IMG/VR virus record: IMGVR_UViG_3300031867_000007
Span: 64,001-128,000 of that record
Source: a virus
Taxonomy: Duplodnaviria; Heunggongvirae; Uroviricota; Caudoviricetes
Direction: 5' to 3' (one strand)
Length of the DNA stretch: 64,000 nucleotides
Program-made: the position numbers and the translations under genes
Notes under the pieces: generated by a model
Database searches by the model: none
What the model was told of the DNA's origin: nothing
What the model saw: only the letters and a program-made list of their open reading frames with translations
Part shown: positions 1 through 64,000 of the stretch, in pieces
Position numbering within the stretch: the stretch's first letter is position 1
How the letters are laid out: every line of letters begins with the position of its first letter

Positions 1-168
1 ATTGATAACATCTCAGTTGAAGAGCTCCGAAGCCGTGGTTTCCGCGTTCATCTTTTTTCAGGAGATATAGATGATTATGGTAATTTTTATCAAGGTTTTA
101 TAAAAATTAGTTGGAAACCAACTTTATGGGATAAAATTGTAAAAATATTTTTTAAAGGGAGTAGATAA
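1..168 (+). CDS. 3' end of hypothetical protein (partial)
   Basis: Frame 1 open from the window edge to TAA at 166-168. Confidence 0.5.
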   Translation: MDNISVEELRSRGFRVHLFSGDIDDYGNFYQGFIKISWKPTLWDKIVKIFFKGSR

Positions 169-255
169 AAAATAATTTTTTCGATTAGAAGAAAAAGAAA
201 AAAATAGTTGGAGGATGAGATAGTCATGATGGGCTGGTTGGAGGTGAAGGATTAG

Positions 256-516
256 ATGAATAAAAAAGATAAAGAATTGATAATAGATTTGTTATTTGAT
301 AAATATAAAGAAACTAGAGACTTGAAAATATTAGATTTAATGAAAAAAGTAGGAGAGCTTAATTTTACAATAAATCATCTCATTATGAGAAATACTAATA
401 TAATAACTGATGAAACTATAAATTTTGATGACCTGTCTTATGAAGAACTTGACTTATCAGATACGTGTATAGAAATAAAAAATAGGAAAATAAAAGTTAC
501 AGAAAAAGAAAAATAG
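256..516 (+). CDS. hypothetical protein
   Basis: ORF track; GAGGTGAAGG upstream. Confidence 0.6.
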   Translation: MNKKDKELIIDLLFDKYKETRDLKILDLMKKVGELNFTINHLIMRNTNIITDETINFDDLSYEELDLSDTCIEIKNRKIKVTEKEK

Positions 517-658
517 AGAATTATTTTTTATATATTTTTTCGTAATAAAAAATGGAAAAAATTTTTGGAGGATGAGATGTCGTGGGAAAGCCGATTTGCT
601 CTTCCCTCCCTCAGATTTCCCGAAACTATACCCCCGTTAGTGGATTATTTTTTGCAAT

Positions 659-674
659 AGTTGCACGTGAAACA
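659..674. promoter_or_regulatory. parS-like site (imperfect)
   Basis: AGTTGCACGTGAAACA vs Bacillus parS consensus TGTTNCACGTGAAACA. Confidence 0.55.
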
Positions 675-849
675 TTTTCAACACACCTCTCTACTTTTTA
701 TCCATGGTGGTTAATTTACATAATAATTTGACAACTATTGTAACACAATTGTAATAATTTTGTAATGAAAATGTAATAAAAAACTATTGACAAACTTTTT
801 CTTTGGGTGTATAATGTATTTAATAAATAAAGAAAAGGAGTTGATTTTT

Positions 850-1134
850 ATGATATTAAAAGTTGAGGAGAAAAAAATTGATTTAGGAGTTGGACTAATT
901 GAAGGAGAGCACACAGTAAGAGAAAAAGCAGAATGGGTTAATATAGTAGATAGTTGCTTGGAGAGAGTAATAACTGAAATACCAGCAACTTGGATATGCG
1001 AAAAAAATGACACTACACAAGAAATAGAGTTCCACACGATATTGCATTTTGAAAATAACATTGATATTGAGTTTGTACCATTTGGCAACACCGCAGACAA
1101 TGACAAGCTAATTGATTATCTACTTACTTTATAA
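850..1134 (+). CDS. hypothetical protein
   Basis: TTGACA-N17-TATAAT promoter and AAGGAG RBS before ATG 850. Confidence 0.7.
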   Translation: MILKVEEKKIDLGVGLIEGEHTVREKAEWVNIVDSCLERVITEIPATWICEKNDTTQEIEFHTILHFENNIDIEFVPFGNTADNDKLIDYLLTL

Positions 1135-1255
1135 AGTAAGTAGATATTATTATTATTATTATTATAAATAGAATATATTTTTATTTTATTATTGATTTTT
1201 ATTTATTTATATGATATAATCTTTAATAGATAAAGAGAAAGGAAAGTGATTTTAT

Positions 1256-1540
1256 ATGAAATTACAATTTACATTATTTGCAACAAATGGATTATATAGA
1301 CCAATTAGCACAATTATTGATGTTGATAATATGCAAGACTACAAGGAACATAAAGCTATATACCAAAAGAAAGCAATAGAGAATATATGTCATAATAGAA
1401 GAACAGATTGGGAAACTTTGAAAAGACAAACGTATATTTCTGTTAAGGTTAGAGAATATGACATTGAAAAAATAGATAAGCAAAGTAAAATTAACCTAAT
1501 CAAAAAAATTGCGGAGAGCTATAAAAGTAAGGTTGATTAG
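1256..1540 (+). CDS. hypothetical protein
   Basis: ORF with promoter and RBS. Confidence 0.7.
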   Translation: MKLQFTLFATNGLYRPISTIIDVDNMQDYKEHKAIYQKKAIENICHNRRTDWETLKRQTYISVKVREYDIEKIDKQSKINLIKKIAESYKSKVD

Positions 1541-1581
1541 TTCAACCTTACTATATGACAAGAAAAGAGGGAAAAACTTAT

Positions 1582-2277
1582 ATGAAAATAGATAAAAGAA
1601 AATCTTACTACTTAATTTTAGATGTAGAAACAACTAACAATCAAATGAATAGTAAATATAATGATGGACTTGTATATGACATAGGTTTTGTTATATGTGA
1701 TAAAAATGGAAATATATATGCAAAGAGAAGTTTTGCAATTAAAGACATATTCGATTGGAAAGAACTTATGTCAACGGCATACTATAAGAATAAACTACCA
1801 AAGTATTATGAAAAATTAGCAAAAAATCAAATGGAAAAAATTACAATTTGGGAAGCTAGAAAAAGAATACACAAAGCTATGGAATATTTTAATATAACAG
1901 AAGTGTATGCTTATAATGCAAACTTTGATTATACTACATTAAATAATACAGTTAGATATTTAAGCGGAAGTGCTTGTCGTTGGTTCTTTCCATATGGAAC
2001 AATAATTTGTGATATTTGGCATATTGCTTGTCAAGTGTTAGGAACTCAAAAGACTTTTCAATGGGAAAATATAAGAAATGCAAATCATAATTTAATAACA
2101 AATGCAGAAAGAATGTTCAGCTATTGTGAACAAATAGACTTTGAAGAAGAACACACAGGACTAGCAGACGCAATAGTTGAAAGTCAAATTTTAGCAAGAT
2201 GTTTTAAAAGTCATAAATCTATTGATAAAAAAATAAATAAGGCTTGTTGGAGAATATGTCAACAAGCCATAGCCTAA
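1582..2277 (+). CDS. DEDDh 3'-5' exonuclease
   Basis: LDVET, AYNANFD and HTGLAD motifs. Confidence 0.85.
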   Translation: MKIDKRKSYYLILDVETTNNQMNSKYNDGLVYDIGFVICDKNGNIYAKRSFAIKDIFDWKELMSTAYYKNKLPKYYEKLAKNQMEKITIWEARKRIHKAMEYFNITEVYAYNANFDYTTLNNTVRYLSGSACRWFFPYGTIICDIWHIACQVLGTQKTFQWENIRNANHNLITNAERMFSYCEQIDFEEEHTGLADAIVESQILARCFKSHKSIDKKINKACWRICQQAIA

Positions 2278-2466
2278 GGCTATTAAAGGGAGGTTTACAT
2301 AATGCCAAAAATGACTCAAGATGATCTAGTTGTAGAGTTATGGGAAAGTTTATATAATCCTACTTATAAAGAAGGGAAAAATTTTTTAGAAATTTTAGAA
2401 AAAGTATTGACAAATAATAAATAAAATATTATAATATTATTAGAATAAAGAAAGGGGAAATATAAA

Positions 2467-2715
2467 ATGAATATTTTACAAGTTATTAAAGTTGTTGAGT
2501 TATTAGAATTAGAATATAGAACAGAAGAACTAGAAACAAATATTTCTTATTTAGAAGTAGTTTTGGGTTATGGTAACTATGATGAAGAAATTACAAAAAC
2601 TATTTATTTTAATCCAAAAACTGGTTTGATCATTCCTAAGTATGAAGAAAAATTGAAAATTAAGAAGCAAATAAAGGAACTACAAGAAGAATTAAAAAAA
2701 CTTGAAGAAATTTAA
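2467..2715 (+). CDS. hypothetical protein
   Basis: ORF with sigma70-type promoter and RBS. Confidence 0.7.
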   Translation: MNILQVIKVVELLELEYRTEELETNISYLEVVLGYGNYDEEITKTIYFNPKTGLIIPKYEEKLKIKKQIKELQEELKKLEEI

Positions 2716-2963
2716 TAAAAGGGCTTGACAAAAGCCCTAGTCTATGTTATGATAATTATTTAAAGGTTCACAGGTGCTGACGAAAGCTCCGCTTGTGGGC
2801 TTTTCTTTTTTGCATAATTCAATAGTAAAGTTATTATGTAAACAGGCGGCGGGCTTCGGTCAAAGCTCCTAAAACCCCGCAAAATATTTGACTGTCTATA
2901 AAAATTTTGATATAATATAAATATACAAAAAGAGAAATATTAAAGAAAGGAAAATGAAACGTT

Positions 2964-3158
2964 ATGACAATCTATGTTTTAATCGCTAGTGATAAAACAA
3001 TAGGCGGTGTTTATTCTAACAAAAGCAAGCTAATACAAGACCTTACAACTGTTCTTGCGGCTACCGCAATTGACCATGTTGAAACATGGGACGTTGATTC
3101 AGGTTTTATAGATTATTTAAAAGTTAGTAAAACAACAACAGTCACTATTGAAAACTAG
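2964..3158 (+). CDS. hypothetical protein
   Basis: ORF with promoter and RBS. Confidence 0.65.
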   Translation: MTIYVLIASDKTIGGVYSNKSKLIQDLTTVLAATAIDHVETWDVDSGFIDYLKVSKTTTVTIEN

Positions 3159-3279
3159 TGAACACCAATACGCATTGACTACCGAAAATGGTCATGCGGG
3201 TGTCGTTTCAATTTTATCCAGATCCTCTCAAGATTTTGCCGCGCAAAAATTCAAATTTGCGTGGCTCTATTTTTTGCCT

Positions 3280-3620
3280 GAAATTGCTCGGCGGCTCGCT
3301 TGCGTCTGTGGCGAGCCGAGTTTACATAATAAGTTGACCTTTGGTGTTATGTAAACCGAACAAGCGTTCATTACGCTCTATGACCAACTCCTGAAACCCG
3401 CTTCTCTCTAAGGTTACAGCGTGAAACACCTGGATGCGTTGAAGCATCGCCGCAAGTTTACATAATCTATTTGCAAGAATGTTTCACGTGAAACAAATTA
3501 GATTAGAAATGTTTCATGTGAAACCTGGTAAGGTTTACATAATCTCTTAACTTTGACATTACAATACATCTTGTAAATCAAATGTATTTACTTGTCAAAG
3601 TTTACATAATCTCTTACAAA
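3280..3620. repeat. non-coding module 1: GC hairpin, GTTTACATAAT iterations, parS-like sites
   Basis: CGGCTCGC..GCGAGCCG hairpin about 3291-3318; GTTTACATAAT copies near 3319, 3456, 3533, 3600; TGTTTCACGTGAAACA at 3480-3495. Confidence 0.8.
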
Positions 3621-3703
3621 TAATGTAATATAAATGTAATATTTTTATTATTGACTTGTAATATTTTAAATGATATAATAATACTAGAAATAAAGAAAAG
3701 GAG

Positions 3704-4159
3704 TTGATACAAATGAATATTATTAGAAATTTAAAAATAAAAAGAATAATAAAAAAGATTGATAAAAATATAAAAGTAAAATTTGGTAAAAGACTAGAGT
3801 GTTCTCCTGAAGATAATACAATTTACATAGCTTATAAAACAAATGAAATTGATAAAAAAACTTTTATGGACTTTGTAAAAGAATTAAATCCACAATGTAA
3901 TTATGATGATATTACACTTGGAATATTACACGAAATAGGTCATTGCATGACTTACGATGAAGAAATGGAGGAGGATTATACAACTTGTGTAAATGTATTA
4001 AGTGAACTATACAAAAATAAAAAGATAAATGAAACACAATTCAACGAATTTTATATAAGATTAGATTTAGAAAAAAATGCTACTGAATGGGCTGTTGACT
4101 TTGCAAGAAATAATCCAAAAATTACCAATAAGCTAGCGATGGCAGTGGGGGTTATGTAA
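3704..4159 (+). CDS. putative zinc metallopeptidase (HEXXH)
   Basis: ILHEIGH motif with a downstream E..A. Confidence 0.65.
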   Translation: MIQMNIIRNLKIKRIIKKIDKNIKVKFGKRLECSPEDNTIYIAYKTNEIDKKTFMDFVKELNPQCNYDDITLGILHEIGHCMTYDEEMEEDYTTCVNVLSELYKNKKINETQFNEFYIRLDLEKNATEWAVDFARNNPKITNKLAMAVGVM

Positions 4160-4258
4160 ATTCCCTTGCTAAAATAAAAAATATTAAAAAAACTATTGAC
4201 AAGTAAAAACAAATAGTGTATAATGTATTTAGAAATAAGAAAAAAGGAGTTGAAAAAA

Positions 4259-4444
4259 ATGAAAAAAAAGTTTTTATATATATTAAAATCAATACTTGAA
4301 ATATTACTTTTTACAATAATATTATTTAATTGTATAGTTTTTATAGGCTTAATGGCTGAATGGGCTAGTCAATGTGTATTTACTATGATAACGTTTTTTA
4401 TTATGATTTTATTTTTAGCTTATTTAATTTTTGTAAATTTTTAA
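4259..4444 (+). CDS. small membrane protein
   Basis: Two hydrophobic segments; AAGGAG RBS. Confidence 0.6.
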   Translation: MKKKFLYILKSILEILLFTIILFNCIVFIGLMAEWASQCVFTMITFFIMILFLAYLIFVNF

Positions 4445-4506
4445 TAAAAAACTATTGACAACAAAAAACTTATAGTGTATAATAGCAAATGTAGGGAGGT
4501 GAAAAA

Positions 4507-4830
4507 ATGCAAACATTATACATTTTACAAAATGGAAATACAAATCAATACAAAATTGGAATAACGAATAATCTAAATAGAAGATTGCAACAATTACAAA
4601 CAGGTTGCCCATTTGAATTAAAAATTGTAAAAATCTGGACGCATTACAATAGAAAAATAATTGAAAAGTATGAAAGAGTTTTACATAGATATTTTACCAA
4701 ATGCGGTTGTAGAATAAGAGAGAATGGCGAATGGTTTATTTTAAGAGTTCCAGATATAAACTATTTATGTAAACCACAAAGTATAGCTCAACAAAATGAA
4801 CTTATAGAAAATTTATTAAAAATGTTATAA
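4507..4830 (+). CDS. GIY-YIG family nuclease (T5orf172/MUG113-like)
   Basis: YKIGIT..RRLQQLQTGCP..E..LH..GEWF. Confidence 0.85.
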   Translation: MQTLYILQNGNTNQYKIGITNNLNRRLQQLQTGCPFELKIVKIWTHYNRKIIEKYERVLHRYFTKCGCRIRENGEWFILRVPDINYLCKPQSIAQQNELIENLLKML

Positions 4831-4870
4831 TAAGTATAGAAAAAGAAGAAAAGAAAGGAATTGATAAATT

Positions 4871-5089
4871 ATGAGAATATTAATAACAAAAGCTAGTGAT
4901 GATGATTTTCAAGAAATAAGAGAAAATCAAAGTGCTCAAGATATGCTTAATTTAATGAATGAATTTAATAAAAGAATTATAATTAGAAAAGGCGGATTTG
5001 TTTTTACTAATGAAGTTAAAAACGAAAATAGAATAATAGATAAAAATTTTGACTATACAGTTACAATTTATGATAGCTATATAGAATAA
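4871..5089 (+). CDS. hypothetical protein
   Basis: ORF with RBS. Confidence 0.65.
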   Translation: MRILITKASDDDFQEIRENQSAQDMLNLMNEFNKRIIIRKGGFVFTNEVKNENRIIDKNFDYTVTIYDSYIE

Positions 5090-5169
5090 GTAAATTAGGA
5101 AGAGATAAAAACCACACTAGAAACTCTTGGAAGGTGGTCATAAAAAATAATAAAAAGAAAGGTTAAAAG

Positions 5170-5553
5170 GTGATGACTATGGCAAACAAAAAAGTTAAAA
5201 GAGATTATTTCATGGAGATTAGAGAAATTGTAAAAGATAATACTGAATTGGTAGCATTCATAGACCACGAATTAGAATTAATAGCCCGTAAAAACACAGG
5301 AAATACACAAACAAAAGTACAGAAGGAAAATGCAACAGTAGCTGAAATGCTATTAGAAGAGTTAGCAAAAGCTGGAAAAACTACTATAACAGATTTAATG
5401 AACACAAGCGAAGTAATTCAAAACTACATACTAGAAAATGGAAACAAGCTAACAAACCAAAAAATTAGTGCAATTTTCAAACAACAAGTTGACGCAGGAA
5501 ACATTACAAAAATAGTTGAAAAGAAAAAAAGCTATTTTGCGATAGCTGAATAG
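5170..5553 (+). CDS. putative winged-helix protein, paralog family A
   Basis: Shares KRDYF..HELEL..TNQKISA..KKKSYF with 6402, 11114 and 40503. Confidence 0.75.
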   Translation: MMTMANKKVKRDYFMEIREIVKDNTELVAFIDHELELIARKNTGNTQTKVQKENATVAEMLLEELAKAGKTTITDLMNTSEVIQNYILENGNKLTNQKISAIFKQQVDAGNITKIVEKKKSYFAIAE

Positions 5554-5579
5554 TTAAAGACTTGACATTATGTCAAGTC

Positions 5580-5930
5580 TTTTTTATTATGTAAAATTGT
5601 TTCACGTGAAACAATATTATCAAGATATTATGTAAACCAGCCGCCAAAACCTGGAAAGCCTAGAAAGAGTAAGTATTCCTGGATTTCATTTTCAAAAGCT
5701 AAAATGTATTATGTAAAGTGCGGCAATGGGTTACATAATCAGCAGTTACCGCAATTATGTTAACCAAACACTTGGTCGGCTCGCGGTGGCGCGTCGCGAG
5801 CCGAGTTTACATAATAAGTTTACATAAGCAATTTTTGTTCGCCAAACACCTGTTTAGTTTACATAATCTTTATTCCCATAACCGCACCAATGTTTCACAT
5901 GAAACCTTTAGGTTTACATAATCTCTTGAC
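5580..5930. repeat. non-coding module 2: parS-like sites, GC hairpin, GTTTACATAAT iterations
   Basis: TGTTTCACGTGAAACA 5598-5613; TCGGCTCGCG..CGCGAGCCGA about 5775-5804; several TTTACATAA copies on both strands. Confidence 0.8.
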
Positions 5931-6401
5931 AATCTGAGCCTCAAAAATTTTTTAAAAAAACTATTGACAATTATTTTATCATATGATATAATATTTATAA
6001 ATCAGGAGGGAACACAAAACAAATTCTAAAAATAAAACTAAAAAAGACTCTTGACAAACATTTTAATAAATGTTATAATATAAATATAGAAAGGGAAGTG
6101 ATTAAAAAATGAATATTAAAAAACAATACAAAAAATTAAAAATGATAATAAAACAAAATGATAGAATGATAAAAAGGGGTAAAAAAGCCTTAGAAAAATG
6201 GCAACACCCTTACACAATAGAAGAGTATCAAAATGCTGTTGCTTGGAGTTATAATTTAAAAATAAATGATTTAGAAATTTTTTTATAAAAGCTATTGACA
6301 ATTAAATAACAAAATGTTATAATAAATATAACAAAAGGGAAAGGTAAAAACTTGATAATAACTTTCGGAAGCAAGTCATATAAAAAATAAAATTTTGAAA
6401 G

Positions 6402-6803
6402 GTGGAATGTATTATGGAAAACAAAAAAATAACAAAAAGAGATTATTTCGAAATGATTAAAGGTATATGCGGAGATAATCAAGACATTGTAAACTTCTGC
6501 AACCACGAAATCGAATTATTAGAAAAGAAAAGCTCAAAAAGCGGAAGTGCAAAAAATCAAGCACAATTAGAAGAAATTACTAAAATGTTAGTTGAAGAAT
6601 TAGCAAAATGCGAAAAACCAAAAACAATATCTGATTTAATGGCATCAAGCGAAGTTATAAGAAATTATACCTATGTTGACGGAAAAGAGACCAAAAGCTT
6701 AACAAACCAAAAAATTAGTGCAATATTCAAACAATTAGTTGACAATAAGGAACTTATCAAAGTGACAGAAAAGAAAAAATCATATTTTTCAATAGCTGAA
6801 TAG
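6402..6803 (+). CDS. putative winged-helix protein, paralog family A
   Basis: Similar to 5170..5553. Confidence 0.75.
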   Translation: MECIMENKKITKRDYFEMIKGICGDNQDIVNFCNHEIELLEKKSSKSGSAKNQAQLEEITKMLVEELAKCEKPKTISDLMASSEVIRNYTYVDGKETKSLTNQKISAIFKQLVDNKELIKVTEKKKSYFSIAE

Positions 6804-6840
6804 CTAAAGGGCGGTTGTAAATAAACCGCAACCGCCCAAA

Positions 6841-7027
6841 TTAAATAGTCTACTTTATGTAGCCTTTAACCTTTGAGCCACTTGCTAGGTGTGGGGCTAC
6901 GGTTGAAGGTAGCAATAGACCTAAGCACTTATAAAAAGGGATAGACAAGTCCCATAGGAACGCACGAGGAATTAAGGCAAATTCTAGATAATGCCGAAAT
7001 AAAGGTTACATAAAGTAGATTATTTAA
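6841..7027 (+). ncRNA. candidate structured RNA
   Basis: About 27-bp closing stem with G-U pairs (6841-6867 with 7001-7027) around a GC-richer core. Confidence 0.45.
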
Positions 7028-7103
7028 TTAAAAAAATTTTTCAAAAAACTATTGACAATTAAAATTTAATCTGATATAATTATTATAACAAAAGGAAAGA
7101 GAG

Positions 7104-7538
7104 TTGATAATTATGGAGAATTATAAAGTTAATGGAAAATATTATGAAATAACTTTATCTACTGGTAAAATTGTAAAATGTGAAAAAGAGTGGGCTGAAA
7201 AGTCAATGAAATCGCTAGATACAGACCTTGAAGATGTGCTTTTAATGTGGCTAGAAGATGAAGGTTACATAATCAACGAAGAGCAAGAGGAATTAGACAA
7301 GAAAGCCAAAGGAGTTGTTAAGCCAAAAGCTGGAGATAAAACACAACGCAAAACAAGAGAAAAAGTCCAAAAAGAAAATCCTACAAAAGAGCTAATCATC
7401 GCGGAAATAGCCAAAACCCTCCAGAATCTAGGTGTTAATAACTTAAAAATAGAAAATAAAGCAAAATTAATTACTTTTGATTATGTAAATGAGAGTTTTA
7501 AGGTTGATTTAATACAAAAGAGAAAGCCTAAAGCATAA
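7104..7538 (+). CDS. hypothetical protein, paralog family B
   Basis: Similar to 10408..10860 (NEEQEEL..KENPTKE..ESFK.DLIQ). Confidence 0.75.
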   Translation: MIIMENYKVNGKYYEITLSTGKIVKCEKEWAEKSMKSLDTDLEDVLLMWLEDEGYIINEEQEELDKKAKGVVKPKAGDKTQRKTREKVQKENPTKELIIAEIAKTLQNLGVNNLKIENKAKLITFDYVNESFKVDLIQKRKPKA

Positions 7539-7589
7539 TTTTAGGCTTTTTTCACATTTTTTTGCTAATATTTTTAAATTGAGAGCCAT

Positions 7590-7935
7590 TTTAACGCAAA
7601 GTTTACATAAAAAGCGTAAAAGTCATCAGAAATGATGACTTTTTTCGTCATTTTGTCAATTTATTATGTAAACTGCAACAAAAGCAAGTTATTATGTCAA
7701 CTCTTGTGCGGGTTTACATAATAATTTTACTTTATATGGCGAAAAGCCGAAAACCTTTGTGGCTCTAGGACTTTAAAGGTTTACATAATTCGCCGGCGTG
7801 ACAATGGCCGCAACCACGCCGAATTTTCATTTTGTCAACCCCTTTCCGCAAATTTTTTCAACTTTTTTAGTTTACATAATAACTTAACAATTCCCATAAC
7901 CGCAGTGTAACCTTTAGGTTTACATAATATATTAA
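7590..7935. repeat. non-coding module 3: GTTTACATAAT iterations and GC hairpin
   Basis: Copies near 7601, 7664 (reverse), 7712, 7779, 7870, 7918; CGGCGTG..CACGCCG hairpin. Confidence 0.75.
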
Positions 7936-8594
7936 CAATAGGTAAACATAATAACTTACTTTTGACTTATGTATACATCTTATATATAATATGTATATAA
8001 TTGTCAAACAGAGATAGCCAAATAGAAGCGGATATACCGAAAGCTTTCCTATATGGCCGCCATTGACCCGTAAATCGCCCGGGACCCACTATATGCAAAA
8101 TTTTCGTGGATTTATTTGACTATTGAGAAGCGGATAATTTTCCCATAATAGGTCGAGGCTATTCACACTGCGTGTGAATTAGCACTCGGTTCGTTCATTC
8201 GCTACGCTCATTCACTCACGCAAGAGCATAATAGTAAACATATGATTTATTATTGATAATTTATATTATTTATTATATAATATAATGGGAGAGTATTATT
8301 ATTATATATATTTATATTTCCCCTTTAATTATGCTTTTGCACTGCGTACAACGCAAGTGCATCATATTTTTATAAGACAATCAAATAAAATAAAAAAGAA
8401 GCGGCAATCCGCTTCTTAAACGAGATATAATAACGATGAGGATAAGTAAAGGAAGATAATTCTGGTCCCGATGCCACCACACTACCTCTATTTGCTACCT
8501 CTATTTACAATATTTATAATCTCTATTTATAATTATTTATTATTTTGTTTATTTTTGTTTGAAATTGATACTTTTACTTAACATAGTGATTATT

Positions 8595-8978
8595 TTATTG
8601 CTCTTCCCCATATAATCTTCTATCTTCTTCTTCTCATTCTTTCTCTTTCATCATTATATAACTCATAATTTCTTCAGGCGTATATAATCTCAATTCATTA
8701 GTATTATATTTTGGATGAAAAATATTAATCCATTTTAATACTTTATCATATAGCTCTTTATCTATCTTACTTCCATTAACTCTTTCTAATACAACTATAT
8801 CTTTATCTCATTCCATATCAACTAATAATCCACCCAACTCTTTATTTCCATCCATATCCGCTCTTCACATTCCATCTTCTCCTATACCCACATCAAGCAA
8901 CTCACTCATTTGATAGATATTTATTCATATTATTTCTCTATCTTCATTCATTGCTCCATATATCTCTATATTATCCAT
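8595..8978 (-). CDS. hypothetical protein (4 in-frame TGA)
   Basis: AAAGGAG RBS; 128-codon ORF only if TGA is sense. Confidence 0.65.
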
Positions 8979-9116
8979 ATTATATCTCTCCTTTATATTC
9001 TTCTTAGACAAAATAAGCAAAAGTAATTGAATTTAGACAAAATCTATATTTTGACATCAGCAGTAATATAATATATATACTGGTGATGTCAAGTGCTAAA
9101 AATTGTCTAAATTCAA

Positions 9117-9878
9117 TTAAATTGCAAACCCATTAATATCTGCGGAAGACCCTACACAATATACATCTTCTCCATCACATACATTCTCTTTATGATAAAT
9201 AACTAAATTATTTTCTTGTAACAATTTTTTACTTTCTCTTATATTATATTCAGTTAATCCAGTTAATTGTTTAATATCTTCAACAGTATAAGGCTCTTTG
9301 TTTTTTAAATACATTGCGGCAGCTATTATTTTTGTTAATGGAACTCAATCTTTTTTATGATTAATTTCCGCAATTTCATGACACTTCTTAATAACATCTA
9401 ATTGCAAATCAACTATTTTTTTCTCAGCTTGTCTGCGGAGACCAATAATAAAATAATCATCCGTATCTTGTGCAAATAAAATGTGCCCCTTATTTTTCAA
9501 ATTCTCAATAGCCTGTCTAATAGCCCCTAAATTTGCGGCAGTAGCCCTCTTATCAAGATACCCCGCCAACATTTTATAAGTACCCCTAAATACTAATTCA
9601 GGTTTAGCTAATAAAACTATTAAAATCATAAACTCTCATAATTCTAACCCTATCATTTCTGAATCTACATAAAATAATGTATTTCCTTCTTCTTTATATA
9701 AAGTCATAGCCCTAGTATTATTATCAAGAGACTCTAAATATTCTGCGGAACTGCCTCTACCAACTTTAATTATATTAACCCCGTATTTTTTTAAAATTGT
9801 TTCTTGTGTTCTTTTAAATTTAGTTAAAACACTAGATTGTGCTATATTATATTTACTACATAACTCTTCTAATGACAT
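9117..9878 (-). CDS. putative DNA-binding protein (2 in-frame TGA)
   Basis: Three track ORFs in one frame joined at TGA (ELWEF, KDWVP); HTH-like segments. Confidence 0.7.
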
Positions 9879-10190
9879 ATTAATTACCTCCATTATTATA
9901 TTAAAATTTAGACATCTTTTTTGTCTAGATTTACCCACAAATTTTGTTTATTTTTGTTTGAAATCAATACTTTTACTTAAAATCATGAATAAAATTTTTT
10001 GTCTAAATTTATAAAATAAAGAACTTCGATTTTTTAAGATTTCATCGTACTTACAACAAAAAAGAGCGTCTTTAAAAAACGCCCATTTTTTAACAATATA
10101 AAAAATCTATTCCTCTAGCCCCATATCTTTTCTAATATTCGGAATTATTTTCTCAATTTCCGCGATGTCTACTTCATTATTTCATCAATT

Positions 10191-10415
10191 TTAATCTTCA
10201 TTATCATACCCCGCTGTTTTTATAAAGATTTTAGCAATAGTATTTCTATCATAAAATCTTACTTTTCCCTTTATATCAGTGAAACAAATAGCATTTCCAT
10301 TTAAACTGTCATTTATTTGATCACTAACATCTTTTATACGAAACGAAGATGAGATTGTAAAAATTTCTGGAATAAGATGCAACACTTTAAAAATAATAAT
10401 CCTATATCTATTCAC
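10191..10415 (-). CDS. hypothetical protein
   Basis: ORF overlapping the upstream stop. Confidence 0.6.
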   Translation of the reverse strand: MNRYRIIIFKVLHLIPEIFTISSSFRIKDVSDQINDSLNGNAICFTDIKGKVRFYDRNTIAKIFIKTAGYDNED

Positions 10416-10860
10416 CCTTCTTTTTCCTCCTTTGAATTAAATCTATTTTAAAACTCTCCCCGTTTAAATCAAAAGTAACAATCTTTGTTTTATTCTCGAT
10501 GCGGCAATTGCTTACACCCTCTAATGCGGAAACGCAATTAAATAGCTCTAATATTATACCCTCTTTTGTTGGATTTTCTTTTGGAGCTCTTTCTATTTTC
10601 TTTCTCTCTCTTGTTTTATCTTCAGCTTTATGAATGGTTGCGGTGATGCGATTTTCTTTTGCCTTTTGAGTTAATTCTTCTTGTTCGTCATTTATTTCAT
10701 ATTCTTCGTCTTCTAGATAAGTTAATACAGCTTCGTCCATATCAATATCTAATGCGGAAATCATGCTGTCTAAATAACTTTTCTCAACTCTAACAATTTT
10801 ATCATTATCTAAAGTAATATTAACATATCTACCATTAACTTCATAATTTTTCATACACAT
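10408..10860 (-). CDS. hypothetical protein, paralog family B
   Basis: Similar to 7104..7538. Confidence 0.75.
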   Translation of the reverse strand: MCMKNYEVNGRYVNITLDNDKIVRVEKSYLDSMISALDIDMDEAVLTYLEDEEYEINDEQEELTQKAKENRITATIHKAEDKTRERKKIERAPKENPTKEGIILELFNCVSALEGVSNCRIENKTKIVTFDLNGESFKIDLIQRRKKKGE

Positions 10861-11113
10861 ACCCCTCCCTAATAATTTTTATTTATTTTTTATTTATATA
10901 TATTATAACATTTTTTTTAAATTTTGTCAATAGTTTTTCTAAAAAAAATTTTTAAAAATTTAAGTGCGGCAGCCAGGTATCATGCAACATTAGTCTAGAT
11001 CAAAAATCATATACCGACCTCCCGCATAAAAAAAGATAGGATAACCTTTTTCAGATTACCCTGTCCGCACTCTGCGCCACTCATTTTTTATAGTTGTTAG
11101 AGTCAACTGTTTG

Positions 11114-11494
11114 CTATTCTGCTATTGCTACACTAAAGTATGCTTTTTTCTTTATTTCTTCACGTGATATTTTTTCTGCGTCAACTAGTTTCTTTACAAG
11201 AGCAGATACTTTTTGTGGAGAAGTAATTTTATCGTTTTTTACTACTTCATAAATTTCAGTTACAGTTATTGGTTTTTCAGCCTCAGCAATTGCGTTGTAT
11301 ATAATTTCAACTAATTCTTCGTTAGCTTTTTGTACTTTTGTTTGTCCGTTTCTTTTCTTTGAAACTAATTCAATTTCGTGATTTAAGAATTCTACTATTG
11401 TTTCTGCATCTTGAATGTTAGCTCCTTCTACAATCTCAATTAATCTTCCAAACATTTCTTTTTTTGTTACTTTTTTTGCATTTTCCATAATCAA
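11114..11494 (-). CDS. putative winged-helix protein, paralog family A
   Basis: HEIEL..QTKVQK..QKVSA..KKKAYF. Confidence 0.75.
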   Translation of the reverse strand: MIMENAKKVTKKEMFGRLIEIVEGANIQDAETIVEFLNHEIELVSKKRNGQTKVQKANEELVEIIYNAIAEAEKPITVTEIYEVVKNDKITSPQKVSALVKKLVDAEKISREEIKKKAYFSVAIAE

Positions 11495-11610
11495 TCACCA
11501 TTACCTTTCTTTTATATTTTGAGTTATTATTTATAGTTGTTAACTCTTTACCAACTTTATTTTTATTATATCTCTTCTCTTTTGTTAATATAATTATAAC
11601 AAAATTTTTA

Positions 11611-11814
11611 TTAAAAATCAATAAGATTCTTTAATGCTTCTGCTGACATTTTTACATCATTTGTGCAAACAGGACAAGTAATATATGCAGTTTGAAATAA
11701 TCCAAATAAACTTGATTTAAGAAATAAATTTTGACGTGCTATTTTTAAAGTGGTATCACATATTGGGCATTCACCAATTATTTCTTTATCAGAACCCTTA
11801 CTCAAAATCTCCAT
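11611..11814 (-). CDS. small Zn-ribbon protein
   Basis: CPIC and CPVC. Confidence 0.65.
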   Translation of the reverse strand: MEILSKGSDKEIIGECPICDTTLKIARQNLFLKSSLFGLFQTAYITCPVCTNDVKMSAEALKNLIDF

Positions 11815-11849
11815 TTTATACCCTCCCTACTTATAATAATTTGATGCAT

Positions 11850-12403
11850 ATTAGCCATCCTTCTGAATGTTTCCCGGCGGCAACCACGTGGAGGTTTGCA
11901 TCATATACTACCGCCATTTGAAGTTGTTTGAGGAGTCATTTCTAAAACCTCACTCAGTCTTCTCCTGAGTTGATAGTCCGATAACGCAGATACTATTTAC
12001 CACGATACTTATACTACTCTAAGCATGGAGCTCTGGTCTACCTTTCCAGAAAGGGAAACTACTCTTTTATTAATCGCTCAAGTTCTCCCATTGCGATAGA
12101 AATTTTTCCCGCGGGTTTGCTAGGTTTTATGTTTTTGTCCTAGCTATAACGAGTTTATGTACACTCCCCGTCAGTTTTTTGATTGAGTTCTTTTATATCC
12201 TGTCGTTCAATCAACCAACAGCGAAGGTTTATCATTGTTCTTAGTACAAACACTAGCCTACAAAAGCTTAAACTAATCCCTATTCAGCCTTGTTTTGGGA
12301 CAAGGTCGAAATCAGTTTTTGAAGCCTTAACCCTTGCGGTGGTTACAAGCGTTGCCGCAATCGCCGCCATCTTATATTTAACGACCTAGATGAATCAGTC
12401 AAG
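11850..12403 (-). ncRNA. large structured ncRNA candidate (ROOL/GOLLD class possible)
   Basis: About 550 nt, GC-elevated, no credible ORF, own TTGATT/TATAAT promoter. Confidence 0.5.
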
Positions 12404-12606
12404 ATTTTTTATTTCTTCTTTTCTTTTTCTATATATATTATATTATAATTTTTTATAATAATCAATTTTTATCTCTTTACTAGAGTAGAACCTTTAAGAA
12501 CTCTAGAAACTCTTTTTTCCAACTAACTGGAAGGCTTAGTATTTTTTATCTTTCTATATGTATATTATAACATTATTTTTTAATAAAATCAATTAAGTTT
12601 TTATTC

Positions 12607-12987
12607 TTATTGTAGATAATCTATTCCTCTATAAAGAGAGATCATATCATTTATTGTATAACAAACTTCTCCATATTTCATTTCATCGCCCCAATTTTCT
12701 TCTCTTTCTATATCATCCCATTCTTCACCAATTCTAAGAAATTTATATGGTTTATCTTCATCAGATAACTTTCCTAAAAATTCTTCAATAGCTTGAACTT
12801 CTGAAAAACTGTCATACCATTTTAACCAATCCCAATATAAAGATATAGCATCTTCTTTCTCTCTTACTGTAGCTACTTTTAATAAATCTAACAAATCTTG
12901 ATTACTTTCATCAAATTTTTTTAATAATTCATAATCCTCTTTTCTCATTGCTATTGCAACTTCACTTCTATAACTCATATTTATCAC
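12607..12987 (-). CDS. hypothetical phage protein
   Basis: ORF with RBS; WLKWY..FLRIGEEWDD. Confidence 0.75.
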   Translation of the reverse strand: MINMSYRSEVAIAMRKEDYELLKKFDESNQDLLDLLKVATVREKEDAISLYWDWLKWYDSFSEVQAIEEFLGKLSDEDKPYKFLRIGEEWDDIEREENWGDEMKYGEVCYTINDMISLYRGIDYLQ

Positions 12988-13172
12988 TTTCCCTTCTTTT
13001 CTTTTTCTATAATAATTATATAATAATTTTATTTAATAATCAATTTACATCTTTTTCCTATTTTATAAGGAAAGGGGGCTGTTTATGATTTTTTAAATCA
13101 ACCGTAGCCAACGGATAGAAAATATTTATATGTTTAACTCTTTTCTATACTTATATTATATTATAAATTTTA

Positions 13173-13430
13173 TTAAAAATCAATATGTGTTATTTCATCA
13201 TTATTTTCTTCTAATATTTCTGTAACAATCTCTTCACCTTCGCTAAGTTCATCAACATTAATACACTCAATATAAAATTCACTATTTTTGTTTTGTAAAT
13301 CTGATATAAGCTCAGTTAATGCCTCCGCAACTTCATAAGCATATTCACAATATTCATAATCTTTTCCATCTAAGAAAATCATACTATATGGATCGCTATT
13401 TAAGTTCTCTATTCTAATACAATGTTTCAT
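13173..13430 (-). CDS. hypothetical protein
   Basis: ORF track. Confidence 0.65.
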   Translation of the reverse strand: MKHCIRIENLNSDPYSMIFLDGKDYEYCEYAYEVAEALTELISDLQNKNSEFYIECINVDELSEGEEIVTEILEENNDEITHIDF

Positions 13431-13432
13431 AA

Positions 13433-13651
13433 TTAATATTCCTCCCTATTTTCAAATATATTTTCAATAGCATCTAGGAAATTCTGTTTTGTTGCACTAT
13501 ATCCTGCAAATTTCGTTAATCTTACAACAGCTTCTATTATATCAGTTAAACTTGCATCTTCATTCATTTCTATTGTAGTATCAATATCATATGCTTGACC
13601 GCCTACATCTTCAAAATAATAAGGCTCACTTTTAAATATAAATTTAATCAT
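13433..13651 (-). CDS. hypothetical protein
   Basis: ORF with promoter and RBS. Confidence 0.65.
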   Translation of the reverse strand: MIKFIFKSEPYYFEDVGGQAYDIDTTIEMNEDASLTDIIEAVVRLTKFAGYSATKQNFLDAIENIFENREEY

Positions 13652-13723
13652 ATTATATATACCTTCCTTTCTTATTTTCTATATATATTATATAATATAT
13701 TTAATAAAAAATCAATAGATATA

Positions 13724-14233
13724 TTAGACTTTATAACTATAATCTTTTTCTACTTTATATAATATTGCTTCAGCTTTTGTTTTTTCTCTTGAAGTAAAAC
13801 CAATGCGGGAATCAGTTAAAACTAATTTATCTGAGAAATATTCTTTTATATCAAAACTTTCATCATCTAAAATGACGAAATCTACTGGATGATCTATTTT
13901 ATCTAAATATTGTTTTATTTGTTCACCTCTTTCAAGATATGTATCTTTAATAGCTATATCTTTTATTTGAATATTATATTCTTCAAGGCGTGCAGCCGCA
14001 ACTTCTCTATCTACATCATGCAATCTCCAAGAGCTAGTTAAAACCACATAAGGTTCATCATCTTTTGACCTAATATAATTACATAAATATGCTAATTGTA
14101 TTAGTGAAGATGGATCAAAAGGCACATTATTACAAAAGAAGGGATGCTTCCTATGGAATTTTTTATAGCATAATTTAGTATATTTTTCATTATTTAAAAC
14201 ACCATCTATATCTAAAAATATATATTTTTTCAT
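13724..14233 (-). CDS. HAD-family phosphatase (Swiss-army-knife RNA-repair type)
   Basis: FLDIDGVLN, TSSWR, RGEQI, ILDD. Confidence 0.8.
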   Translation of the reverse strand: MKKYIFLDIDGVLNNEKYTKLCYKKFHRKHPFFCNNVPFDPSSLIQLAYLCNYIRSKDDEPYVVLTSSWRLHDVDREVAAARLEEYNIQIKDIAIKDTYLERGEQIKQYLDKIDHPVDFVILDDESFDIKEYFSDKLVLTDSRIGFTSREKTKAEAILYKVEKDYSYKV

Positions 14234-14431
14234 ACAATCCTCCTATTAACAAGCCCATTTTTTAATTATATTGTATATTTTTTTTACCTCTTCTACATCT
14301 TCATGTTGTGTTATATAATCCAATACTTCTTGTGTCATATCTTGATACCTGTTTAATTCAGCATTAATAATATTTAAAAATTCTTCTTTACTTATTTTAT
14401 CATAATTCATATTTTTAATACCAGTCCTTTC

Positions 14432-14854
14432 TTATTTTTTATCAAGAGCATCTCTATCAATATCTATCAAACCAAATTTTTTATCTGTTGAGCCCCAAAT
14501 AAAATCTACATATTTTTCTTCTCTTAAATAATTCATGTCTATTATATGAGTAGTTTCTAAATGTATATTTAACAGCGGCAACCCCTCTAGATAAGGAAAA
14601 CTATATTTAGTATCTAATGGATTTCTTACACACCTATCATAATTATAATTATATTCATCTGGAAAATATTTTTCTCTTGGCTTTTCTAAATATTTTTCTA
14701 CTTCTTCTCTTGATATCATCCAATCTTTTAAAACTTCTTTTAATGAACAGTTGTTATAAAGATTAACACCAGTTTCAAAACTATATCTTTCGTGACATAT
14801 ACCTATTACTAACCAATCACTAACTCTTTCTAATTCTTTATCTAAATTTAGCAT
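14432..14854 (-). CDS. hypothetical protein
   Basis: ORF track. Confidence 0.65.
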   Translation of the reverse strand: MLNLDKELERVSDWLVIGICHERYSFETGVNLYNNCSLKEVLKDWMISREEVEKYLEKPREKYFPDEYNYNYDRCVRNPLDTKYSFPYLEGLPLLNIHLETTHIIDMNYLREEKYVDFIWGSTDKKFGLIDIDRDALDKK

Positions 14855-14855
14855 A

Positions 14856-15185
14856 TTATCCTATCCTCCACACATTCTTCATTTTTCTTGCAAATATTCT
14901 ATCTTTTATTTTGTCAAAAGCATAATCAATCTGACCTTCTAAAATAATATCCTGTTCCTCTTCTGTAAAATGAAAATTATCATATAAGTAAAAATCTCCT
15001 CTTTCTTTTTCATTCAAATAGCTATCTAAATTAATTTCTTCTATAATTGCTTCTACATTTAATGCTATTAAAATCTTTTCTAATATATAAGTGTCTTTAT
15101 CAATAGCTCCAATATATTGTTTATTTATAAATAACTCTGCTCCATCAAAATCTTTACTGTGTAGAATTATTATTATATTTGACAT
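14856..15185 (-). CDS. hypothetical protein
   Basis: GGAGG RBS before MSNII. Confidence 0.65.
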   Translation of the reverse strand: MSNIIIILHSKDFDGAELFINKQYIGAIDKDTYILEKILIALNVEAIIEEINLDSYLNEKERGDFYLYDNFHFTEEEQDIILEGQIDYAFDKIKDRIFARKMKNVWRIG

Positions 15186-15339
15186 ATAACCTTCCTCCTT
15201 TTTCTTTATATATTTATTATATAATAATTTTAATAAAAAATCAAAAAAGACCATTTTTAATAGTCTTTTTATTAATGCGGGAAGCCGATTACCGAACTTA
15301 TATCCAGATATGAGGAGGAAATATCGACTCCCGTCGCAA

Positions 15340-15837
15340 TTACATTATATTATACATTTTATATATTTCTACTCTATCTTTCGCAGGAATATCTTTAACT
15401 AAAGCTTCTACTTCTCTATATTTATCTACAATTTTTTCTTCTTTTTCATAAAATTCTTTTTTTAATTCTTCTATTTTTTTATGATTTTCTTCTGTTGAGT
15501 TCCAATTGTCACACAAAACAATTTTACGCATTTGTCCTTCTGCTTTATATATCTCATTAATTTCATTTTCAGTATCTTTTAATATTTTTTGAATTTTATC
15601 ACCTTTTAAAATTATTTCTTTCTTTAATTCATACTCTTCCTTATTTTTTCTAAGTTCTTGTTCTTTTTTAATTTTTAAAAATTCATTCATTTTTTTCTCT
15701 TCCTTTCTTTCATTCCATGATTTTGGTGATTGACATACACAACTACAAATATCAGTAGCAATGCCTAAAGTAGCCGCTTGATATGGCGTTTCATTAATTG
15801 TTAATGTGCAATCATTATTTAATTTAAATTCTTCCAT
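15340..15837 (-). CDS. coiled-coil hypothetical protein
   Basis: ORF; GGAGG before MEEFK. Confidence 0.65.
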   Translation of the reverse strand: MEEFKLNNDCTLTINETPYQAATLGIATDICSCVCQSPKSWNERKEEKKMNEFLKIKKEQELRKNKEEYELKKEIILKGDKIQKILKDTENEINEIYKAEGQMRKIVLCDNWNSTEENHKKIEELKKEFYEKEEKIVDKYREVEALVKDIPAKDRVEIYKMYNIM

Positions 15838-15838
15838 A

Positions 15839-17212
15839 CTAACTTTTATTATCCTCCTTATCTTTTTTATGCATATCATAATACATACAATCTTCACAAT
15901 GTTCACCGCATTTTACTACATTACTCCATGTTGGATCAAAATATTCTTCATCTATATTTTCTCCTATTGCTTTTGTACATGTAATGTCATTATCTAATTC
16001 ACACACTGGATTATCTCTTCTCCAATAATAACATTCACTGCAATAGCTTTCACAATCTCTACAGTAGTCATCTATGTATTCACAATATTCCCCTTTATAA
16101 GCTTCCTCAAAATTTTCGGCTATAAAACCGTTGCCATTATATTCTCATCCTGTTTCTTCATCATCATCATATTCATCAGAGCCGTGCATGTATTCTCCGC
16201 ATCCGCATGGACATAATATTTTTTCATTATATACTTTCCACCTTTCATCTTCAGCCTCTTTTATTTTATAAATATTTTCATAATCAAACTCATTATATCC
16301 ATATAAATTTTCTCTTTCACAATAAGTATAATCTTCCATATTACTACGTGTCCATATAGCTTCTTTATTAACTAAATTTTCAACGATTAATCTTAATTTT
16401 TTTTCAAATTCGTCACTATAAACTTTTCCAGGATAAATAGCATTAAAATGAATGGCAGTCTCTTTTGGTGAAATAGAAATCCATTGCCTCATTTTATAAT
16501 ATCTTATATTTTTAAAATCATATTGATTATATAAAGAAAATTTACCTTCTCTATTCCAAACATAAGTAATTAAAGAGCTATCATCAAGAATTGCGGCAAG
16601 GCATCCATCTGCATGACTGCTCTCTAGTTTATAACAAGAAACCCAATCATAAGGATTTTCACTAGCTAACATCATATCCACTGGGTCAATAGAAATGGTA
16701 TACTTACCTTCAATCATTTCATGTTCCCATATTCCGCCAATTCTAGTTACTAATTCATCTGGAGCTTTTAAATATTTTTTAAAAAAATGTGTCATTAAAC
16801 AGCCATCAATTTTACAGTCAGGAAAAATTCTGTTAATTACATTTTTGGTATCTAATGTAATGTCTCCACTATCAAATTTATTTGTTTTTATCCATCTGAA
16901 ACCTTCAAGCCATAGTGCAAAAGCGGGAAAATCTTTACCTAATTCTTTTAATTTTGTATATACTTCTATATCTTCATCTTTATATTGGATTCTATTATCT
17001 ACTTTTAATTTATTGCCAAGCATTTTATAAAATCTATATTTATTTTTAGCCCAAGTTAAAAGATACTCTTTTATGACATCTTCTTTTACTTCATTTATAC
17101 GCAATCCGCTAAATTGAGCAATACATTTTGTAAAATCTGGTATATTAACCTCTTTTAACATTGGTATATATTTTTCATCAACATTTTCTAATAATATATT
17201 CTTATTTAACAT
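15839..17212 (-). CDS. hypothetical protein with Cys-rich C-terminus (1 in-frame TGA)
   Basis: Frame continues past TGA 16145-16147 for about 100 Cys-rich codons; ISIDPVD..SC motif. Confidence 0.7.
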
Positions 17213-17242
17213 AATATCATCATTCCCCTTCCTATAATTTTA

Positions 17243-17722
17243 TTATCTTAAATTTTCTAAATGTTTAAATCCTTCTTTTACTAATTTTCCATAGGCATTC
17301 CAATCTTTTATATCTACTAAATAATCAGAACCAACTAAATTATATAAGTCATTATTTTCATCATACTGAAAACTTGCAATAGTCCATCTATGAGTAAAAT
17401 CTTCGTCCCACATACAAATTTCAATTTCATCTGCTTTTGCTTTTCTAGTTATAAAAGTTTGATAACCTAAAGCTAATCTTCCAATTCGCTTTATTTCATA
17501 CTCTTTCTTTTCTGTCTTATCATTTTTAACTTTACTTAAAGTATTTTCTAATCTTAATATATCTTTTCTTTGTTTCTCAATAATTTTATATAATTCTCCC
17601 TCATGTTCCTTCTCTTCTTTTTTTCTGCACCAGTTGCATAAACCATATTCATATTCTTTTAATAGACTATAACATTTTTCACAATGCGTTACGCCCATCA
17701 TAGCAAAACTCATATTTATCAT
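17243..17722 (-). CDS. hypothetical protein, N-terminal Zn ribbon
   Basis: CEKC..CNWC. Confidence 0.65.
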   Translation of the reverse strand: MINMSFAMMGVTHCEKCYSLLKEYEYGLCNWCRKKEEKEHEGELYKIIEKQRKDILRLENTLSKVKNDKTEKKEYEIKRIGRLALGYQTFITRKAKADEIEICMWDEDFTHRWTIASFQYDENNDLYNLVGSDYLVDIKDWNAYGKLVKEGFKHLENLR

Positions 17723-17771
17723 CTCCTTTTATAAATATATTATATTATAATTTTAATAAAAAATCAATAAA

Positions 17772-18469
17772 TTATAATTCAACAAAATCATTTAAAAAAC
17801 ATTTATGTTTTTCATCTAATTGAATGTCTACATGATAATGTCCGAAAAACCACTTATTATATTTTACATTATTCTTTATTTGATTTAACATTATTTCTGA
17901 TGTATGCTCTACATTGTCCTGATTTATATTTAATAAAGTAATTAAATATACCGAATATTCTTTAAATATATCATATGGACAACAGTGAGTAATTATATAA
18001 TCAACTTCATCATATTTTAAACACTTGTCTATATCTTCTTGTGTAATTGTTTCATCCTTCCACCAAGATAGATGCGGAATTCTACGAATTTTATCTACAC
18101 TATCGGCTCCGCCACAGCACAATATAGTTTTTATACCATTTTCTGTTTCGACAGTCATCTTAGTTCCTCTTGTTATATAATGAATATTTGAACTAACGTC
18201 TATTATTTTTTTATTAGGCTGATATTCTTTTAACTCTTTTAATATATCGAAATTTTCATGGTTTCCATCTATAAACCATATATGAAAATAATAATTTTTA
18301 TGATTTTCAATAATTTTTTTCATATCTACCCTATCTTTTCTCCAACATATTCCTGCATCTCCGGCAATAATAATATTAACATCTGATTGATCTAAACCGA
18401 ACTCTGTTTACCCAATCATATATTCTTTCAAAATCCCCGATGAGTATCTCCAGTTACAAACCATCTCAT
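17772..18469 (-). CDS. calcineurin-like metallophosphoesterase (2 C+GGN shifts)
   Basis: GDTH[G], GDAG, GNHE, GHYH; extra C at 18439 and 18399. Confidence 0.85.
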
Positions 18470-18592
18470 TTTTCTTATCTCCTTTTTATTTTATATATTT
18501 ATTATATCATATTTTTAATAAAAAATAAAATAGATTGCTTAAATAGCAATCTATTTTATTAATGTGCTATATCGCGTTCTACCGATCTTCCG

Positions 18593-20122
18593 CTATTTTA
18601 TATTAGCATATCTTTCACTATTAAGTTTATCCAGCATAATATCTTTACCACTTTTTCCAGTGATAACGCTTGAGAAAATTATTGGTGAGCAACCGCTAAC
18701 GAATGTTATATCTGGGTTATCAGCATCGTCTAATATAATATTATTTCGTGCATCTACATTCCAATACACTAATTTTGGCATTTTTACTCCAGCATTCTCC
18801 CATTGGTTTCTAATTTTTTGCATTTCTGTTGTTCTTTCTTCATCGCTAGTCCAATAACTTCCACAATTGATTTCCATATCGCTAATTACAATTAATTGTT
18901 CAGGTATATCTTCTACTTTAACTGCCCCATTTTTATACATTTTTAATAGCATATCAAATACAGCAGTTAAATCAGTATCTTCGCATAGATTTTGTTTATA
19001 TATTCTTGTAACTTTATCGCAAAAGTCAATACCTTCAATTTTTATTAATTGTGGTCTACTAGAAAAACTAATGAAATAATTTTTAAATGGATCTCCTATT
19101 CTTTCTCCACAATACATACCAAGAGAAATAGCAACATCAATAGGTGTAACAGTTGAATTACCATATCTTGATGTCATTGAACCAGACGTATCTACTACGC
19201 ACATTATTTTACAAGGCTCTCCATTTAAGTAGTCCTTTTGATTGCCCCAATATTTATTTAATACTTCTCTCTCAGTATCTTCGATGTTTATATTTCCGTA
19301 CCAATCTAATTTATTAGTTACTTTTTGAACTATGTCATATGGATAAAGTGTTCCCGCATTTACTTTTATTTCTTTATTGTTTATAAATTCATTATATCTT
19401 TCTGCATCTCTTCTAGCAAAAGCATTTCTATAAATTAATCCTGCCTTACTTGGTAATTTTGCATATTGTATTTCCTCCCATTTACCTTCTGACATAAGTT
19501 TTTCAACAATATTTATTCTTGAACGTAATGCAGATAAAATTTTACGATATTCTTTATTAGATAAATGAAATTCTTTTCTTGTTATTTTTGCTAATTCTTT
19601 TGTTTCCTCTGAGCTAGCATTTTCAGATTTCAACCATTTAGCTAATAAGGATACTCCTTCATTACTTCCTCTTTCAAGAGATTCTCTATCTAATTCTAAT
19701 TGATTTTTCATAATTTTAAATGCCTCTGCGGCAACATCTGCATTTACATAAGTAACAGAATATAGATCGTCCCATCTACCATATTCAGAAACATTAATTA
19801 AATTTCTTAATGCTATTTCTGGGTATTCTTTTGCTAACCATTTAAAACATACACGGAAAAATCTTCTTTCTCCTTGACCGCCTCTAATATCTCTTAAATA
19901 GAATAAGCATTTTAAAGCAAGCTCTTGATTTTCTTCAAAAGCATTCTTAAATAATAATATACAATCTTCATCCGTGCGGCTGCGGTATGCTCCACCTAAT
20001 GCGAACATATCATAAACTGCGTCTAGCGTTGATTTGTGTGCAACACCACCATTTTCTGTTAAAGTATAATTTGTTTCTCTTTTTAAACTATCTAAAAAAG
20101 TATTTTTTTCCATAAAATTCAT
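18593..20122 (-). CDS. TROVE/vWA (DUF2828, Ro60-like) protein
   Basis: TENG, RDIRGGQGERR, YGRWDDL, AKWL, vWA MIDAS DTSGSM, ISDME. Confidence 0.85.
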   Translation of the reverse strand: MNFMEKNTFLDSLKRETNYTLTENGGVAHKSTLDAVYDMFALGGAYRSRTDEDCILLFKNAFEENQELALKCLFYLRDIRGGQGERRFFRVCFKWLAKEYPEIALRNLINVSEYGRWDDLYSVTYVNADVAAEAFKIMKNQLELDRESLERGSNEGVSLLAKWLKSENASSEETKELAKITRKEFHLSNKEYRKILSALRSRINIVEKLMSEGKWEEIQYAKLPSKAGLIYRNAFARRDAERYNEFINNKEIKVNAGTLYPYDIVQKVTNKLDWYGNINIEDTEREVLNKYWGNQKDYLNGEPCKIMCVVDTSGSMTSRYGNSTVTPIDVAISLGMYCGERIGDPFKNYFISFSSRPQLIKIEGIDFCDKVTRIYKQNLCEDTDLTAVFDMLLKMYKNGAVKVEDIPEQLIVISDMEINCGSYWTSDEERTTEMQKIRNQWENAGVKMPKLVYWNVDARNNIILDDADNPDITFVSGCSPIIFSSVITGKSGKDIMLDKLNSERYANIK

Positions 20123-20256
20123 TTCCTCCTTTAATCTTTTTCAAGATTTTTATTTTATATATTTATTATAACATTATTTTTTAAAAAGGTCAAAATAATT
20201 TAAAAGTATTTTTTTATTTTTTATATAGTTTTAGAAAAGATAAAGGAGGTAATTTT

Positions 20257-20436
20257 ATGTTTTTAGTAAAACAAGGTGGAAAAGTAGATTATAATTATAA
20301 GGAATATTATTTAGATAATGAAAGTGAATTATCAAGTATTCCTGTTGGCGCATGTTGTCCAGGAAGTATTGCTTATGTTATATCTAACTCAAAGGTTTAT
20401 ATGTTAAATAATAATAAGGAATGAAAGGAGCAATAG
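20257..20436 (+). CDS. small hypothetical protein (TGA=Trp)
   Basis: GGAGG RBS; PGSIAY..YMLNNNKE-TGA-KEQ. Confidence 0.6.
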
Positions 20437-20439
20437 AAT

Positions 20440-20850
20440 ATGGATCTAGTAACGCTTGCTCTTGCTAAAAAGAGCGCAAAACAATATACAGATGATGTTG
20501 TTGAAGGTTTAGGTAAAGGTATTGTATACAAAGGTGCGGTAAACTATTATAATGATTTACCTAACAATGCTTCGGCAGGAGACTGCTATAGTGTATTATA
20601 TAAGGGAACAAGCGGAAGCGTTTCTTCAGGTGTTGAATATGTATGAGGGAAAGTAAGTGGACAAAGCTCTTTTTCTTGAATTCAATTAGGAGCAGATATT
20701 AATGATTTTGAAGATAGTTCTAATAAAGTAATTACAATAAATGAAAATTCTACTGATACACAATATCCAAGCGCGAAATGCGTTTATGATTTAATTGGCA
20801 ATGTAGAAGCATTATTGACTACATTAGATATTGGAAATGGGGTGGAATAA
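20440..20850 (+). CDS. virion/tail-associated protein (2 in-frame TGA)
   Basis: YKGAV..LP..GDCY..EYVW..WIQLG..TDTQYPSAK. Confidence 0.7.
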
Positions 20851-22478
20851 TGAGCATCGCCACAAGAATAGAAAATATAAATAATAATTTAAAAAATGCT
20901 TATGATAGCTTAGAAGATTTAGGAGTAGATTTAGAAAATACTAATAGAAATTTACAAAATTTATCTATGAAAATAGATACCCTATATAATGAATTACCTA
21001 AAGTAACTAGTGAAGGCACAGAAATAACTTTAACACCAACTAGAAAAGGTAGAATGCAATTAGATTTAAAAGGTAATACAAGTCAAGATAGTACAACAGG
21101 AAAAAATTTAGCAAATTTAAGTATTTTAAATCAAGTACCATCTACAACTAATGGAGAATTAGTTATTTTTGGCGCAGGTGTGTGTACAGAATTAATTGAG
21201 ATAGATAATACTAAAGATATTGTTTTTTCATTTAGTCAAACAGAAGATAGACAAAAATATATTATGTTTTATGGCGAAAATCAAAATTATTTAGGATATT
21301 CTATAGGAATGCAAACAGATTGGCTTTTATCAGAAAACCAAAATTATAGTAATTCTAAATATGTAAGAATAAGATTTGATAGTAAAGCAACTACAAATTG
21401 GTGTCAATTAGAATACAACTCAACTGCAACCGATTATGAACCATACACAGGAGGTCAGCCATCACCTAACCCAGATTATCCTCAAGATATTGAAGCCGTT
21501 ACGGGAAATAATCAAATTATAATAGAAGGGAAGAATATAAATAATAGTATTTTAGAATTAGGTGGATTAAATCAATGAGGGAAATATGATTTAAATAATA
21601 CTATAAGAAGTAAAGATTATGTTTCTGTAAAAAATTCAACAACTTATGCATTTTCATCTAATAAAACAATTGATTTAAATTCAGTAGGAGTTGTATTTTA
21701 TACAAAAACTAAGACATATATTAGTACTCAATATTTATATACTAATCATCCTGAATTTACTACCCCTAAGACATGTGAATATATAATGTATAAAATTGTA
21801 AATAATACAGATATAACTCAATATATACAAATTGAATTAGGCTCAGCTGTAACTACATTTGAATCTTATCAAGAACCACAAATATATCCTATAGTATTAG
21901 GAGAATTAAAATTATATAAAATTGGAGAATATCAAGATTATTTATATAAAGAAAATAGTAATTGGTATAAGTATAATGCGATAGGCAAAAAAGTATTAAA
22001 TGGAACTGAAACCTGGAGTAAAGCAGATTCTGTAATGAGTGGCAGTACAAGATTTTACGTTAATTTCAATGACATAATTAATAATTCAAACGATGTTGAT
22101 AGTGAAATTATATATGTAACTTCAAACAAATTCCAAAGTACATATTGGCTAGATATGTACCAATTAAATGTAACTAATAAATTTTTAATATCTAATATAA
22201 ACAATTCTGCTCCAAGTGTTAAAAGAATAGTTATAAGAATAGACAGCAATTTAGCAAATGATAGTGCAACACTAAAAACATGGCTATCAACTAATAATGT
22301 AATAGTTTATTATGTTAAATCAACAGGAACTACTACTCAAATAACAGACACTACTTTAATATCTCAACTAGATGCAATTGAAAAAGCTAAATCAGATGAG
22401 AATCAGACAAATATAACACAAACAAATGCGGATTTACCTTTTATTATAAGTGCTACTGCATTATTAAAAAATGATTAA
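20850..22478 (+). CDS. putative tail/receptor-binding protein (1 in-frame TGA)
   Basis: Two track ORFs joined at TGA 21576-21578; QLE..ATDYEPYTGG.PSPNPDYPQ. Confidence 0.7.
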
Positions 22479-22495
22479 TATTAGCTATTTATATA

Positions 22496-22541
22496 ATAAA
22501 AAAGAACCCTTATTTTAAATAGATAAGGGTTCTTTTTTATT
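22496..22541. terminator. bidirectional intrinsic terminator
   Basis: AATAAAAAAGAACCCTTA / TAAGGGTTCTTTTTTATT inverted repeat between convergent units. Confidence 0.75.
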
Positions 22542-22605
22542 GTCCTAAAGAAAATTAGACCCCGATAAAGGAGTCTAATTTTTTGAAAGGGAATGAATGA
22601 AAAAT

Positions 22606-22776
22606 CTAGACAAGAAGAATGTTTAAATTGCTTTCGTTAGAGCTATATTCTAACATTACCATAATAAATATAGCCTTCTACGCTTTCTTTAAAAGATAAG
22701 ATTTTCATTTACTTTCTAAAATTCATCATAACTGTATATTTGTTGTTAATAATAATAATTGCTGTTATCTTGTCTA
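22606..22776 (-). ncRNA. Y-RNA-like element (ACAGCA stem family)
   Basis: 5' AGACAAGATAACAGCAA ... 3' TCTTGTCTAG; own TTGACA/TATAAT promoter. Confidence 0.5.
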
Positions 22777-22857
22777 TTATTTATATATTTATTATATCAA
22801 AAAATTTATTTTTTGTCAAATATCTTTTATGTAATCATATTTCTCTATCTAATAACT

Positions 22858-23880
22858 TTAAAGATAATTCAATGGGTTCACAAATTGATCGTTAATCTTA
22901 ATTTCGAAGTGGAGATGTGGTCCTGTACTATTTCCTGTATTTCCAGAATATGCAATTAGTTCATGACAATTTACATAATCTCCAACAGAACAAGTATATT
23001 GACTTAAATGACCATAACAACTTATAGTTCCATCATCATGTTGGATCTTAATGTAATTTCCATATCCACCAGTTCATGAAGCACAAATTACTTTACCAGC
23101 TTTCCAAGCGTGAACCTCTGTTCCGATAGGTGTTGCAAAATCAACTCCAGTATGAGTTCTACCCCACCTTGGACCAAATTCAGAACTAATACAAGTATAG
23201 CTATCTAATGGATGTTGAGAAGAACCAGAACTTTCTATTCTACTATATCCGCCGCTTCTAGATGTAACTTGTCTTTGTTTTTCTGCGGCTTGTCTTGCTT
23301 CTTCGTCTCTTTTTTCTTTATCTATTCGATATGCTTCTATTTTTTCTTGAAGAGCTTGTTCTTCTGTAATTTCTGTCAGTTCTATAATTTCACTATTATT
23401 TTCTATTGTTATATCTTCATTGTATTTCTTTAGTTCATTTACAAAATCATTACATTCATTCTCAGTTTTAAAATAATAAATCTCATCATCTATTAATAAT
23501 TTTGTTGAGAAAATGAAAACTTTAGTATTGTTCTTTATAAACTTTTTCAATTCTTCTGTATTTATATCGCTCTTATTTATAACTGTTTGTTTATAAATAA
23601 TATTATTTTTCATCTCTGTTGAATAAATGTAATATCCATTTTCTCCTAACTCATCTATATAATCATTTATAGTTTGATCTAATAGATTCTCTTGTTGAGT
23701 CACTCCAATTTGAATTGTATTATTTTCGTAGTATTTATATCCTAAGCCGTAAGGTTTTAAAATAAACATACAAACGCTTACAAATAATAATACTACGCAA
23801 GTAAAAAAAGTTATTAATTTAATTATTTTATTTTTTACTCGTCCCCCTTCTGGGGCGACGGGCTTTGTTTTTTTCTCCAT
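22858..23880 (-). CDS. M23 peptidoglycan peptidase with N-terminal TM helix (1 in-frame TGA)
   Basis: HTGVD, AS[W][19 protein letters not shown] after readthrough of TGA 23074-23076. Confidence 0.9.
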
Positions 23881-23937
23881 ATAATTCTCCTTATTCTAAT
23901 TATATTTTTTGAATATTAAGAGATAGAGAAATATGTT

Positions 23938-24171
23938 TTAAACTGTTCTTACAAAAGCAGAATTAGTCTTTTGTAAGTATTTCTTTAATTGTTTATATGA
24001 TTTCAACGATAATCTAAATAGGCGTTTCCCAATACCTATATATCTATATTTTTTATTAAAAGAAAAAGCATTAACATCATTTGATGGATCAATTTCCATT
24101 TCTTCAAAACCTCTTTTATTTACTGGGATTTCTTCTTCTTTAATAATTTCACTAATTATTTGAATTTTCAT
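23938..24171 (-). CDS. hypothetical protein
   Basis: ORF with RBS. Confidence 0.6.
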   Translation of the reverse strand: MKIQIISEIIKEEEIPVNKRGFEEMEIDPSNDVNAFSFNKKYRYIGIGKRLFRLSLKSYKQLKKYLQKTNSAFVRTV

Positions 24172-24202
24172 CTTTCATCTTTCCTTTCTTCAAAAAAAGT
24201 TT

Positions 24203-24288
24203 TGGTGGGTAATTAAGGACTCGAACCTCCTAATTTTATGATAGCAAATTTATAGTCTGCCGCGACTCACCACCTTCGCCGATTACCC
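24203..24288 (-). tRNA. tRNA-Tyr, anticodon ATA
   Basis: Cloverleaf with long variable arm; GCAGA CT ATA AA TTTGC; CCA end. Confidence 0.8.
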
Positions 24289-24454
24289 ATATGTAAGCGG
24301 AATCCCATTTTTCCTTTTTTATTTATATTCAGCAGGTGATAAGATTCCATGATAACCTACTTAGTTTAGTTAAGATTTTAATTCTCCTCTCCTAAAAGAT
24401 AATCTTCAACTTTTAGTTTGGATTAAAGCAGTGCTAAACCACTGGTAACCTTTA

Positions 24455-25172
24455 TGGAGTCGATACTGAGAATTGAACTCAGAACTCTATGCTTAGACAT
24501 TTTTTCACTCTTCTTCGGTATACTGTTTAATATCTTTTTTCTTACTTGGTAGATTATAACTAATACACCATTTTCTTATAGCACTATCTGAGACTCCAAA
24601 TTTTTTACCAAGAGCTACAAAACTTTCTTGCCTTATCATCTCTTTAAGTTCTTCTCTAATAGGTCTTTCACATCTTTGCTGTAATTTATGAGCACATTTT
24701 ACACAATATGTAGAATGTTTATCTTTTAATATAGTACCGCACATCTTACATAGTTTTGGAAAACTACGTTTTTTCTGTCCTCCTACCATAATATTATAAC
24801 CATTTGGAGTAATACAATTATATCTTTGAATGTATTCTTGTTCTAATTGATCGATTTCTTCAACACTACACTCTTGTAATACTTCTCAAGTAAAATGCTC
24901 CTTACCATATTTTCTAATCGCTTGATGTAAAATAGAATTAAAAGTCCCGCTCTTTTCAGAAAAAGATTTTCAAAAATGTTCTTTTACTCTTTTTTCAATA
25001 TCAATAGATTGTCCAATATAAACTTTGTTATTTATATCATTTTTAATTATATAAATCCCAATCATTATTTTATCCTCCTTATAATATATAAAAAGTAAAA
25101 TAAAATAATTTCAAACTCTTACCACATCTATTTACTTTTTTGCACAGAATTTTACCATTAAACTATACCGAC
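24455..25172 (-). tRNA. split tRNA (anticodon unresolved) interrupted by a GIY-YIG ORF
   Basis: 5' half 25142-25172 and 3' half 24455-24492 pair in acceptor and anticodon stems; U73, CCA. Confidence 0.75.
24493..25065 (-). CDS. GIY-YIG homing endonuclease (TGA=Trp)
   Basis: MIGIYII..VYIGQS..KYG; CxxC pair and C-terminal HTH. Confidence 0.85.
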
Positions 25173-25179
25173 ATTAATT

Positions 25180-25291
25180 ATATCTATTCCCATACAGCTT
25201 TTGGGTAGGCGCTAATTATGATGACATCTAGCTTTCTAATAAACCTCTCATCTTTTAAATTAAGCTCAAGCTGTTGTGCCTATATAGATAT
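25180..25291 (-). ncRNA. rod-like hairpin RNA with internal bubble (6S-like candidate)
   Basis: ATATCTAT/ATAGATAT and ACAGCTT/AAGCTGT stems flank a bubble. Confidence 0.35.
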
Positions 25292-25424
25292 TTATTAATA
25301 TTTGAAGGTGGGACGGCGTACCCCACATCTCATTATAGAACTAGGTCTTATAAGCTTTGTTTCAATATTACACTCTGCCTAGCCGCGTTAGCTGCCTTTC
25401 TAACCTCTTCAAATAATTATATTT

Positions 25425-25643
25425 TTATAAACTAAAATATTGTACTGAAACAGCTTCTGTATCTTTATATTCTTCTTTTAGTTCTTTTTCTCTTATTTTT
25501 GCAGTTTCTCTATCAGATACAACCTCTGTATATAACACTTTATATTCTATTGGATCTCCAATTAAAACTCTACCTTGTGATACTACTAATTTTTGTTTAG
25601 TAGGTCTTTTTTTAATTACTTCTTTTTTTACATCATTTTTCAT
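25425..25643 (-). CDS. hypothetical protein
   Basis: ORF with RBS. Confidence 0.65.
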   Translation of the reverse strand: MKNDVKKEVIKKRPTKQKLVVSQGRVLIGDPIEYKVLYTEVVSDRETAKIREKELKEEYKDTEAVSVQYFSL

Positions 25644-25733
25644 TTTTTCATTCTCCCTTCTTTTTTTAAACTGCGGGAAGCCGACTAACCGAGCATCAAA
25701 GTTCTCTTTAAAACTCTATAATCAGACTCCCGC

Positions 25734-25808
25734 TGGAGCGGGTGGCGGTAATCGAAACCGCATCCTCTGGTTGGAAGCCAGACATAATAGCCATTATACT
25801 ACACCCGC
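25734..25808 (-). tRNA. tRNA-Gly(TCC)
   Basis: Canonical cloverleaf, 7-nt loop CT TCC AA, U73. Confidence 0.92.
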
Positions 25809-26185
25809 ATATTAAGCCTTGATTTAAAACTCCTAAACTTTCAAGGATTAGTTTTTTTACAGATTATTCCGATATAGAATGCCTCATCGGAAGAGTGGTG
25901 TTATTAAATCCTACTCTGTGTAAGACTATTTCACCGAACCATTCTATTATTCTGAGAGAAATTAATTACTTTCAATAAATATTCAATTTTCATTAAATTT
26001 ATTAACAGAAGAATAAGGAATTACATTCATTTCTTGTTTATCATTTATAACATAAATAATAAAATAATTATTCTTTATTCCAAATTGTAATATTTGATAA
26101 ATTTTATCTTTACAAAATCTATTCGATTCAGAATTATTTCCAATAAATTTAAATTTCATTCTATTATTCTCCTTTTATTTTGTTA

Positions 26186-26261
26186 TGGCTGGGAAGTGGA
26201 GGCTCGAACTCCAGACATCTTGATTAACAGTCAAGCGCTCTACCAACTGAGCTACATCCCA
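26186..26261 (-). tRNA. tRNA-Asn(GTT)
   Basis: Cloverleaf, CT GTT AA. Confidence 0.92.
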
Positions 26262-26595
26262 ATATATTTAGAGTGCTGGAATTTCATTACTCCTCAGAAA
26301 TTCTAACGTACAGAGTCGATGTTTAGGCATTAACTCTTAATGCCATTGATTAGGCACTCTCTCTAATCAGCTCTTAAACTTAAGAACTAAAAGGGTCACA
26401 AAACATATATATTGAATCACCGGGGTGGACCCTCTTCCCTATTTCTAGATATATGGTGATAAATATGTATAAGTTTTGTCTGCCGCATGGACATAGTGTC
26501 GCTCTAGCTTTTGTCCTTATACCACCGCGATAATTATTACCGCTACTTTTCTTTTTCTATAAATATTATATCAAAATTTTTATTAAAAATCAATT

Positions 26596-27558
26596 TTAAT
26601 CTTTATAAAGTGGATATTTTTTACAAATTTCTTGTACCTGTAATACTAATTCATTTTTTATTAAATTAAATTCTTCATCATTGACCTTAATACATTTACA
26701 TATTAAATATGCTATTTTACGCATATCTTCAATAACCAATCCTCTTGATGTAACTGCAGCGGCACCTAGTCTTAAACCAGATGTTACCATTTTACTTTCA
26801 GTATCAAAAGGAATTGCATTTTTATTAGAAATAATACCTATTTCTTCTAATCTTGACTCTAATTTTTGTCCATTTATTTCAGTTTTTCTTAAATCTAATA
26901 ATAGTAAATGATTATCAGTTCCTTTAGTTAAGATATCACAGCCTAAATGAATTAATTCCGCAGATAATGTTTTTGTATTTTCTACTACTCTTTTCATATA
27001 TTCTTTAAATTCTGGTTTTAAGGCTTCTCCAAAACATACTGCTTTTGCGGCAATAATGTTTTCTAGCGGACCTCCTTGAGTTCCTGGAAAGACAGCGCTA
27101 TTAATTTTTTTAGCTATTTCCACACTATTAGTTAAAATTATTCCTCCTCTAGGTCCTCTTAGTGTTTTATGTGTAGTAGATGTAATAACATCAGCGTAAG
27201 GTACAGGAGATTGATGCAATCCAGCTGCTACCAATCCAGCTATATGAGCCATATCAACCATAAAATAAATATGATTTTTTTCTATATATTCCGGAATATC
27301 GCTATCTAATAAATAATAGTCATTATAAATTGCAGAATCAATTCTTTTTTGGGCTTTATCAATTATCTCTCTTAGTTTTTTAAAGTCAATTTCTCTTGAA
27401 TATGCACTTGCTCCTGCAATAAAAATTTTTGGTTTATTTTCTACAATAAAATCTTCAAGAGCATCATAATCTATTTCATATGTTTCTGAATTAACTTCAT
27501 ATTGAATTGATTTAAAATATTTTCCACTAAAAGTTGGTTTTGCTCCATGTGTTAAATG
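26596..27558 (-). CDS. glyA: serine hydroxymethyltransferase, exon 2
   Basis: [29 protein letters not shown]. Confidence 0.95.
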
Positions 27559-28441
27559 CATTTGTTAATCTTGTGATTTCGCACAAGTTCGGACTATACC
27601 TTCTACTTAAATTGAAATCTTTTCATAATTTCATCTCTGACATATTTATTCAAAGGATACTCTAATTCTGGATTATAAGCAGTAATTCCAATATTTATAT
27701 TAGAAATTGAATTTTTTGCAACTCCATATTCTCTTGCTAATTCTCTTATTGGAACTCCACTCATAATTGCATCTTGAATTTCTTCATAATAACCATATAA
27801 TTTACCTTTTCTATTAGAACCACCATGCTCTTGAATAATTTTAGATAATAAGCTATCACTAATATTAAAATATTCTATTATTTCTTGTCTTGGTAAATTA
27901 GTATTATTATATAAATCCCAAACTTCTTCTCTATATTCAAATTTTTCATCTATATTATTTATTGGATTATAATTTTTTGTTAATTGTTCATTATAAATAA
28001 TATAATCTAAATCTTCATATTTTTTGATAATTTTTTGTTCATAATAATCAATTTGAGATTTCAAACACTCTACTTCAATATTAACTTCTATATTATCAAA
28101 TCCTATTTTATTTATCCAATTATAGATAGGTCTATCTATTTTCTTTTTAACATAACTTTTATGTGCGTACATTCTTTGCTTAATATTTGAAGTTTTTCCA
28201 ATATAAATTTCCTTTAAATTATTTTTATTTTTAAGCGAGTAAATATACATATTTCCTCTCCTTTCTAAAATTTAAGTAGCCCCTTGGTAGTCTCTGAGGG
28301 CACGCCATTACGCTTATCCCTGCTGATTGTCCAATCTTTAATATTTTTACACTTTGGTAATTAAAGCTCTAAGGAGTTTCCAGCATATTCAGGGTTTTTC
28401 TTTTATTGTATCACTACAATAGGGAAGCCAGATTAACACAA
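27559..28441 (-). mobile_element. group I intron in glyA
   Basis: Exon ends in U, intron ends in G; P/Q/R/S-like ATGCTGGAAA, AATCAGCAG, TCAGAGACTAC, AAGGTATAGTCC; splicing restores SGG|HLTHG. Confidence 0.9.
27603..28250 (-). CDS. intron-encoded GIY-YIG endonuclease
   Basis: MYIY..IYIGKT..R..H; HTH repeats. Confidence 0.85.
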   Translation of the reverse strand: MYIYSLKNKNNLKEIYIGKTSNIKQRMYAHKSYVKKKIDRPIYNWINKIGFDNIEVNIEVECLKSQIDYYEQKIIKKYEDLDYIIYNEQLTKNYNPINNIDEKFEYREEVWDLYNNTNLPRQEIIEYFNISDSLLSKIIQEHGGSNRKGKLYGYYEEIQDAIMSGVPIRELAREYGVAKNSISNINIGITAYNPELEYPLNKYVRDEIMKRFQFK

Positions 28442-28813
28442 ACCTCCCGAATTTAAAGACATTCCCATTATTGTATCTCCTGGTTTAGCAAGAGCAAATT
28501 GAACAGCAGTATTCGCAGATGCTCCTGAATGAGGTTGTACATTTGCATATTTACAATCAAATAATCTACAAGCTCTATCAATAGCAAGTTGTTCTGTTTT
28601 ATCTATTATGCGGCAGCCTCCATAATATCTTTTACCTGGATACCCTTCACTATATTTTAAAGTATGATACGATGCCTGTGCTTCTAATACTGATTCACTT
28701 GGTTCATTTTCACTTGCGATTAGCTCAAGACAATTATTTTGTCTATTATATTCTTCCATTATTAAATTATAAACTTCTTGGTCTGTTTCTTTAAGATGTT
28801 TGAATTCTATCAT
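28442..28813 (-). CDS. glyA: serine hydroxymethyltransferase, exon 1
   Basis: [30 protein letters not shown]. Confidence 0.95.
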
Positions 28814-28853
28814 ATAAATACTCCCCTCCTAATATTTTATTTAATTTTAAAAA

Positions 28854-28929
28854 TGGTACGGGTAGCAGGAGTCGAACCTGCAATTTCAGCGTCCCAAACG
28901 CCGCGATTTACCATCAAATCTTTACCCGT
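28854..28929 (-). tRNA. tRNA-Pro(TGG)
   Basis: Cloverleaf, TT TGG GA. Confidence 0.85.
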
Positions 28930-28934
28930 ATATA

Positions 28935-29010
28935 TGGTAGCAATACTAGGATTCGAACCTAGAATATTTGAGTATGAACCAAAAGGTTTAACCAATTAGC
29001 CTATATCGCC
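28935..29010 (-). tRNA. tRNA with CAT anticodon (Met or Ile2)
   Basis: Cloverleaf, TT CAT AC. Confidence 0.8.
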
Positions 29011-29018
29011 ATCTATTA

Positions 29019-29795
29019 TCAATTGCAGTAAATATCGATCGTGTTTTTTGGGCAACCGCAATCATAGACCTTACCAGCCCCCAATGATGTTTCAACTATT
29101 GTACCTTTTGGATAATCATTGCTTGCTACACAAATATATCCATCTCCATCGCAAACTAATCCTCTGTTATCAACATGACGACCAGGAATTTGTAACCCGC
29201 CACCTGGTAACACTTTTTGTGAATACCAAGTTTCTCTATGTCCGTTATAATAGTTTACACCTTTACTTTTTGTTAAAACTCCAGTATTATTATTTATTGA
29301 TGAACTAGATCTACTAACAGGGATAGAAGCTATTTGAGGTTTTATTTCTACTTTTACTTTTTCTGTTGATAAATATTTACTTGCAACATAATAATAATTC
29401 TCATCTTTTTTGATTTTAGTCCATTCTCCATCATCTGAATTATCAACAATTTGCAACTCTGCGTTTATGCTTGCTACATTTACAATTTCGCTACTTAAAT
29501 TAGGTTCTTTTCTTATATTTAACCCTACTTTTGAATACATAGTTGTATAAGTTTCAAGTTCTTCTTCCTCTTCTTTTTCTTCTTGCTGTTGAGATTTATA
29601 TTTATTTAATTCAGCTTTTATTACTTCTTCATCTATAATTAAATCAGGTTTCACTGTATCCTTTATTGTTAGATTTTCTACTATTGTTTTTTCATTATTA
29701 ATATTTGATAATGATTTATTTTTTTCTTTTATAGAGTAAAAAATTGCAAATACTAACAATAATAATATACATATAAATATTTTTTTTATCTTCAT
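29019..29795 (-). CDS. secreted SH3b plus 3D-like cell-wall enzyme
   Basis: Signal/TM segment; LNIRKEP SH3b; C-terminal VAS..GT..VYDCG..IDIY. Confidence 0.75.
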   Translation of the reverse strand: MKIKKIFICILLLLVFAIFYSIKEKNKSLSNINNEKTIVENLTIKDTVKPDLIIDEEVIKAELNKYKSQQQEEKEEEEELETYTTMYSKVGLNIRKEPNLSSEIVNVASINAELQIVDNSDDGEWTKIKKDENYYYVASKYLSTEKVKVEIKPQIASIPVSRSSSSINNNTGVLTKSKGVNYYNGHRETWYSQKVLPGGGLQIPGRHVDNRGLVCDGDGYICVASNDYPKGTIVETSLGAGKVYDCGCPKNTIDIYCN

Positions 29796-29826
29796 ATTTA
29801 CCTCTTTTCAAAATAATTATATAATA

Positions 29827-29901
29827 TGGGGTAAGATAAGAGTTTCGATCTCCTGCCTCCAGGGCCACAACCTAGCGTACTCCCATTATACTAATCCTAC
29901 C
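29827..29901 (-). tRNA. tRNA-His(GTG)
   Basis: Cloverleaf, G-1/C73. Confidence 0.85.
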
Positions 29902-29902
29902 G

Positions 29903-30316
29903 TTATAATACAATATTTGATTTCTTAATGATATTATTTATAGGTTCAATATCATCAAACATACCGCAAATATATTTTTCATATAAATTATAATAACATA
30001 TTTTTAAATATAAACTATCCATTTTTTCTTTATATACTTCTTCAATAGGTAAAATAGTATAATTAGGTTTTAAGCTAATTATCTTTTCCCATACTGAATT
30101 CATAGTTCTAATACCTCTACTAGTCATCTCTTGTCTTACATAATAAGCATAAGAAATAAAATTATCATAATCATAATTTAATACAAAATTTACCAAAACA
30201 TGATTTGGAGTTCCATTTTTTTGAATTGCTCCTGCAATGCTAGATAATTCTCTCCATTGAGCAACCAATTGTTCTCTTGGTAAAACTTTAATTAATTGTT
30301 TACTTCATAACCTCAT
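29903..30316 (-). CDS. pyrimidine-dimer glycosylase/endonuclease V-like protein
   Basis: MRL[TGA=W]SKQLI..LPREQL..QWRE. Confidence 0.75.
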
Positions 30317-30340
30317 AATATTCACTCCCTTATATATTAA

Positions 30341-30415
30341 TGGTGTTCCTACAAGGAATCGAACCTCGATCAAAAGATTAGAAATCTCTTGCACTATCCG
30401 TTGTGCTATAGGAAC
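30341..30415 (-). tRNA. tRNA-Arg(TCT)
   Basis: Cloverleaf, TT TCT AA. Confidence 0.9.
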
Positions 30416-30421
30416 ATAAAA

Positions 30422-30495
30422 TGGTGGGCTACCTTGGAGTTGAACCAAGATAGCACGATTAAAAGTCGTGTATTCTACCATTGAATTAGTAGCCC
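30422..30495 (-). tRNA. tRNA-Lys(TTT)
   Basis: Cloverleaf, CT TTT AA. Confidence 0.9.
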
Positions 30496-30760
30496 ATTAA
30501 TAAATATTTTGGAAACCCTCCCTTTAGTTTTACAAAGAAGTTTACTGCAATTACAGCAAAATATTATTCATAGCTCATGACTTCTATTACTTCATTTTTT
30601 TGCTCATTAGAGACAGTTTTAGTCGACATATTAACTGCGTACATGTAGCAATACTAGCCTTCCGCAGGCTGGTGAGCTTCTTCAACCAAAATATTTTTTA
30701 TTTCTTTTATATATTTATTATATATTAAATTATTTAAAAAATCAATAAATTTTATTTATC

Positions 30761-30854
30761 TGGCGCGAATGGCTAGATTCGAACTAGCGGTACCTTAAAA
30801 ATAGGTACGGATCTTTAGCAGAGATCTGGTTTAAGCCAACTCACCCACATCCGC
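30761..30854 (-). tRNA. tRNA-Ser(GCT)
   Basis: Long variable arm, CT GCT AA, G73. Confidence 0.9.
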
Positions 30855-31023
30855 ATATAAACCGCAGAGCCCCGTTCGTTCATCTCTGCGTTAAGTACTC
30901 GGGGTTCACTGGGCTGCTACTGGTTATAAAATTTTGTATCGCCGACACTCTTTCGTGACAAGAGCCGCTTGCCTAAATTCACTATAGGTCTGTTACAGGC
31001 TATTTCACATTTCACCCACTATA

Positions 31024-31404
31024 TTAATACCAAAGATGATTATAATATTTAATAAATAATCTCATACCATAATTTATCTTTTTTTGTTTATTTTTGCTAA
31101 CATTTCATTCATTATCTGTTGTTATTTGAAGTTTAAATGCTTCTATCATTTTATCAATAATACTTTTCCATTGTTCAAAAGTCATAGAACTAGGATGACC
31201 ACATAAACAATAATCACGAAAATAACATAAATGAGAGTAAATATATAAACTTAATGAATAATCTAAATCAAAAAATTCTGCATCTACAAATCCATCTTCA
31301 TCTGGATTATATCTATCATCATTTTCTTTATTTTCTTTTTTGAATAGTCAACAACTTTTTTCATCAATACCTAACTCTCTTAAATACCTATTTAATTGTA
31401 CCAT
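31024..31404 (-). CDS. hypothetical phage protein (1 in-frame TGA)
   Basis: AGGAG RBS; W..IIDKMIEAF..GM.LF.KYY..LW. Confidence 0.7.
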
Positions 31405-31686
31405 TATTAAATCTCCTTTTATGAAAAATACACCTGGTATTTTTATTTGATTTAATCAAGATAACAAATAAAAATAAATAATATGCTTTGTGTCCCATTT
31501 TAAACATATCTTACCCAGGTGCTTCACGAATATATCTTGATATTAGGATGACCTCGTGTATAAACAGAGAAGATAACAGAAAAGAGGGACATCATTTATA
31601 AAATATGGGAAATATTCATAAAATATTATTATAACTCCTCTGCTTATACATAAAGTCATCTAATCAAGCTAAAAATTATTAAAATA

Positions 31687-31995
31687 TCAATTTTTAAAAT
31701 ATTCTGCAATTTTTTCAATATTTGGTTTAAGTTGAAAATAAACATCAATCTTTTTTAATTTGCTTATATCAGTTTCAAAAGCATCTGCTACCGATATTTC
31801 ATATTCTCTTTTGCTACAAAAACAATATCTTAATAACCTATCTACTCTTTCAATATAATCAGAATAATTAAAATTATCATTTGATAAATATTCTTTTAAA
31901 CTTTTAACTAAATAAGAATGTTGAAATATATTAAAATATTCTATTTTTTTCTTATTAAAATCATAATTTAAAACATACCATTCTAACTTTTTCAT
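31687..31995 (-). CDS. hypothetical protein
   Basis: ORF with RBS. Confidence 0.7.
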   Translation of the reverse strand: MKKLEWYVLNYDFNKKKIEYFNIFQHSYLVKSLKEYLSNDNFNYSDYIERVDRLLRYCFCSKREYEISVADAFETDISKLKKIDVYFQLKPNIEKIAEYFKN

Positions 31996-32330
31996 ATTTT
32001 AATTACTCCCTTTCTTTAAAATATTGCTGACTTTTGTGCGGCGGGAACAGTTTCCGCCATCTACATTTATTACCACATACGGTTTAGAAAATAACCTGCT
32101 AGCTCCCAATCCCCAGAGTTTCATAACTGAGAGCTTATGGATTTCGGTAAGCCCACTGGTCTGAGCCTGTAGATACACCGACTGATTTTCTTTTTCTGCT
32201 ATCAACTCCATTTCCTAACCATTACTGTTAGGCTCGGCCGATAGATACACAATTATAATAAACTTTTCCACTATCGTAGGACAGGACAAATCAACGAGAA
32301 CCTTTCTTTTGAGATACGATTCCAGCCTCT

Positions 32331-32883
32331 TGGCGCCGTACACGCGATTCGAACACGCAAGCCCTTTCGAGCCAACTGCTTTGAAATATGTATTATAATG
32401 CTTTTATTACCTCCTCTATCAAATAATCCTTTGCCCAATGTACATCTTTAACAAATTTCGCATTTTTATTAGGATCTGCTATTCTTAATGTAAATTGAGC
32501 TCTTTCCTTTTCACAAGGAATTAAATAAAATTTGTTATCTCATTCAGTCATATAAAAATCAATTTGATCTGGTGTATATTTCATTGTTTTATTTCCATTT
32601 GATACAGAATGAGTTGATTTACAATTAAAAACAATAGTTTCATTTTCAACATTCCATCTTGATGTTTTTATTTGAATACGATATATTTTATTATTATAAT
32701 CTAGAATTAAATCATATCTTGCATTGTCTAAAACAGGTTTAGATATAATAAAATCATTTTCAATTAAAAACATTTGACATTTTAATTCGGTAATCGCACC
32801 TTTTTTTAAATTTTCATTCATAATATATTTTAGCATTACATATCTTATTTCAAGGCAGCTCCCTCACCACCCGGACATACGGC
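32331..32883 (-). tRNA. tRNA-Ser(TGA) split by an insert of about 468 nt near position 37/38
   Basis: 5' half ends GCTGC CT TGA A; 3' half A GCAGT, long variable arm, G73 CCA. Confidence 0.8.
32393..32836 (-). CDS. PD-(D/E)XK endonuclease (group I intron-associated type; 1 in-frame TGA)
   Basis: KG..TE..P..DN.RYDLI..RIQIKT..Y...IDF. Confidence 0.85.
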
Positions 32884-32891
32884 ATATTATA

Positions 32892-33197
32892 TTAAAATTC
32901 GATATCTTCAATATATTTATCAAGTAATCTTATAAAATCTCTACAAAAAGAATAAAAAATATCTTCATTACATTTTAGTTCTATATAACAATTTTTAAAG
33001 CTATTATTTCTAAAACAAGTTTTCGACAAAGTTGATAAAGGTAATTGTTTCTCTTCTAAAAATTGATATATAATTTGATAAATTCCTGCATCTTCTATCA
33101 TAGAGTATGAATATCCTGATTCAAGCCAATTATTACCAGAATAATATTCTTTATTTAATTCAGTCTTTTTAAAATAAATTCTTCTTTTTCTCTTCAT
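32892..33197 (-). CDS. hypothetical protein
   Basis: ORF with RBS. Confidence 0.6.
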   Translation of the reverse strand: MKRKRRIYFKKTELNKEYYSGNNWLESGYSYSMIEDAGIYQIIYQFLEEKQLPLSTLSKTCFRNNSFKNCYIELKCNEDIFYSFCRDFIRLLDKYIEDIEF

Positions 33198-33390
33198 TCT
33201 ATCATACCCTTCCCTCTTTATAAAAATACAAACCCATAGCCAACTTTTATATTTTCAACTATTTCTGAAGAACAAATGTATCATTAAGATTTACCTTGCC
33301 CAAGGCAACCACTATGGGGAAAGAGGCTAGACATCACTGCCACACTTCGTATAACCTTTTATATGCTATATACCTCTTTTTATAAAACTT

Positions 33391-33448
33391 CCAAGTTTCT
33401 TAGTAAGAACACCCTTCGCCACGAGAAGGCGAACTTGGTTCGAAGGAC
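33391..33448 (-). ncRNA. HDV-like (theta) ribozyme in tRNA 3' trailer
   Basis: P1 GTCCTTC/GAAGGGT, P2 CCAAGTT/AACTTGG, P3 GCC/GGC, L3 TTCTCGT, J4/2 CTAA. Confidence 0.8.
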
Positions 33449-33508
33449 GCAGGGGCTGTAGGATTCGAACCCACACCCACGGTTTTGGAGACCGTTACCC
33501 TGGTTTTG

Positions 33509-34112
33509 CTTACCACTATAGTTTTCACTACCTACTGGACACTATAGTTTGTGGTCTGGAGTACATCTTCACCATATTATTTCTAACTTAGGTGTGCGAT
33601 TATCTACTCTCTACGGGCTAAAATATTATTTTATTCCCTCGGTATTGCCAGTCAAGGTTTCACCGATATCATCGCATCCACTCAAACTGTTTCCAATCTG
33701 AGGCTCCAATTGAGTAAAGTTATTTTTATAAGGTTCTAAAGCTTTTATTCCTATTGAACTACTATATTTCATAATAAAGTCTATTGGCACTATATATAAA
33801 TCTTCAGTCTCAATATCTGTTCCTATAAAATAATCTATTTCAGACTTATTATATAAATGAATTTTATATTGTCCTTGATTATGATTTATTTTTCGTACAG
33901 GAAGAACCTTCCTTCCACTATCCTTTTGAATAGTTTTAATTTGCATTTTTATTAAATAATTGTTTTTAATTGCAATACAATCTACTTTAGTATTTTCTAA
34001 TACAGGAATATATAATTCTCATTCCCTTTTTAGTAATTCCTTTTCTAGTAAATTATATCCTAATCTACCTTTAGTTATTGTGTCCACAACTTTACTCCTT
34101 TTTATTTAGCTT
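33509..34112 (-). mobile_element. group I intron in tRNA anticodon
   Basis: ATCGGTGAAA, AATACCGAG, CGTAGAGAGTAG, GAAGATGTACTCC core; terminal G; IGS TTGGAG (33704-33709) pairs across the junction. Confidence 0.85.
33626..34087 (-). CDS. intron-encoded PD-(D/E)XK endonuclease (1 in-frame TGA)
   Basis: AAGGAG RBS, GTG start; KG..KVDCI..MQIKT..Y...IDYF. Confidence 0.8.
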
Positions 34113-34213
34113 AAGACCAGTGTGCTACCATTACACTAAGCCCCTATATTAAAATTCTTTCTTTTTATATATACATTTTATTATATTTTTTTATAAAAAT
34201 CAATAAAAATTAT

Positions 34214-34288
34214 TGGCGACGTTAGGAAGTACTGATCCCCCGATCTCCGCAGTGATAGTGCGGAGATCTACCGCTGAACTATAACGCC
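34214..34288 (-). tRNA. tRNA-Asp-like, anticodon ATC, atypical T loop
   Basis: CCGCA CT ATC AC TGCGG; G73 CCA. Confidence 0.65.
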
Positions 34289-34290
34289 TT

Positions 34291-34524
34291 TTATCTTTCT
34301 TCAATATCTTGTCTATTTTCTTTATGCTTTTGTAAAATTTTTTGATTTTGTTCAAAATTCTTTATGTAAAATACAAATTGTTTAATAATATCCATTTCTA
34401 TTTTTCGTTCTTCATCTGTTATCATACAAGAATTTTTTTCTAATACACTATTAGCTTGACCTTTTAATGAATTAAGTAAGCGTAATTTTGTAAATTCAAT
34501 ACATTCTTCAATACTCATTATCAT
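34291..34524 (-). CDS. hypothetical protein
   Basis: ORF with RBS. Confidence 0.65.
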   Translation of the reverse strand: MIMSIEECIEFTKLRLLNSLKGQANSVLEKNSCMITDEERKIEMDIIKQFVFYIKNFEQNQKILQKHKENRQDIEER

Positions 34525-34563
34525 TTCTCCTTTACATTACATAGAAATAAAGCAAAATATTAA

Positions 34564-34648
34564 TGGAGCTGGAGGTGAGATTCGAACTCACGAAGAAAAA
34601 ATCGCCGCTTTACAAGAGCGGTCCCGTTAACCACTTGGGTACTCCAGC
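34564..34648 (-). tRNA. tRNA-Thr(TGT) with enlarged variable region
   Basis: CT TGT AA; 13-nt variable region. Confidence 0.8.
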
Positions 34649-34852
34649 ATAAGTTTTTACTATTCCTTCAGTTTATGGATAAGCAATAGCTAAGCAACCA
34701 TCAGTATCTTTTACCACTGCGGCAGCTAGGTTTCCTAACGCCTGAACCTAACAAAATCGGTCTGGTCTATCTGGCAGAAAAACTTAAACTTGCCTAACTG
34801 GGATGAGACAGCTTCCCTTATATTTTTTAAATGGAAATATAACCATTTTTTA

Positions 34853-34928
34853 CAAGACACATAATCAAATTAATCATTTGCCCATTTTAAAATAATTTAC
34901 TCATTAGTATTCTTGCTGTGTATGTCTT
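34853..34928 (-). ncRNA. Y-RNA-like element (ACAGCA stem family)
   Basis: AAGACATACACAGCAA ... TATGTGTCTTG; own promoter. Confidence 0.55.
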
Positions 34929-35105
34929 TTGTTTTTCTATATACATTTTATTATAATTTTTTATAAAAATCAAATGAGTGTATATAAAAGAGCTATGCTA
35001 AACTTACACCAAACCTGCTCTGAAAGAAGGAAGCATTTTATTTTTGTAGAGAATAAAATGAGAAACTCTTTATCAAAATAAAAGAGATAATTAACATTTT
35101 AAAAT

Positions 35106-35180
35106 TGGTTGAGAGACCGAGATTCGAACTCAGAATACCATCTTATCAGGATGGCGTAATAACCTTTTTACTATCTCTCA
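35106..35180 (-). tRNA. tRNA-Ile(GAT)
   Basis: Cloverleaf, CT GAT AA. Confidence 0.88.
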
Positions 35181-35187
35181 ATATTTT

Positions 35188-35544
35188 TGGTGGAGATGAC
35201 GAAGACTCGAACTCCGTGTCCAAATTATATTCAAAAATAATATCTACAAGTTTAGTTTATTGTTTAATCTTTGATATATTTCTTACAACAAACAAAAATA
35301 TAATATATCGCACCTTTTTAAATCTTTGTAGGCGATACCAAGGTTACTTTTCAGCCACTACGCATCTACTTAATAACATTATTCTAAAAACAGTAGAATT
35401 TTTTAGATAATGTGTCTATTTTTAGGCAGCTACTAATTCTGTATTAGCGTTTATTTTATTTGCACCCATTTTTAAAGTTCCCATTGTGTCTCAACTACTT
35501 GCAACTATTTTATCTAATAAAATGTCGAAACCAAATACATCCCC
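35188..35544 (-). ncRNA. ssrA: tmRNA
   Basis: GGGGATGT..GGTTTCGAC 5' end; TTCGA..CATCTCCACCA 3' end; tag ORF ending ANTELVAA*. Confidence 0.92.
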
Positions 35545-35676
35545 ATAAATAAAATTGCGGCAGTCAGTCAATAAACTATTAATCTAGATTAAAGATGCAA
35601 ATACCAGCTGCCGCACATCACATATAATAGGAAGGTTTTGTGATAATAGGTAGTTATAAGCAAAACTTATAACTTT

Positions 35677-35753
35677 TGGTGGAGATGAGAGAAGTCGAAT
35701 CCCCGATCTTCTGGTTGCAAGCCAGACGCTTTAACCAACTAAGCTACATCCCC
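35677..35753 (-). tRNA. tRNA-Ala(TGC)
   Basis: Cloverleaf with G3-U70. Confidence 0.92.
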
Positions 35754-35760
35754 ATATATA

Positions 35761-35886
35761 CAAGACACAAATATAATACGCGCTCTACCACTGAGCTACT
35801 TCCTCATTTGGTGAGGAAGATAGGATTCGAACCTATGACCTCGGGTACCTGTAAACCTAATATAAATATTATGCTGTATGTGTCTT
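35761..35886 (-). ncRNA. YrlA-like Y RNA (circularly permuted tRNA domain)
   Basis: T arm, acceptor stem closed by ACCAAAT, then D arm, inside an AGACACATACAGCA/TGTGTCTTG stem. Confidence 0.75.
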
Positions 35887-35942
35887 TTCTATATATATTT
35901 TATTATAATTTTTTATAAAAATCAAATATTTTTTAATTTTTA

Positions 35943-36017
35943 TGGCTCGGGATCAGTGATTCGAACACCGATTTCAGGAATCAAAATCCCGCATCCTACC
36001 TATTAGATGAATCCCGA
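35943..36017 (-). tRNA. tRNA-Gln(TTG)
   Basis: Cloverleaf, TT TTG AT. Confidence 0.88.
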
Positions 36018-36020
36018 ATT

Positions 36021-36308
36021 TTATTTTGTATTATATTTATATTTTATAATATATTCATTTTTATTAAAAATATAATGATTATTATATATATCTATTATTT
36101 CTATTATATTTTCATTTTCATTTACTATTTCCTGTATATAATATCTATCTTTATAATCTTTTGTTATAATTTGAACAGGATAATTATGACTATCACAATA
36201 ATTATTATAACAAAAAGTAGTGCAAAAATAACTAGTAAAAAATATTATAATACTACATATAATTATCATTATATGAGAACCTTTAATTAAAGTTATTTTT
36301 TTACTCAT
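36021..36308 (-). CDS. hypothetical membrane-anchored protein
   Basis: GGAGG RBS; hydrophobic N-terminus. Confidence 0.6.
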   Translation of the reverse strand: MSKKITLIKGSHIMIIICSIIIFFTSYFCTTFCYNNYCDSHNYPVQIITKDYKDRYYIQEIVNENENIIEIIDIYNNHYIFNKNEYIIKYKYNTK

Positions 36309-36322
36309 GATATCCTCCTTCT

Positions 36323-36679
36323 CTAACTAGGCATTTTTAATTTTTTAATAATTTCTACTTTTGCAATCCAATTCGCAACAGGGAAAGTAATAAATTTACC
36401 ACCAAACACTGCAACATTATCTGTTTTTAAATTATCAACAATAGTATCAATAATAAATTTTTTGTCCATATCAATACTATGATTATCATTTTCTCCCATT
36501 GAAGTAGTTTTACTATATTTAATTTCATAAATTTTATTATCAATAAAAACTAAATTAAATATACCATTACCAGTTAAAGAATATTTAGTTTTATAAGTCG
36601 GAAATATTTTTTCTAACATCTTTTGAAAAGGATATTCTGTTTCCCAAAAATAAATAAATTTATCATTCATATTTATCAA
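36323..36679 (-). CDS. hypothetical protein
   Basis: ORF with promoter and RBS. Confidence 0.65.
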   Translation of the reverse strand: MINMNDKFIYFWETEYPFQKMLEKIFPTYKTKYSLTGNGIFNLVFIDNKIYEIKYSKTTSMGENDNHSIDMDKKFIIDTIVDNLKTDNVAVFGGKFITFPVANWIAKVEIIKKLKMPS

Positions 36680-36761
36680 CTCCTCTTTTCTTTTTCTATA
36701 ATTATTATATTATAATTTTTTATAAAAATCAAAAGAGAAATAATAAATTGATTTTTTATTT

Positions 36762-37130
36762 TATAAGAGTAAGTAAACCACTCGCATCCCACCAGTTTAT
36801 TTCACCTGCCTAAGCCTTGTCCGTTATTACTCCCTAATGCTTATTTGTTTCCCATTTTTAGGTACTTATAGACTACACCACGTAAAGGTTAGCATTTTTG
36901 CGGTCCTGCTGGCTTATTAGGAGAACCAGCTTCCTTAAAGAGTTATATAAAAATCAGTTTTTATTATTTACACATCACTTTCGTTGGGGATTAACTGTAA
37001 CCTGTCTACGGAACTTCTATTTGCCTCTTTCTGGTGGGCTATCCAAGTATCATATGATTTACCATTCACAACAAAGTTTCTTTTTAAATGTTATAATAAT
37101 TTTAGAAAGAAGAAACTTTCATTAACATAA
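36762..37130 (-). ncRNA. large structured ncRNA candidate
   Basis: About 370 nt GC-elevated non-coding stretch directly 3' of a tRNA. Confidence 0.45.
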
Positions 37131-37139
37131 CTTTCAATA

Positions 37140-37216
37140 TGGTTGCGATGCCCAGAGTCGGACTGGGTATTTTCAGCTTATGAGACTGATGAGATAACCG
37201 GTTCTCTACAATCGCA
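37140..37216 (-). tRNA. tRNA with CAT anticodon (Met)
   Basis: TCAGT CT CAT AA GCTGA; CCA end. Confidence 0.8.
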
Positions 37217-37287
37217 ATATATAAGATGCCGTAACCCCGTTTTTATAAAGGTGCTTTCTGCACACGGCTCTGACCAACCACCTATAA

Positions 37288-37494
37288 TTATTTATCAAAA
37301 TCTTGTAATTCTTTTTGAGATATTTTGTCCAAATTCTTATATTTATTTAATCTATTTCCTTTACACCAAGGACAACTACCATGATTTCTACAACTTTTAT
37401 CAACAGCTTTACAATATGGTTGCCCTTTTGTTCCATATTCAACTCTATGTTCTTTTCCAGATTTTATAGCTTTTGATAAACTCATATTCATCAC
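37288..37494 (-). CDS. small Cys/His protein
   Basis: CRNHGSCPWC. Confidence 0.7.
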   Translation of the reverse strand: MMNMSLSKAIKSGKEHRVEYGTKGQPYCKAVDKSCRNHGSCPWCKGNRLNKYKNLDKISQKELQDFDK

Positions 37495-37548
37495 CTTCCT
37501 ATATAATAATTATAATTTATTTTTTTATAAAAATCAATTAAAAATATA

Positions 37549-37624
37549 TGGAGCACTCAGATGGACTTGCACCATCACTCGGGCTTTTGCAGAGCCCCGC
37601 CTTAGCTATTTTGGCTATGAGTGC
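37549..37624 (-). tRNA. tRNA-Cys(GCA)
   Basis: CT GCA AA, U73. Confidence 0.88.
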
Positions 37625-37669
37625 ATAATAAACAAGATGTCAAGACTAAAAAACAATATGTTTTTATAT

Positions 37670-38083
37670 TTATAATATTTCTATATTTTTACTTTCTTTT
37701 TTTATTTCTTTTTTCTTTGTAGGAATTGTTATATAAAGCAATCCATTTTTTGCACTAGCTTTAATTCCAGTTAAATCTAATTGAGTATCATCAAGAGCAA
37801 ATCTAGAATCAACTGAATATTCTTTACCTGTAATTACATCTTTTGTTTTACCTTTGATTAAGATAAAATCTGTTCCATTTTCACTTTCATTTGTAATTTT
37901 AAGGTCTTTTTTATCAATACCTAGGATATTATGAGTAATAAGAACCTCTTTCTCCCCATTTTTTATAGAGTAAGGATGCATATCCTTCTCATCTCTATTG
38001 AATTTGTAAGATTTTTTATCCCAATCAAAAGCAGGGAAAAATAAATCTTCTATCATATTACTAAAATCATTATTATTAGACAT
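37670..38083 (-). CDS. small heat shock protein (Hsp20)
   Basis: GIDKKDLKI..IKASAKNGLLYITIP. Confidence 0.85.
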   Translation of the reverse strand: MSNNNDFSNMIEDLFFPAFDWDKKSYKFNRDEKDMHPYSIKNGEKEVLITHNILGIDKKDLKITNESENGTDFILIKGKTKDVITGKEYSVDSRFALDDTQLDLTGIKASAKNGLLYITIPTKKKEIKKESKNIEIL

Positions 38084-38407
38084 ACTAAAATCCTCCTTTA
38101 AATAAAACATCTTGACATCTTTTTATAATGATATTATATCAAAATTTTTATAAAAAGTCAATTTATACTCCCACACTCTCGATATTTAATATGTTATAAT
38201 TTTCTTTTATATAGTCTAAATCATTTTCCTTTTCTATTGGAGCTAAGTGTATATAATTATAGTCATCAATATATTTAACCCAACAATATATTATTTTATT
38301 TTCTTCCATAATAATAACCTCCTCCTTAACTTTTTCTATAATTATTATATAATATTTTTTATAAAAAAGCAAATAAAAAACAATAGTAAAACTATTGTTT
38401 TTTATTC

Positions 38408-38716
38408 TTATAGTCCAAATGTTTCCATTAATTTTTTAACATTATCTTTCTCTTCTTGCGTTGGTTCTATTATTTTTTGTTCAGCTTGTTTATGTTTATT
38501 ACTTTCAAAATTCATTTCTGCGGTAGTACCTGGTGTAGCATTGTCCTGTCCAGAATAGACATTTTCTTTAGCTGCAGTCAATGTTATTTTTATCTGGATT
38601 TCCTCCGAATCCTCTATCATTGGAATTCTTATTTCCTTATTATAAATAAAAGCTTTTGGAAAAATTTCTAATATTTTATTTTGAATATCTATTTTACTTT
38701 TTTGACCTTTTGCCAT
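38408..38716 (-). CDS. hypothetical protein
   Basis: GGAGG RBS. Confidence 0.7.
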   Translation of the reverse strand: MAKGQKSKIDIQNKILEIFPKAFIYNKEIRIPMIEDSEEIQIKITLTAAKENVYSGQDNATPGTTAEMNFESNKHKQAEQKIIEPTQEEKDNVKKLMETFGL

Positions 38717-38743
38717 ATTACCCTCCTCCTTTTTCCTCCTATT

Positions 38744-39565
38744 TTATATTTTTTTTCAATGTAATTTTTCTTTTGTTTCAGGATGTTTTCCAGCACTTTT
38801 TTTTCTCCCTGCTATACAATCAGAAATTCCTGAAGTTGATTTTAAATTACACCACTTAGCTGCTTCTGTATAATTAGAAAAAACTTGACCGGTCTCAATA
38901 CATTGAATTGACTGTCCCATTTTCATTTTCATATTTTGTTTCCATTCTTCTGTATGGTGAGTTCCATACATAGGATTGTTTTTTCCTAACTTACTTTTTC
39001 TTAATTTTTCTTTTGTTTCTTTGCTATGCCCTTTTCCTTGTGTTGGGGTTCCATGTTCTAAAATATATTTTTTTCTAGCTTCACTAATCCTTCTTTTTCC
39101 CTCTTCAGAAATATGATGATTTTTATCTTCTCGAGCTTTTCTTTGCTTCTCTATATACTCTTCATTTTTTCACAATTCTTTTGTTCTTTCAGACATAAAT
39201 AATTTAAAATCTTTATTTTGTCATCTCTTTTTCATATTAAAACTTAATTTTTTTCTAGTCTCATCTGAAAAGGTTCTATTTAAACCTCCTTTTGATATAT
39301 TATATCCAAAATTTTCTTCTGTCGATTTATATTTTTCGATATAATATTCCTCTCAATAATTAGCTTCTTCTAATGATATTTTTTCTTTTAATATTGCATG
39401 TTCAAAATTATCTCAACCATACTTTAATATAGCACTATAAAAATGTGGACACTCTATATATCCTTTTCCATTTTTTCACCTATATTCTGGTTTTTGACAA
39501 GTTTGACCAATATAGATTTTGCCATTTATTTTATTTTTGTGCATATAAATAGTATAATTATTCAT
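38744..39565 (-). CDS. GIY-YIG/NUMOD3 homing endonuclease (several TGA=Trp)
   Basis: YTIYMH..NGKIYIGQT..R[W]..KYG[W]DNF; NPMYG.HH. Confidence 0.85.
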
Positions 39566-39646
39566 TTTATTATATATTTCTCCTTTCTATTTTTCTATAT
39601 AAATATAAAAAAGATATATAATAAATTATTTAACTTTAACCTGAAA

Positions 39647-40447
39647 TTATTCTCTTTTTTTATCAATAGAAACAACTAATTTAGTTTTTTCAAGATTATT
39701 AGACAATTCTTCTATTATTTCACATCTGCGGCAGCTACCTCCTTTTAGGCAATTTTTACCACATTTAATACGCATTTCCGCAAATCTTGGAATAATATAT
39801 TTATTATCTATATCTGAATTAAAATCTAGTATAATTTCATCTAATCGACCAAATCATTTTTTCTTTTGTTTATAAACATTATAATATATATCTATTTTTT
39901 TATCAACGTCATAAAATTCTATTACATCTATATATTCTTCATAAGCATTAATATCTTCTGGTCTAATGAAAAATTTTTTTATAGCAGAACTATCATTCCA
40001 CTTCGATTGAGCTATATTTGGATATACTCTAACTTGTGTATTATACTGTGCGGCAATCGTATGAATTTTGTCAATTTCGAAAGCTAAATTTTCTACAATA
40101 TAAATATCAGTTACTTGTATTTTAAGTAGACCAATAAAAATATCTCAATCGTTAACTTGAGTATCAAAAAAGAATTTAAAATTTGGCTTATTTTCTTTGA
40201 CTTTATCAATGTAATAATTTCCATTAAATTTTATATAAACATTATTATATTTTTCACATAATTCAGTTAAAAATTTAAAATCAATATTTTCTTCTTTTAT
40301 ATATATATTAATTCGTTTATTTTTGTATTTTTCTAAAAACTCTAATAAAGTATTATCTTTACTATTATAAATAATAGTTCATTCATCTACATCATGAATG
40401 TATTTTGAATGTTCTGTATCTTTATTGTAATTTAAACAATATTTCAT
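39647..40447 (-). CDS. peptidase U32-like protein (3 in-frame TGA)
   Basis: 267-codon ORF with TGA as sense; FIRPED; terminal C..C....C..C. Confidence 0.6.
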
Positions 40448-40502
40448 TTATATATCTCCTTATAGGATAAGAGGGCGGTAATAATATTCCACCCTATTAT
40501 CT

Positions 40503-40889
40503 TTATTCACTCTTTATTTTATATGCTTTTATACTTCTTCCGTCTTCAGTTTTTACATCTTCTTTTTCAGCATCGCCATTCTTTACTAATTGAGTTAATC
40601 TTGCTATAACTTTTGCTTTTGTAATACTTTCATCTCCAATTTGAGCAGTTATATCATCTGCTGTTTGTAATTCATCTGTTAAAATTGATTTAACTCTATC
40701 TCTTAATTCATCTCCAGCTTTTTGTTTCTCTGTTGCTCTAATTTTTGCTTTTTCTGCTTTAACCTCAATTTGAGAAATTTGTTTATCTATAAATTCAATT
40801 AATTCATTTTTTCCTTCAACATCTACTTTTTCTACCATTTCTTTAATTAAAGTATAATAATCTTTTTTTGTCATCTTCTTTTCTTCCAT
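40503..40889 (-). CDS. putative winged-helix protein, paralog family A (divergent)
   Basis: TKKDYY..FIDKQI..LTQLVK. Confidence 0.7.
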   Translation of the reverse strand: MEEKKMTKKDYYTLIKEMVEKVDVEGKNELIEFIDKQISQIEVKAEKAKIRATEKQKAGDELRDRVKSILTDELQTADDITAQIGDESITKAKVIARLTQLVKNGDAEKEDVKTEDGRSIKAYKIKSE

Positions 40890-40973
40890 TTTTTATATCT
40901 CCTTCCATTTCTTTTATAAGACAATTATATCAAAAAAATATGTTTAAGTCAACATAAGTAAACATAATCTTGA

Positions 40974-41255
40974 TTAAGCAAACCTTTGCGCGGCATATTT
41001 TTTAATCTCTTGTTTTACTCTTATTTTATCTGAATCAAGCAAATGACTATCATCATATTCTAAACTAATTGTTTGTCTTTGAATATTAGATAATGAATTA
41101 ATAACTTGTTTTAATTCATTAATTAACTTGTCTGCATCCTCATGACTTTGCATAGCCATCACATCAAAACCATTTAGATTTCCATTATAATATTTACTAG
41201 AATTAAAAGTTTTTGTAAAATGTTTTACATCAAAATCTTTGTATTGTTCTAACAT
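40974..41255 (-). CDS. hypothetical protein
   Basis: ORF with promoter and RBS. Confidence 0.65.
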   Translation of the reverse strand: MLEQYKDFDVKHFTKTFNSSKYYNGNLNGFDVMAMQSHEDADKLINELKQVINSLSNIQRQTISLEYDDSHLLDSDKIRVKQEIKKYAAQRFA

Positions 41256-41452
41256 AACTATCTACCTCCTTTATTTATATTATTATTTTATAATATTTTT
41301 TATTAAAAATCAATATGCTTTTTGATCTAAAATAATACATTCTTATATTGATTTTTAATAAAAAATATTATAAAATAATAATATAAATATTTAAACGCGC
41401 GCACGCGTGCGATATTTAATAATGAAGAAAATTGATGAAAGGAATATTTATC

Positions 41453-41728
41453 ATGGAAAAAATGAATTTTGCAGAATGATTATATGAACAAGAGAAAAAT
41501 AATGATAATATATTGGCGCCAAGTTTAAATTCACAATTAGCATTATCATTTTTAATAGATTATTTATTAGATGATAATTGGTATATAGATTATTCAGCTA
41601 GCGAAGGACAAAATAATGCTCATGCTGTTAACGAAATATTGACAAAATATTCAAAAAGATATAAAAAAGAAATAAAGAAAATAAGAAAGGATATACAAAA
41701 TGGAAAATTATTTACAAGAGGAATATAA
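41453..41728 (+). CDS. hypothetical protein (1 in-frame TGA)
   Basis: AAGGA RBS before ATG 41453, in frame with the track ORF. Confidence 0.6.
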
Positions 41729-42380
41729 AAAATTTTGTAATAAATATGGAGAAGATAGAATATTATGAATTGCGGCAGCGCCTGGTTATGAAAGAATAAG
41801 TCTAGACCTTGCAATTAATACACCGGCAACCGCATGTTATTTACCAACAGAGGAAGAATTATATAATATAAATATATATGATAATAAAATAATAGATATT
41901 CGTACTCTTATATCTACTGCTATTGATACAAAAACATCATTATTTAATTCAATATTATCACCTTATAAAATAATTAATCCTAAATATAAAGAATATATTA
42001 ATGATGAATTTTTTACTTATTTAAAGATAATAATTTTAGATAATGATGAATTAATTATAAATAAAATGAAAAATATTATAAAAAATATAATACAAGTAAA
42101 TATAAATAATATTTCACAAGAGCAAGAAATAATAAATATATTAACAAAAACTGAATTAAAAGTATTATCTTTAATTATAAAAGATTTTAATGGTTTAAAC
42201 AATGGAGATATTAAAGTAAATCAAGCAACAGAGCAATATAAAATATCCACTTCTGTATTCAGAACTTTATTCTATAAATTAAAAGAATATGGTGTTGCAG
42301 AGATAGATAGCCGCGGTGTAAAAGGAACTCATATAACTTTTAGAAATATATCTACATTAAAAAACTTACTTGATAAATAA
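41700..42380 (+). CDS. protein with C-terminal CodY-like winged HTH (1 in-frame TGA)
   Basis: LTKTELKVL..SVFR..KLKEYGVAEIDSRGVKGTHI resembles the CodY HTH. Confidence 0.7.
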
Positions 42381-42428
42381 AATAAATAAAAATATAATAA
42401 ATATATAAAAAACAAAGGAGTTGATTAT

Positions 42429-43001
42429 ATGTTTAAAATTATATTACCAAAAATAAAATTAAATATTGAAAAATGGAAATGGAATAAGGAATACCGAATT
42501 TATGTATCTTCATTAGGTCATATAAAAAATGAATATAAACAAACCATACCTACTAAAATTAATAATAATGGTTATTGTATGATTCAAACTAATTATGGTT
42601 ATAAATCTATCCATAGATTAGTTCTATTAACTTTTAAACCAATTCCAAATGCAGAAAATTTAACAGTAGACCATTTAAATCATAATAAAAGAGATAATTG
42701 TATTGATAATTTAGAATGGGTAACACAAAAAGAAAATTCAGAAAGAGCAATAAAAGATTTAATAAAAATAAAAAATATATATGATAATAATATAAATAAT
42801 ATTCAATATTATAAAATTCAATGTGAATCAAAAACATTTTCAACAATTCAAGAATCTATAGAATGGGTTATTAAAAAACAAGGAATAAATAAAAATAGCA
42901 ATATTAATAATATAAATAAAGAAAAGATTGCAAAAAATATATGTAAAGCAATAAATAATAATTCATTATATTGTGGCAAGAGGTGGAAAATATTATATTA
43001 A
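42429..43001 (+). CDS. NUMOD4/HNH homing endonuclease
   Basis: YVSSLG, IHRLV, VDHLNHNKRDNCIDNLEWVT. Confidence 0.88.
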   Translation: MFKIILPKIKLNIEKWKWNKEYRIYVSSLGHIKNEYKQTIPTKINNNGYCMIQTNYGYKSIHRLVLLTFKPIPNAENLTVDHLNHNKRDNCIDNLEWVTQKENSERAIKDLIKIKNIYDNNINNIQYYKIQCESKTFSTIQESIEWVIKKQGINKNSNINNINKEKIAKNICKAINNNSLYCGKRWKILY

Positions 43002-43020
43002 TTTAAAAGGAGGTTTTATT

Positions 43021-43195
43021 ATGAGAGATATAAATAGAATTGATAAATTTTGTAATGAGTTAGCTAAATACTGGAAAAAAGTGCCAGATTGGAGATTTCG
43101 GTCAACTGTTAAATAATACATTAGGTAATAGAGATTTATTTTTCTATGAAGAAGATGAAATATTAGAGTTAATTAGATTATATTTTAAACAATAG
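43021..43195 (+). CDS. small phage protein (1 C+GGN shift)
   Basis: MRDINRI..W..VPDWRF[G]QL; extra C at 43099. Confidence 0.7.
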
Positions 43196-43211
43196 GAAGG
43201 AGTAATTTTTA

Positions 43212-43679
43212 ATGAAAAATAAAACTGCTAGAAAGATATTAGAAATTATATATGGTAGACAATGTTTCATTGAAGCGGCTGGTATTAGAATTCGTGGAGC
43301 TAAAACATTAGATAGAACTTTAACCTATCATCATATAATACCAGTTTCTCAAGGTGGATTAACAACTATTAGAAATGGAGCGGTTTTAGCTAGATATAAT
43401 CATGATTGATTACATCAACAACCATTACATATACAAGATGAAATAAACGAAGAAATAGAAGATTATAAAATTCATTGTGATTTTGCTAAAATTATAATAA
43501 GAGAAAATGGAACAATTAATTTTGAAAGAATTGACGAAATTTTAGATGGTAGTATTCCACCATCTATAAAAGTTTATGATAACTCTATATTAAAACCAGC
43601 TCAAATTAGAAAATTAAGATACTTAAGAAGTCAAAAACAATATTTACAAGAAAAAGAAGAAGAAGAGGAGGAAAGATAA
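43212..43679 (+). CDS. HNH endonuclease (1 in-frame TGA)
   Basis: YHHIIPVSQGG..N..L...HD[W]LH. Confidence 0.75.
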
Positions 43680-43680
43680 A

Positions 43681-44934
43681 ATGATAAATAAAGAAACAGG
43701 TTTGCGTGAATTATGCTATGTAGTTAATATAGATGCAATAGAACCAATAATAGGTTCAGATAATTGCGAGGCTGCAGTTGTAGGTGGATGGAAAATAATG
43801 GTTAGAAAAAACACTTTTAAAGTTGGAGATAAAGCGGTATATTTTGAGATTGATTCAAAATTACCTGAAACGAAAGAATATGAGTTTTTAGCAAAAAAAC
43901 ATTATAAAGTAAAAACTCAAAAATATACATTCGGTGGAAAAGGTAATTTTATTTCACAGGGTTTATTAATGGCTTTTGATGATTGGGTAGATGAAGAAGG
44001 TAAAATTCCATCTTGGTTAGCTGCTTTAAATTTACAAAGAGCCAATGATATAGATATTACAGGTACTTTTTTAACAAACACACTTGGAGTAAAATACTCA
44101 GTTATAGAAGATAACAAAAGAAAAGCATCTGTTGATAAATATAAAAAAATGGCACAAAGACATTGGAAATTATTTAAACATAATAAAATTATTCAATGGT
44201 TATATGGGAAAAATTGGGGTAAAAAATTATTATTTTTCTTTTTAGGTAATAAAGCAGATATAAAAGCTTCGTTCTGGCCTGATTGGGTAATAAAAACTGA
44301 TGAAGAAAGAGTACAAAATTTACCTCAACTATTTCCTCCAGATGATACTGAATGGTTTGTAACCGAGAAAATAGATGGAACATCAACGACTTTTACAATG
44401 AAAAGAGCGAAAAGAAACAAATATGATTTTTACGTATGTTCTAGAAATGTATGTTTTGATAAACCTGAAAAAGAACAAAAACTATTTTATGAAAATAATG
44501 TCTATACAGAAATGGCAATAAAATATAACGCAGAAGAAGTTTTAAAAAATATATTAGATATTCATAATGATATTGAGTTTGTTACTATACAAGGAGAGAC
44601 ATATGGAAAAGCAATTCAAAAAAGAGATTATGGTATGGATACTATAGATTTTAATGCATTTAACTTAATTTTTGGTTATAAAAATGGAGAAACAAAAAGA
44701 TTTAATCCAAGAGAAATGAAAGAAATATTAACAAATACATACAATATACCCTGCGTTCCAATTTTAGATGAACATTTTAAATTACCAAATTCAATAGATG
44801 AAATGATAACTTATGCAGATGGAAATTCAAAAATAGATGGAGAGTATAGAGAAGGTGTTGTATTAAGAACCTCAGATGGAGTAAATTCATTTAAAGCAGT
44901 TTCAAATGAATATTTATTAAAAAAAGGAGAATAA
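43681..44934 (+). CDS. ATP-dependent RNA ligase (Rnl2/DRB0094-like, N-terminal OB fold)
   Basis: YFEIDS, SQGL, KTDEER, EKIDGTS, QGE.YG, REGVV, FKAVS. Confidence 0.88.
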   Translation: MINKETGLRELCYVVNIDAIEPIIGSDNCEAAVVGGWKIMVRKNTFKVGDKAVYFEIDSKLPETKEYEFLAKKHYKVKTQKYTFGGKGNFISQGLLMAFDDWVDEEGKIPSWLAALNLQRANDIDITGTFLTNTLGVKYSVIEDNKRKASVDKYKKMAQRHWKLFKHNKIIQWLYGKNWGKKLLFFFLGNKADIKASFWPDWVIKTDEERVQNLPQLFPPDDTEWFVTEKIDGTSTTFTMKRAKRNKYDFYVCSRNVCFDKPEKEQKLFYENNVYTEMAIKYNAEEVLKNILDIHNDIEFVTIQGETYGKAIQKRDYGMDTIDFNAFNLIFGYKNGETKRFNPREMKEILTNTYNIPCVPILDEHFKLPNSIDEMITYADGNSKIDGEYREGVVLRTSDGVNSFKAVSNEYLLKKGE

Positions 44935-45015
44935 TTGTATAAAATAATCAGCAAATTAATTTTTGTTGATTATTTTTTTATTTTTTGATATAATTGTTAT
45001 ATAAAAGAAAAGGAG

Positions 45016-45390
45016 ATGATGAAAGATATGGCAAAAGTAAGAAATATAAGTACACAGAGTAGATTTTTTTGTACTTGTTGTGGAAAGGAAGGTATGCCAA
45101 TCCAAAGAAAAAAAGGTTCAGAAAGAGAAGCTGGACATTTAAAAAAATTATATTGTATTTATTGTAAAAAAGAAGTTAATCATGCGGAAGTCCGTGAAAT
45201 AGGCGGTTATAATGAAGAGGATTTTAAACAAGAATATAATTTAGGTAGATTTGTTAATGGAAATAAAATAGCAATTAAAGATCTATCTGATTGTAGTTGT
45301 GAAAATTGTGAATATAATATAAATGGAAAATGTTGGAATTCTAATTTTTCTAATGATTGCGGTCATAGAATAAAAGAAAGTGAGGAATAA
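45016..45390 (+). CDS. Zn-ribbon protein
   Basis: CTCCG..GHLKKLYCIYC. Confidence 0.7.
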   Translation: MMKDMAKVRNISTQSRFFCTCCGKEGMPIQRKKGSEREAGHLKKLYCIYCKKEVNHAEVREIGGYNEEDFKQEYNLGRFVNGNKIAIKDLSDCSCENCEYNINGKCWNSNFSNDCGHRIKESEE

Positions 45391-45393
45391 ATA

Positions 45394-45618
45394 ATGAAAT
45401 ATTATAAAGTAAGTGAAACAGATTTAAAATATTTAATAGAAAGTAGAGCAAGACTTGAAGCATTAGAAGCTGGTGGAGTAGATAATTGGTCTTGGTATTG
45501 TGATGCTAACTCAGATTATTTAGCAGATATGAAAGAAGAATATGATATACCAATGGAAGAGGATTTAGATTTTAAAGATATAGCTGATAAAGAAATTAAA
45601 AATTTTGAGGAGGTTTAG
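45394..45618 (+). CDS. hypothetical phage protein
   Basis: LEAGGVDNWSWY. Confidence 0.75.
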   Translation: MKYYKVSETDLKYLIESRARLEALEAGGVDNWSWYCDANSDYLADMKEEYDIPMEEDLDFKDIADKEIKNFEEV

Positions 45619-45619
45619 T

Positions 45620-46143
45620 ATGGCTAAATTATTTTTAATGATGCGGGATTCCACGGTTCAGGAAAAACAACTTGGATTAAAAGACAGTTAAAAGAAAATG
45701 ATATTTATATATCTAGAGATGAAATAAGATTTAGTTTATTACAAAATGATGAAGATTACTTTAAATATGAAAATGAAGTATTTAAAATTTTTTGTAATAA
45801 GATAAATGATGCTTTAACAAATCCAAAAATTAATAGAGTATTTGCAGATGCAACTCATATAAATACTAATTCAAGAACAAAAGTATTAAATAGACTTTAC
45901 ATTCAGCCAGATGAAATAAATGTCATTTGGCTTCAAACTCCATTAATGGTATGCTTAGAAAGAAATGCTACTCGAGAGGGTCGCGCAGAAGTACCAATGG
46001 AAGTCATTAAAAATATGTATTATAGTTTAGAAGAGCCATCTAATAAAGAAAATATTGATTATTTATATATAATTAATAATAGATACAAAACAATAAAAAA
46101 AATATGGCTAAAAGAATATGACTTTGATGGATTTGTATTTTAA
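45620..46143 (+). CDS. P-loop polynucleotide kinase-like protein (2 C+GGN shifts)
   Basis: [G]IP[G]SGKTTW, SRDEIR, DATH..R, CLERN..R; extra C at 45644 and 45654. Confidence 0.88.
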
Positions 46144-46156
46144 GGAGGTATTATAT

Positions 46157-46351
46157 ATGGATAAAGATAATATAACTGAAGATTTATTACCGTGTCCTTT
46201 CTGCGGTGGAGATGCTTATATAAAAAGTTGTAATAAACGTTTATATATAGATTGTGTGCATAAAAAATCATGTAGTTGTCATCCAAGTACTTGATTATAT
46301 AGTGAAAAAAATATTTATAAACAAATAGAATTATGGAATAGGAGGGCATAA
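46157..46351 (+). CDS. Lar-like restriction alleviation protein (1 in-frame TGA)
   Basis: LLPCPFCGG ... WNRR. Confidence 0.7.
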
Positions 46352-46352
46352 A

Positions 46353-47165
46353 ATGAATAGAGAAGAATATATAAGAGACGGCTTACAAAATCATTTGGAG
46401 GAGTTTCAAAAAACATATCCAAACTTAGAGCTATTTGGAATTTTTATTCAAGGTTCTCAAAATTATGGTTTAGATATCTATACAGACAATTATAAATCTG
46501 ATATAGATACAAAAGCAATAATAATTCCGTCTCTTGAAGATGTAGTTATGAATAAGAAGCCTATATCTACAACTCATATTTTATCTAATAACGAACATTT
46601 AGATATTAAAGATATTAGATTATATTTTGATAATTTCAAGAAACAAAATATTAATTTTGTAGAAATATTATTTGCTTGTGATTATATAATTAATCCAAAA
46701 TACGTTGATTTATTTAACGTATTAAAAGAAAATAGAGAATCAATAGCTCATTATAATACTAATCAAGCATTAAGATGTATGTCAGGTATGAGTATGGAAA
46801 AAAAGAAAGCTTTAACCCATCCATATCCTACACTACTTGACAAAATAGAAAAATATGGATATGATGGTAAACAATTACATCATATCATTAGAATGTTTGA
46901 TTTTATTACAGCATATAGTAATGGAGACACTTTTGAAAGTGCTTTAAAATATCAACCGCATAAAAAAGAAATGATGAAAGCTAAAATGAGTGAATATACT
47001 TTAAAAGAAGCGTTAGAATTGGCAGAGTTTTTTGATAGTAATACCAAAAACATAAAAGAAAAATCATTAAAAGAAAAAGATGAAATAAATAAAGATGCAT
47101 TAGATATTTTAAATAAAATTCAATATGAAGCAATAAAAAGAAAAATTCGAGAGGAGGTAATATAA
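46353..47165 (+). CDS. nucleotidyltransferase
   Basis: QGSQNYGL..SDID; GYDGKQLHH. Confidence 0.8.
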   Translation: MNREEYIRDGLQNHLEEFQKTYPNLELFGIFIQGSQNYGLDIYTDNYKSDIDTKAIIIPSLEDVVMNKKPISTTHILSNNEHLDIKDIRLYFDNFKKQNINFVEILFACDYIINPKYVDLFNVLKENRESIAHYNTNQALRCMSGMSMEKKKALTHPYPTLLDKIEKYGYDGKQLHHIIRMFDFITAYSNGDTFESALKYQPHKKEMMKAKMSEYTLKEALELAEFFDSNTKNIKEKSLKEKDEINKDALDILNKIQYEAIKRKIREEVI

Positions 47166-47166
47166 C

Positions 47167-47740
47167 ATGATATATTTTACATCAGATTTACATTTTTGTC
47201 ATAATAAACCATTTTTATATGAACCAAGAGGTTTCAATTCAATAGAAGAACATGATGAAACCGTTATAAAAAATTGGAATAGTGTTATTACAAATGATGA
47301 TGAAGTTTATATTTTAGGAGATTTAATGTTAAATGATAATGAAAATGGAATTAAAAAATTACAGCAATTAAAGGGAAAAATTCATATAGTACTTGGAAAT
47401 CATGATAGTTCAGTTCGTCAAGACATTTATAAAGTATTATTTAATGAAGTATCTTATGCAACTATGATTAAAATTGATAAACAACATTATTTTTTAACAC
47501 ATTTTCCATCTCTTTGTGCAAACTATGATGACAAACCTTATCATAACCATATTATAAATCTATCTCGGTCATACCCACAAAAAAGATAAATTTCATTTTG
47601 AAGATAATCCTTTTTGTTATAATGTTGCTCTTGATGCTCATAATTGTTACCCAGTGTCTATTGAACAGATTAGTAAAGATATACATAAAAAGGTAGAAGA
47701 GCTATATAAAATCAAAGTACAAAAAGAAAAGGAAAACTAA
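47167..47740 (+). CDS. calcineurin-like phosphoesterase (1 C+GGN shift)
   Basis: SDLH, LGD, GNHD, THFP, [G]HTH; extra C at 47566. Confidence 0.88.
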
Positions 47741-47775
47741 AAATTAATAAAATATGTAAAGGAGAATAGATATAT

Positions 47776-48222
47776 ATGAAAATTCAAATGAAAACAATTG
47801 AATCAGAATATAATGAAAAAACAGGAGTTTCAAAAGTAACAGTTGCTACAGATTTAGGTTTAATTACCGCTTATGCTTACTTACATCCTGATGATAGAGA
47901 TATAGCTTCTAGTTTTGCGGGATGTCGTTATGCAGAAATGAGAGCTGGTATTAAATATATGAAAGAGAAAGTAAAAATATCTAAATATCAGTTAGAGCCA
48001 TTAAAAAGAATATATAATGATTTATCGCAGAAAAAATATTATAATAAAAATAATAATGGTGCTAAAATGTTAGAAAAAGAAATATATAAATTAGAAGACG
48101 GTATTGAAACATATAAAACCAATATAAAAACTTTAAATGAAAGACTACAAAAGGCAATAAATTCGAGAGATGATATGATTAAATATATAAAAAATATAGT
48201 AGATAAACAAGGTAATAAATAA
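47776..48222 (+). CDS. hypothetical protein
   Basis: ORF with RBS. Confidence 0.7.
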   Translation: MKIQMKTIESEYNEKTGVSKVTVATDLGLITAYAYLHPDDRDIASSFAGCRYAEMRAGIKYMKEKVKISKYQLEPLKRIYNDLSQKKYYNKNNNGAKMLEKEIYKLEDGIETYKTNIKTLNERLQKAINSRDDMIKYIKNIVDKQGNK

Positions 48223-48254
48223 ATTACCTTGTTTATTAATATAAGGAGGAAAAG

Positions 48255-48756
48255 ATGATAGAAATTTATACAGATCGGAAGCGCAAGAAATAATGGTTCT
48301 GAAAATAATATGCGGCGGTTGAGGTGTAGCAGTACTAATCCCGAATGAAAATCGGTAACCGGTTACCGCATTGATTATATACATAGTGGTAAAGAAATAA
48401 ATACAACTAATAATCGTATGGAATTAACTGCAATACTTTATGCTCTTGAGCTAACTCAAACCAAATATAGAGGAGAAAAGTGTATTATTAAATCTGATTC
48501 AGCCTATTGTGTTAATATGTTTAATGATTGAATATATAATTGGCATAGGAACAATTGGGTTAGACCTAAAAATCAATCTATTGAAAATTTAGATTTAGTA
48601 AAACAAATATGGGAATATTGTAAATTAGAATGACCTAGTTTTACAGTTGAGAAAGTTCCTGGACATTCAGGAATATTAGGTAATACTATTGCAGACCTAT
48701 TAGCTACTGGTAATGATAAAAAATTAGAAGAAATTTTTTCAAAAAATGAATATTAA
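48255..48756 (+). CDS. rnhA: ribonuclease HI (4 C+GGN shifts, 3 TGA)
   Basis: IYTD[G]S, GG[W]G, TTNNRMEL, SDSAY, NLDL, KVPGHSG..GN..AD. Confidence 0.88.
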
Positions 48757-48840
48757 TCCTAGTGAAAGTTGTTTTTTTGACTTACAATAAAAAATATGAT
48801 ATAATTATAATAAATAAAAAATAAGAAAGGAGAACTTTTA

Positions 48841-50761
48841 GTGGATAATAAATTATATACAAAGGATTCAATCGAAAGTTTAGACCCGCTTCAATTCACT
48901 CGTTTAAGACCTGGAGTTTATGCAGGAGATACAACCTATTCAACACAATTATTGGTTGAAATTGTATCGAATGCGGTAGATGAGTTTAGATTAGGTCATG
49001 GAAACAAAATTGAAGTAACTATTGATAAAGATATAGTAATAGTAAGAGATTATGGTCAAGGATTTTTAGTTAACGAAATAAGAGATGATGGAAAAACAGT
49101 TCTTGAAGCTGCATTCAGTGTTCTTAATACTTCAGGAAAATATCGTGAAGATGGTACTTATGAGGGAACTTCATTAGGTTCTTTTGGTATCGGATCTAAA
49201 ATTACAACTTTTTTAAGTCATGAATTGCATGTTTGTAGTTGGAGAGATAATAAAATGGAATCTATCACTTTTATAGAAGGTGTCTTTGAAGATAGAATTA
49301 TTCAAGATAGTCCTCCTGTCTCTAAATTTGGTAAATCTGGAACAGAAGTTTCTTGGAGACCAAGTGAAGAATTCTTTACACATACAGAAGTAGAAATATC
49401 AAAAATAAAAGATTTATTTAAAGTAATATCTTGTTTATGTCCAGGATTAACTATCTTATTAAATGACAATGGAAAAGAAGAAATATTTAATTCTAAAAAT
49501 GGATTAAATGATTTAGTAGATGAAGCAGTAAAAAATAAAGAAATAATTAAAAATAGATTTAATATGAAGTTTGAAGAAGGTAAAAATAAAATGGATATGG
49601 TGCTAACATACACTTCAAATTATTCACTAAATCTAATTCCTTACGTTAATACAGGTCTTACAGAGAAAGGACCTCATATAACTCAAATTAAAACTATCAT
49701 AACAAGAGAGTTTAATAAATTTTTTAGAGATAAAAGATGGTTAAAAGAAAAAGATGAAAATTTAACTGGAGATGATATTCAAGAAGGAATGTATATAGTA
49801 TTTAATATTACTGCTCCTAATATCGCATATGATGCTCAAGTTAAATCAACAGTAACTAAAATAGATATGACACCTTTTACTCAAGTATTAGCAGATAATC
49901 TACAAATATGGTTCAATAGTAATGAGAAAGAAATAAAAACTATATTTGATAAAGCGGCAGCCGCAAAAAAAGCTAGAGAAGCAGCCAAAAATGCAAGAGA
50001 AAGAGTAAGAGAAACAAATAAGAAAAAAGAAAAGGCATTAAAATTTGATAGTAAACTTGCAGATTGTTATTCAAAAGAAAGAGAAAAATGTGAAATATAT
50101 ATAGTAGAGCGGAGATAGTGCATCAGGAAATTTAAAATCAGCTCGTAATAATGAATTTCAAGCAGTAATGCCTGTTAGAGGAAAAATTATTAATTGTGAA
50201 AAAGCTACCTTAGAAAAAATACAAAAAAATGCAGAAATAATGACAATGATTGATGCTTTTGGATTATATATAGATACTAAAACAATGAAAGTAACTTATG
50301 ATAAAGATAGTTTAAGATATGGAAAGATTATAATTATGAGTGATGGAGATGTAGATCGGAGCCCATATTAAGAACTTATTTTATACTTTTATATGGAATT
50401 TCTGTCCACAATTAATTGAAGATGGATATATATATGCAGGAGTTCCACCATTATATAAAATTACAATAGGAAAAGAATATAAGTATATTAAAAACGATGA
50501 AGAATTAGAAAAATTTAAAAAGACAATAGGTGATAAAAAAATAACTGTTAACAGAATGAAAGGTTTACGGAGAAATGTCTGTGGATGAAACTGAAGAGAC
50601 ATTAACAGATCCTAATAATAGAATTTTAAAACAAATAACAGTTGAAGATGCGGCAGCCGCAGATAAGTTATTTAATGATTTAATGCGGAACTACCATTAT
50701 TGCTAGAAAAGAGTTTATTAAAGAACATAGTAAAGAAGGAGGATTGTACAATGCAGAATAA
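48841..50761 (+). CDS. gyrB: DNA gyrase subunit B (4 C+GGN shifts)
   Basis: EIVSNAVDE, DYGQG, VE[G]DSA, PVRGK, DGDVD[G]AHI, KGL[G]EM, LM[G]. Confidence 0.92.
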
Positions 50762-51092
50762 TAATAAAAATTTTAAATTATTGTGGTCGTCAGATTCTCA
50801 TTATGGACAATCTCGTTTTGAATTATCTACAGAAAAAAGTGATTCCTTGACAAAAAAGTGGGAACAATATTTAAATAATCCAAAAGATTTTTACCTTCGT
50901 TATGAACCTACAGGAGATTATTTTAATCATGAAGACAGTATTAAATTAATTCATTGTTATATGTGCACTGCTTTACAGATAAATAACTATGAAAAATACT
51001 GTTTAGCATGTGAATATTTTCCTAGTCATTCAAAGATAAATAAAAAAATAAAAAATGATGAATATGAATGGGGGAAGAGATGGAATGAATAG
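50751..51092 (+). CDS. hypothetical protein between gyrB and gyrA
   Basis: GGAGG before ATG 50751. Confidence 0.6.
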
Positions 51093-53425
51093 TAATGATA
51101 TAATAAATGAACTAAGTACAAATTTTATCGAATATGCTGTTGCTTGTAATACAGATCGTGCAATTCCAGATGCAACAAGTGGTCTTAAACCAGTCCATAG
51201 AAGAATATTATGGGGAGCATATGAAAAGGGTTATATATTTAATAAACCTCACGTAAAATCAGCAAAAATAGTTGGAGATGTAATGGGAACTTATCATCCA
51301 CATGGAGACTCATCTATTTATGGTGCTCTTGTTAGATTATCTCAACCTTGGATTATGAGATATCCTCTTATAGATTGGCATCGGTTCAAATGGTAATATT
51401 GATGGGGATGGACCAGCCCATATGCGTTATACTGAAGCAAGACTTTCAAAACTTGCAGAAGATGGTATGTTATTTGGAATAAAGAAAAGAAATGTAGATT
51501 TTATTCCAAATTATTCAGAAGATGCTGAAGAACCAATTACATTACCTGCCATATTTCCTAATTTATTATGTAATCCAAATACAGGTATAGGTGTTGCTAT
51601 GGCTTGTAATTTCGCACCTCATAATTTAAAAGAAGTAGCTGCCGCAATTCATGATTATGTGGATGGTAAAGAACCTATGTTACCTGGACCAGATTTTCCA
51701 ACAGGAGGAATAATAATTAATAAAGATGATATTCCTGCAATTATGAATACTGGACATGGTAGCGTAAAAGTTAGAGCTAAATATAAAGTAGAAAAACAAA
51801 ATTTAGTATTTTATGAAATACCCTATGGAACATCTACTGAAGCACTTATTGCAGAAATAGGTAAAATAGCAGAAGAAGAAATTGCTGATATTATAAATAT
51901 TAGAAATGAAAGTAATAAAAAAGGATTAAGAATTGTTATCGAGTGTAAAAAAGATGCTAATCCAGATTCAATAGCTATGAAATTATTTACAAAGACTAAT
52001 TTACAAACTAGTTTTTCATATAATCAAGTAGCTTTAGTAAATAAAACTCCAACAGAAGTTAACTTAAAAGATTGTATAAGAATATATTTAGAACATAACG
52101 TACAATGCTTAATAAAAGAATGTAAATTTGATTTGCAGAAGGCGGAGGCTCGTCTAGAAATAGTAGAAGGATTATTAAAAGCATTAAAAAATATAGATAC
52201 TATTATTACATTCATTAAAAAATCTGAGTCAAGCGTAGCCGCAAAAGATGGATTAATAAGTGAATTTGGATTTACTGAACCTCAAGCAAAATCTATTGTA
52301 GCTATGAGATTAGGTAGCTTAGCAAAACTTGAAGGCGTTGAGCTTAATAATGAAAAAGCTAAATTATTAGCAGATATAAATGAATTAAATAAAATATTAG
52401 GTTCAGAAAACGAACAATTAAATATAATTTTAAATAGATTAGATGATTTAGTTAAAAAATATGGAGATAATAGAAAAACTGAATTAGCACAAATTGATAT
52501 GCCTAAAGAAGAAAAAGAAATAGCTCAAGTTATTCCAGAAGATGTAGTTGTTATGTTATCTCAAACTGGAGATATTAAAAGAATACTTAAATCTAGTTTT
52601 AGAACACAAAGAAGAAATGGTAAGGGTATTAAGACAACAGATGATGCAACTATGGCGCTAATAAAAACTAATACTATTGATGCTTTATTATTATTTACTA
52701 ATAAAGGAAAAATGTATAGAATAATAGTAGATAATATTCCAGTTGGAACCAATGTATCAAAAGGAGTGAATGTTTCTACTCTAATCAATTTAGAAATAGA
52801 TGAAAAAGTAATTGCTATAACTAATTTAGCAAGAGAAAATAATAATAAATATGTTGTATTTATTACAAAAAATGGTTTGTTAAAGAAAACATCAATAGAA
52901 GAATATACTAAAACCAAAAGAACTACTGGTATTACAGCAATTAATTTAAAAGAAGGAGACAGTATCGCTAATATTGAGCTTATGGATGAAGAGGACATAA
53001 TTCTAATAACTAAAAAAGGTTATTCAATTCGTTTTGAAACTAAAGATATTGCGGCAATAGGCAGAGTTACTGCAGGAGTAAAAGCTATAAAATTAACTGA
53101 TGGAGATGAGGTTTTAGTAGGATTGCCTATTAGAAATAATAAAGAAACAGTTGCAGTATTCAGCGCTTATGGAAACAGTAAAAAAACTAAGATTGAAGAG
53201 TTTCCGCTTCAAGCTAGAGCAGGAAAAGGTGTCACTATATATAAAATAACTCCAACAACAGGTAATATTATAGGAGCAACCATGGTTAATGATGAAGATA
53301 ATGTATTATTGGTTGGCAAATCTTCTATATGTATTGCGGCAACCGATATTCCTTTACTAAGTAGAACTGCAGTAGGAAATTTAATGATCCAAAATGGTCA
53401 GTTAAATTCAATAACAAAAATTTAG
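51085..53425 (+). CDS. gyrA: DNA gyrase subunit A (1 C+GGN shift)
   Basis: [15 protein letters not shown][G][11 protein letters not shown], GyrA box QRRNGKG. Confidence 0.93.
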
Positions 53426-53440
53426 AAAGGAGAAAAATAT

Positions 53441-53698
53441 ATGGAAACGCATGAATATGTAGTTCAAGGTTCAAAAGAAAATTTAGTTACTATTGAAATT
53501 CCTTTTGAAGAATATAAAGAATTATTAATAATAAAAGGTAAATATGAAGAGTTGAAATCTCAAAAAGAAAAAACACAAACAATAAATTGAAATCCAAGTC
53601 ATACAAAAGACTTTCCTACCTTAACACAACCAATTATTACATACGGAGATAAATCGAATGAGCCATTACCTGAATCGCCATATAAAATCACTTGTTAA
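53441..53698 (+). CDS. hypothetical protein (1 in-frame TGA)
   Basis: AAGGAG RBS; open to TAA 53696-53698 if TGA is sense. Confidence 0.55.
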
Positions 53699-53773
53699 GA
53701 ATAACAAGTGATTTTTGATTTTTTATTTATTTTATTATATAATATTAATATATAAATAAAGGAGATGAAATAA

Positions 53774-64000: not shown

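Follow-up and report, generated by a model that had tools for sequence, protein, structure and literature searches.

A phage tRNA-Ser(UGA) gene split by an endonuclease-encoding insert whose ends are predicted to pair with the anticodon: a candidate protein-spliced intron

The window analysed here is a 64,000-nt stretch of a TGA-recoded gut phage genome (G000; a record of 143.8 kb, 97% complete by the tool's estimate), in which coding cover is 61% under translation table 11 and 81% under table 4. On its minus strand lies a tRNA-Ser(UGA) gene in two pieces: the 5' half, comprising tRNA positions 1-36, at 32850..32883 with the anticodon TGA at 32852-32850, and the 3' half, running from A37 through CCA, at 32331..32381. 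Between them, in the 36/37 register, sits an insert of 468 nt (32382..32849, minus strand) with 23% G+C, whose 3'-terminal TCA is the complement of the anticodon. An earlier interpretation made from the letters alone (the sequence-only reading) had described both halves as intact, and we find both on the minus strand; their in silico ligation yields a normal tRNA-Ser(TGA) of 85 nt, complete with long variable arm, G73 and CCA. The split gene was missed by both ARAGORN and Rfam. G000 yielded no intact Ser(UGA) gene, and a pattern search of genomes G001, G002 and G007 (the last 28% complete) likewise recovered none. The insert length of about 468 nt given previously proved exact on comparison of contigs from four runs, probably all DNA, at this locus: those of runs X2 and X3 are insert-free alleles that skip exactly 468 bases, with an ambiguity of 3 letters, and a contig of run X1, possibly the sample from which the record derives, crosses the insert with zero differences. 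The latter contig, together with 34 homologous split loci, rules out an assembly artefact. The predicted fold of the precursor has an energy of -123.2 kcal/mol (z -3.98), and none of 100 shuffled sequences was equally stable.

The open reading frame within the insert (32393..32836, minus strand) encodes 147 aa from its first ATG and 142 aa from a conserved second ATG at 32821, which is the start used in most homologs. Counted from the first ATG the insert is laid out as 13 + 444 + 11 nt, in agreement with the flanks of about 12 nt that had been assigned to the ORF; counted from the conserved ATG, however, the leader is 28 nt. The 444-nt length of the ORF likewise stands, but the frame is open only with TGA read as Trp, the code used by the phage: codon 99 is an in-frame TGA, so that the product has 98 aa under table 11 and 147 aa only with TGA as W, the residue that close homologs have at this position. 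The product matches the Pfam profile PF11645 at 79 bits against a cut-off of 26, and its only PDB match is 2OST (I-Ssp6803I; E 3.8e-10), with E17 aligning with the catalytic E11; its structure model has a pLDDT of 91.9. Across a set of 32 loci described below, the catalytic D, Q and K are present in all 32 and the E in 29, a TAG codon occupying its place in the remaining 3. The ORF product thus has the PF11645 domain with the E, D and Q-x-K residues of the I-Ssp6803I family, and the occurrence of insert-plus and insert-minus alleles at one site is that of a homing endonuclease; it is predicted to be a PD-(D/E)XK homing endonuclease related to I-Ssp6803I. As a side observation, among loci L003, L005, L037, L002 and L101 (the last in genome G002) a TAG falls at the catalytic Glu17 in four and at another Glu in L005, and in G002 TAG stands opposite E in 3/4 aligned places, albeit in small numbers. 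Either TAG might be read as Glu in some phages, or TAG read as Gln might approximate a natural equivalent of the inactive E11Q form, the numbers being small for both.

A second PF11645 gene, 25% identical to the insert ORF, is found nearby at 33626-34087, within the 604-nt group-I-like intron, ending in G, of a tRNA gene with two tandem anticodon arms (UCA and CCA; 33449-34145, minus strand). Insert-free alleles of this gene also appear in the run contigs. The two-armed tRNA appears to be the only UGA reader of the phage, so the TGA-containing genes, including the insert ORF, would depend on its splicing. Directly after it there is a weak match to HDV-like ribozymes (33391-33448, minus strand), and a strong one lies at 11842-11915 (minus strand); theta ribozymes beside phage tRNAs have been published. 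A tRNA-like gene at 24455-25172 (minus strand), for which ARAGORN predicts the anticodon CTA and an intron of 644 nt near 32/33, contains a GIY-YIG ORF that has its own upstream ribosome site and a stop abutting the 3' half; considered as an insertion of the same kind, it showed no comparable end pairing and is of a different kind. The serine hydroxymethyltransferase gene (26596-28813, minus strand) is split by a GIY-YIG ORF, probably in an intron, and the genes for gyrase A, DNA ligase, DNA polymerase III alpha and nrdD are also in pieces. Other features of the window include, in the stretch separating tRNA-Gln from tRNA-Ala, a T-arm with an acceptor-like end that lacks an obvious D arm (35750-35840, minus strand), odd anticodon calls for Tyr(ATA) at 24203 and Asp(ATC) at 34214, a Tad8-like Thoeris inhibitor (41432-41725, plus strand), a skipping-rope RNA (25300-25414, minus strand) and a phage tmRNA (35188-35544, minus strand).

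Searches for homologous loci with single proteins recovered none, whereas a 43-sequence alignment (43 of 121 proteins) used as the query recovered 48. An exact junction pattern search returned one match, L001, which is due to chance. By reading of the flanks, 34 of the 48 consist of a split tRNA gene of which both halves are present (contig ends clip three of these), and in one more only the 3' end is visible. Seven, from three lineages, have a free-standing ORF beside an intact tRNA-Ser(UGA), the intact downstream copy having been read in L002, L006, L012, L017 and L021; in L044 the stem is kept and the tRNA exons are lost; L036, L038 and L046 are deleted or truncated; and two have a free-standing ORF in other contexts. 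Removal of four duplicate contigs and addition of the window and of the cultured Enterococcus phage EFP01 gave a set of 32 loci with 31 distinct junctions. In this set the proteins are 27-69% identical to the product of the window's ORF, the inserts are 452-484 nt long and the trailer after the stop is 10-14 nt. The junctions involve seven kinds of anticodon, namely TGA in 23, GAT in three, and TAA, TAT, GCA, GTC and GTT. EFP01 (L087; KY549443, about 105240-105780) has a split tRNA-Asn(GUU) gene of the same architecture that is unannotated in its record, and its two records are the only carriers among 38 matching Enterococcus phage records; compared with EFDG1 and CCS1, its insert lies at GTT|AA between identical exons. 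A pattern with gaps of 445-475 nt gave 16 matches of which three were real, all on contigs found before, and no other cargo came to light.

These comparisons bear on the exact insertion site, which in the window alone is ambiguous between 35/36 and 38/39. The register 36/37 is the only one that fits all 31 junctions, and it is also the one given by the EFP01 and EFDG1 alleles; 37/38, near which the sequence-only reading had placed the insertion, fits 21/31, and that placement is corrected accordingly. Excision at 36/37 leaves a standard 7-nt anticodon loop in 31/31 distinct junctions, and ARAGORN recognizes 25/32 of the joined sequences as tRNAs with the same anticodon, three of the seven misses being cut by contig ends. 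In the predicted fold of the precursor TTGAAATA pairs with TATTTCAA and, after an internal loop, TGTAATGCT pairs with AGCATTATA. The 5' arm of the proximal helix is made up of U33, the anticodon and insert bases 1-4 (32846..32853) and its 3' arm of the last seven insert bases, including the anti-anticodon, and A37 (32381..32388); the distal helix has its 5' arm within the leader (32832..32840) and its 3' arm (32394..32402) overlapping the last codons and the stop, all on the minus strand. The earlier suggestion that complementary insert ends extend the anticodon stem is borne out as far as the terminal stem is concerned, but the TATGTA:TACATA pairing on which it drew forms only in a fold with the insert ends joined.

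In the fixed register, U33:A37, the pairs of positions 34, 35 and 36 with the three terminal bases of the insert, and those of insert bases 1-3 are each seen in 31/31 junctions, whereas insert bases 5-8 pair in only 12-16/31. Given that the junction registers were selected partly on pairing, we used pairing-blind and swapped-arm controls. When selection was made on the anticodon stem, blind to this pairing, runs of at least 7 bp were still found in 24/28 junction pairs; own arms pair at 6.8/7 positions as against 3.9/7 when swapped; and duplexes of the insert-only arms average -10.5 kcal/mol for own arms and -5.0 for swapped ones. Covariation of the terminal stem in homologs, which had been put forward as a check on the original observation, is thus found across seven anticodons, and the anticodon and the insert ends are predicted to form one continuous helix. 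Position 32:38, on the other hand, pairs in just 1/31 split genes and is paired in 3/3 lineages in which the split tRNA was lost.

The insert belongs to none of the group I, group II and bulge-helix-bulge (BHB) classes, because the canonical BHB helix is found in 0/31 junctions, the final base is never G and the ORFs share no structure. The absence of a ribozyme core had been noted from the outset, and this observation stands. Where a group I intron would end in G, the last insert base is A in 26/32 loci and C in 6/32; no conserved P3-P7 core was found, the consensus fold of 23 aligned ORFs being pairless (0.0 kcal/mol); and the non-coding sequence of the insert, counted from the conserved start, amounts to 39 nt. 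The Rfam intron models did not match the insert, a weak blank given that Rfam also missed the neighboring likely group I intron. A group I or II core concealed within the ORF would be in keeping with the residence of the relative I-Ssp6803I in a group I intron, and with the insert body folding somewhat better than shuffles in 3/5 loci tested (z -2.3 to -3.3). However, fixed synonymous codons (p<0.001) occur in just 5 of 121 ORF columns, specifically two tail Glu, one stem-arm Asn and two isolated Ser, and in view of these, the terminal bases, the pairless consensus and the Rfam result we reject a hidden core as very improbable. The insert starts with AATAAG and ends in TTCA, in place of the GUGYG start, AY end and domain V of group II introns, and has no Rfam group II match. 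The sequence-only reading had also linked the insert to the protein-spliced 37/38 introns of archaea and eukaryotes. This connection, and with it a BHB intron at 37/38, is rejected: allele comparison gives 36/37, the helix is continuous from 33:37 inward in place of the canonical arrangement (32-35 paired, two 3-nt bulges), and the EndA family (PF01974) is absent from G000 (97% complete), having been detected in four archaeal controls. Nor is the insert of the short, ORF-free type with an internal tRNA-like element known from Lak phages, as the inserts are 452-484 nt and ORF-filled.

A further feature common to these loci concerns the translation of the ORF. In its last codons lies a Shine-Dalgarno-like GAGGAGGT (32409..32416, minus strand) with no ORF downstream. 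Such a tail motif, defined as a Shine-Dalgarno match of <= -7 kcal/mol before the stop, is found in 28/32 split loci as against 20/124 ORFs of G000, whereas an upstream motif (<= -5 kcal/mol before the start) is found in 2/32 split loci as against 83/124 G000 ORFs. The two loci with an upstream motif, L026 and L049, have no tail motif and have kept the helix, implying that the helix does more than deliver the tail motif. In the last 45 nt of the ORFs, 43/59 Glu codons are GAG, compared with 29/269 in the ORF body (the loci are related and the significance is therefore overstated), and the amino acids encoded over the tail motif vary. The free-standing copies that keep the stem (L002, L012 and L044) keep the tail motif, and L006 has lost both and has an upstream site. 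It is likely from these patterns that the stem presents the tail motif to the ORF's own ATG, the loop being closed through the tRNA body or in a ligated circle. In T4 mRNAs, hairpins shorten the distance between motif and start. Measured across the stem in the 17 loci where the duplex fold yielded both gaps, the distance from motif to start is 12-22 nt (12-18 nt in 16 of them), and this long gap is the weak point of delivery by the stem.

The tail motif figures, the GAG bias and the free-standing copies all speak for the main rival to splicing, namely that the insert is never spliced: the tRNA ends would be processed normally and the tRNA body would serve as a protective scaffold for a closed-loop mRNA, a helix-closed pseudo-circle that lends the tail motif to its own start, with the decoding function lost and covered by the host copy. 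We regard this as a real possibility, though one rated somewhat short of an even chance. It is further favored by the existence of restored intact tRNA copies, by the lack of congruence between exons and enzyme, by the lack of a ligase common to the carriers and by the absence of an ORF-less mini-intron: among Ser(UGA) genes, the range scanned being gaps of 10-71 nt, 0/16 pattern matches with gaps of 10-40 nt and 0/29 with gaps of 41-71 nt were real. This absence among 45 matches fits a need for the encoded protein, and would equally fit no splicing. Against the unspliced scaffold stand the long motif-to-start spacing, L026 and L049 with a helix and no tail motif, and the fact that broken exons are in the minority; it also needs a separate reason, such as the homology required in homing, for the open C32·A38 and the cognate anticodon.

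The history of the exons has a direct bearing on this question. Across 21 Ser loci, enzyme and exon identities show no correlation (Mantel r 0.02, p 0.39); L030 and L033, for instance, are 92% identical in the protein and 60% in the exons. This suggests that the element moves among unrelated alleles and that intact exons are possibly recent captures. Recent homing can explain intact exons, given the lack of a Mantel correlation and the identity of the EFP01 exons to intact EFDG1; hence homing alone can keep exons intact, and may itself need a short match at positions 32-38. In L002, L012 and L044 the stem and tail motif persist without split tRNA halves, and in L002, L006 and L012 an intact Ser(UGA) gene lies directly beside the ORF, as if function had been restored. 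The intact downstream copies in L006 and L012 carry C, not U, at position 33 and are perhaps endonuclease-resistant alleles. L007 belongs to a genome in which no ligase was detected; its serine-type body bears a UAA anticodon, to which the anti-anticodon is complementary, and this tRNA would misread if spliced. Close to L007, and likewise close to L041, there is an intact gene whose anticodon is that of the split one. In seven other loci (L105, L108, L109, L112, L117, L119 and L126) an additional 3' half, belonging to a different Ser tRNA, comes directly after an intact tRNA-Ser(UGA) and may be the scar of a past insertion. Overall, the insert represents a genuine element that recurs, is likely mobile and has a covarying RNA structure, and it fits none of the intron classes against which it was compared.

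Several observations speak for splicing: 32:38 remains unpaired in split genes but pairs in each of the three derived lineages, L026 and L049 keep the helix although they have no tail motif, and most loci are unbroken (34/48 split with both halves). Also in its favor are the standard loop left by excision at 36/37, the pairing kept across seven anticodons, the lack of an intact Ser(UGA) gene in the genomes searched for one and the presence of an RNA ligase gene in most carriers. Against it are the free helix without a tRNA, the restored intact copies, the uncorrelated exons and the differing class of ligase. We tentatively propose, at nearly an even chance, that the insert is a protein-spliced intron removed by a 3-nt staggered cut and subsequent ligation; as judged from the sequences at hand, splicing comes close to even and the unspliced scaffold stays only slightly behind it. 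The first step, which is well supported, would take place on DNA, with the enzyme likely cutting the anticodon arm of insert-free tRNA genes in co-infecting phages, whereupon the insert would be copied in at 36/37. In the transcript, for which covariation is seen and folding is predicted, the anticodon stem would be followed by the C32·A38 mismatch, a helix of 7-11 bp spanning U33:A37 through the anticodon:anti-anticodon pairs, an internal loop and the second helix. At translation, where the sequence signal is strong, this helix would set the tail Shine-Dalgarno motif near the ORF's own start codon, with either the precursor or an excised circle as template. Finally, proteins would cut the RNA at two points, 3' of base 36 and 3' of the final insert base, and the tRNA would be resealed by an RNA ligase. 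With the final insert base paired to N34, each product would be left with a recessed 5' end next to a 3' overhang of 3 nt, and exon ligation and intron circularization would therefore share the same geometry.

The leading candidate for the cutter is the encoded nuclease, since its DNA target is reproduced, in its left half, by the RNA helix, and since the 45 pattern matches included no ORF-less version. The overhang left by I-Ssp6803I is 3 nt, the anticodon itself; if this holds, the RNA helix would mimic half of its DNA target with the same stagger. This nuclease family is not known to cut duplex RNA. The cutter may instead be another RNase, because cyclic-phosphate ends would suit all three ligase systems found among the carriers better than those made by a PD-(D/E)XK enzyme; RtcB is not known to seal the 5'-phosphate/3'-OH ends that such an enzyme leaves. 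Sealing would fall to the RNA repair system available from the phage or its host. In G000 a candidate sealer, whose link to the insert is conjectural, is an ATP-dependent RNA ligase like DRB0094 and Naegleria Rnl (Rnl5 type; 43681..44934, plus strand); 3' of it is an AAA_33 kinase-like match (45646..46038, plus strand) with two frame breaks near its start in the record, and an RNA-repair type HAD phosphatase is encoded at 13727-14233. The phage ligase and kinase that had been invoked are thus both represented in G000, the kinase-like gene with the qualification of its frame breaks. No RtcB, RNase III or EndA was found in G000, and no match to T4 Rnl1, although the latter is a weak blank given that this search was silent in every control too. 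Rnl5-like ligases are present in G001, G002, G007 and contig C51 of G005, a T4 Rnl1-like ligase in G004 and RtcB in EFP01, the assignment for G006 being equivocal, and no RNA ligase was found in G003 (96% complete).

Alternatively, a host double-strand RNase of the RNase III or Mini-III type might free the endonuclease mRNA and leave the tRNA halves unjoined. The closure of the ORF by a long helix with an internal loop would suit such an enzyme, as would the retention of the stem by free-standing copies in tRNA operons. The 2-nt 3' overhangs left by RNase III (PMC6582327), however, cannot yield the exact 36/37 product, nor would such cutting explain why positions 33, 34 and 36 and the first insert base are strictly Watson-Crick paired (31/31 each), making this an improbable account. 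In bacterial rRNAs, intervening sequences are excised by RNase III and left unreligated. These are likewise stem-closed inserts with a possible ORF and no ribozyme; here, by comparison, the insert is in a tRNA anticodon loop, where halves left unjoined could not serve in decoding, and a stagger of 3 nt rather than 2 would be required.

Among known systems, I-Ssp6803I (I-SspI; PDB 2OST, PF11645) of the Synechocystis tRNA-fMet intron at site 33/34 belongs to the same nuclease family, but its ORF lies within a self-splicing group I intron, whereas the present insert lacks a ribozyme, occupies site 36/37 and has ends predicted to pair with the anticodon. The I-SspI target is a pseudo-palindrome centered on the anticodon, and its cut leaves 3' overhangs (PMC2175346). 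If the insert is spliced, it would share with archaeal BHB introns, including rRNA introns with homing endonucleases, a common plan of an ORF in a stem loop, two staggered cuts and ligation; BHB introns often hold homing endonuclease genes (PMC6125680). The differences are the lack of junction bulges (canonical central helix in 0/31), the site 36/37 rather than 37/38, the lack of EndA in the genome and the carrier, which is a bacterial virus. Closer in position are the tRNA introns of Lak megaphages (Devoto et al. 2019, PMC6784885), which lie just after the anticodon, have no group I or II match and are termed enigmatic in that paper; the insert shares with them the interruption of a phage tRNA gene just after the anticodon and the lack of such a match. 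They differ in being, in its Table S6, about 80-115 nt long with a tRNA-like element at the end and no ORF, and the four types listed there do not, as we read them, end in the anticodon's complement. Free-standing homing genes of phage tRNA clusters (the T4 SegB type; the PD-(D/E)XK genes of My1, KoPa-4, Morian and HSTV-4) place the same protein family beside tRNAs, and L002, L006, L009 and L012 are of this free-standing kind. Such genes leave the tRNA gene whole, and the tail motif occurs in only 1/7 cultured examples. In HSTV-4, an archaeal virus (L089, 602-1180), a gene of this nuclease family is flanked by an intact tRNA-Asn on one side and a duplicated 3' half on the other.

In the literature on phage tRNA introns, homing endonucleases, ligases and circular introns we did not find this architecture described, although subscription journals were mostly uncovered and a description may exist. 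As it stands, the insert would be a variant among endonuclease-carrying tRNA insertions, and it would become a new intron class if the junction RNA is found. Such a class, which we consider possible at somewhat less than an even chance, would comprise tRNA introns that are inserted at 36/37, lack a ribozyme and base-pair with the anticodon through their three terminal bases, removed by a 3-nt staggered cut and sealed by an RNA repair ligase, with the circle setting the tail ribosome-binding site before the start; the cutter would perhaps be the same PD-(D/E)XK protein that spreads the insert as DNA. Standard tRNA finders miss such split genes. As EFP01 is cultured and insert-free relatives such as EFDG1 are known, splicing is directly testable. 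Protein-only tRNA splicing has been assigned to archaea and eukaryotes, bacterial and phage tRNA introns being ribozymes, the Lak introns apart. If the insert is spliced, it would represent a separate phage route with a new recognition rule, the anticodon:anti-anticodon pairing, and possibly a single enzyme acting both as homing DNase and as splicing RNase. If it is unspliced, it would be a natural tRNA-scaffolded mRNA with its ribosome-binding site behind the start codon, an arrangement that we likewise did not find described.

Follow-up and report, generated by a model that had tools for sequence, protein, structure and literature searches.

A UCA tRNA of the phage genome IMGVR_UViG_3300031867_000007 has two anticodon arms, one showing UCA and the other CCA, and its gene is split by an intron and followed by a likely theta-like ribozyme. 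On balance, we find it probable that this optional theta fold trims the tRNA after C74 and that the second, CCA-bearing hairpin lets the host TrpRS charge it. We give even chances to a wider reading, in which such tRNAs form a class of two-arm suppressors, with a stop-reading arm, a synthetase arm showing the cognate anticodon and a switch in stacking between the two, and in which two ribozymes build the tRNA of this phage and could time the recoding. The tRNA matters more here than the ribozyme.

The UCA tRNA gene and its parts

The window, i.e., the whole stretch of DNA that was analysed, has 64,000 nt and is part of a record of 143,829 bases. The finding lies on its minus strand and involves the following features:

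33391..33448, minus strand: predicted theta-type minimal HDV-like ribozyme, 58 nt, no P4 (fold and descriptor match)
33449..33508, minus strand: 3' exon of the UCA tRNA-Trp (ARAGORN with introns; exact intronless alleles L127 and L130)
33479..33495, minus strand: second anticodon-like arm, with CCA in the loop (covariation, unbiased scan, fold of L127)
33509..34112, minus strand: intron, 604 nt (boundaries from intronless alleles)
33626..34087, minus strand: intron-encoded PD-(D/E)XK endonuclease, 153 aa (Pfam PF11645, E 2.7e-16)
34113..34145, minus strand: 5' exon of the UCA tRNA-Trp (acceptor strand, D arm, 5' side of the UCA arm)

With introns allowed, ARAGORN predicts a UCA gene that spans 34145-33449 and contains 604 nt of intron. 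The 3' exon contains the end of the UCA loop, the second arm, the T arm, the acceptor strand, G73 (33450) and C74 (33449). CCA is encoded by all 16 tRNAs identified by plain ARAGORN, and also by two other split tRNA genes and the tmRNA. Hence, the UCA tRNA is the only one here lacking an encoded CCA, as a first-pass annotation of the window had claimed. A weak call of a second UCA tRNA (17763-18562) was rejected because it is not tRNA-like.

The phage reads TGA as Trp

The genome reads TGA as Trp. Its coding density is 0.812 in code 4 versus 0.639 in code 11 (crude ORF count). Trp is the commonest residue opposite 29 TGA sites of the genome (68 of 196 aligned positions), and Ser is found at three of these positions. 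Coding density and aligned residues thus agree with the earlier view of a UCA tRNA in a UGA-decoding phage. The TGA:TGG ratio is 85:58 in a long block of the minus strand (genome positions 12.7-63.1 kb), versus 78:153 elsewhere. This TGA-rich block holds the largest ORFs, and is taken to consist of virion genes. TrpRS, CCA-adding enzyme and release factor were all searched for in this genome (97% complete) and not found.

A tRNA with two anticodon arms

Once spliced, the UCA tRNA has five arms, including the two anticodon arms UCA and CCA, and L127 adopts this five-arm cloverleaf when folded to minimum energy. The second arm has a 5-bp stem and a 7-nt loop with CCA, placed 9 nt from the T stem as in ordinary tRNA-Trp. 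The accessible part of PMC9976931 gives G73, A1-U72 and G2-C71 to G5-C68 as bacterial tRNA-Trp identity elements. The UCA tRNA has this set: G73, A1-U72, G2-C71, G3-C70, G4-C69 and G5-C68. Its first arm shows UCA, not the CCA of tRNA-Trp identity, which is found on the second arm.

We gathered 106 distinct intronless genes of this type from 153 locus records (some of which are the same contig fetched twice), by scanning viral contigs, metagenomes (120 of about 270 stretches) and genomes and filtering on stem pairing and G73. Both anticodon arms covary across these 106 genes (among the matches listed). Pairing amounts to 91% in the second stem, with many pair types, versus 56% in shuffles, a contrast that still includes the kinship of these related genes. 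Among the same matches, 82 genes have 9 nt between the second loop and the T stem, and 51 have a non-canonical G at position 32 of this loop.

Most of our search patterns required a CCA loop, and we therefore ran a scan lacking this requirement. This unbiased scan for UCA tRNAs covered 120 of about 220 stretches and gave 102 distinct rows, of which, among those listed, 58 did not resemble tRNAs, 33 had a long arm and 11 were UCA tRNAs of the short type. The long arm had a CCA loop in 25 of these 33 (one of them atypical); seven others were tRNA-Sec-like by eye, and one was of another kind. An amber scan covered 120 of about 360 stretches, and 20 of its 103 distinct rows were tRNA-like. Among these long-arm amber tRNAs (those listed), half showed a Gln anticodon (CTG or TTG) in a 7-nt long-arm loop, eight were Ser/Leu/Tyr-like and two were unclear, as assigned by eye throughout. 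PF00749 matched none of the nine searchable Gln-arm records and one of the two unclear ones, a comparison made without a short-tRNA control. One CUA tRNA (L420, in a 608-kb virus record) shows CCA in its long-arm loop.

Two other assignments were considered for these tRNAs. A cellular double-arm family found no support: in GTDB genomes three of 11 distinct tRNA-like rows had the double arm, all on metagenome-assembled contigs, and the other eight look like chance matches to tRNA-Sec. A tRNA-Sec was rejected given the 7+5 bp acceptor/T domain and the alignment of TGA with Trp. We found no description of a double-arm suppressor tRNA in the literature searched, from whose scope subscription papers mostly fell out.

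The double arm was associated with the lack of a phage synthetase. TrpRS was found in none of 39 double-arm records versus four of 10 short-UCA records (Fisher p 0.001, among the matches listed; the counts exclude two double-arm loci and a weak row of the short type, and many records are fragments). Near-complete records gave two of five for the short tRNAs versus none of 12 for the double-arm ones (p 0.07, the records being related). Six of the 10 records with a short UCA tRNA had no phage TrpRS, and three of these six are at least 90% complete.

The second arm is likely a handle for host synthetases, given that its loop tracks the amino acid, that it has the spacing of an anticodon arm, that G32 is frequent and that the phage synthetase is missing. 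It is doubtful that the arm is instead a duplication relic, a decoy for nucleases or modifying enzymes, a T-box ligand or a long arm for SerRS. It does resemble a tandem copy of the first arm, but the stems have fully diverged and are still paired, and the loop follows the inserted amino acid, i.e., CCA with UCA and CTG/TTG with CTA. The combination of G73 and a long variable arm is a SerRS signal (PMC7609411, accessible part), yet Ser is opposite only 3/196 TGA positions, and serine charging was rejected for this reason. Another consideration is the ordinary tRNA-Trp(CCA) found nearby in 16 of the 106 loci (among the matches listed), which shows that the second arm is not needed for UGG.

The need for a CCA handle is weakened by the tolerance of TrpRS for U34: the accessible part of PMC12135181 says that the E. 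coli enzyme accepts U34 and need not tell C34 from U34. Experimental data on phage UCA tRNAs are given in the accessible part of 10.1101/2025.10.30.685624. Nine of 31 such tRNAs were active with E. coli enzymes and 11 were near background, and two need their own TrpRS. In favour of a handle, E. coli extract failed to charge two phage UCA tRNAs that are accompanied by a TrpRS of their own. No second arm was seen in 30 published rows of theta-linked amber tRNAs (all one tRNA) in the accessible tables of PMC10879173.

A probable theta-like ribozyme after C74

The first-pass annotation had described a minimal HDV fold starting one base 3' of G73, and every element that it named was seen on the minus strand. 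G1 is at 33448, P1 pairs 33448-33442 with 33417-33411, P2 pairs 33438-33432 with 33397-33391 and P3 pairs 33430-33428 with 33420-33418. L3 spans 33427-33421, and the putative catalytic C is at 33403. The fold is positioned for the predicted cut between 33449 and 33448, also as annotated. Judged by this fold, positions 33391-33448 form a theta-like ribozyme that likely cleaves itself after C74.

As in the theta class, P1, P1.1, P2 and P3 form a nested double pseudoknot without P4, and the predicted cut site is at most 5 nt from the tRNA 3' end. P1.1 consists of one C-G pair, which published rows with TC/GA also have. The final published search motif also has a P2 abutting P3 and a J4/2 of 4-5 nt, which the window copy lacks: an extra C separates its P2 from its P3, and its J4/2 (CTAAGA) is 6 nt long, both features being invariant in three copies. 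We prefer to read them as a P2 of 8 bp that contains a single bulged A. A strict theta descriptor, rebuilt from published table rows, had no match in the genome, and no published row has CTAAGA. We therefore class the ribozyme as a variant, not as a strict member of theta. A relaxed descriptor, which tolerated a single base between P2 and P3 and a J4/2 of 6 nt, matched once in the genome of 143,829 bases and not at all in 100 dinucleotide shuffles; it was relaxed with the site known, and the shuffles thus measure the rarity of the fold, not the impartiality of the descriptor.

At the gathering level, Rfam missed both the ribozyme and the intron. A sub-threshold match to RF02682 spans exactly 33391-33448 (19.1 bits versus a cut-off of 44, E 0.67). 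The copies of the ribozyme in L005 and L099 keep 57/57 pair cells, and in three pairs both partners have been replaced. This is modest support, since there are three sequences and 23 of 500 shuffles reach the same level. The candidate catalytic C33403, at position one of J4/2, is invariant in the three copies. A viral scan for further copies of this lineage returned one locus, which was already in our set.

We regard it as quite improbable that the ribozyme is slow or dead, locked in an extended P3 hairpin, with host nucleases trimming the trailer. Pseudoknot-free folding favours the extended P3 hairpin (-8.8 kcal/mol) over P1+P3 (-6.9 kcal/mol), with an energy no better than that of shuffles (z -0.97), but the folding program is unable to form pseudoknots. 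The junction is outside the published theta motif, yet the consensus of RF02682 shares its CUAAG. Tolerance of a dead ribozyme would fit with the 38 of 119 related tRNA ends (among those listed) that have neither CCA nor ribozyme; against it, two relatives have retained all pairs as well as the catalytic C, and show compensatory changes. At -0.7 kcal/mol, a hairpin covering the catalytic C would be negligible. Two of four terminator-like sites are the ribozyme's own stems, and a promoter scan was uninformative (15 promoter-like sites versus 12.1 expected).

Other HDV-like folds were observed. The window has a second HDV-like ribozyme, with P4 (11842-11915, minus strand; RF02682, 49.7 bits), which has no adjacent tRNA and is preceded by a 500-nt stretch of higher G+C. 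It has an A-U pair analogous to the P2 extension of 33391-33448. Theta-like folds were also seen directly 3' of apparent tmRNA 3' ends, not of tRNAs, in L015, L025 and L034.

A group-I-like intron in the anticodon

The intron is inserted after U34 of the UCA anticodon and its last base is G, as in 8/8 intron sequences. There is a U at the 5' splice site, and the exons rejoin to a working gene, all of which is expected of group I introns. The group-I-like core (about 33509-33705) has 19 of 51 predicted pairs changing on both sides among eight sequences. We take this core to be similar to group I P7 motifs. Rfam RF00028 had no match at the window locus nor in six related loci, and hence we only use the term "group-I-like", which relies on the terminal G and on the likeness to these motifs. 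The first-pass annotation had invoked two ribozymes in maturation; the split itself, by an intron of 604 nt, is confirmed by the intronless alleles, which fix the boundaries.

The gene of the PD-(D/E)XK intron endonuclease has one in-frame TGA, which needs to be read as Trp. Related endonuclease loci (72-77% identity) are in the same tRNA in five of five cases. The contigs of four sequencing runs (contigs only) provided no spliced joint and no usable 3' end; of the 24 runs listed, 23 had less than a quarter of the words, and the single run containing most of the window may be the source of the record. Contig starts at 33449 were considered as tRNA ends and rejected, because branching with ordinary tRNA-Trp genes explains them.

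The ribozyme and the intron are optional

Among the 119 distinct 3' ends of the tRNA family that were listed, 75 have CCA, 38 have neither CCA nor ribozyme, and six have a ribozyme. These six correspond to at least four ribozyme lineages, to which one published lineage can be added. The predicted cut leaves G73-C74 in four of the six, leaves G73 in one and removes G73 in one. The latter, at L059:1560-1615 (also in L065 and L304), would strip the discriminator from a double-arm tRNA; the record of L059 encodes an enzyme of the CCA-adding family. Such an enzyme was found in one of five related records, too few to interpret.

Alleles are informative in this respect. The tRNA of L127 agrees with the spliced tRNA of the window in every letter; it has an encoded CCA and lacks the intron. 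L130 has the same tRNA, no intron and a different ribozyme. L156 has the downstream flank of the window, but with CCA and with neither ribozyme nor intron. The ribozyme and the intron are thus each optional, and the ribozyme is a stand-in for an encoded CCA end.

The first-pass annotation saw in these steps a multi-step gate on UGA decoding. The comparison does not support such a gate as a conserved design, since only six of the 119 ends listed have a ribozyme and identical and syntenic alleles (L127, L156) do without ribozyme and intron. A related possibility is that splicing, cleavage, healing and CCA completion were selected as a gate timing UGA read-through of late genes. The ribozyme is indeed on the sole tRNA matching UGA and on none of the 16 ordinary tRNAs, and at least four lineages of ribozymes, plus the published one, are found on this tRNA family. 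TGA is also enriched in one long gene block, and the intron endonuclease itself requires UGA read-through. Yet, 113 of the 119 related ends listed lack a ribozyme, alleles manage without these elements, and theta ribozymes are found 3' of tRNAs for all amino acids (PMC10879173, accessible part). We thus find a selected gate unlikely, although in this phage a gate could still influence timing.

The cut might also mainly serve the downstream RNA, by creating a 5'-OH end of defined position ahead of the stretch at about 33385-33300 and of the next gene. This non-coding stretch is conserved in L005 and L156, but L156 has it without the ribozyme, and we consider this role slightly less probable than even a slow or dead ribozyme.

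Repair of the cut end and a possible course of events

HDV-type cleavage leaves a 2',3'-cyclic phosphate. The earlier claim that the cut end would need healing and the completion of CCA, by addition of CA, follows from this chemistry. A Pfam scan of 39 window proteins and the associated searches pointed to enzymes of repair type, namely an RNA ligase, a nucleotidyltransferase, two phosphoesterases and a HAD phosphatase:

13724..14233, minus strand: RNA-repair-type HAD phosphatase (Pfam PF18143, E 1.8e-20)
43681-44934, plus strand: RNA ligase (candidate end-repair block 43681..47589)
46353-47165, plus strand: nucleotidyltransferase (same block)
47167-47589, plus strand: phosphoesterase (same block)

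The block 43681..47589 is matched by PF09414, PF00149, phrog_968, phrog_388 and phrog_547, and by TIGR02306 below the cut-off. The HAD phosphatase is a candidate for healing the tRNA end, and the products of the block are candidates for its repair. A further phosphatase of the phage is encoded at 17772-18323. A literature search for an enzyme healing such ends gave nothing direct. An RNase H protein had no match in PDB at a strict threshold.

From these elements we propose the following as the most probable course of events. The intron would splice itself out, thereby assembling the UCA anticodon loop, and the ribozyme would cut between 33449 and 33448, removing the trailer and leaving G73-C74. 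A phage or host phosphatase would then take off the 2',3'-cyclic phosphate, and the host CCA-adding enzyme would add CA (the phage lacks one of the usual family). In one conformer, the CCA arm would occupy the position of the anticodon arm, which would allow the host TrpRS to bind the tRNA and charge it with Trp, and on the ribosome the UCA arm would read UGA. In the wider class the cognate arm would be CCA for Trp and CUG/UUG for Gln, and the switch would consist in which of the two arms stacks on the D stem.

If the second arm is a handle, it answers the question of charging for recoded phages lacking their own synthetase, and is a new way of separating charging from decoding. The double arm may be the reason for the pseudogene or tRNA-Sec labels that these genes receive, and its principle could serve in the design of suppressor tRNAs. 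The alleles, which carry CCA or a ribozyme, and an intron or none, on the same tRNA, are suited for testing whether theta ribozymes time the code switch, an idea that is already published.

Other split or permuted genes nearby

Several other RNA genes of the window have unusual structures, all on the minus strand. Just upstream of the UCA tRNA there is a tRNA with anticodon ATC and an odd T loop (34214-34288), the phage tmRNA is at 35188-35544 and a skipping-rope RNA at 25300-25414. A permuted tRNA (35870-35770) has its 3' half (T arm, acceptor, CCA) followed by 3 nt and then by the 5' half (acceptor strand and D arm), with an inverted repeat enclosing both. It folds into a closed tRNA-like shape and is missed by ARAGORN and Rfam. 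A long hairpin (34930-34850) has the inverted repeat of this tRNA at its flanks and no tRNA halves.

Three other genes are split. A long-arm tRNA (32883-32331), Ser-like by eye and Leu according to ARAGORN, has its anticodon loop split by about 470 nt; the insert has complementary ends and encodes a PD-(D/E)XK endonuclease, and a ribozyme core is not visible in it. Another split tRNA (25172-24455) contains a GIY-YIG endonuclease gene that leaves no space for the core of an intron, and its joined anticodon is CTA according to ARAGORN. A split gene at 28813-26596, which by its motifs we take to resemble serine hydroxymethyltransferase, has an insert with an endonuclease-like ORF (27603-28250).

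Comparison with known systems

Theta ribozymes are already known, and the window copy is a junction variant on an opal tRNA. The accessible part of Kienbeck et al. 2024 (PMC10879173) describes them as tRNA-associated minimal HDV-like ribozymes of gut Caudoviricetes. The window copy shares with them the lack of P4, a G1 within 1 nt of the tRNA end, the catalytic C opening J4/2 and a tRNA without CCA. Theta phages are enriched in a DRB0094-like RNA ligase, and the window phage carries one. On the other hand, the extra C before P3 and the 6-nt J4/2 are absent from the published rows accessible to us, and the 5' 21 nt of the ribozyme are not in the searchable supplementary tables. The link of theta to suppressor tRNAs, asserted in the first-pass annotation, is published as such, but almost entirely for amber: 99.7% of the suppressor-linked cases are amber, whereas the window ribozyme is on an opal, intron-split tRNA of a code-4 phage. 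The anticodon TCA occurs in two of 13,257 theta table rows, both flagged as pseudo; in both, the ribozyme follows G73-C74 and the double arm is visible. The ribozyme thus adds opal, code-4 phages to the range of the theta class, together with a junction that the published motif does not cover, a modest gain. Rfam RF02682 (HDV-F-prausnitzii) has the same core, with CUAAG as consensus junction, and aligns end to end with 33448-33391; it has around 20 nt at P4 versus 5 nt in the window copy, and the score is far below the cut-off.

The tRNA itself is closest to the opal suppressor tRNA(UCA) of phages reading TGA as Trp (10.1101/2021.08.26.457843; 10.1101/2025.10.30.685624). They share UCA, G73 and A1-U72, as well as a TGA-rich block and, mostly, the lack of a phage synthetase; the accessible parts of these two papers make no mention of a second arm with CCA. 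The charging of phage suppressor tRNAs is named there as an open question (Borges et al., 10.1101/2021.08.26.457843, accessible part). The tRNA-Sec has in common with the window tRNA the UCA, the long variable region and G73, and ARAGORN labels the window gene tRNA-SeC. Yet, the window tRNA has a 7-bp acceptor stem, a Trp-type body and TGA opposite Trp in homologues. Its acceptor/T domain has 7+5 bp, versus 13 bp in tRNA-Sec (PMC7609411, accessible part).

Two anticodons in one tRNA have been discussed before. The accessible part of PMC10228390 proposes two anticodon arms for the chloroplast tRNA-Ser(GCU), from the predicted fold of one class II tRNA, and that of PMC10583094 describes an engineered double-anticodon tRNA, in which one enlarged loop reads six bases. 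Both share the two-anticodon idea with the tRNA described here; as far as these parts go, neither case concerns a natural family that covaries and has an arm showing the cognate anticodon.

Follow-up and report, generated by a model that had tools for sequence, protein, structure and literature searches.

A phage tRNA-Trp gene split by a group I intron and bearing a second anticodon arm, the likely opal suppressor of a phage that reads UGA as tryptophan

Which tRNA reads UGA in a phage that uses this codon for tryptophan, and how is such a tRNA made from a gene that is interrupted in its anticodon? The window analysed here is a stretch of 64,000 nucleotides, part of the virus record IMGVR_UViG_3300031867_000007, which is linear, 143,829 bases long, 97% complete and 27.8% in G+C. 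Coding cover rose from 0.61 to 0.81 when TGA was opened, as against 0.66 with TAG opened; 69 of the 128 long frames contain TGA, and the codon totals for the genome are 196 TGA and 256 TGG. In an alignment with four related phages, the phage's own TGA codons faced W in 83, stop in 50, S in 2, and G and C in 1 each of 163 columns, and decoding of TGA as Gly or Ser was rejected on these counts. At the level of sequence, TGA is read as Trp in the genes for the terminase (4 codons), portal (2), tape measure (15) and endolysin (2). Two further approaches added little: on 10-kb flanks, recoded loci and controls could not be told apart by coding cover, and a flank homologue test of TGA reading had a sparse yield and was superseded by the aligned-codon comparison. 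No genes for TrpRS, an RF-1-family protein or a CCA-adding enzyme were found in the record by searches that detected controls in 14, 10 and 10 of 14 genomes, respectively, and the genome likewise yielded no plain tRNA-Trp(CCA). At the default threshold, a single UCA tRNA, the split tRNA-Trp described below, was detected in the 97%-complete genome; a relaxed intron run added one doubtful tca call of 800 nt (81763-82562).

The gene sits within a minus-strand cluster of 16 plain tRNAs plus a tmRNA and consists of two exons, numbered here, as are the features listed further on, by their position in the window:
34113-34145, minus strand: 5' exon of the tRNA-Trp, 33 nt, with the 5' strand of the acceptor, a 4-bp D stem, the anticodon stem and C32-U33-U34 (ARAGORN intron call c[33449,34145])
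33450-33508, minus strand: 3' exon, with C35-A36-A37-A38, the anticodon stem, a long variable region, the T arm, the 3' strand of the acceptor and G73, and no encoded CCA

The 5' exon ends in CTGGT-CT-T, the intron in G, and the 3' exon starts with CA-AA-ACCAG, as the initial annotation of this DNA had described. That annotation did not mention three further parts treated below, an endonuclease ORF, a second (CCA) anticodon arm and an HDV-like ribozyme. Among the five U/G registers that keep the stem, this is the sole one to give a 7-nt loop, CU-UCA-AA, and the guide UUGGAG (33709-33704, minus strand) pairs at 6/6 positions with the joined CUU|CAA, with the proposed U.G at the 5' splice site. 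The splice site is also fixed independently of this P1 argument, because the joined junction is present without the intron as DNA in 15 viral contigs, and the mature tRNA of the intron-bearing contig L001 is identical to that of the intronless L006. The tRNAs of L002 and L019 differ by one base. The Trp-like character claimed for the acceptor (AGGGGCU) and G73 was verified. The predicted spliced tRNA is 92 nt long to G73 and has a variable region of 25 nt. Compared with the tRNA-Trp identity elements given in the accessible part of PMC12135181, it has the G73, A1-U72, C35-A36 and 7/5 cloverleaf of bacterial-type tRNA-Trp; the canonical short variable loop and C34 are replaced by a second arm and U34. 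It should work like a tRNA-Trp and yet is non-canonical. The proposal of a UGA-decoding tRNA-Trp, with a UCA anticodon that in this genome would arise only after the predicted splicing, is supported.

Such a gene had been expected to be missed or miscalled by tRNA scanners, and both occur. It is absent from the output of default ARAGORN and of Rfam at the gathering threshold, whereas ARAGORN with the intron option and the bacterial code labels it 'SeC', and genes of relatives are called Thr, Leu, Cys or Ala. Default ARAGORN recovered the UCA tRNA at 0/20 intron-bearing and at 11/13 intronless loci. Relatives were also elusive to simple searches: a narrow sequence pattern found nothing, a looser one gave at least 120 loci within 11 of 64 parts and was set aside as too loose, and annotated phages returned 41 short matches only, mostly to plain tRNA-Trp.

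The sequence between the exons has the anatomy of a group I intron, with these parts:
33509-34112, minus strand: group I intron, 604 nt, IC3-like, inserted after U34, with omega-G at 33509
33704-33709, minus strand: internal guide UUGGAG, pairing with CUU in P1 (U.G at the splice site) and with CAA in P10
33512-33701, minus strand: ribozyme core, helices P2 to P9
33701-33682, minus strand: P2, with a GAAA loop
33676-33671/33600-33595, minus strand: P3, core helix
33666-33661/33644-33639, minus strand: P4, core helix
33638-33615, minus strand: P6, core helix
33611-33605/33563-33558, minus strand: P7, with a bulged A and the G-C binding pair
33594-33570, minus strand: P8, core helix
33555-33551/33516-33512, minus strand: P9.0, core helix
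33530-33519, minus strand: P9, with a GAAA loop

Several structural hallmarks of the group were found, namely U.G in P1 together with P10, a terminal omega-G, the P3-P7 pseudoknot and the P4-P6 domain. The P1 pairs C-G, U-A and U.G are retained in 11/11 of the guide rows listed, and P10 has 2-3 pairs. In the core alignment, 98% of cells are paired and 16 of 45 pairs are changed on both sides, a level reached by 0/500 shuffles, with the qualification that the 11 sequences form about two subfamilies, so that rows are not independent and the events are few. P3 and P7 are 100% paired, with double changes at 3/6 and 2/6 pairs, respectively. P4 was checked by motif since it was misaligned, and 6/6 pairs were found in both subfamilies; the introns of 341-360 nt did not fit the motif. 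The isolated core folds at z = -3.1. The IC3 subgroup has a compact core with GNRA loops in P2 and P9, an anatomy applied here by itself rather than through subgroup models, and the intron shows the compact core, both GNRA loops, a site in a tRNA anticodon loop and kinship with classical tRNA introns. From anatomy, covariation and the intronless alleles, we infer that it would undergo guanosine-dependent self-splicing at the junction given above.

Rfam RF00028 gave no direct match to this intron, nor to the ORF-less intron of L212; a match to RF00028 serves as a detector, not as the definition, of group I introns. When an intron model built from the family was run over five bacterial genomes, two matches were obtained, both to introns in tRNA anticodon loops. 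With RF00028 these two score 38 and 33 bits, below its cut-off, and Rfam scores them as group I. The same model also matches the tRNA-Leu(UAA) intron of the related phage L192 (7189-8029), and the present intron was probably retargeted from an intron of the tRNA-Leu(UAA) type. Introns at the classical tRNA-Leu(UAA) site were seen in the related phages L192 and L001 (3055-3920), and another group I intron-like core, scoring 38.9 bits with RF00028, lies outside the window (G000:C1:142660-142815, plus strand). In four RNA runs, kept as contigs, no junction-spanning spliced or cleaved RNA was seen. One 246-nt contig of an RNA library is identical to 33532-33777 and shows neither transcription nor splicing. 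An apparent joint 33494-34123 in X8 (short side of 25 letters, 85% likeness) was rejected, as it fits the one-arm tRNA-Trp of another organism.

Published parallels to the intron exist in bacteria. Introns of class Leu.3Ug (Williams, bioRxiv 10.1101/2020.01.27.920355) occupy the same loop position and have the same CUU 5' flank. The bacterial tRNA group I (IC3) introns more generally (Williams, same preprint; Azoarcus pre-tRNA-Ile, available passages of PMC13168695) share the U.G at the splice site, omega-G and a core of ~200 nt. They differ from the present case, in which the host is a phage opal-suppressor tRNA-Trp (CUU/a...g/CAAA), the endonuclease ORFs are swappable and RF00028 does not score the intron. 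No Trp class is named in the available text of Williams 2020, whose Table 1 covers 17 new classes. Among phages, Lak megaphages also have tRNA introns, which the accessible passages of Devoto et al. 2019 (PMC6784885) describe as enigmatic and assign to no class; the present intron differs from those as described there in having a complete group I core, an endonuclease and a suppressor tRNA as host. As of 2014, every known phage group I intron lay in a protein gene, according to the available part of Hausner et al. (PMC3984707).

The tRNA's 3' end must also be made, as CCA is encoded in all 16 other tRNAs and absent only from the split tRNA-Trp (17 tRNAs in all). A candidate for this step adjoins the 3' exon:
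33391-33448, minus strand: predicted theta-type (minimal HDV-like) ribozyme, G1 at 33448, from a weak Rfam HDV match, a descriptor scan and a copy in L005
33448-33442/33417-33411, minus strand: theta P1, 7 bp, with G1.U
33438-33432/33397-33391, minus strand: theta P2 helix

P3 is GCC/GGC (3 bp), L3 reads UUCUCGU, a C is present in J4/2 and there is no P4 stem. G1 (33448) lies within 5 nt of the tRNA 3' end (G73, 33450), and the Rfam HDV match, a weak one of 19.1 bits (E 0.71), starts two bases after G73. Our own theta descriptor found two sites in the genome, 33448 and the Rfam HDV hit at 11915, and none in 20 shuffles, to be read knowing that it was composed after the sequence had been viewed and that a stricter first version missed the site, with equal hits in shuffles. 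A copy in the L005 contig has compensatory changes in P1 (one of eight hits was real in that search of relatives, and another search gave 0). The ribozyme is present in 2 of the 41 two-arm 3' segments and absent from the other 39. We predict from this model that the 3' element is a theta-type ribozyme that cleaves itself. The site at 11842-11915 (minus strand) is a full HDV-like ribozyme above the Rfam cut-off and does not adjoin a tRNA.

The tRNA-linked theta ribozymes in the available passages of Kienbeck et al. 2024 (PMC10879173) likewise have a minimal HDV fold, G1 at most 2 nt from the discriminator and no encoded CCA, and a phage RNA ligase gene is present here as in those systems. The difference is one of codon and visibility: 99.7% of the linked suppressors there are amber and no code-4 genome with a suppressor-linked ribozyme is reported in those passages, whereas the tRNA here is opal and hidden by an intron. 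The present theta ribozyme was not found in the searchable supplements of that paper, the accessible text of which does not contain the word 'intron', and a tRNA so hidden would likely have been missed by its cross-reference.

A further departure from a canonical tRNA-Trp lies in the variable region:
33479-33495, minus strand: second anticodon arm, with a 5-bp stem and the loop CU-CCA-AA at 33490-33484

This region is a copy of the Trp anticodon arm. Because the two arms are nearly identical, the likeliest origin would be that the anticodon arm was duplicated in tandem and that C34 of the first copy then changed to U. The second-arm stem is 95% paired over 25 sequences, with double changes at 3/4 of the counted pairs. 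A scan over 59 of the 64 parts of IMG/VR gave two-arm genes at 47 of 119 loci, 29 with and 18 without an intron, by patterns that required the CCA loop, which makes its invariance there one of construction; nine intron records lack the flank for the 5' exon. A plain tRNA-Trp(CCA) as a separate gene is nearby at 11/33 loci, including 9/13 intronless ones, and none is near 18/20 intron-bearing loci. In bacterial genomes (12 of 64 parts), one two-arm tRNA and one tRNA-Sec-like gene were found among the 120 matches listed. The former, L265, has no intron and comes from a Phoenicibacter MAG, on a contig of 6.6 kb that may be a binned phage.

Data on such tRNAs have already been published. The spreadsheet of PMC12636597, as far as accessible, holds 31 phage UCA tRNAs assayed in E. 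coli extract without added synthetase and not chosen for the arm. Classed by eye, 13/31 are long-arm tRNAs, all with U-CCA in the loop; UCA-26 looks tRNA-Sec-like. UGA suppression of at least 20,000 RFU was reached by 13/13 two-arm tRNAs and by 2/18 others (Fisher 5e-7, rows being related; 6e-6 after dropping four rows that do not resemble tRNAs), a comparison in which shared ancestry and Trp-like acceptor stems act as confounders for activity and arm. The two-arm tRNAs gave 26,699-58,947 RFU (wild type, 69,124; no tRNA, 5,403), and the other 18 comprise two active ones, at 28,797 and 50,795 RFU, and 16 with no more than 11,695. These two single-arm UCA tRNAs suppress well, as does the M. alvus tRNA-Pyl(UCA) control (52,066 RFU), so that the arm is no strict requirement. 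The two single-arm tRNAs of Jade phages stay close to background and, according to the available text, need the TrpRS of their own phage; Jade phages combine a single-arm tRNA with their own TrpRS and RF1, neither gene of which was found here. Within the long arms, G32 is present in five loops and C37 in one, in contrast to decoding loops, and 8/8 tRNAs with C32 arms outscore 5/5 with G32 arms. Mass analysis in that study found Trp with 13/13 UCA tRNAs, which its accessible text leaves unnamed, and its statement that 9/31 exceed half of wild type compares with 11 by its own sheet. By eye, the present tRNA has the variable and T arms of UCA-5 and the acceptor and D arm of UCA-3 and UCA-6, and near-identical intronless two-arm tRNAs are active members of the screen. 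More broadly, the code-4 gut phage opal suppressors of Borges et al. and PMC12636597 are alike in UCA, in Trp identity and in TGA use in both structural and lysis genes; a second anticodon arm or a suppressor intron is not described in the available passages of either, and 'loop' and 'stem' do not occur in the main text of PMC12636597 as accessible, which does not mention a second arm.

Taken together, we consider it probable that this locus encodes the phage's opal-suppressor tRNA-Trp, matured by self-splicing of the intron and a 3' cut by the theta ribozyme and inserting Trp at UGA, with the CCA arm as its likely handle for TrpRS. The phage, which uses TGA for Trp and has no detected gene for TrpRS, an RF1-family protein or a CCA-adding enzyme, would transcribe a precursor from which guanosine-dependent group I splicing after U34 creates the UCA anticodon. 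A ribozyme cut between 33449 and 33448 would leave G73-C74 with a cyclic phosphate, and enzymes of the host or the phage would heal this end and extend it to CCA. The mature tRNA would then suppress UGA using host enzymes alone, as close two-arm homologues do in E. coli extract, an activity shown for them and not for this molecule. An arm at the variable position would have to reach the anticodon site of TrpRS, which counts against this step; whether the CCA arm is bound by the anticodon-binding domain of the host enzyme, and so acts as an identity handle, we put at about even chances. The intron would ride along as a homing passenger, its splicing required here but unselected as a switch. A promoter scan was at chance level (9 vs 5.9).

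It is quite possible, if on the less probable side, that tRNA and intron are real and the CCA arm is something other than a handle: a second conformer that decodes UGG, a ligand for a Trp T-box, a decoy for nucleases or a stabiliser in competition with RF2. Decoding anticodon loops disfavour G32 and C37, and the variants with these bases keep U-CCA although they make poor decoding loops, which speaks against this reading. A bifunctional tRNA would fit the lack of a plain tRNA-Trp(CCA), seen genome-wide here and near 18/20 intron-bearing loci; at 9/13 intronless loci, however, the separate tRNA is kept. Stability alone would not fix a CCA triplet. That some single-arm tRNAs are active also favours an arm without a role in charging, and so does the tolerance of TrpRS for U34, for E. 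coli TrpRS recognises C34 chiefly through its size and does not have to distinguish it from U34 (PMC12135181, accessible part).

The intron raises a question of its own, since it carries a long frame:
33626-34087, minus strand: PD-(D/E)XK endonuclease ORF, 153 aa, in the P1 loop, with a GTG start, AGGAG at 34099-34095 and an in-frame TGA at codon 23

The ORF matches Pfam PF11645 (E 2.7e-16) and PDB 2ost (E 1.7e-4) with the catalytic D...QxK aligned, and by motif and family profile it is a putative PD-(D/E)XK homing endonuclease. PDB 2ost, the database title of which is only 'Putative endonuclease', we take to be I-Ssp6803I of the cyanobacterial tRNA-fMet intron. The two proteins share the PF11645 match and a place as cargo of a tRNA intron; their similarity is remote, and the present frame differs in its in-frame TGA, its site in a phage tRNA-Trp and its putative status as a cleaving enzyme. 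A second PF11645 endonuclease frame lies at 32393-32923 (minus strand), 700 bases downstream of that of the intron.

The initial annotation had suggested that self-splicing controls the supply of the decoder for the recoded codon. As a purpose-built control, this is not supported: over 60 kb each, TGA/TGG is 89/57 in this phage and 106/73, 78/76 and 23/152 in intronless relatives, two of the three thus recoding about as heavily as this phage. The tRNAs that are identical with and without the intron and the swapping of endonuclease cargo oppose it further. In relatives, the cargo is a second PD-(D/E)XK type, a frame that reads as HNH-like, or no long frame at all; ORF-less introns of 210-360 nt exist among them, and the distribution of the intron across two-arm loci is patchy. 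The recoding in intronless relatives, the occurrence of one and the same tRNA with or without an intron, and the swappable cargo make the intron look like a homing passenger, one that also conceals the gene from scanners, with splicing needed here but not selected as a code switch.

A regulator of a subtler kind can be conceived, in which accumulation of spliced tRNA lets ribosomes read through TGA as far as the core, which slows splicing and results in negative feedback and an endonuclease made only late. The architecture invites this idea. Past the start of the guide the ORF continues for 81 nt, across P2-P5, and with code 11 its translation would end after 22 aa; in 10/13 distinct long introns TGA stops the frame within 22 codons, and 11/13 frames enter the core. 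All Trp codons in the 11 distinct full-length intron ORFs are TGA (11/11, at about four independent sites). The idea is nevertheless unlikely, as TGA is absent from 3/13 ORFs, one of them in a phage that recodes heavily (94 TGA/107 TGG), and ORF-less introns of 210-360 nt and recoding intronless relatives exist. Most other endonuclease ORFs of this genome are TGA-rich too (TGA/TGG 4/1, 6/2 and 2/3; one 0/2), and a preferentially recoded intron endonuclease is already present in the available text of Borges et al. (bioRxiv 10.1101/2021.08.26.457843). Doubtful for the same locus is the full combination of a two-anticodon tRNA that parts decoding (UCA) from identity (CCA), a maturation by two ribozymes, and UGA-gated feedback of the endonuclease frame on decoder supply, the feedback step being a long shot.

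It is very improbable that the intron is dead and the gene a relic, with UGA read by a near-cognate host tRNA or by the product of a gene lying in the 3% that the linear, 97%-complete record lacks. Such a relic would agree with the lack of an Rfam group I match and of a spliced read, but every core helix is intact and covarying, the ORF is intact, and 15 TGAs in the tape-measure gene demand efficient suppression.

A long variable arm with G73 is the signature of SerRS, and tRNA-Sec has an 8/5 acceptor-T fold and a long D stem. Still, a tRNA for selenocysteine, or a long-arm suppressor charged with serine, is scarcely credible here, for all that ARAGORN gives the label 'SeC' under the bacterial code and that a bacterial tRNA-Sec-like gene (L276) has a similar variable loop, as the tRNA has a 7/5 fold and a 4-bp D stem, unlike tRNA-Sec, the 163 TGA columns show W in 83, S in 2 and C in 1, and Trp was found by mass with 13/13 UCA tRNAs (PMC12636597, accessible part). 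The gene at L276 (~783-875, minus strand) is from Skermanella and its variable loop reads UCCAAAA, which may be chance or a hint on origin.

Read as the likely opal suppressor, the locus bears on how phages without a synthetase or release factor of their own switch the code in a host. Suppressor tRNAs of code-4 phages, group I introns of bacterial tRNAs, phage tRNA introns of no assigned class and theta ribozymes are known already; the present case would add phage suppressor tRNAs to the hosts of group I introns and opal recoding to the settings of theta ribozymes. According to the available text of Borges et al. (bioRxiv 10.1101/2021.08.26.457843), an opal suppressor was found in only 35% of code-4 phages. 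Part of this gap may consist of genes hidden by introns, because 29 of the 47 two-arm loci are split by an intron and default ARAGORN recovered 0/20. In design the second arm is compact, and two-arm tRNAs are already set apart from most one-arm tRNAs by published data; if the arm does carry synthetase identity, anticodon and identity would be separable in engineered suppressors. No description of a two-anticodon suppressor or of an intron-split phage suppressor was found in the open-access texts searched; subscription papers or tables may hold one.

Several neighbours of the gene are unusual as well. A second tRNA-like scaffold (24455-25172, minus strand) has a 7-bp acceptor, an encoded CCA and a 7-bp anticodon stem, with ~640 nt in its anticodon loop and a GIY-YIG frame with 4 TGAs; no ribozyme core was found in it by Rfam or by our intron model. 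An SHMT gene (26596-28813) is likewise split around a GIY-YIG frame. A skipping-rope RNA lies at 25300-25414 and the tmRNA at 35188-35544, and a Thr(UGU) anticodon is carried on a tRNA body with a long variable arm (34564-34648, minus strand). Finally, tRNAs with A34 in place of G34 occur as Tyr(AUA) (24203-24288, minus strand) and Asp(AUC) (34214-34288, minus strand), and as Asn(AUU) in relatives (L002, 1206-1276), possibly, by way of speculation, as an escape from nucleases aimed at GUN anticodons.

Follow-up and report, generated by a model that had tools for sequence, protein, structure and literature searches.

The window analysed here is a stretch of 64,000 nucleotides (positions 64,001 to 128,000) of the 143,829-nt virus record IMGVR_UViG_3300031867_000007. 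On the minus strand of this record, inside a cluster of 16 tRNAs called by ARAGORN and a tmRNA, we identified a tRNA gene that is split by an intron and contains two anticodon arms in tandem. The gene, its parts and the elements beside it are, from 5' to 3':

34175-34203, minus strand: possible promoter of the sigma-70 type, 30 nt before the tRNA, matching the consensus at 9/12 positions
34113-34145, minus strand: 5' exon of the tRNA-Trp(UCA), with the acceptor 5' strand (A1), the D arm, A26, the 5' strand of the UCA stem and C32-U33-U34
33509-34112, minus strand: intron of 604 nt after U34, ending in G (ARAGORN, i(34,604)), with a candidate group I-like core within the last 160 nt
33626-34087, minus strand: predicted intron-encoded PD-(D/E)XK endonuclease ORF, 153 aa under code 4, with one in-frame TGA
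33508-33450, minus strand: 3' exon of the tRNA-Trp(UCA), from the exon/intron parse
33500-33508, minus strand: remainder of the UCA loop on its 3' side, and 3' strand of its stem (putative decoding arm), from the parse of the spliced RNA
33499-33496, minus strand: first 4-nt linker, between the UCA arm and the CCA arm
33479-33495, minus strand: second anticodon arm, with a 5-bp stem and the 7-nt loop CU-CCA-AA, in the variable-arm position
33478-33475, minus strand: second 4-nt linker, between the CCA arm and the T arm
33474-33458, minus strand: T arm, from the parse of the spliced RNA
33457-33450, minus strand: acceptor 3' strand (U72) and discriminator G73; the CCA end is not fully encoded
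33391-33448, minus strand: predicted HDV-like (theta-type) ribozyme, beginning 2 nt past G73

In silico removal of the intron yields a 92-nt tRNA-Trp with a canonical UCA anticodon arm, for which a five-arm cloverleaf is both the minimum-free-energy and the centroid structure (-31.9 kcal/mol). Splicing and folding thus confirm the anatomy given in a preliminary description of this DNA, in which UCA and CCA arms lie in tandem and the CCA hairpin takes the place of the variable arm. The acceptor branch is 7/5, the D stem has 4 bp, and the bacterial tryptophan identity elements A1-U72 and G73 are present. Both loops have the canonical form CU-NNN-AA, and A and G flank each stem. The 5' exon ends at the same place in 30 intron-bearing relatives, and in 20 intron-less relatives the exon is contiguous with the 3' exon. 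Folded alone, the 3' exon is of unremarkable stability (z -1.56), and the case against a chance origin of the CCA arm therefore rests on the relatives.

The label assigned by ARAGORN to the spliced gene is tRNA-SeC(tca), i(34,604). We rejected this assignment because a tRNA-Sec has a 13-bp (8/5) branch and a long D stem, compared with the 7/5 branch and 4-bp D stem found here, and because selenocysteine involves the recoding of UGA only at special sites, whereas TGA is used genome-wide in this phage (58 of 92 long ORFs). An allo-tRNA was rejected as well, as it requires an 8/4 or 9/3 branch. A class II tRNA of the Ser, Leu or Tyr type would have 0-3 unpaired bases and a free loop, in contrast to the 4-nt linkers and the family-invariant loop observed. 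In its role as a UGA suppressor the tRNA belongs to a known kind; its two-arm architecture fits none that we found.

The intron has a U before the 5' splice site and a terminal G, features of group I introns, and its insertion site is common to 30 relatives. Motifs resembling the group I consensus, a candidate core, lie at 33664-33558 in the intron; no clear P1 pairing emerged, and a search of the intron against Rfam returned no group I match. The endonuclease ORF is open under code 4, and its 106-aa code-11 part matches Pfam PF11645 (E 1.8e-08). The predicted ribozyme would form P1 from 33448-33441 and 33417-33410, and P2 from 33438-33432 and 33397-33391. By our own inspection, this HDV-like P1/P2/P3 layout begins within 5 nt of the tRNA end, as a theta ribozyme requires, and at a related locus (L760) P1 is kept, by eye, with different base pairs. 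Rfam returned no ribozyme match at 33391-33448, and a regular expression for the ribozyme found 0 among the loci of the two-loop scan described below, although L760/L018 displays one by eye. A theta-type ribozyme at this position would remove the 3' trailer of the tRNA. Sigma-70-type promoter sites are weak evidence, with 7 found compared with 4.6 +/- 2.2 in shuffles. From the sequence, we infer that the intron would be spliced and the tRNA expressed in this genome.

Other RNA genes and interrupted genes were identified in the window, all on the minus strand. The anticodon loop of a tRNA-Ser(UGA) gene (32336-32885) contains an insert that carries a second PD-(D/E)XK ORF and lacks any visible group I core. 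The two ends of this insert pair into a long stem. In the 3' copy of the loop the triplet is UCA, and the splice register therefore decides between tRNA-Ser(UGA) and a second UGA reader. Three tRNA genes are odd: one with an AUA anticodon and a weak fold (24203-24288), one with an AUC anticodon, an extended stem and an aberrant T loop (34214-34288), and one with a UGU anticodon and a long-armed, class II-like body (34564-34648). The serine hydroxymethyltransferase gene (26596-28813) is in two pieces flanking a GIY-YIG ORF, probably an intron. Searches against Rfam identified a skipping-rope RNA above the cut-off (25300-25414), an HDV-F-prausnitzii ribozyme (11842-11915) and a weak YrlA-like match adjoining the tmRNA (35751-35865).

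The phage genome uses TGA as a tryptophan codon. Code 4 gives a coding density of 77%, compared with 58% under code 11 and 61% with TAG open; opening TAA gives 75%, yet the ORFs are then short and numerous. In-frame TGA codons occur in the genes for terminase (4), portal (2), tape measure (15) and endolysin (2), and there are 0 in the two DNA polymerase frames. The late block is enriched in TGA (TGA/TGG 86/56) and TGA is rare in the replication block (9/40), a distribution that fits a standard-code host. Such a distribution is described for recoded phages of standard-code hosts in the accessible part of Borges et al. (bioRxiv 10.1101/2021.08.26.457843). Searches of the record, which is 97% complete, gave no match to the TrpRS/TyrRS family (PF00579, profile search) or to a release factor, and no separate tRNA-Trp(CCA) was found in this genome. 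A second intron-containing 'SeC' call, from a relaxed ARAGORN run (genome positions 81763-82562), was rejected as AT-rich noise.

IMG/VR was scanned with a pattern of tandem loops in which the CCA loop was fixed, and this two-loop scan retrieved 80 loci with 29 distinct 3' halves. Of these loci, 20 are double-arm genes lacking an intron, and 30 have an intron, inserted in every case at the same position following U34; one has no findable 5' exon, and 29 are not double-arm (chance matches or ordinary tRNAs). Among the intron-less genes the nearest (L210) has both arms, with 6 differences in 92 positions. In 18 hand-picked 3' exons, 96.7% of the cells of the CCA stem are paired and 4 of the 5 pairs have changed on both sides; the CCA loop is invariant across these exons, which come from loci retrieved with that loop in the pattern. 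In 40 double-arm tRNAs the CCA stem varies freely with its pairing kept (36-39 of 40 sequences paired at pairs 2-5), and the tryptophan identity of the acceptor is also kept (G73 in 39/40, U72 in 38/40). The bodies of double-arm tRNAs differ widely in the D arm and linkers. It had been suggested that the second arm is a duplication left by the acquisition of an intron-bearing UCA arm. The 20 intron-less double-arm genes refute this origin, and the compensatory changes in the stem and the very different bodies with the same loop also argue against it. An ordinary tRNA-Trp(CCA) lies 5-400 nt away in 5 of 16 scanned neighbourhoods of double-arm genes, suggesting that the double arm arose by local duplication and that selection kept it afterwards.

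A scan of GTDB gave 17 loci, two of them double-arm (L210 and L217). By its ORFs, judged by eye, L210 is phage-like, and L217 matches the phage type of the two-loop scan of IMG/VR; no chromosomal double-arm tRNA was found in GTDB with that pattern. In a separate scan, 51 of 64 loci are single-arm UCA tRNAs. Matches to PF00579 occur in 0 of 32 double-arm records and 3 of 22 single-arm records, a weak contrast (p 0.06), and the profile search gave no TrpRS match in 19 of the 22 long single-arm records. A regular expression for TrpRS motifs gave nothing in the locus flanks, even near two loci whose records do have a PF00579 match, and these counts are therefore taken from the profile search. Overall, the double-arm design is real, conserved and widespread in phages, and it is apparently undescribed. 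We found no description of a natural second anticodon arm in the open literature, and within the literature searched the earlier statement that no natural example had been described held up.

Open-arm scans, in which the extra arm was left unspecified and part of the anticodon stem was fixed, provide samples in which related sequences are counted separately. The UCA set, with 120 of about 190 stretches listed, contains 56 distinct cloverleaves, 12 Sec-like and 44 others, two of which look false and were retained in the count. Among the matches listed, CCA is present in the extra-arm loop of 40 of the 44 (shuffles: mean 5.8, maximum 12), YUG in 6 and GAU in 1, and 1 of the 12 Sec-like tRNAs has an extra-loop CCA. 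In one real-looking UCA tRNA (L186), the loop of the long arm has no CCA. The amber set (120 of about 210 stretches listed) contains 34 long-arm tRNAs, and among these listed matches CUG or UUG, the anticodons of Gln, occurs in the loop of 26 (shuffles: mean 5.3, maximum 10) and anywhere in the arm of 30, with CCA in the loop of 1. About 1,800 stretches match the UAU pattern, which makes the Ile version far more abundant than the Trp form; 121 of them (L410-L530) were listed, 71 of which parse as long-arm cloverleaves. Among the matches listed, GAU, the usual anticodon for Ile, lies in the extra loop of 63 of 66 (shuffles: mean 8.3, maximum 15), falling to 8 of 66 if an A is demanded after GAU, where most have U; CCA is counted in 17 of 66 through the overlap of CCA with GAU, and in 3 if a U is required before it.

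The extra loops differ in form among these systems. Second loops of double-arm UCA tRNAs keep a 7-nt anticodon-like shape and have G at position 32 in 20 of 40. Ile extra loops among the matches listed have mostly A33 and U37, one such 7-mer being common to 31 of 66, and the arms of the amber (Gln) tRNAs often have short stems and small loops. In the control, ordinary tRNA-Trp(CCA) with long arms, the extra arm has CCA in 0 of 67 distinct tRNAs; long arms are rare in this class (107 stretches compared with about 6,800 short). In the Trp, Gln and Ile systems, the normal anticodon is thus displayed in the extra loop only of tRNAs whose working anticodon is altered. Two UCA tRNAs (L118 and L182) have U73 and a divergent CCA-bearing arm. 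Loci L531-L637 represent 67 distinct phage tRNAs whose anticodon is CCA and whose long variable arm is free in sequence, most of them with G73; they could be tRNA-Trp of a class II-like kind, or they could read UGG while charged with serine.

Published activities can be re-read by arm class. According to the accessible portions of PMC12636597, 213 phage suppressor tRNAs were screened in E. coli lysate with no synthetase added, with reference values of 5,403 RFU (no tRNA) and 69,124 RFU (wild type). E. coli is only a stand-in for the host of the phage studied here. We classed the 31 UCA rows of the published table by eye as 13 double-arm and 12 single-arm, and excluded 6 as non-UCA cloverleaves. 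The double-arm tRNAs are all active (13/13, 26,699-58,947 RFU), whereas the single-arm tRNAs have a median of 8,653 RFU, with 2 of 12 above 25,000 (28,797 and 50,795); tRNAUCA-19 and tRNAUCA-22 are among the inactive ones. The Fisher p of 2e-5 for this contrast is overstated, since the sequences are related, and the contrast is confounded by acceptor stems that the double-arm tRNAs also have in common. By our count of the table, 11 UCA rows reach at least half of the wild-type value, compared with 9/31 in the paper, the thresholds differing slightly. Judged by eye, the entry tRNAUCA-5 (55,739 RFU) is identical to the gene described here over the stretch that begins with the first linker and ends with the T arm. 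Tryptophan was inserted by 13/13 UCA tRNAs analysed in that study (PMC12636597), of which we infer that at least 6 are double-arm, and both of the single-arm tRNAs that have a phage TrpRS as partner showed no activity in its absence.

In the same table, 18 of 20 amber rows with an intact YUG-A arm gave at least 37,693 RFU, and none of the 5 long-arm rows without YUG-A exceeded 15,990 RFU. A near pair of amber tRNAs gave 63,316 and 15,990 RFU; the two differ in their last loop bases, plus other positions. Two arm-bearing amber tRNAs are weak (2,892 and 10,163 RFU), and about half of the short-arm amber tRNAs are active (71/136, derived from a count in PMC12636597). The amber tRNA tRNACUA-44, active in the lysate (56,217 RFU), has a Trp-type body and a CCA arm, and has the same scaffold number as tRNAUCA-7. 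A term search found neither 'variable arm' nor 'variable loop' in the main text of PMC12636597, and no 'variable' in its PDF supplement.

Given these analyses, we propose that the two arms divide the work of one anticodon: the UCA arm likely reads UGA, and the CCA arm likely serves as a recognition handle for the host TrpRS. The major identity elements of TrpRS are G73, the first pair and the anticodon, as summarized in the accessible part of PMC9976931. A UCA anticodon loses C34; in the simplest account, the CCA arm would restore this contact with TrpRS and leave the UCA arm free to decode. After maturation, which would proceed through self-splicing of the intron and trimming by the ribozyme, TrpRS would bind A1-U72, G73 and the CCA loop. 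The acceptor end and the extra loop would be contacted by the same enzyme, and the extra arm would therefore probably swing on its 4-nt linkers toward the usual position of the anticodon. Since GlnRS and IleRS, which read their anticodons, are both monomers, one and the same enzyme probably holds the acceptor end and takes the extra arm into its anticodon pocket. On the ribosome, decoding would fall to the UCA arm, with the CCA arm projecting as the long arm does in tRNA-Ser or tRNA-Leu. The RNA may well change its conformation as it passes from charging to decoding. The CCA arm is at most helpful and is not required, as single-arm UCA suppressors exist. A UCA variant of B. subtilis tRNA-Trp functions with its own TrpRS (PMC2965240, accessible part), and some single-arm UCA phages may infect hosts whose TrpRS accepts U34.

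The alternatives, taken together, seem rather unlikely. The strongest, itself improbable, is that another anticodon-sensing host factor reads the extra loop, which would act as a decoy or shield against a nuclease, as a dock for a modifying enzyme or as a ligand of a T-box (trpS, ileS). Any reader of the normal anticodon would conserve that triplet, and the 7-nt anticodon-like shape of the extra loop fits such a reader; however, the loop is absent from 67/67 long-arm CCA tRNAs, the would-be targets of the nuclease. A decoy for anticodon nucleases had been offered earlier, but cutting in cis would damage the suppressor itself, and a decoy fails to explain why the triplet corresponds to the amino acid, and does so only where the tRNA has an altered anticodon. 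The T-box riboswitches of trpS or ileS are possible partners that could bind the extra loop as ligand; against them, the activity contrast arises in E. coli lysate, which is not known to contain T-boxes.

We consider it quite improbable that both arms decode, one reading UGA and the other UGG through a conformational switch, as had also been put forward. The canonical form of both loops here, with A and G flanking each stem, and the absence from this genome of a findable separate tRNA-Trp(CCA) would suit such a switch. The ordinary tRNA-Trp(CCA) genes in 5/16 neighbourhoods, G32 in 20/40 second loops, the A33 and U37 of most Ile loops and the short-stemmed, small-looped arms of many Gln tRNAs all argue against it. 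In addition, U34 can read UGG by wobble anyway. What stands of the earlier interpretation is thus the anatomy and the lack of a known natural example; of the explanations it offered, one is refuted and the other two are unlikely, and a charging handle was absent among them.

There is similarly little probability that the arm is mere bulk, stabilizing the fold or tuning EF-Tu or A-site binding against RF2, with a loop inherited from duplication. The existence of phage tRNA-Trp(CCA) whose long arms have other sequences (96/107 loci) indicates that a long arm is tolerated or favoured, but bulk leaves unexplained the invariant loop on a free stem, the unrelated bodies and the amino-acid-specific triplet. 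Very improbable is a precursor that becomes an ordinary single-arm tRNA, either by losing one of its arms or by re-ligation after cuts in the two loops. An RNA ligase is encoded in the window (43681-44934), but the hybrid stem of the arm 1 5' strand and the arm 2 3' strand would have 1-4 pairs, never 5 (n=40), and unprocessed in vitro transcripts of relatives are active in E. coli lysate (PMC12636597, accessible portions). An assembly chimera, the artefact anticipated in the preliminary description, or a neutral relic of local duplication is extremely improbable: the search of relatives gave 50 double-arm loci in independent contigs, which refutes a chimera at the family level, L018/L760 has an identical layout with one compensated pair in the CCA stem, and 3/3 metagenome loci found via the intron protein alone carry the CCA arm, two of them seemingly the L018 and L038 contigs.

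The reading of the CCA arm as a charging handle may extend beyond tryptophan. We are inclined to regard these genes as a general phage class of split-identity tRNAs, with decoding and charging on two anticodon arms, in which the changed anticodons UCA, CUA and UAU are accompanied by displayed CCA, CUG or UUG, and GAU, and the second arm swings into the anticodon pocket of the host synthetase. If so, such tRNAs would break the rule that a single anticodon serves both ribosome and synthetase and would constitute a portable change of the genetic code without a new synthetase. This is a possible answer to a question open in the phage recoding literature, namely how suppressor tRNAs are charged without a phage synthetase. 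The two-arm design would also explain why many such genes have been missed or filed as tRNA-Sec, and it suggests a design rule for engineered tRNAs, in which the amino acid is kept and the decoding anticodon is freed.

Several known systems resemble this tRNA. The phage opal suppressors of Borges et al. (10.1101/2021.08.26.457843) are alike in the UCA anticodon, code 4, late-gene TGA and lack of a phage synthetase. The authors suppose that host synthetases charge the suppressors and that odd structures conceal many. Suppressors were detected there in only 35% of code 4 genomes. In contrast, the accessible part of that work mentions no second arm, and the gene here is intron-split and called tRNA-SeC by ARAGORN. 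By our reading by eye, 13/31 'UCA' entries of PMC12636597 carry the CCA arm and suppress UGA; there they are binned as non-orthogonal, and the arm is never mentioned in the portions accessible. Theta ribozymes (PMC10879173) likewise have an HDV-like fold starting from the 3' end of a tRNA in recoded phages, as predicted here. No code 4 genome is among those with a suppressor-linked ribozyme in the accessible part of that paper; the predicted theta-type ribozyme at 33391-33448 (minus strand), found also at L760, lies on a code 4 opal suppressor, a combination not observed there.

Long variable arms are also found in tRNA-Sec, class II tRNAs (Ser, Leu, Tyr) and allo-tRNAs, and tRNA-Sec has a UCA anticodon and G73 as well (PMC7609411, PMC5389517, accessible parts). 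The tRNA described here differs in its 7/5 branch, 4-bp D stem, 4-nt linkers and invariant anticodon-like loop, and its relatives insert tryptophan. Two anticodon-like hairpins read by a synthetase are present in one RNA in the E. coli thrS operator (PMC9976931, accessible part), but this is an mRNA leader without an acceptor end, neither charged nor decoding. The nearest in principle are the engineered pseudo-anticodon V-arm tRNAs of Mukai 2020 (PMC7590224, accessible part), amber suppressors in which a variable-arm hairpin recruits the anticodon-binding domain of a synthetase. These are synthetic, and the modest gain depended on an extra domain fused to the synthetase, whereas the tRNA described here occurs naturally and apparently needs no modification of the host enzymes.
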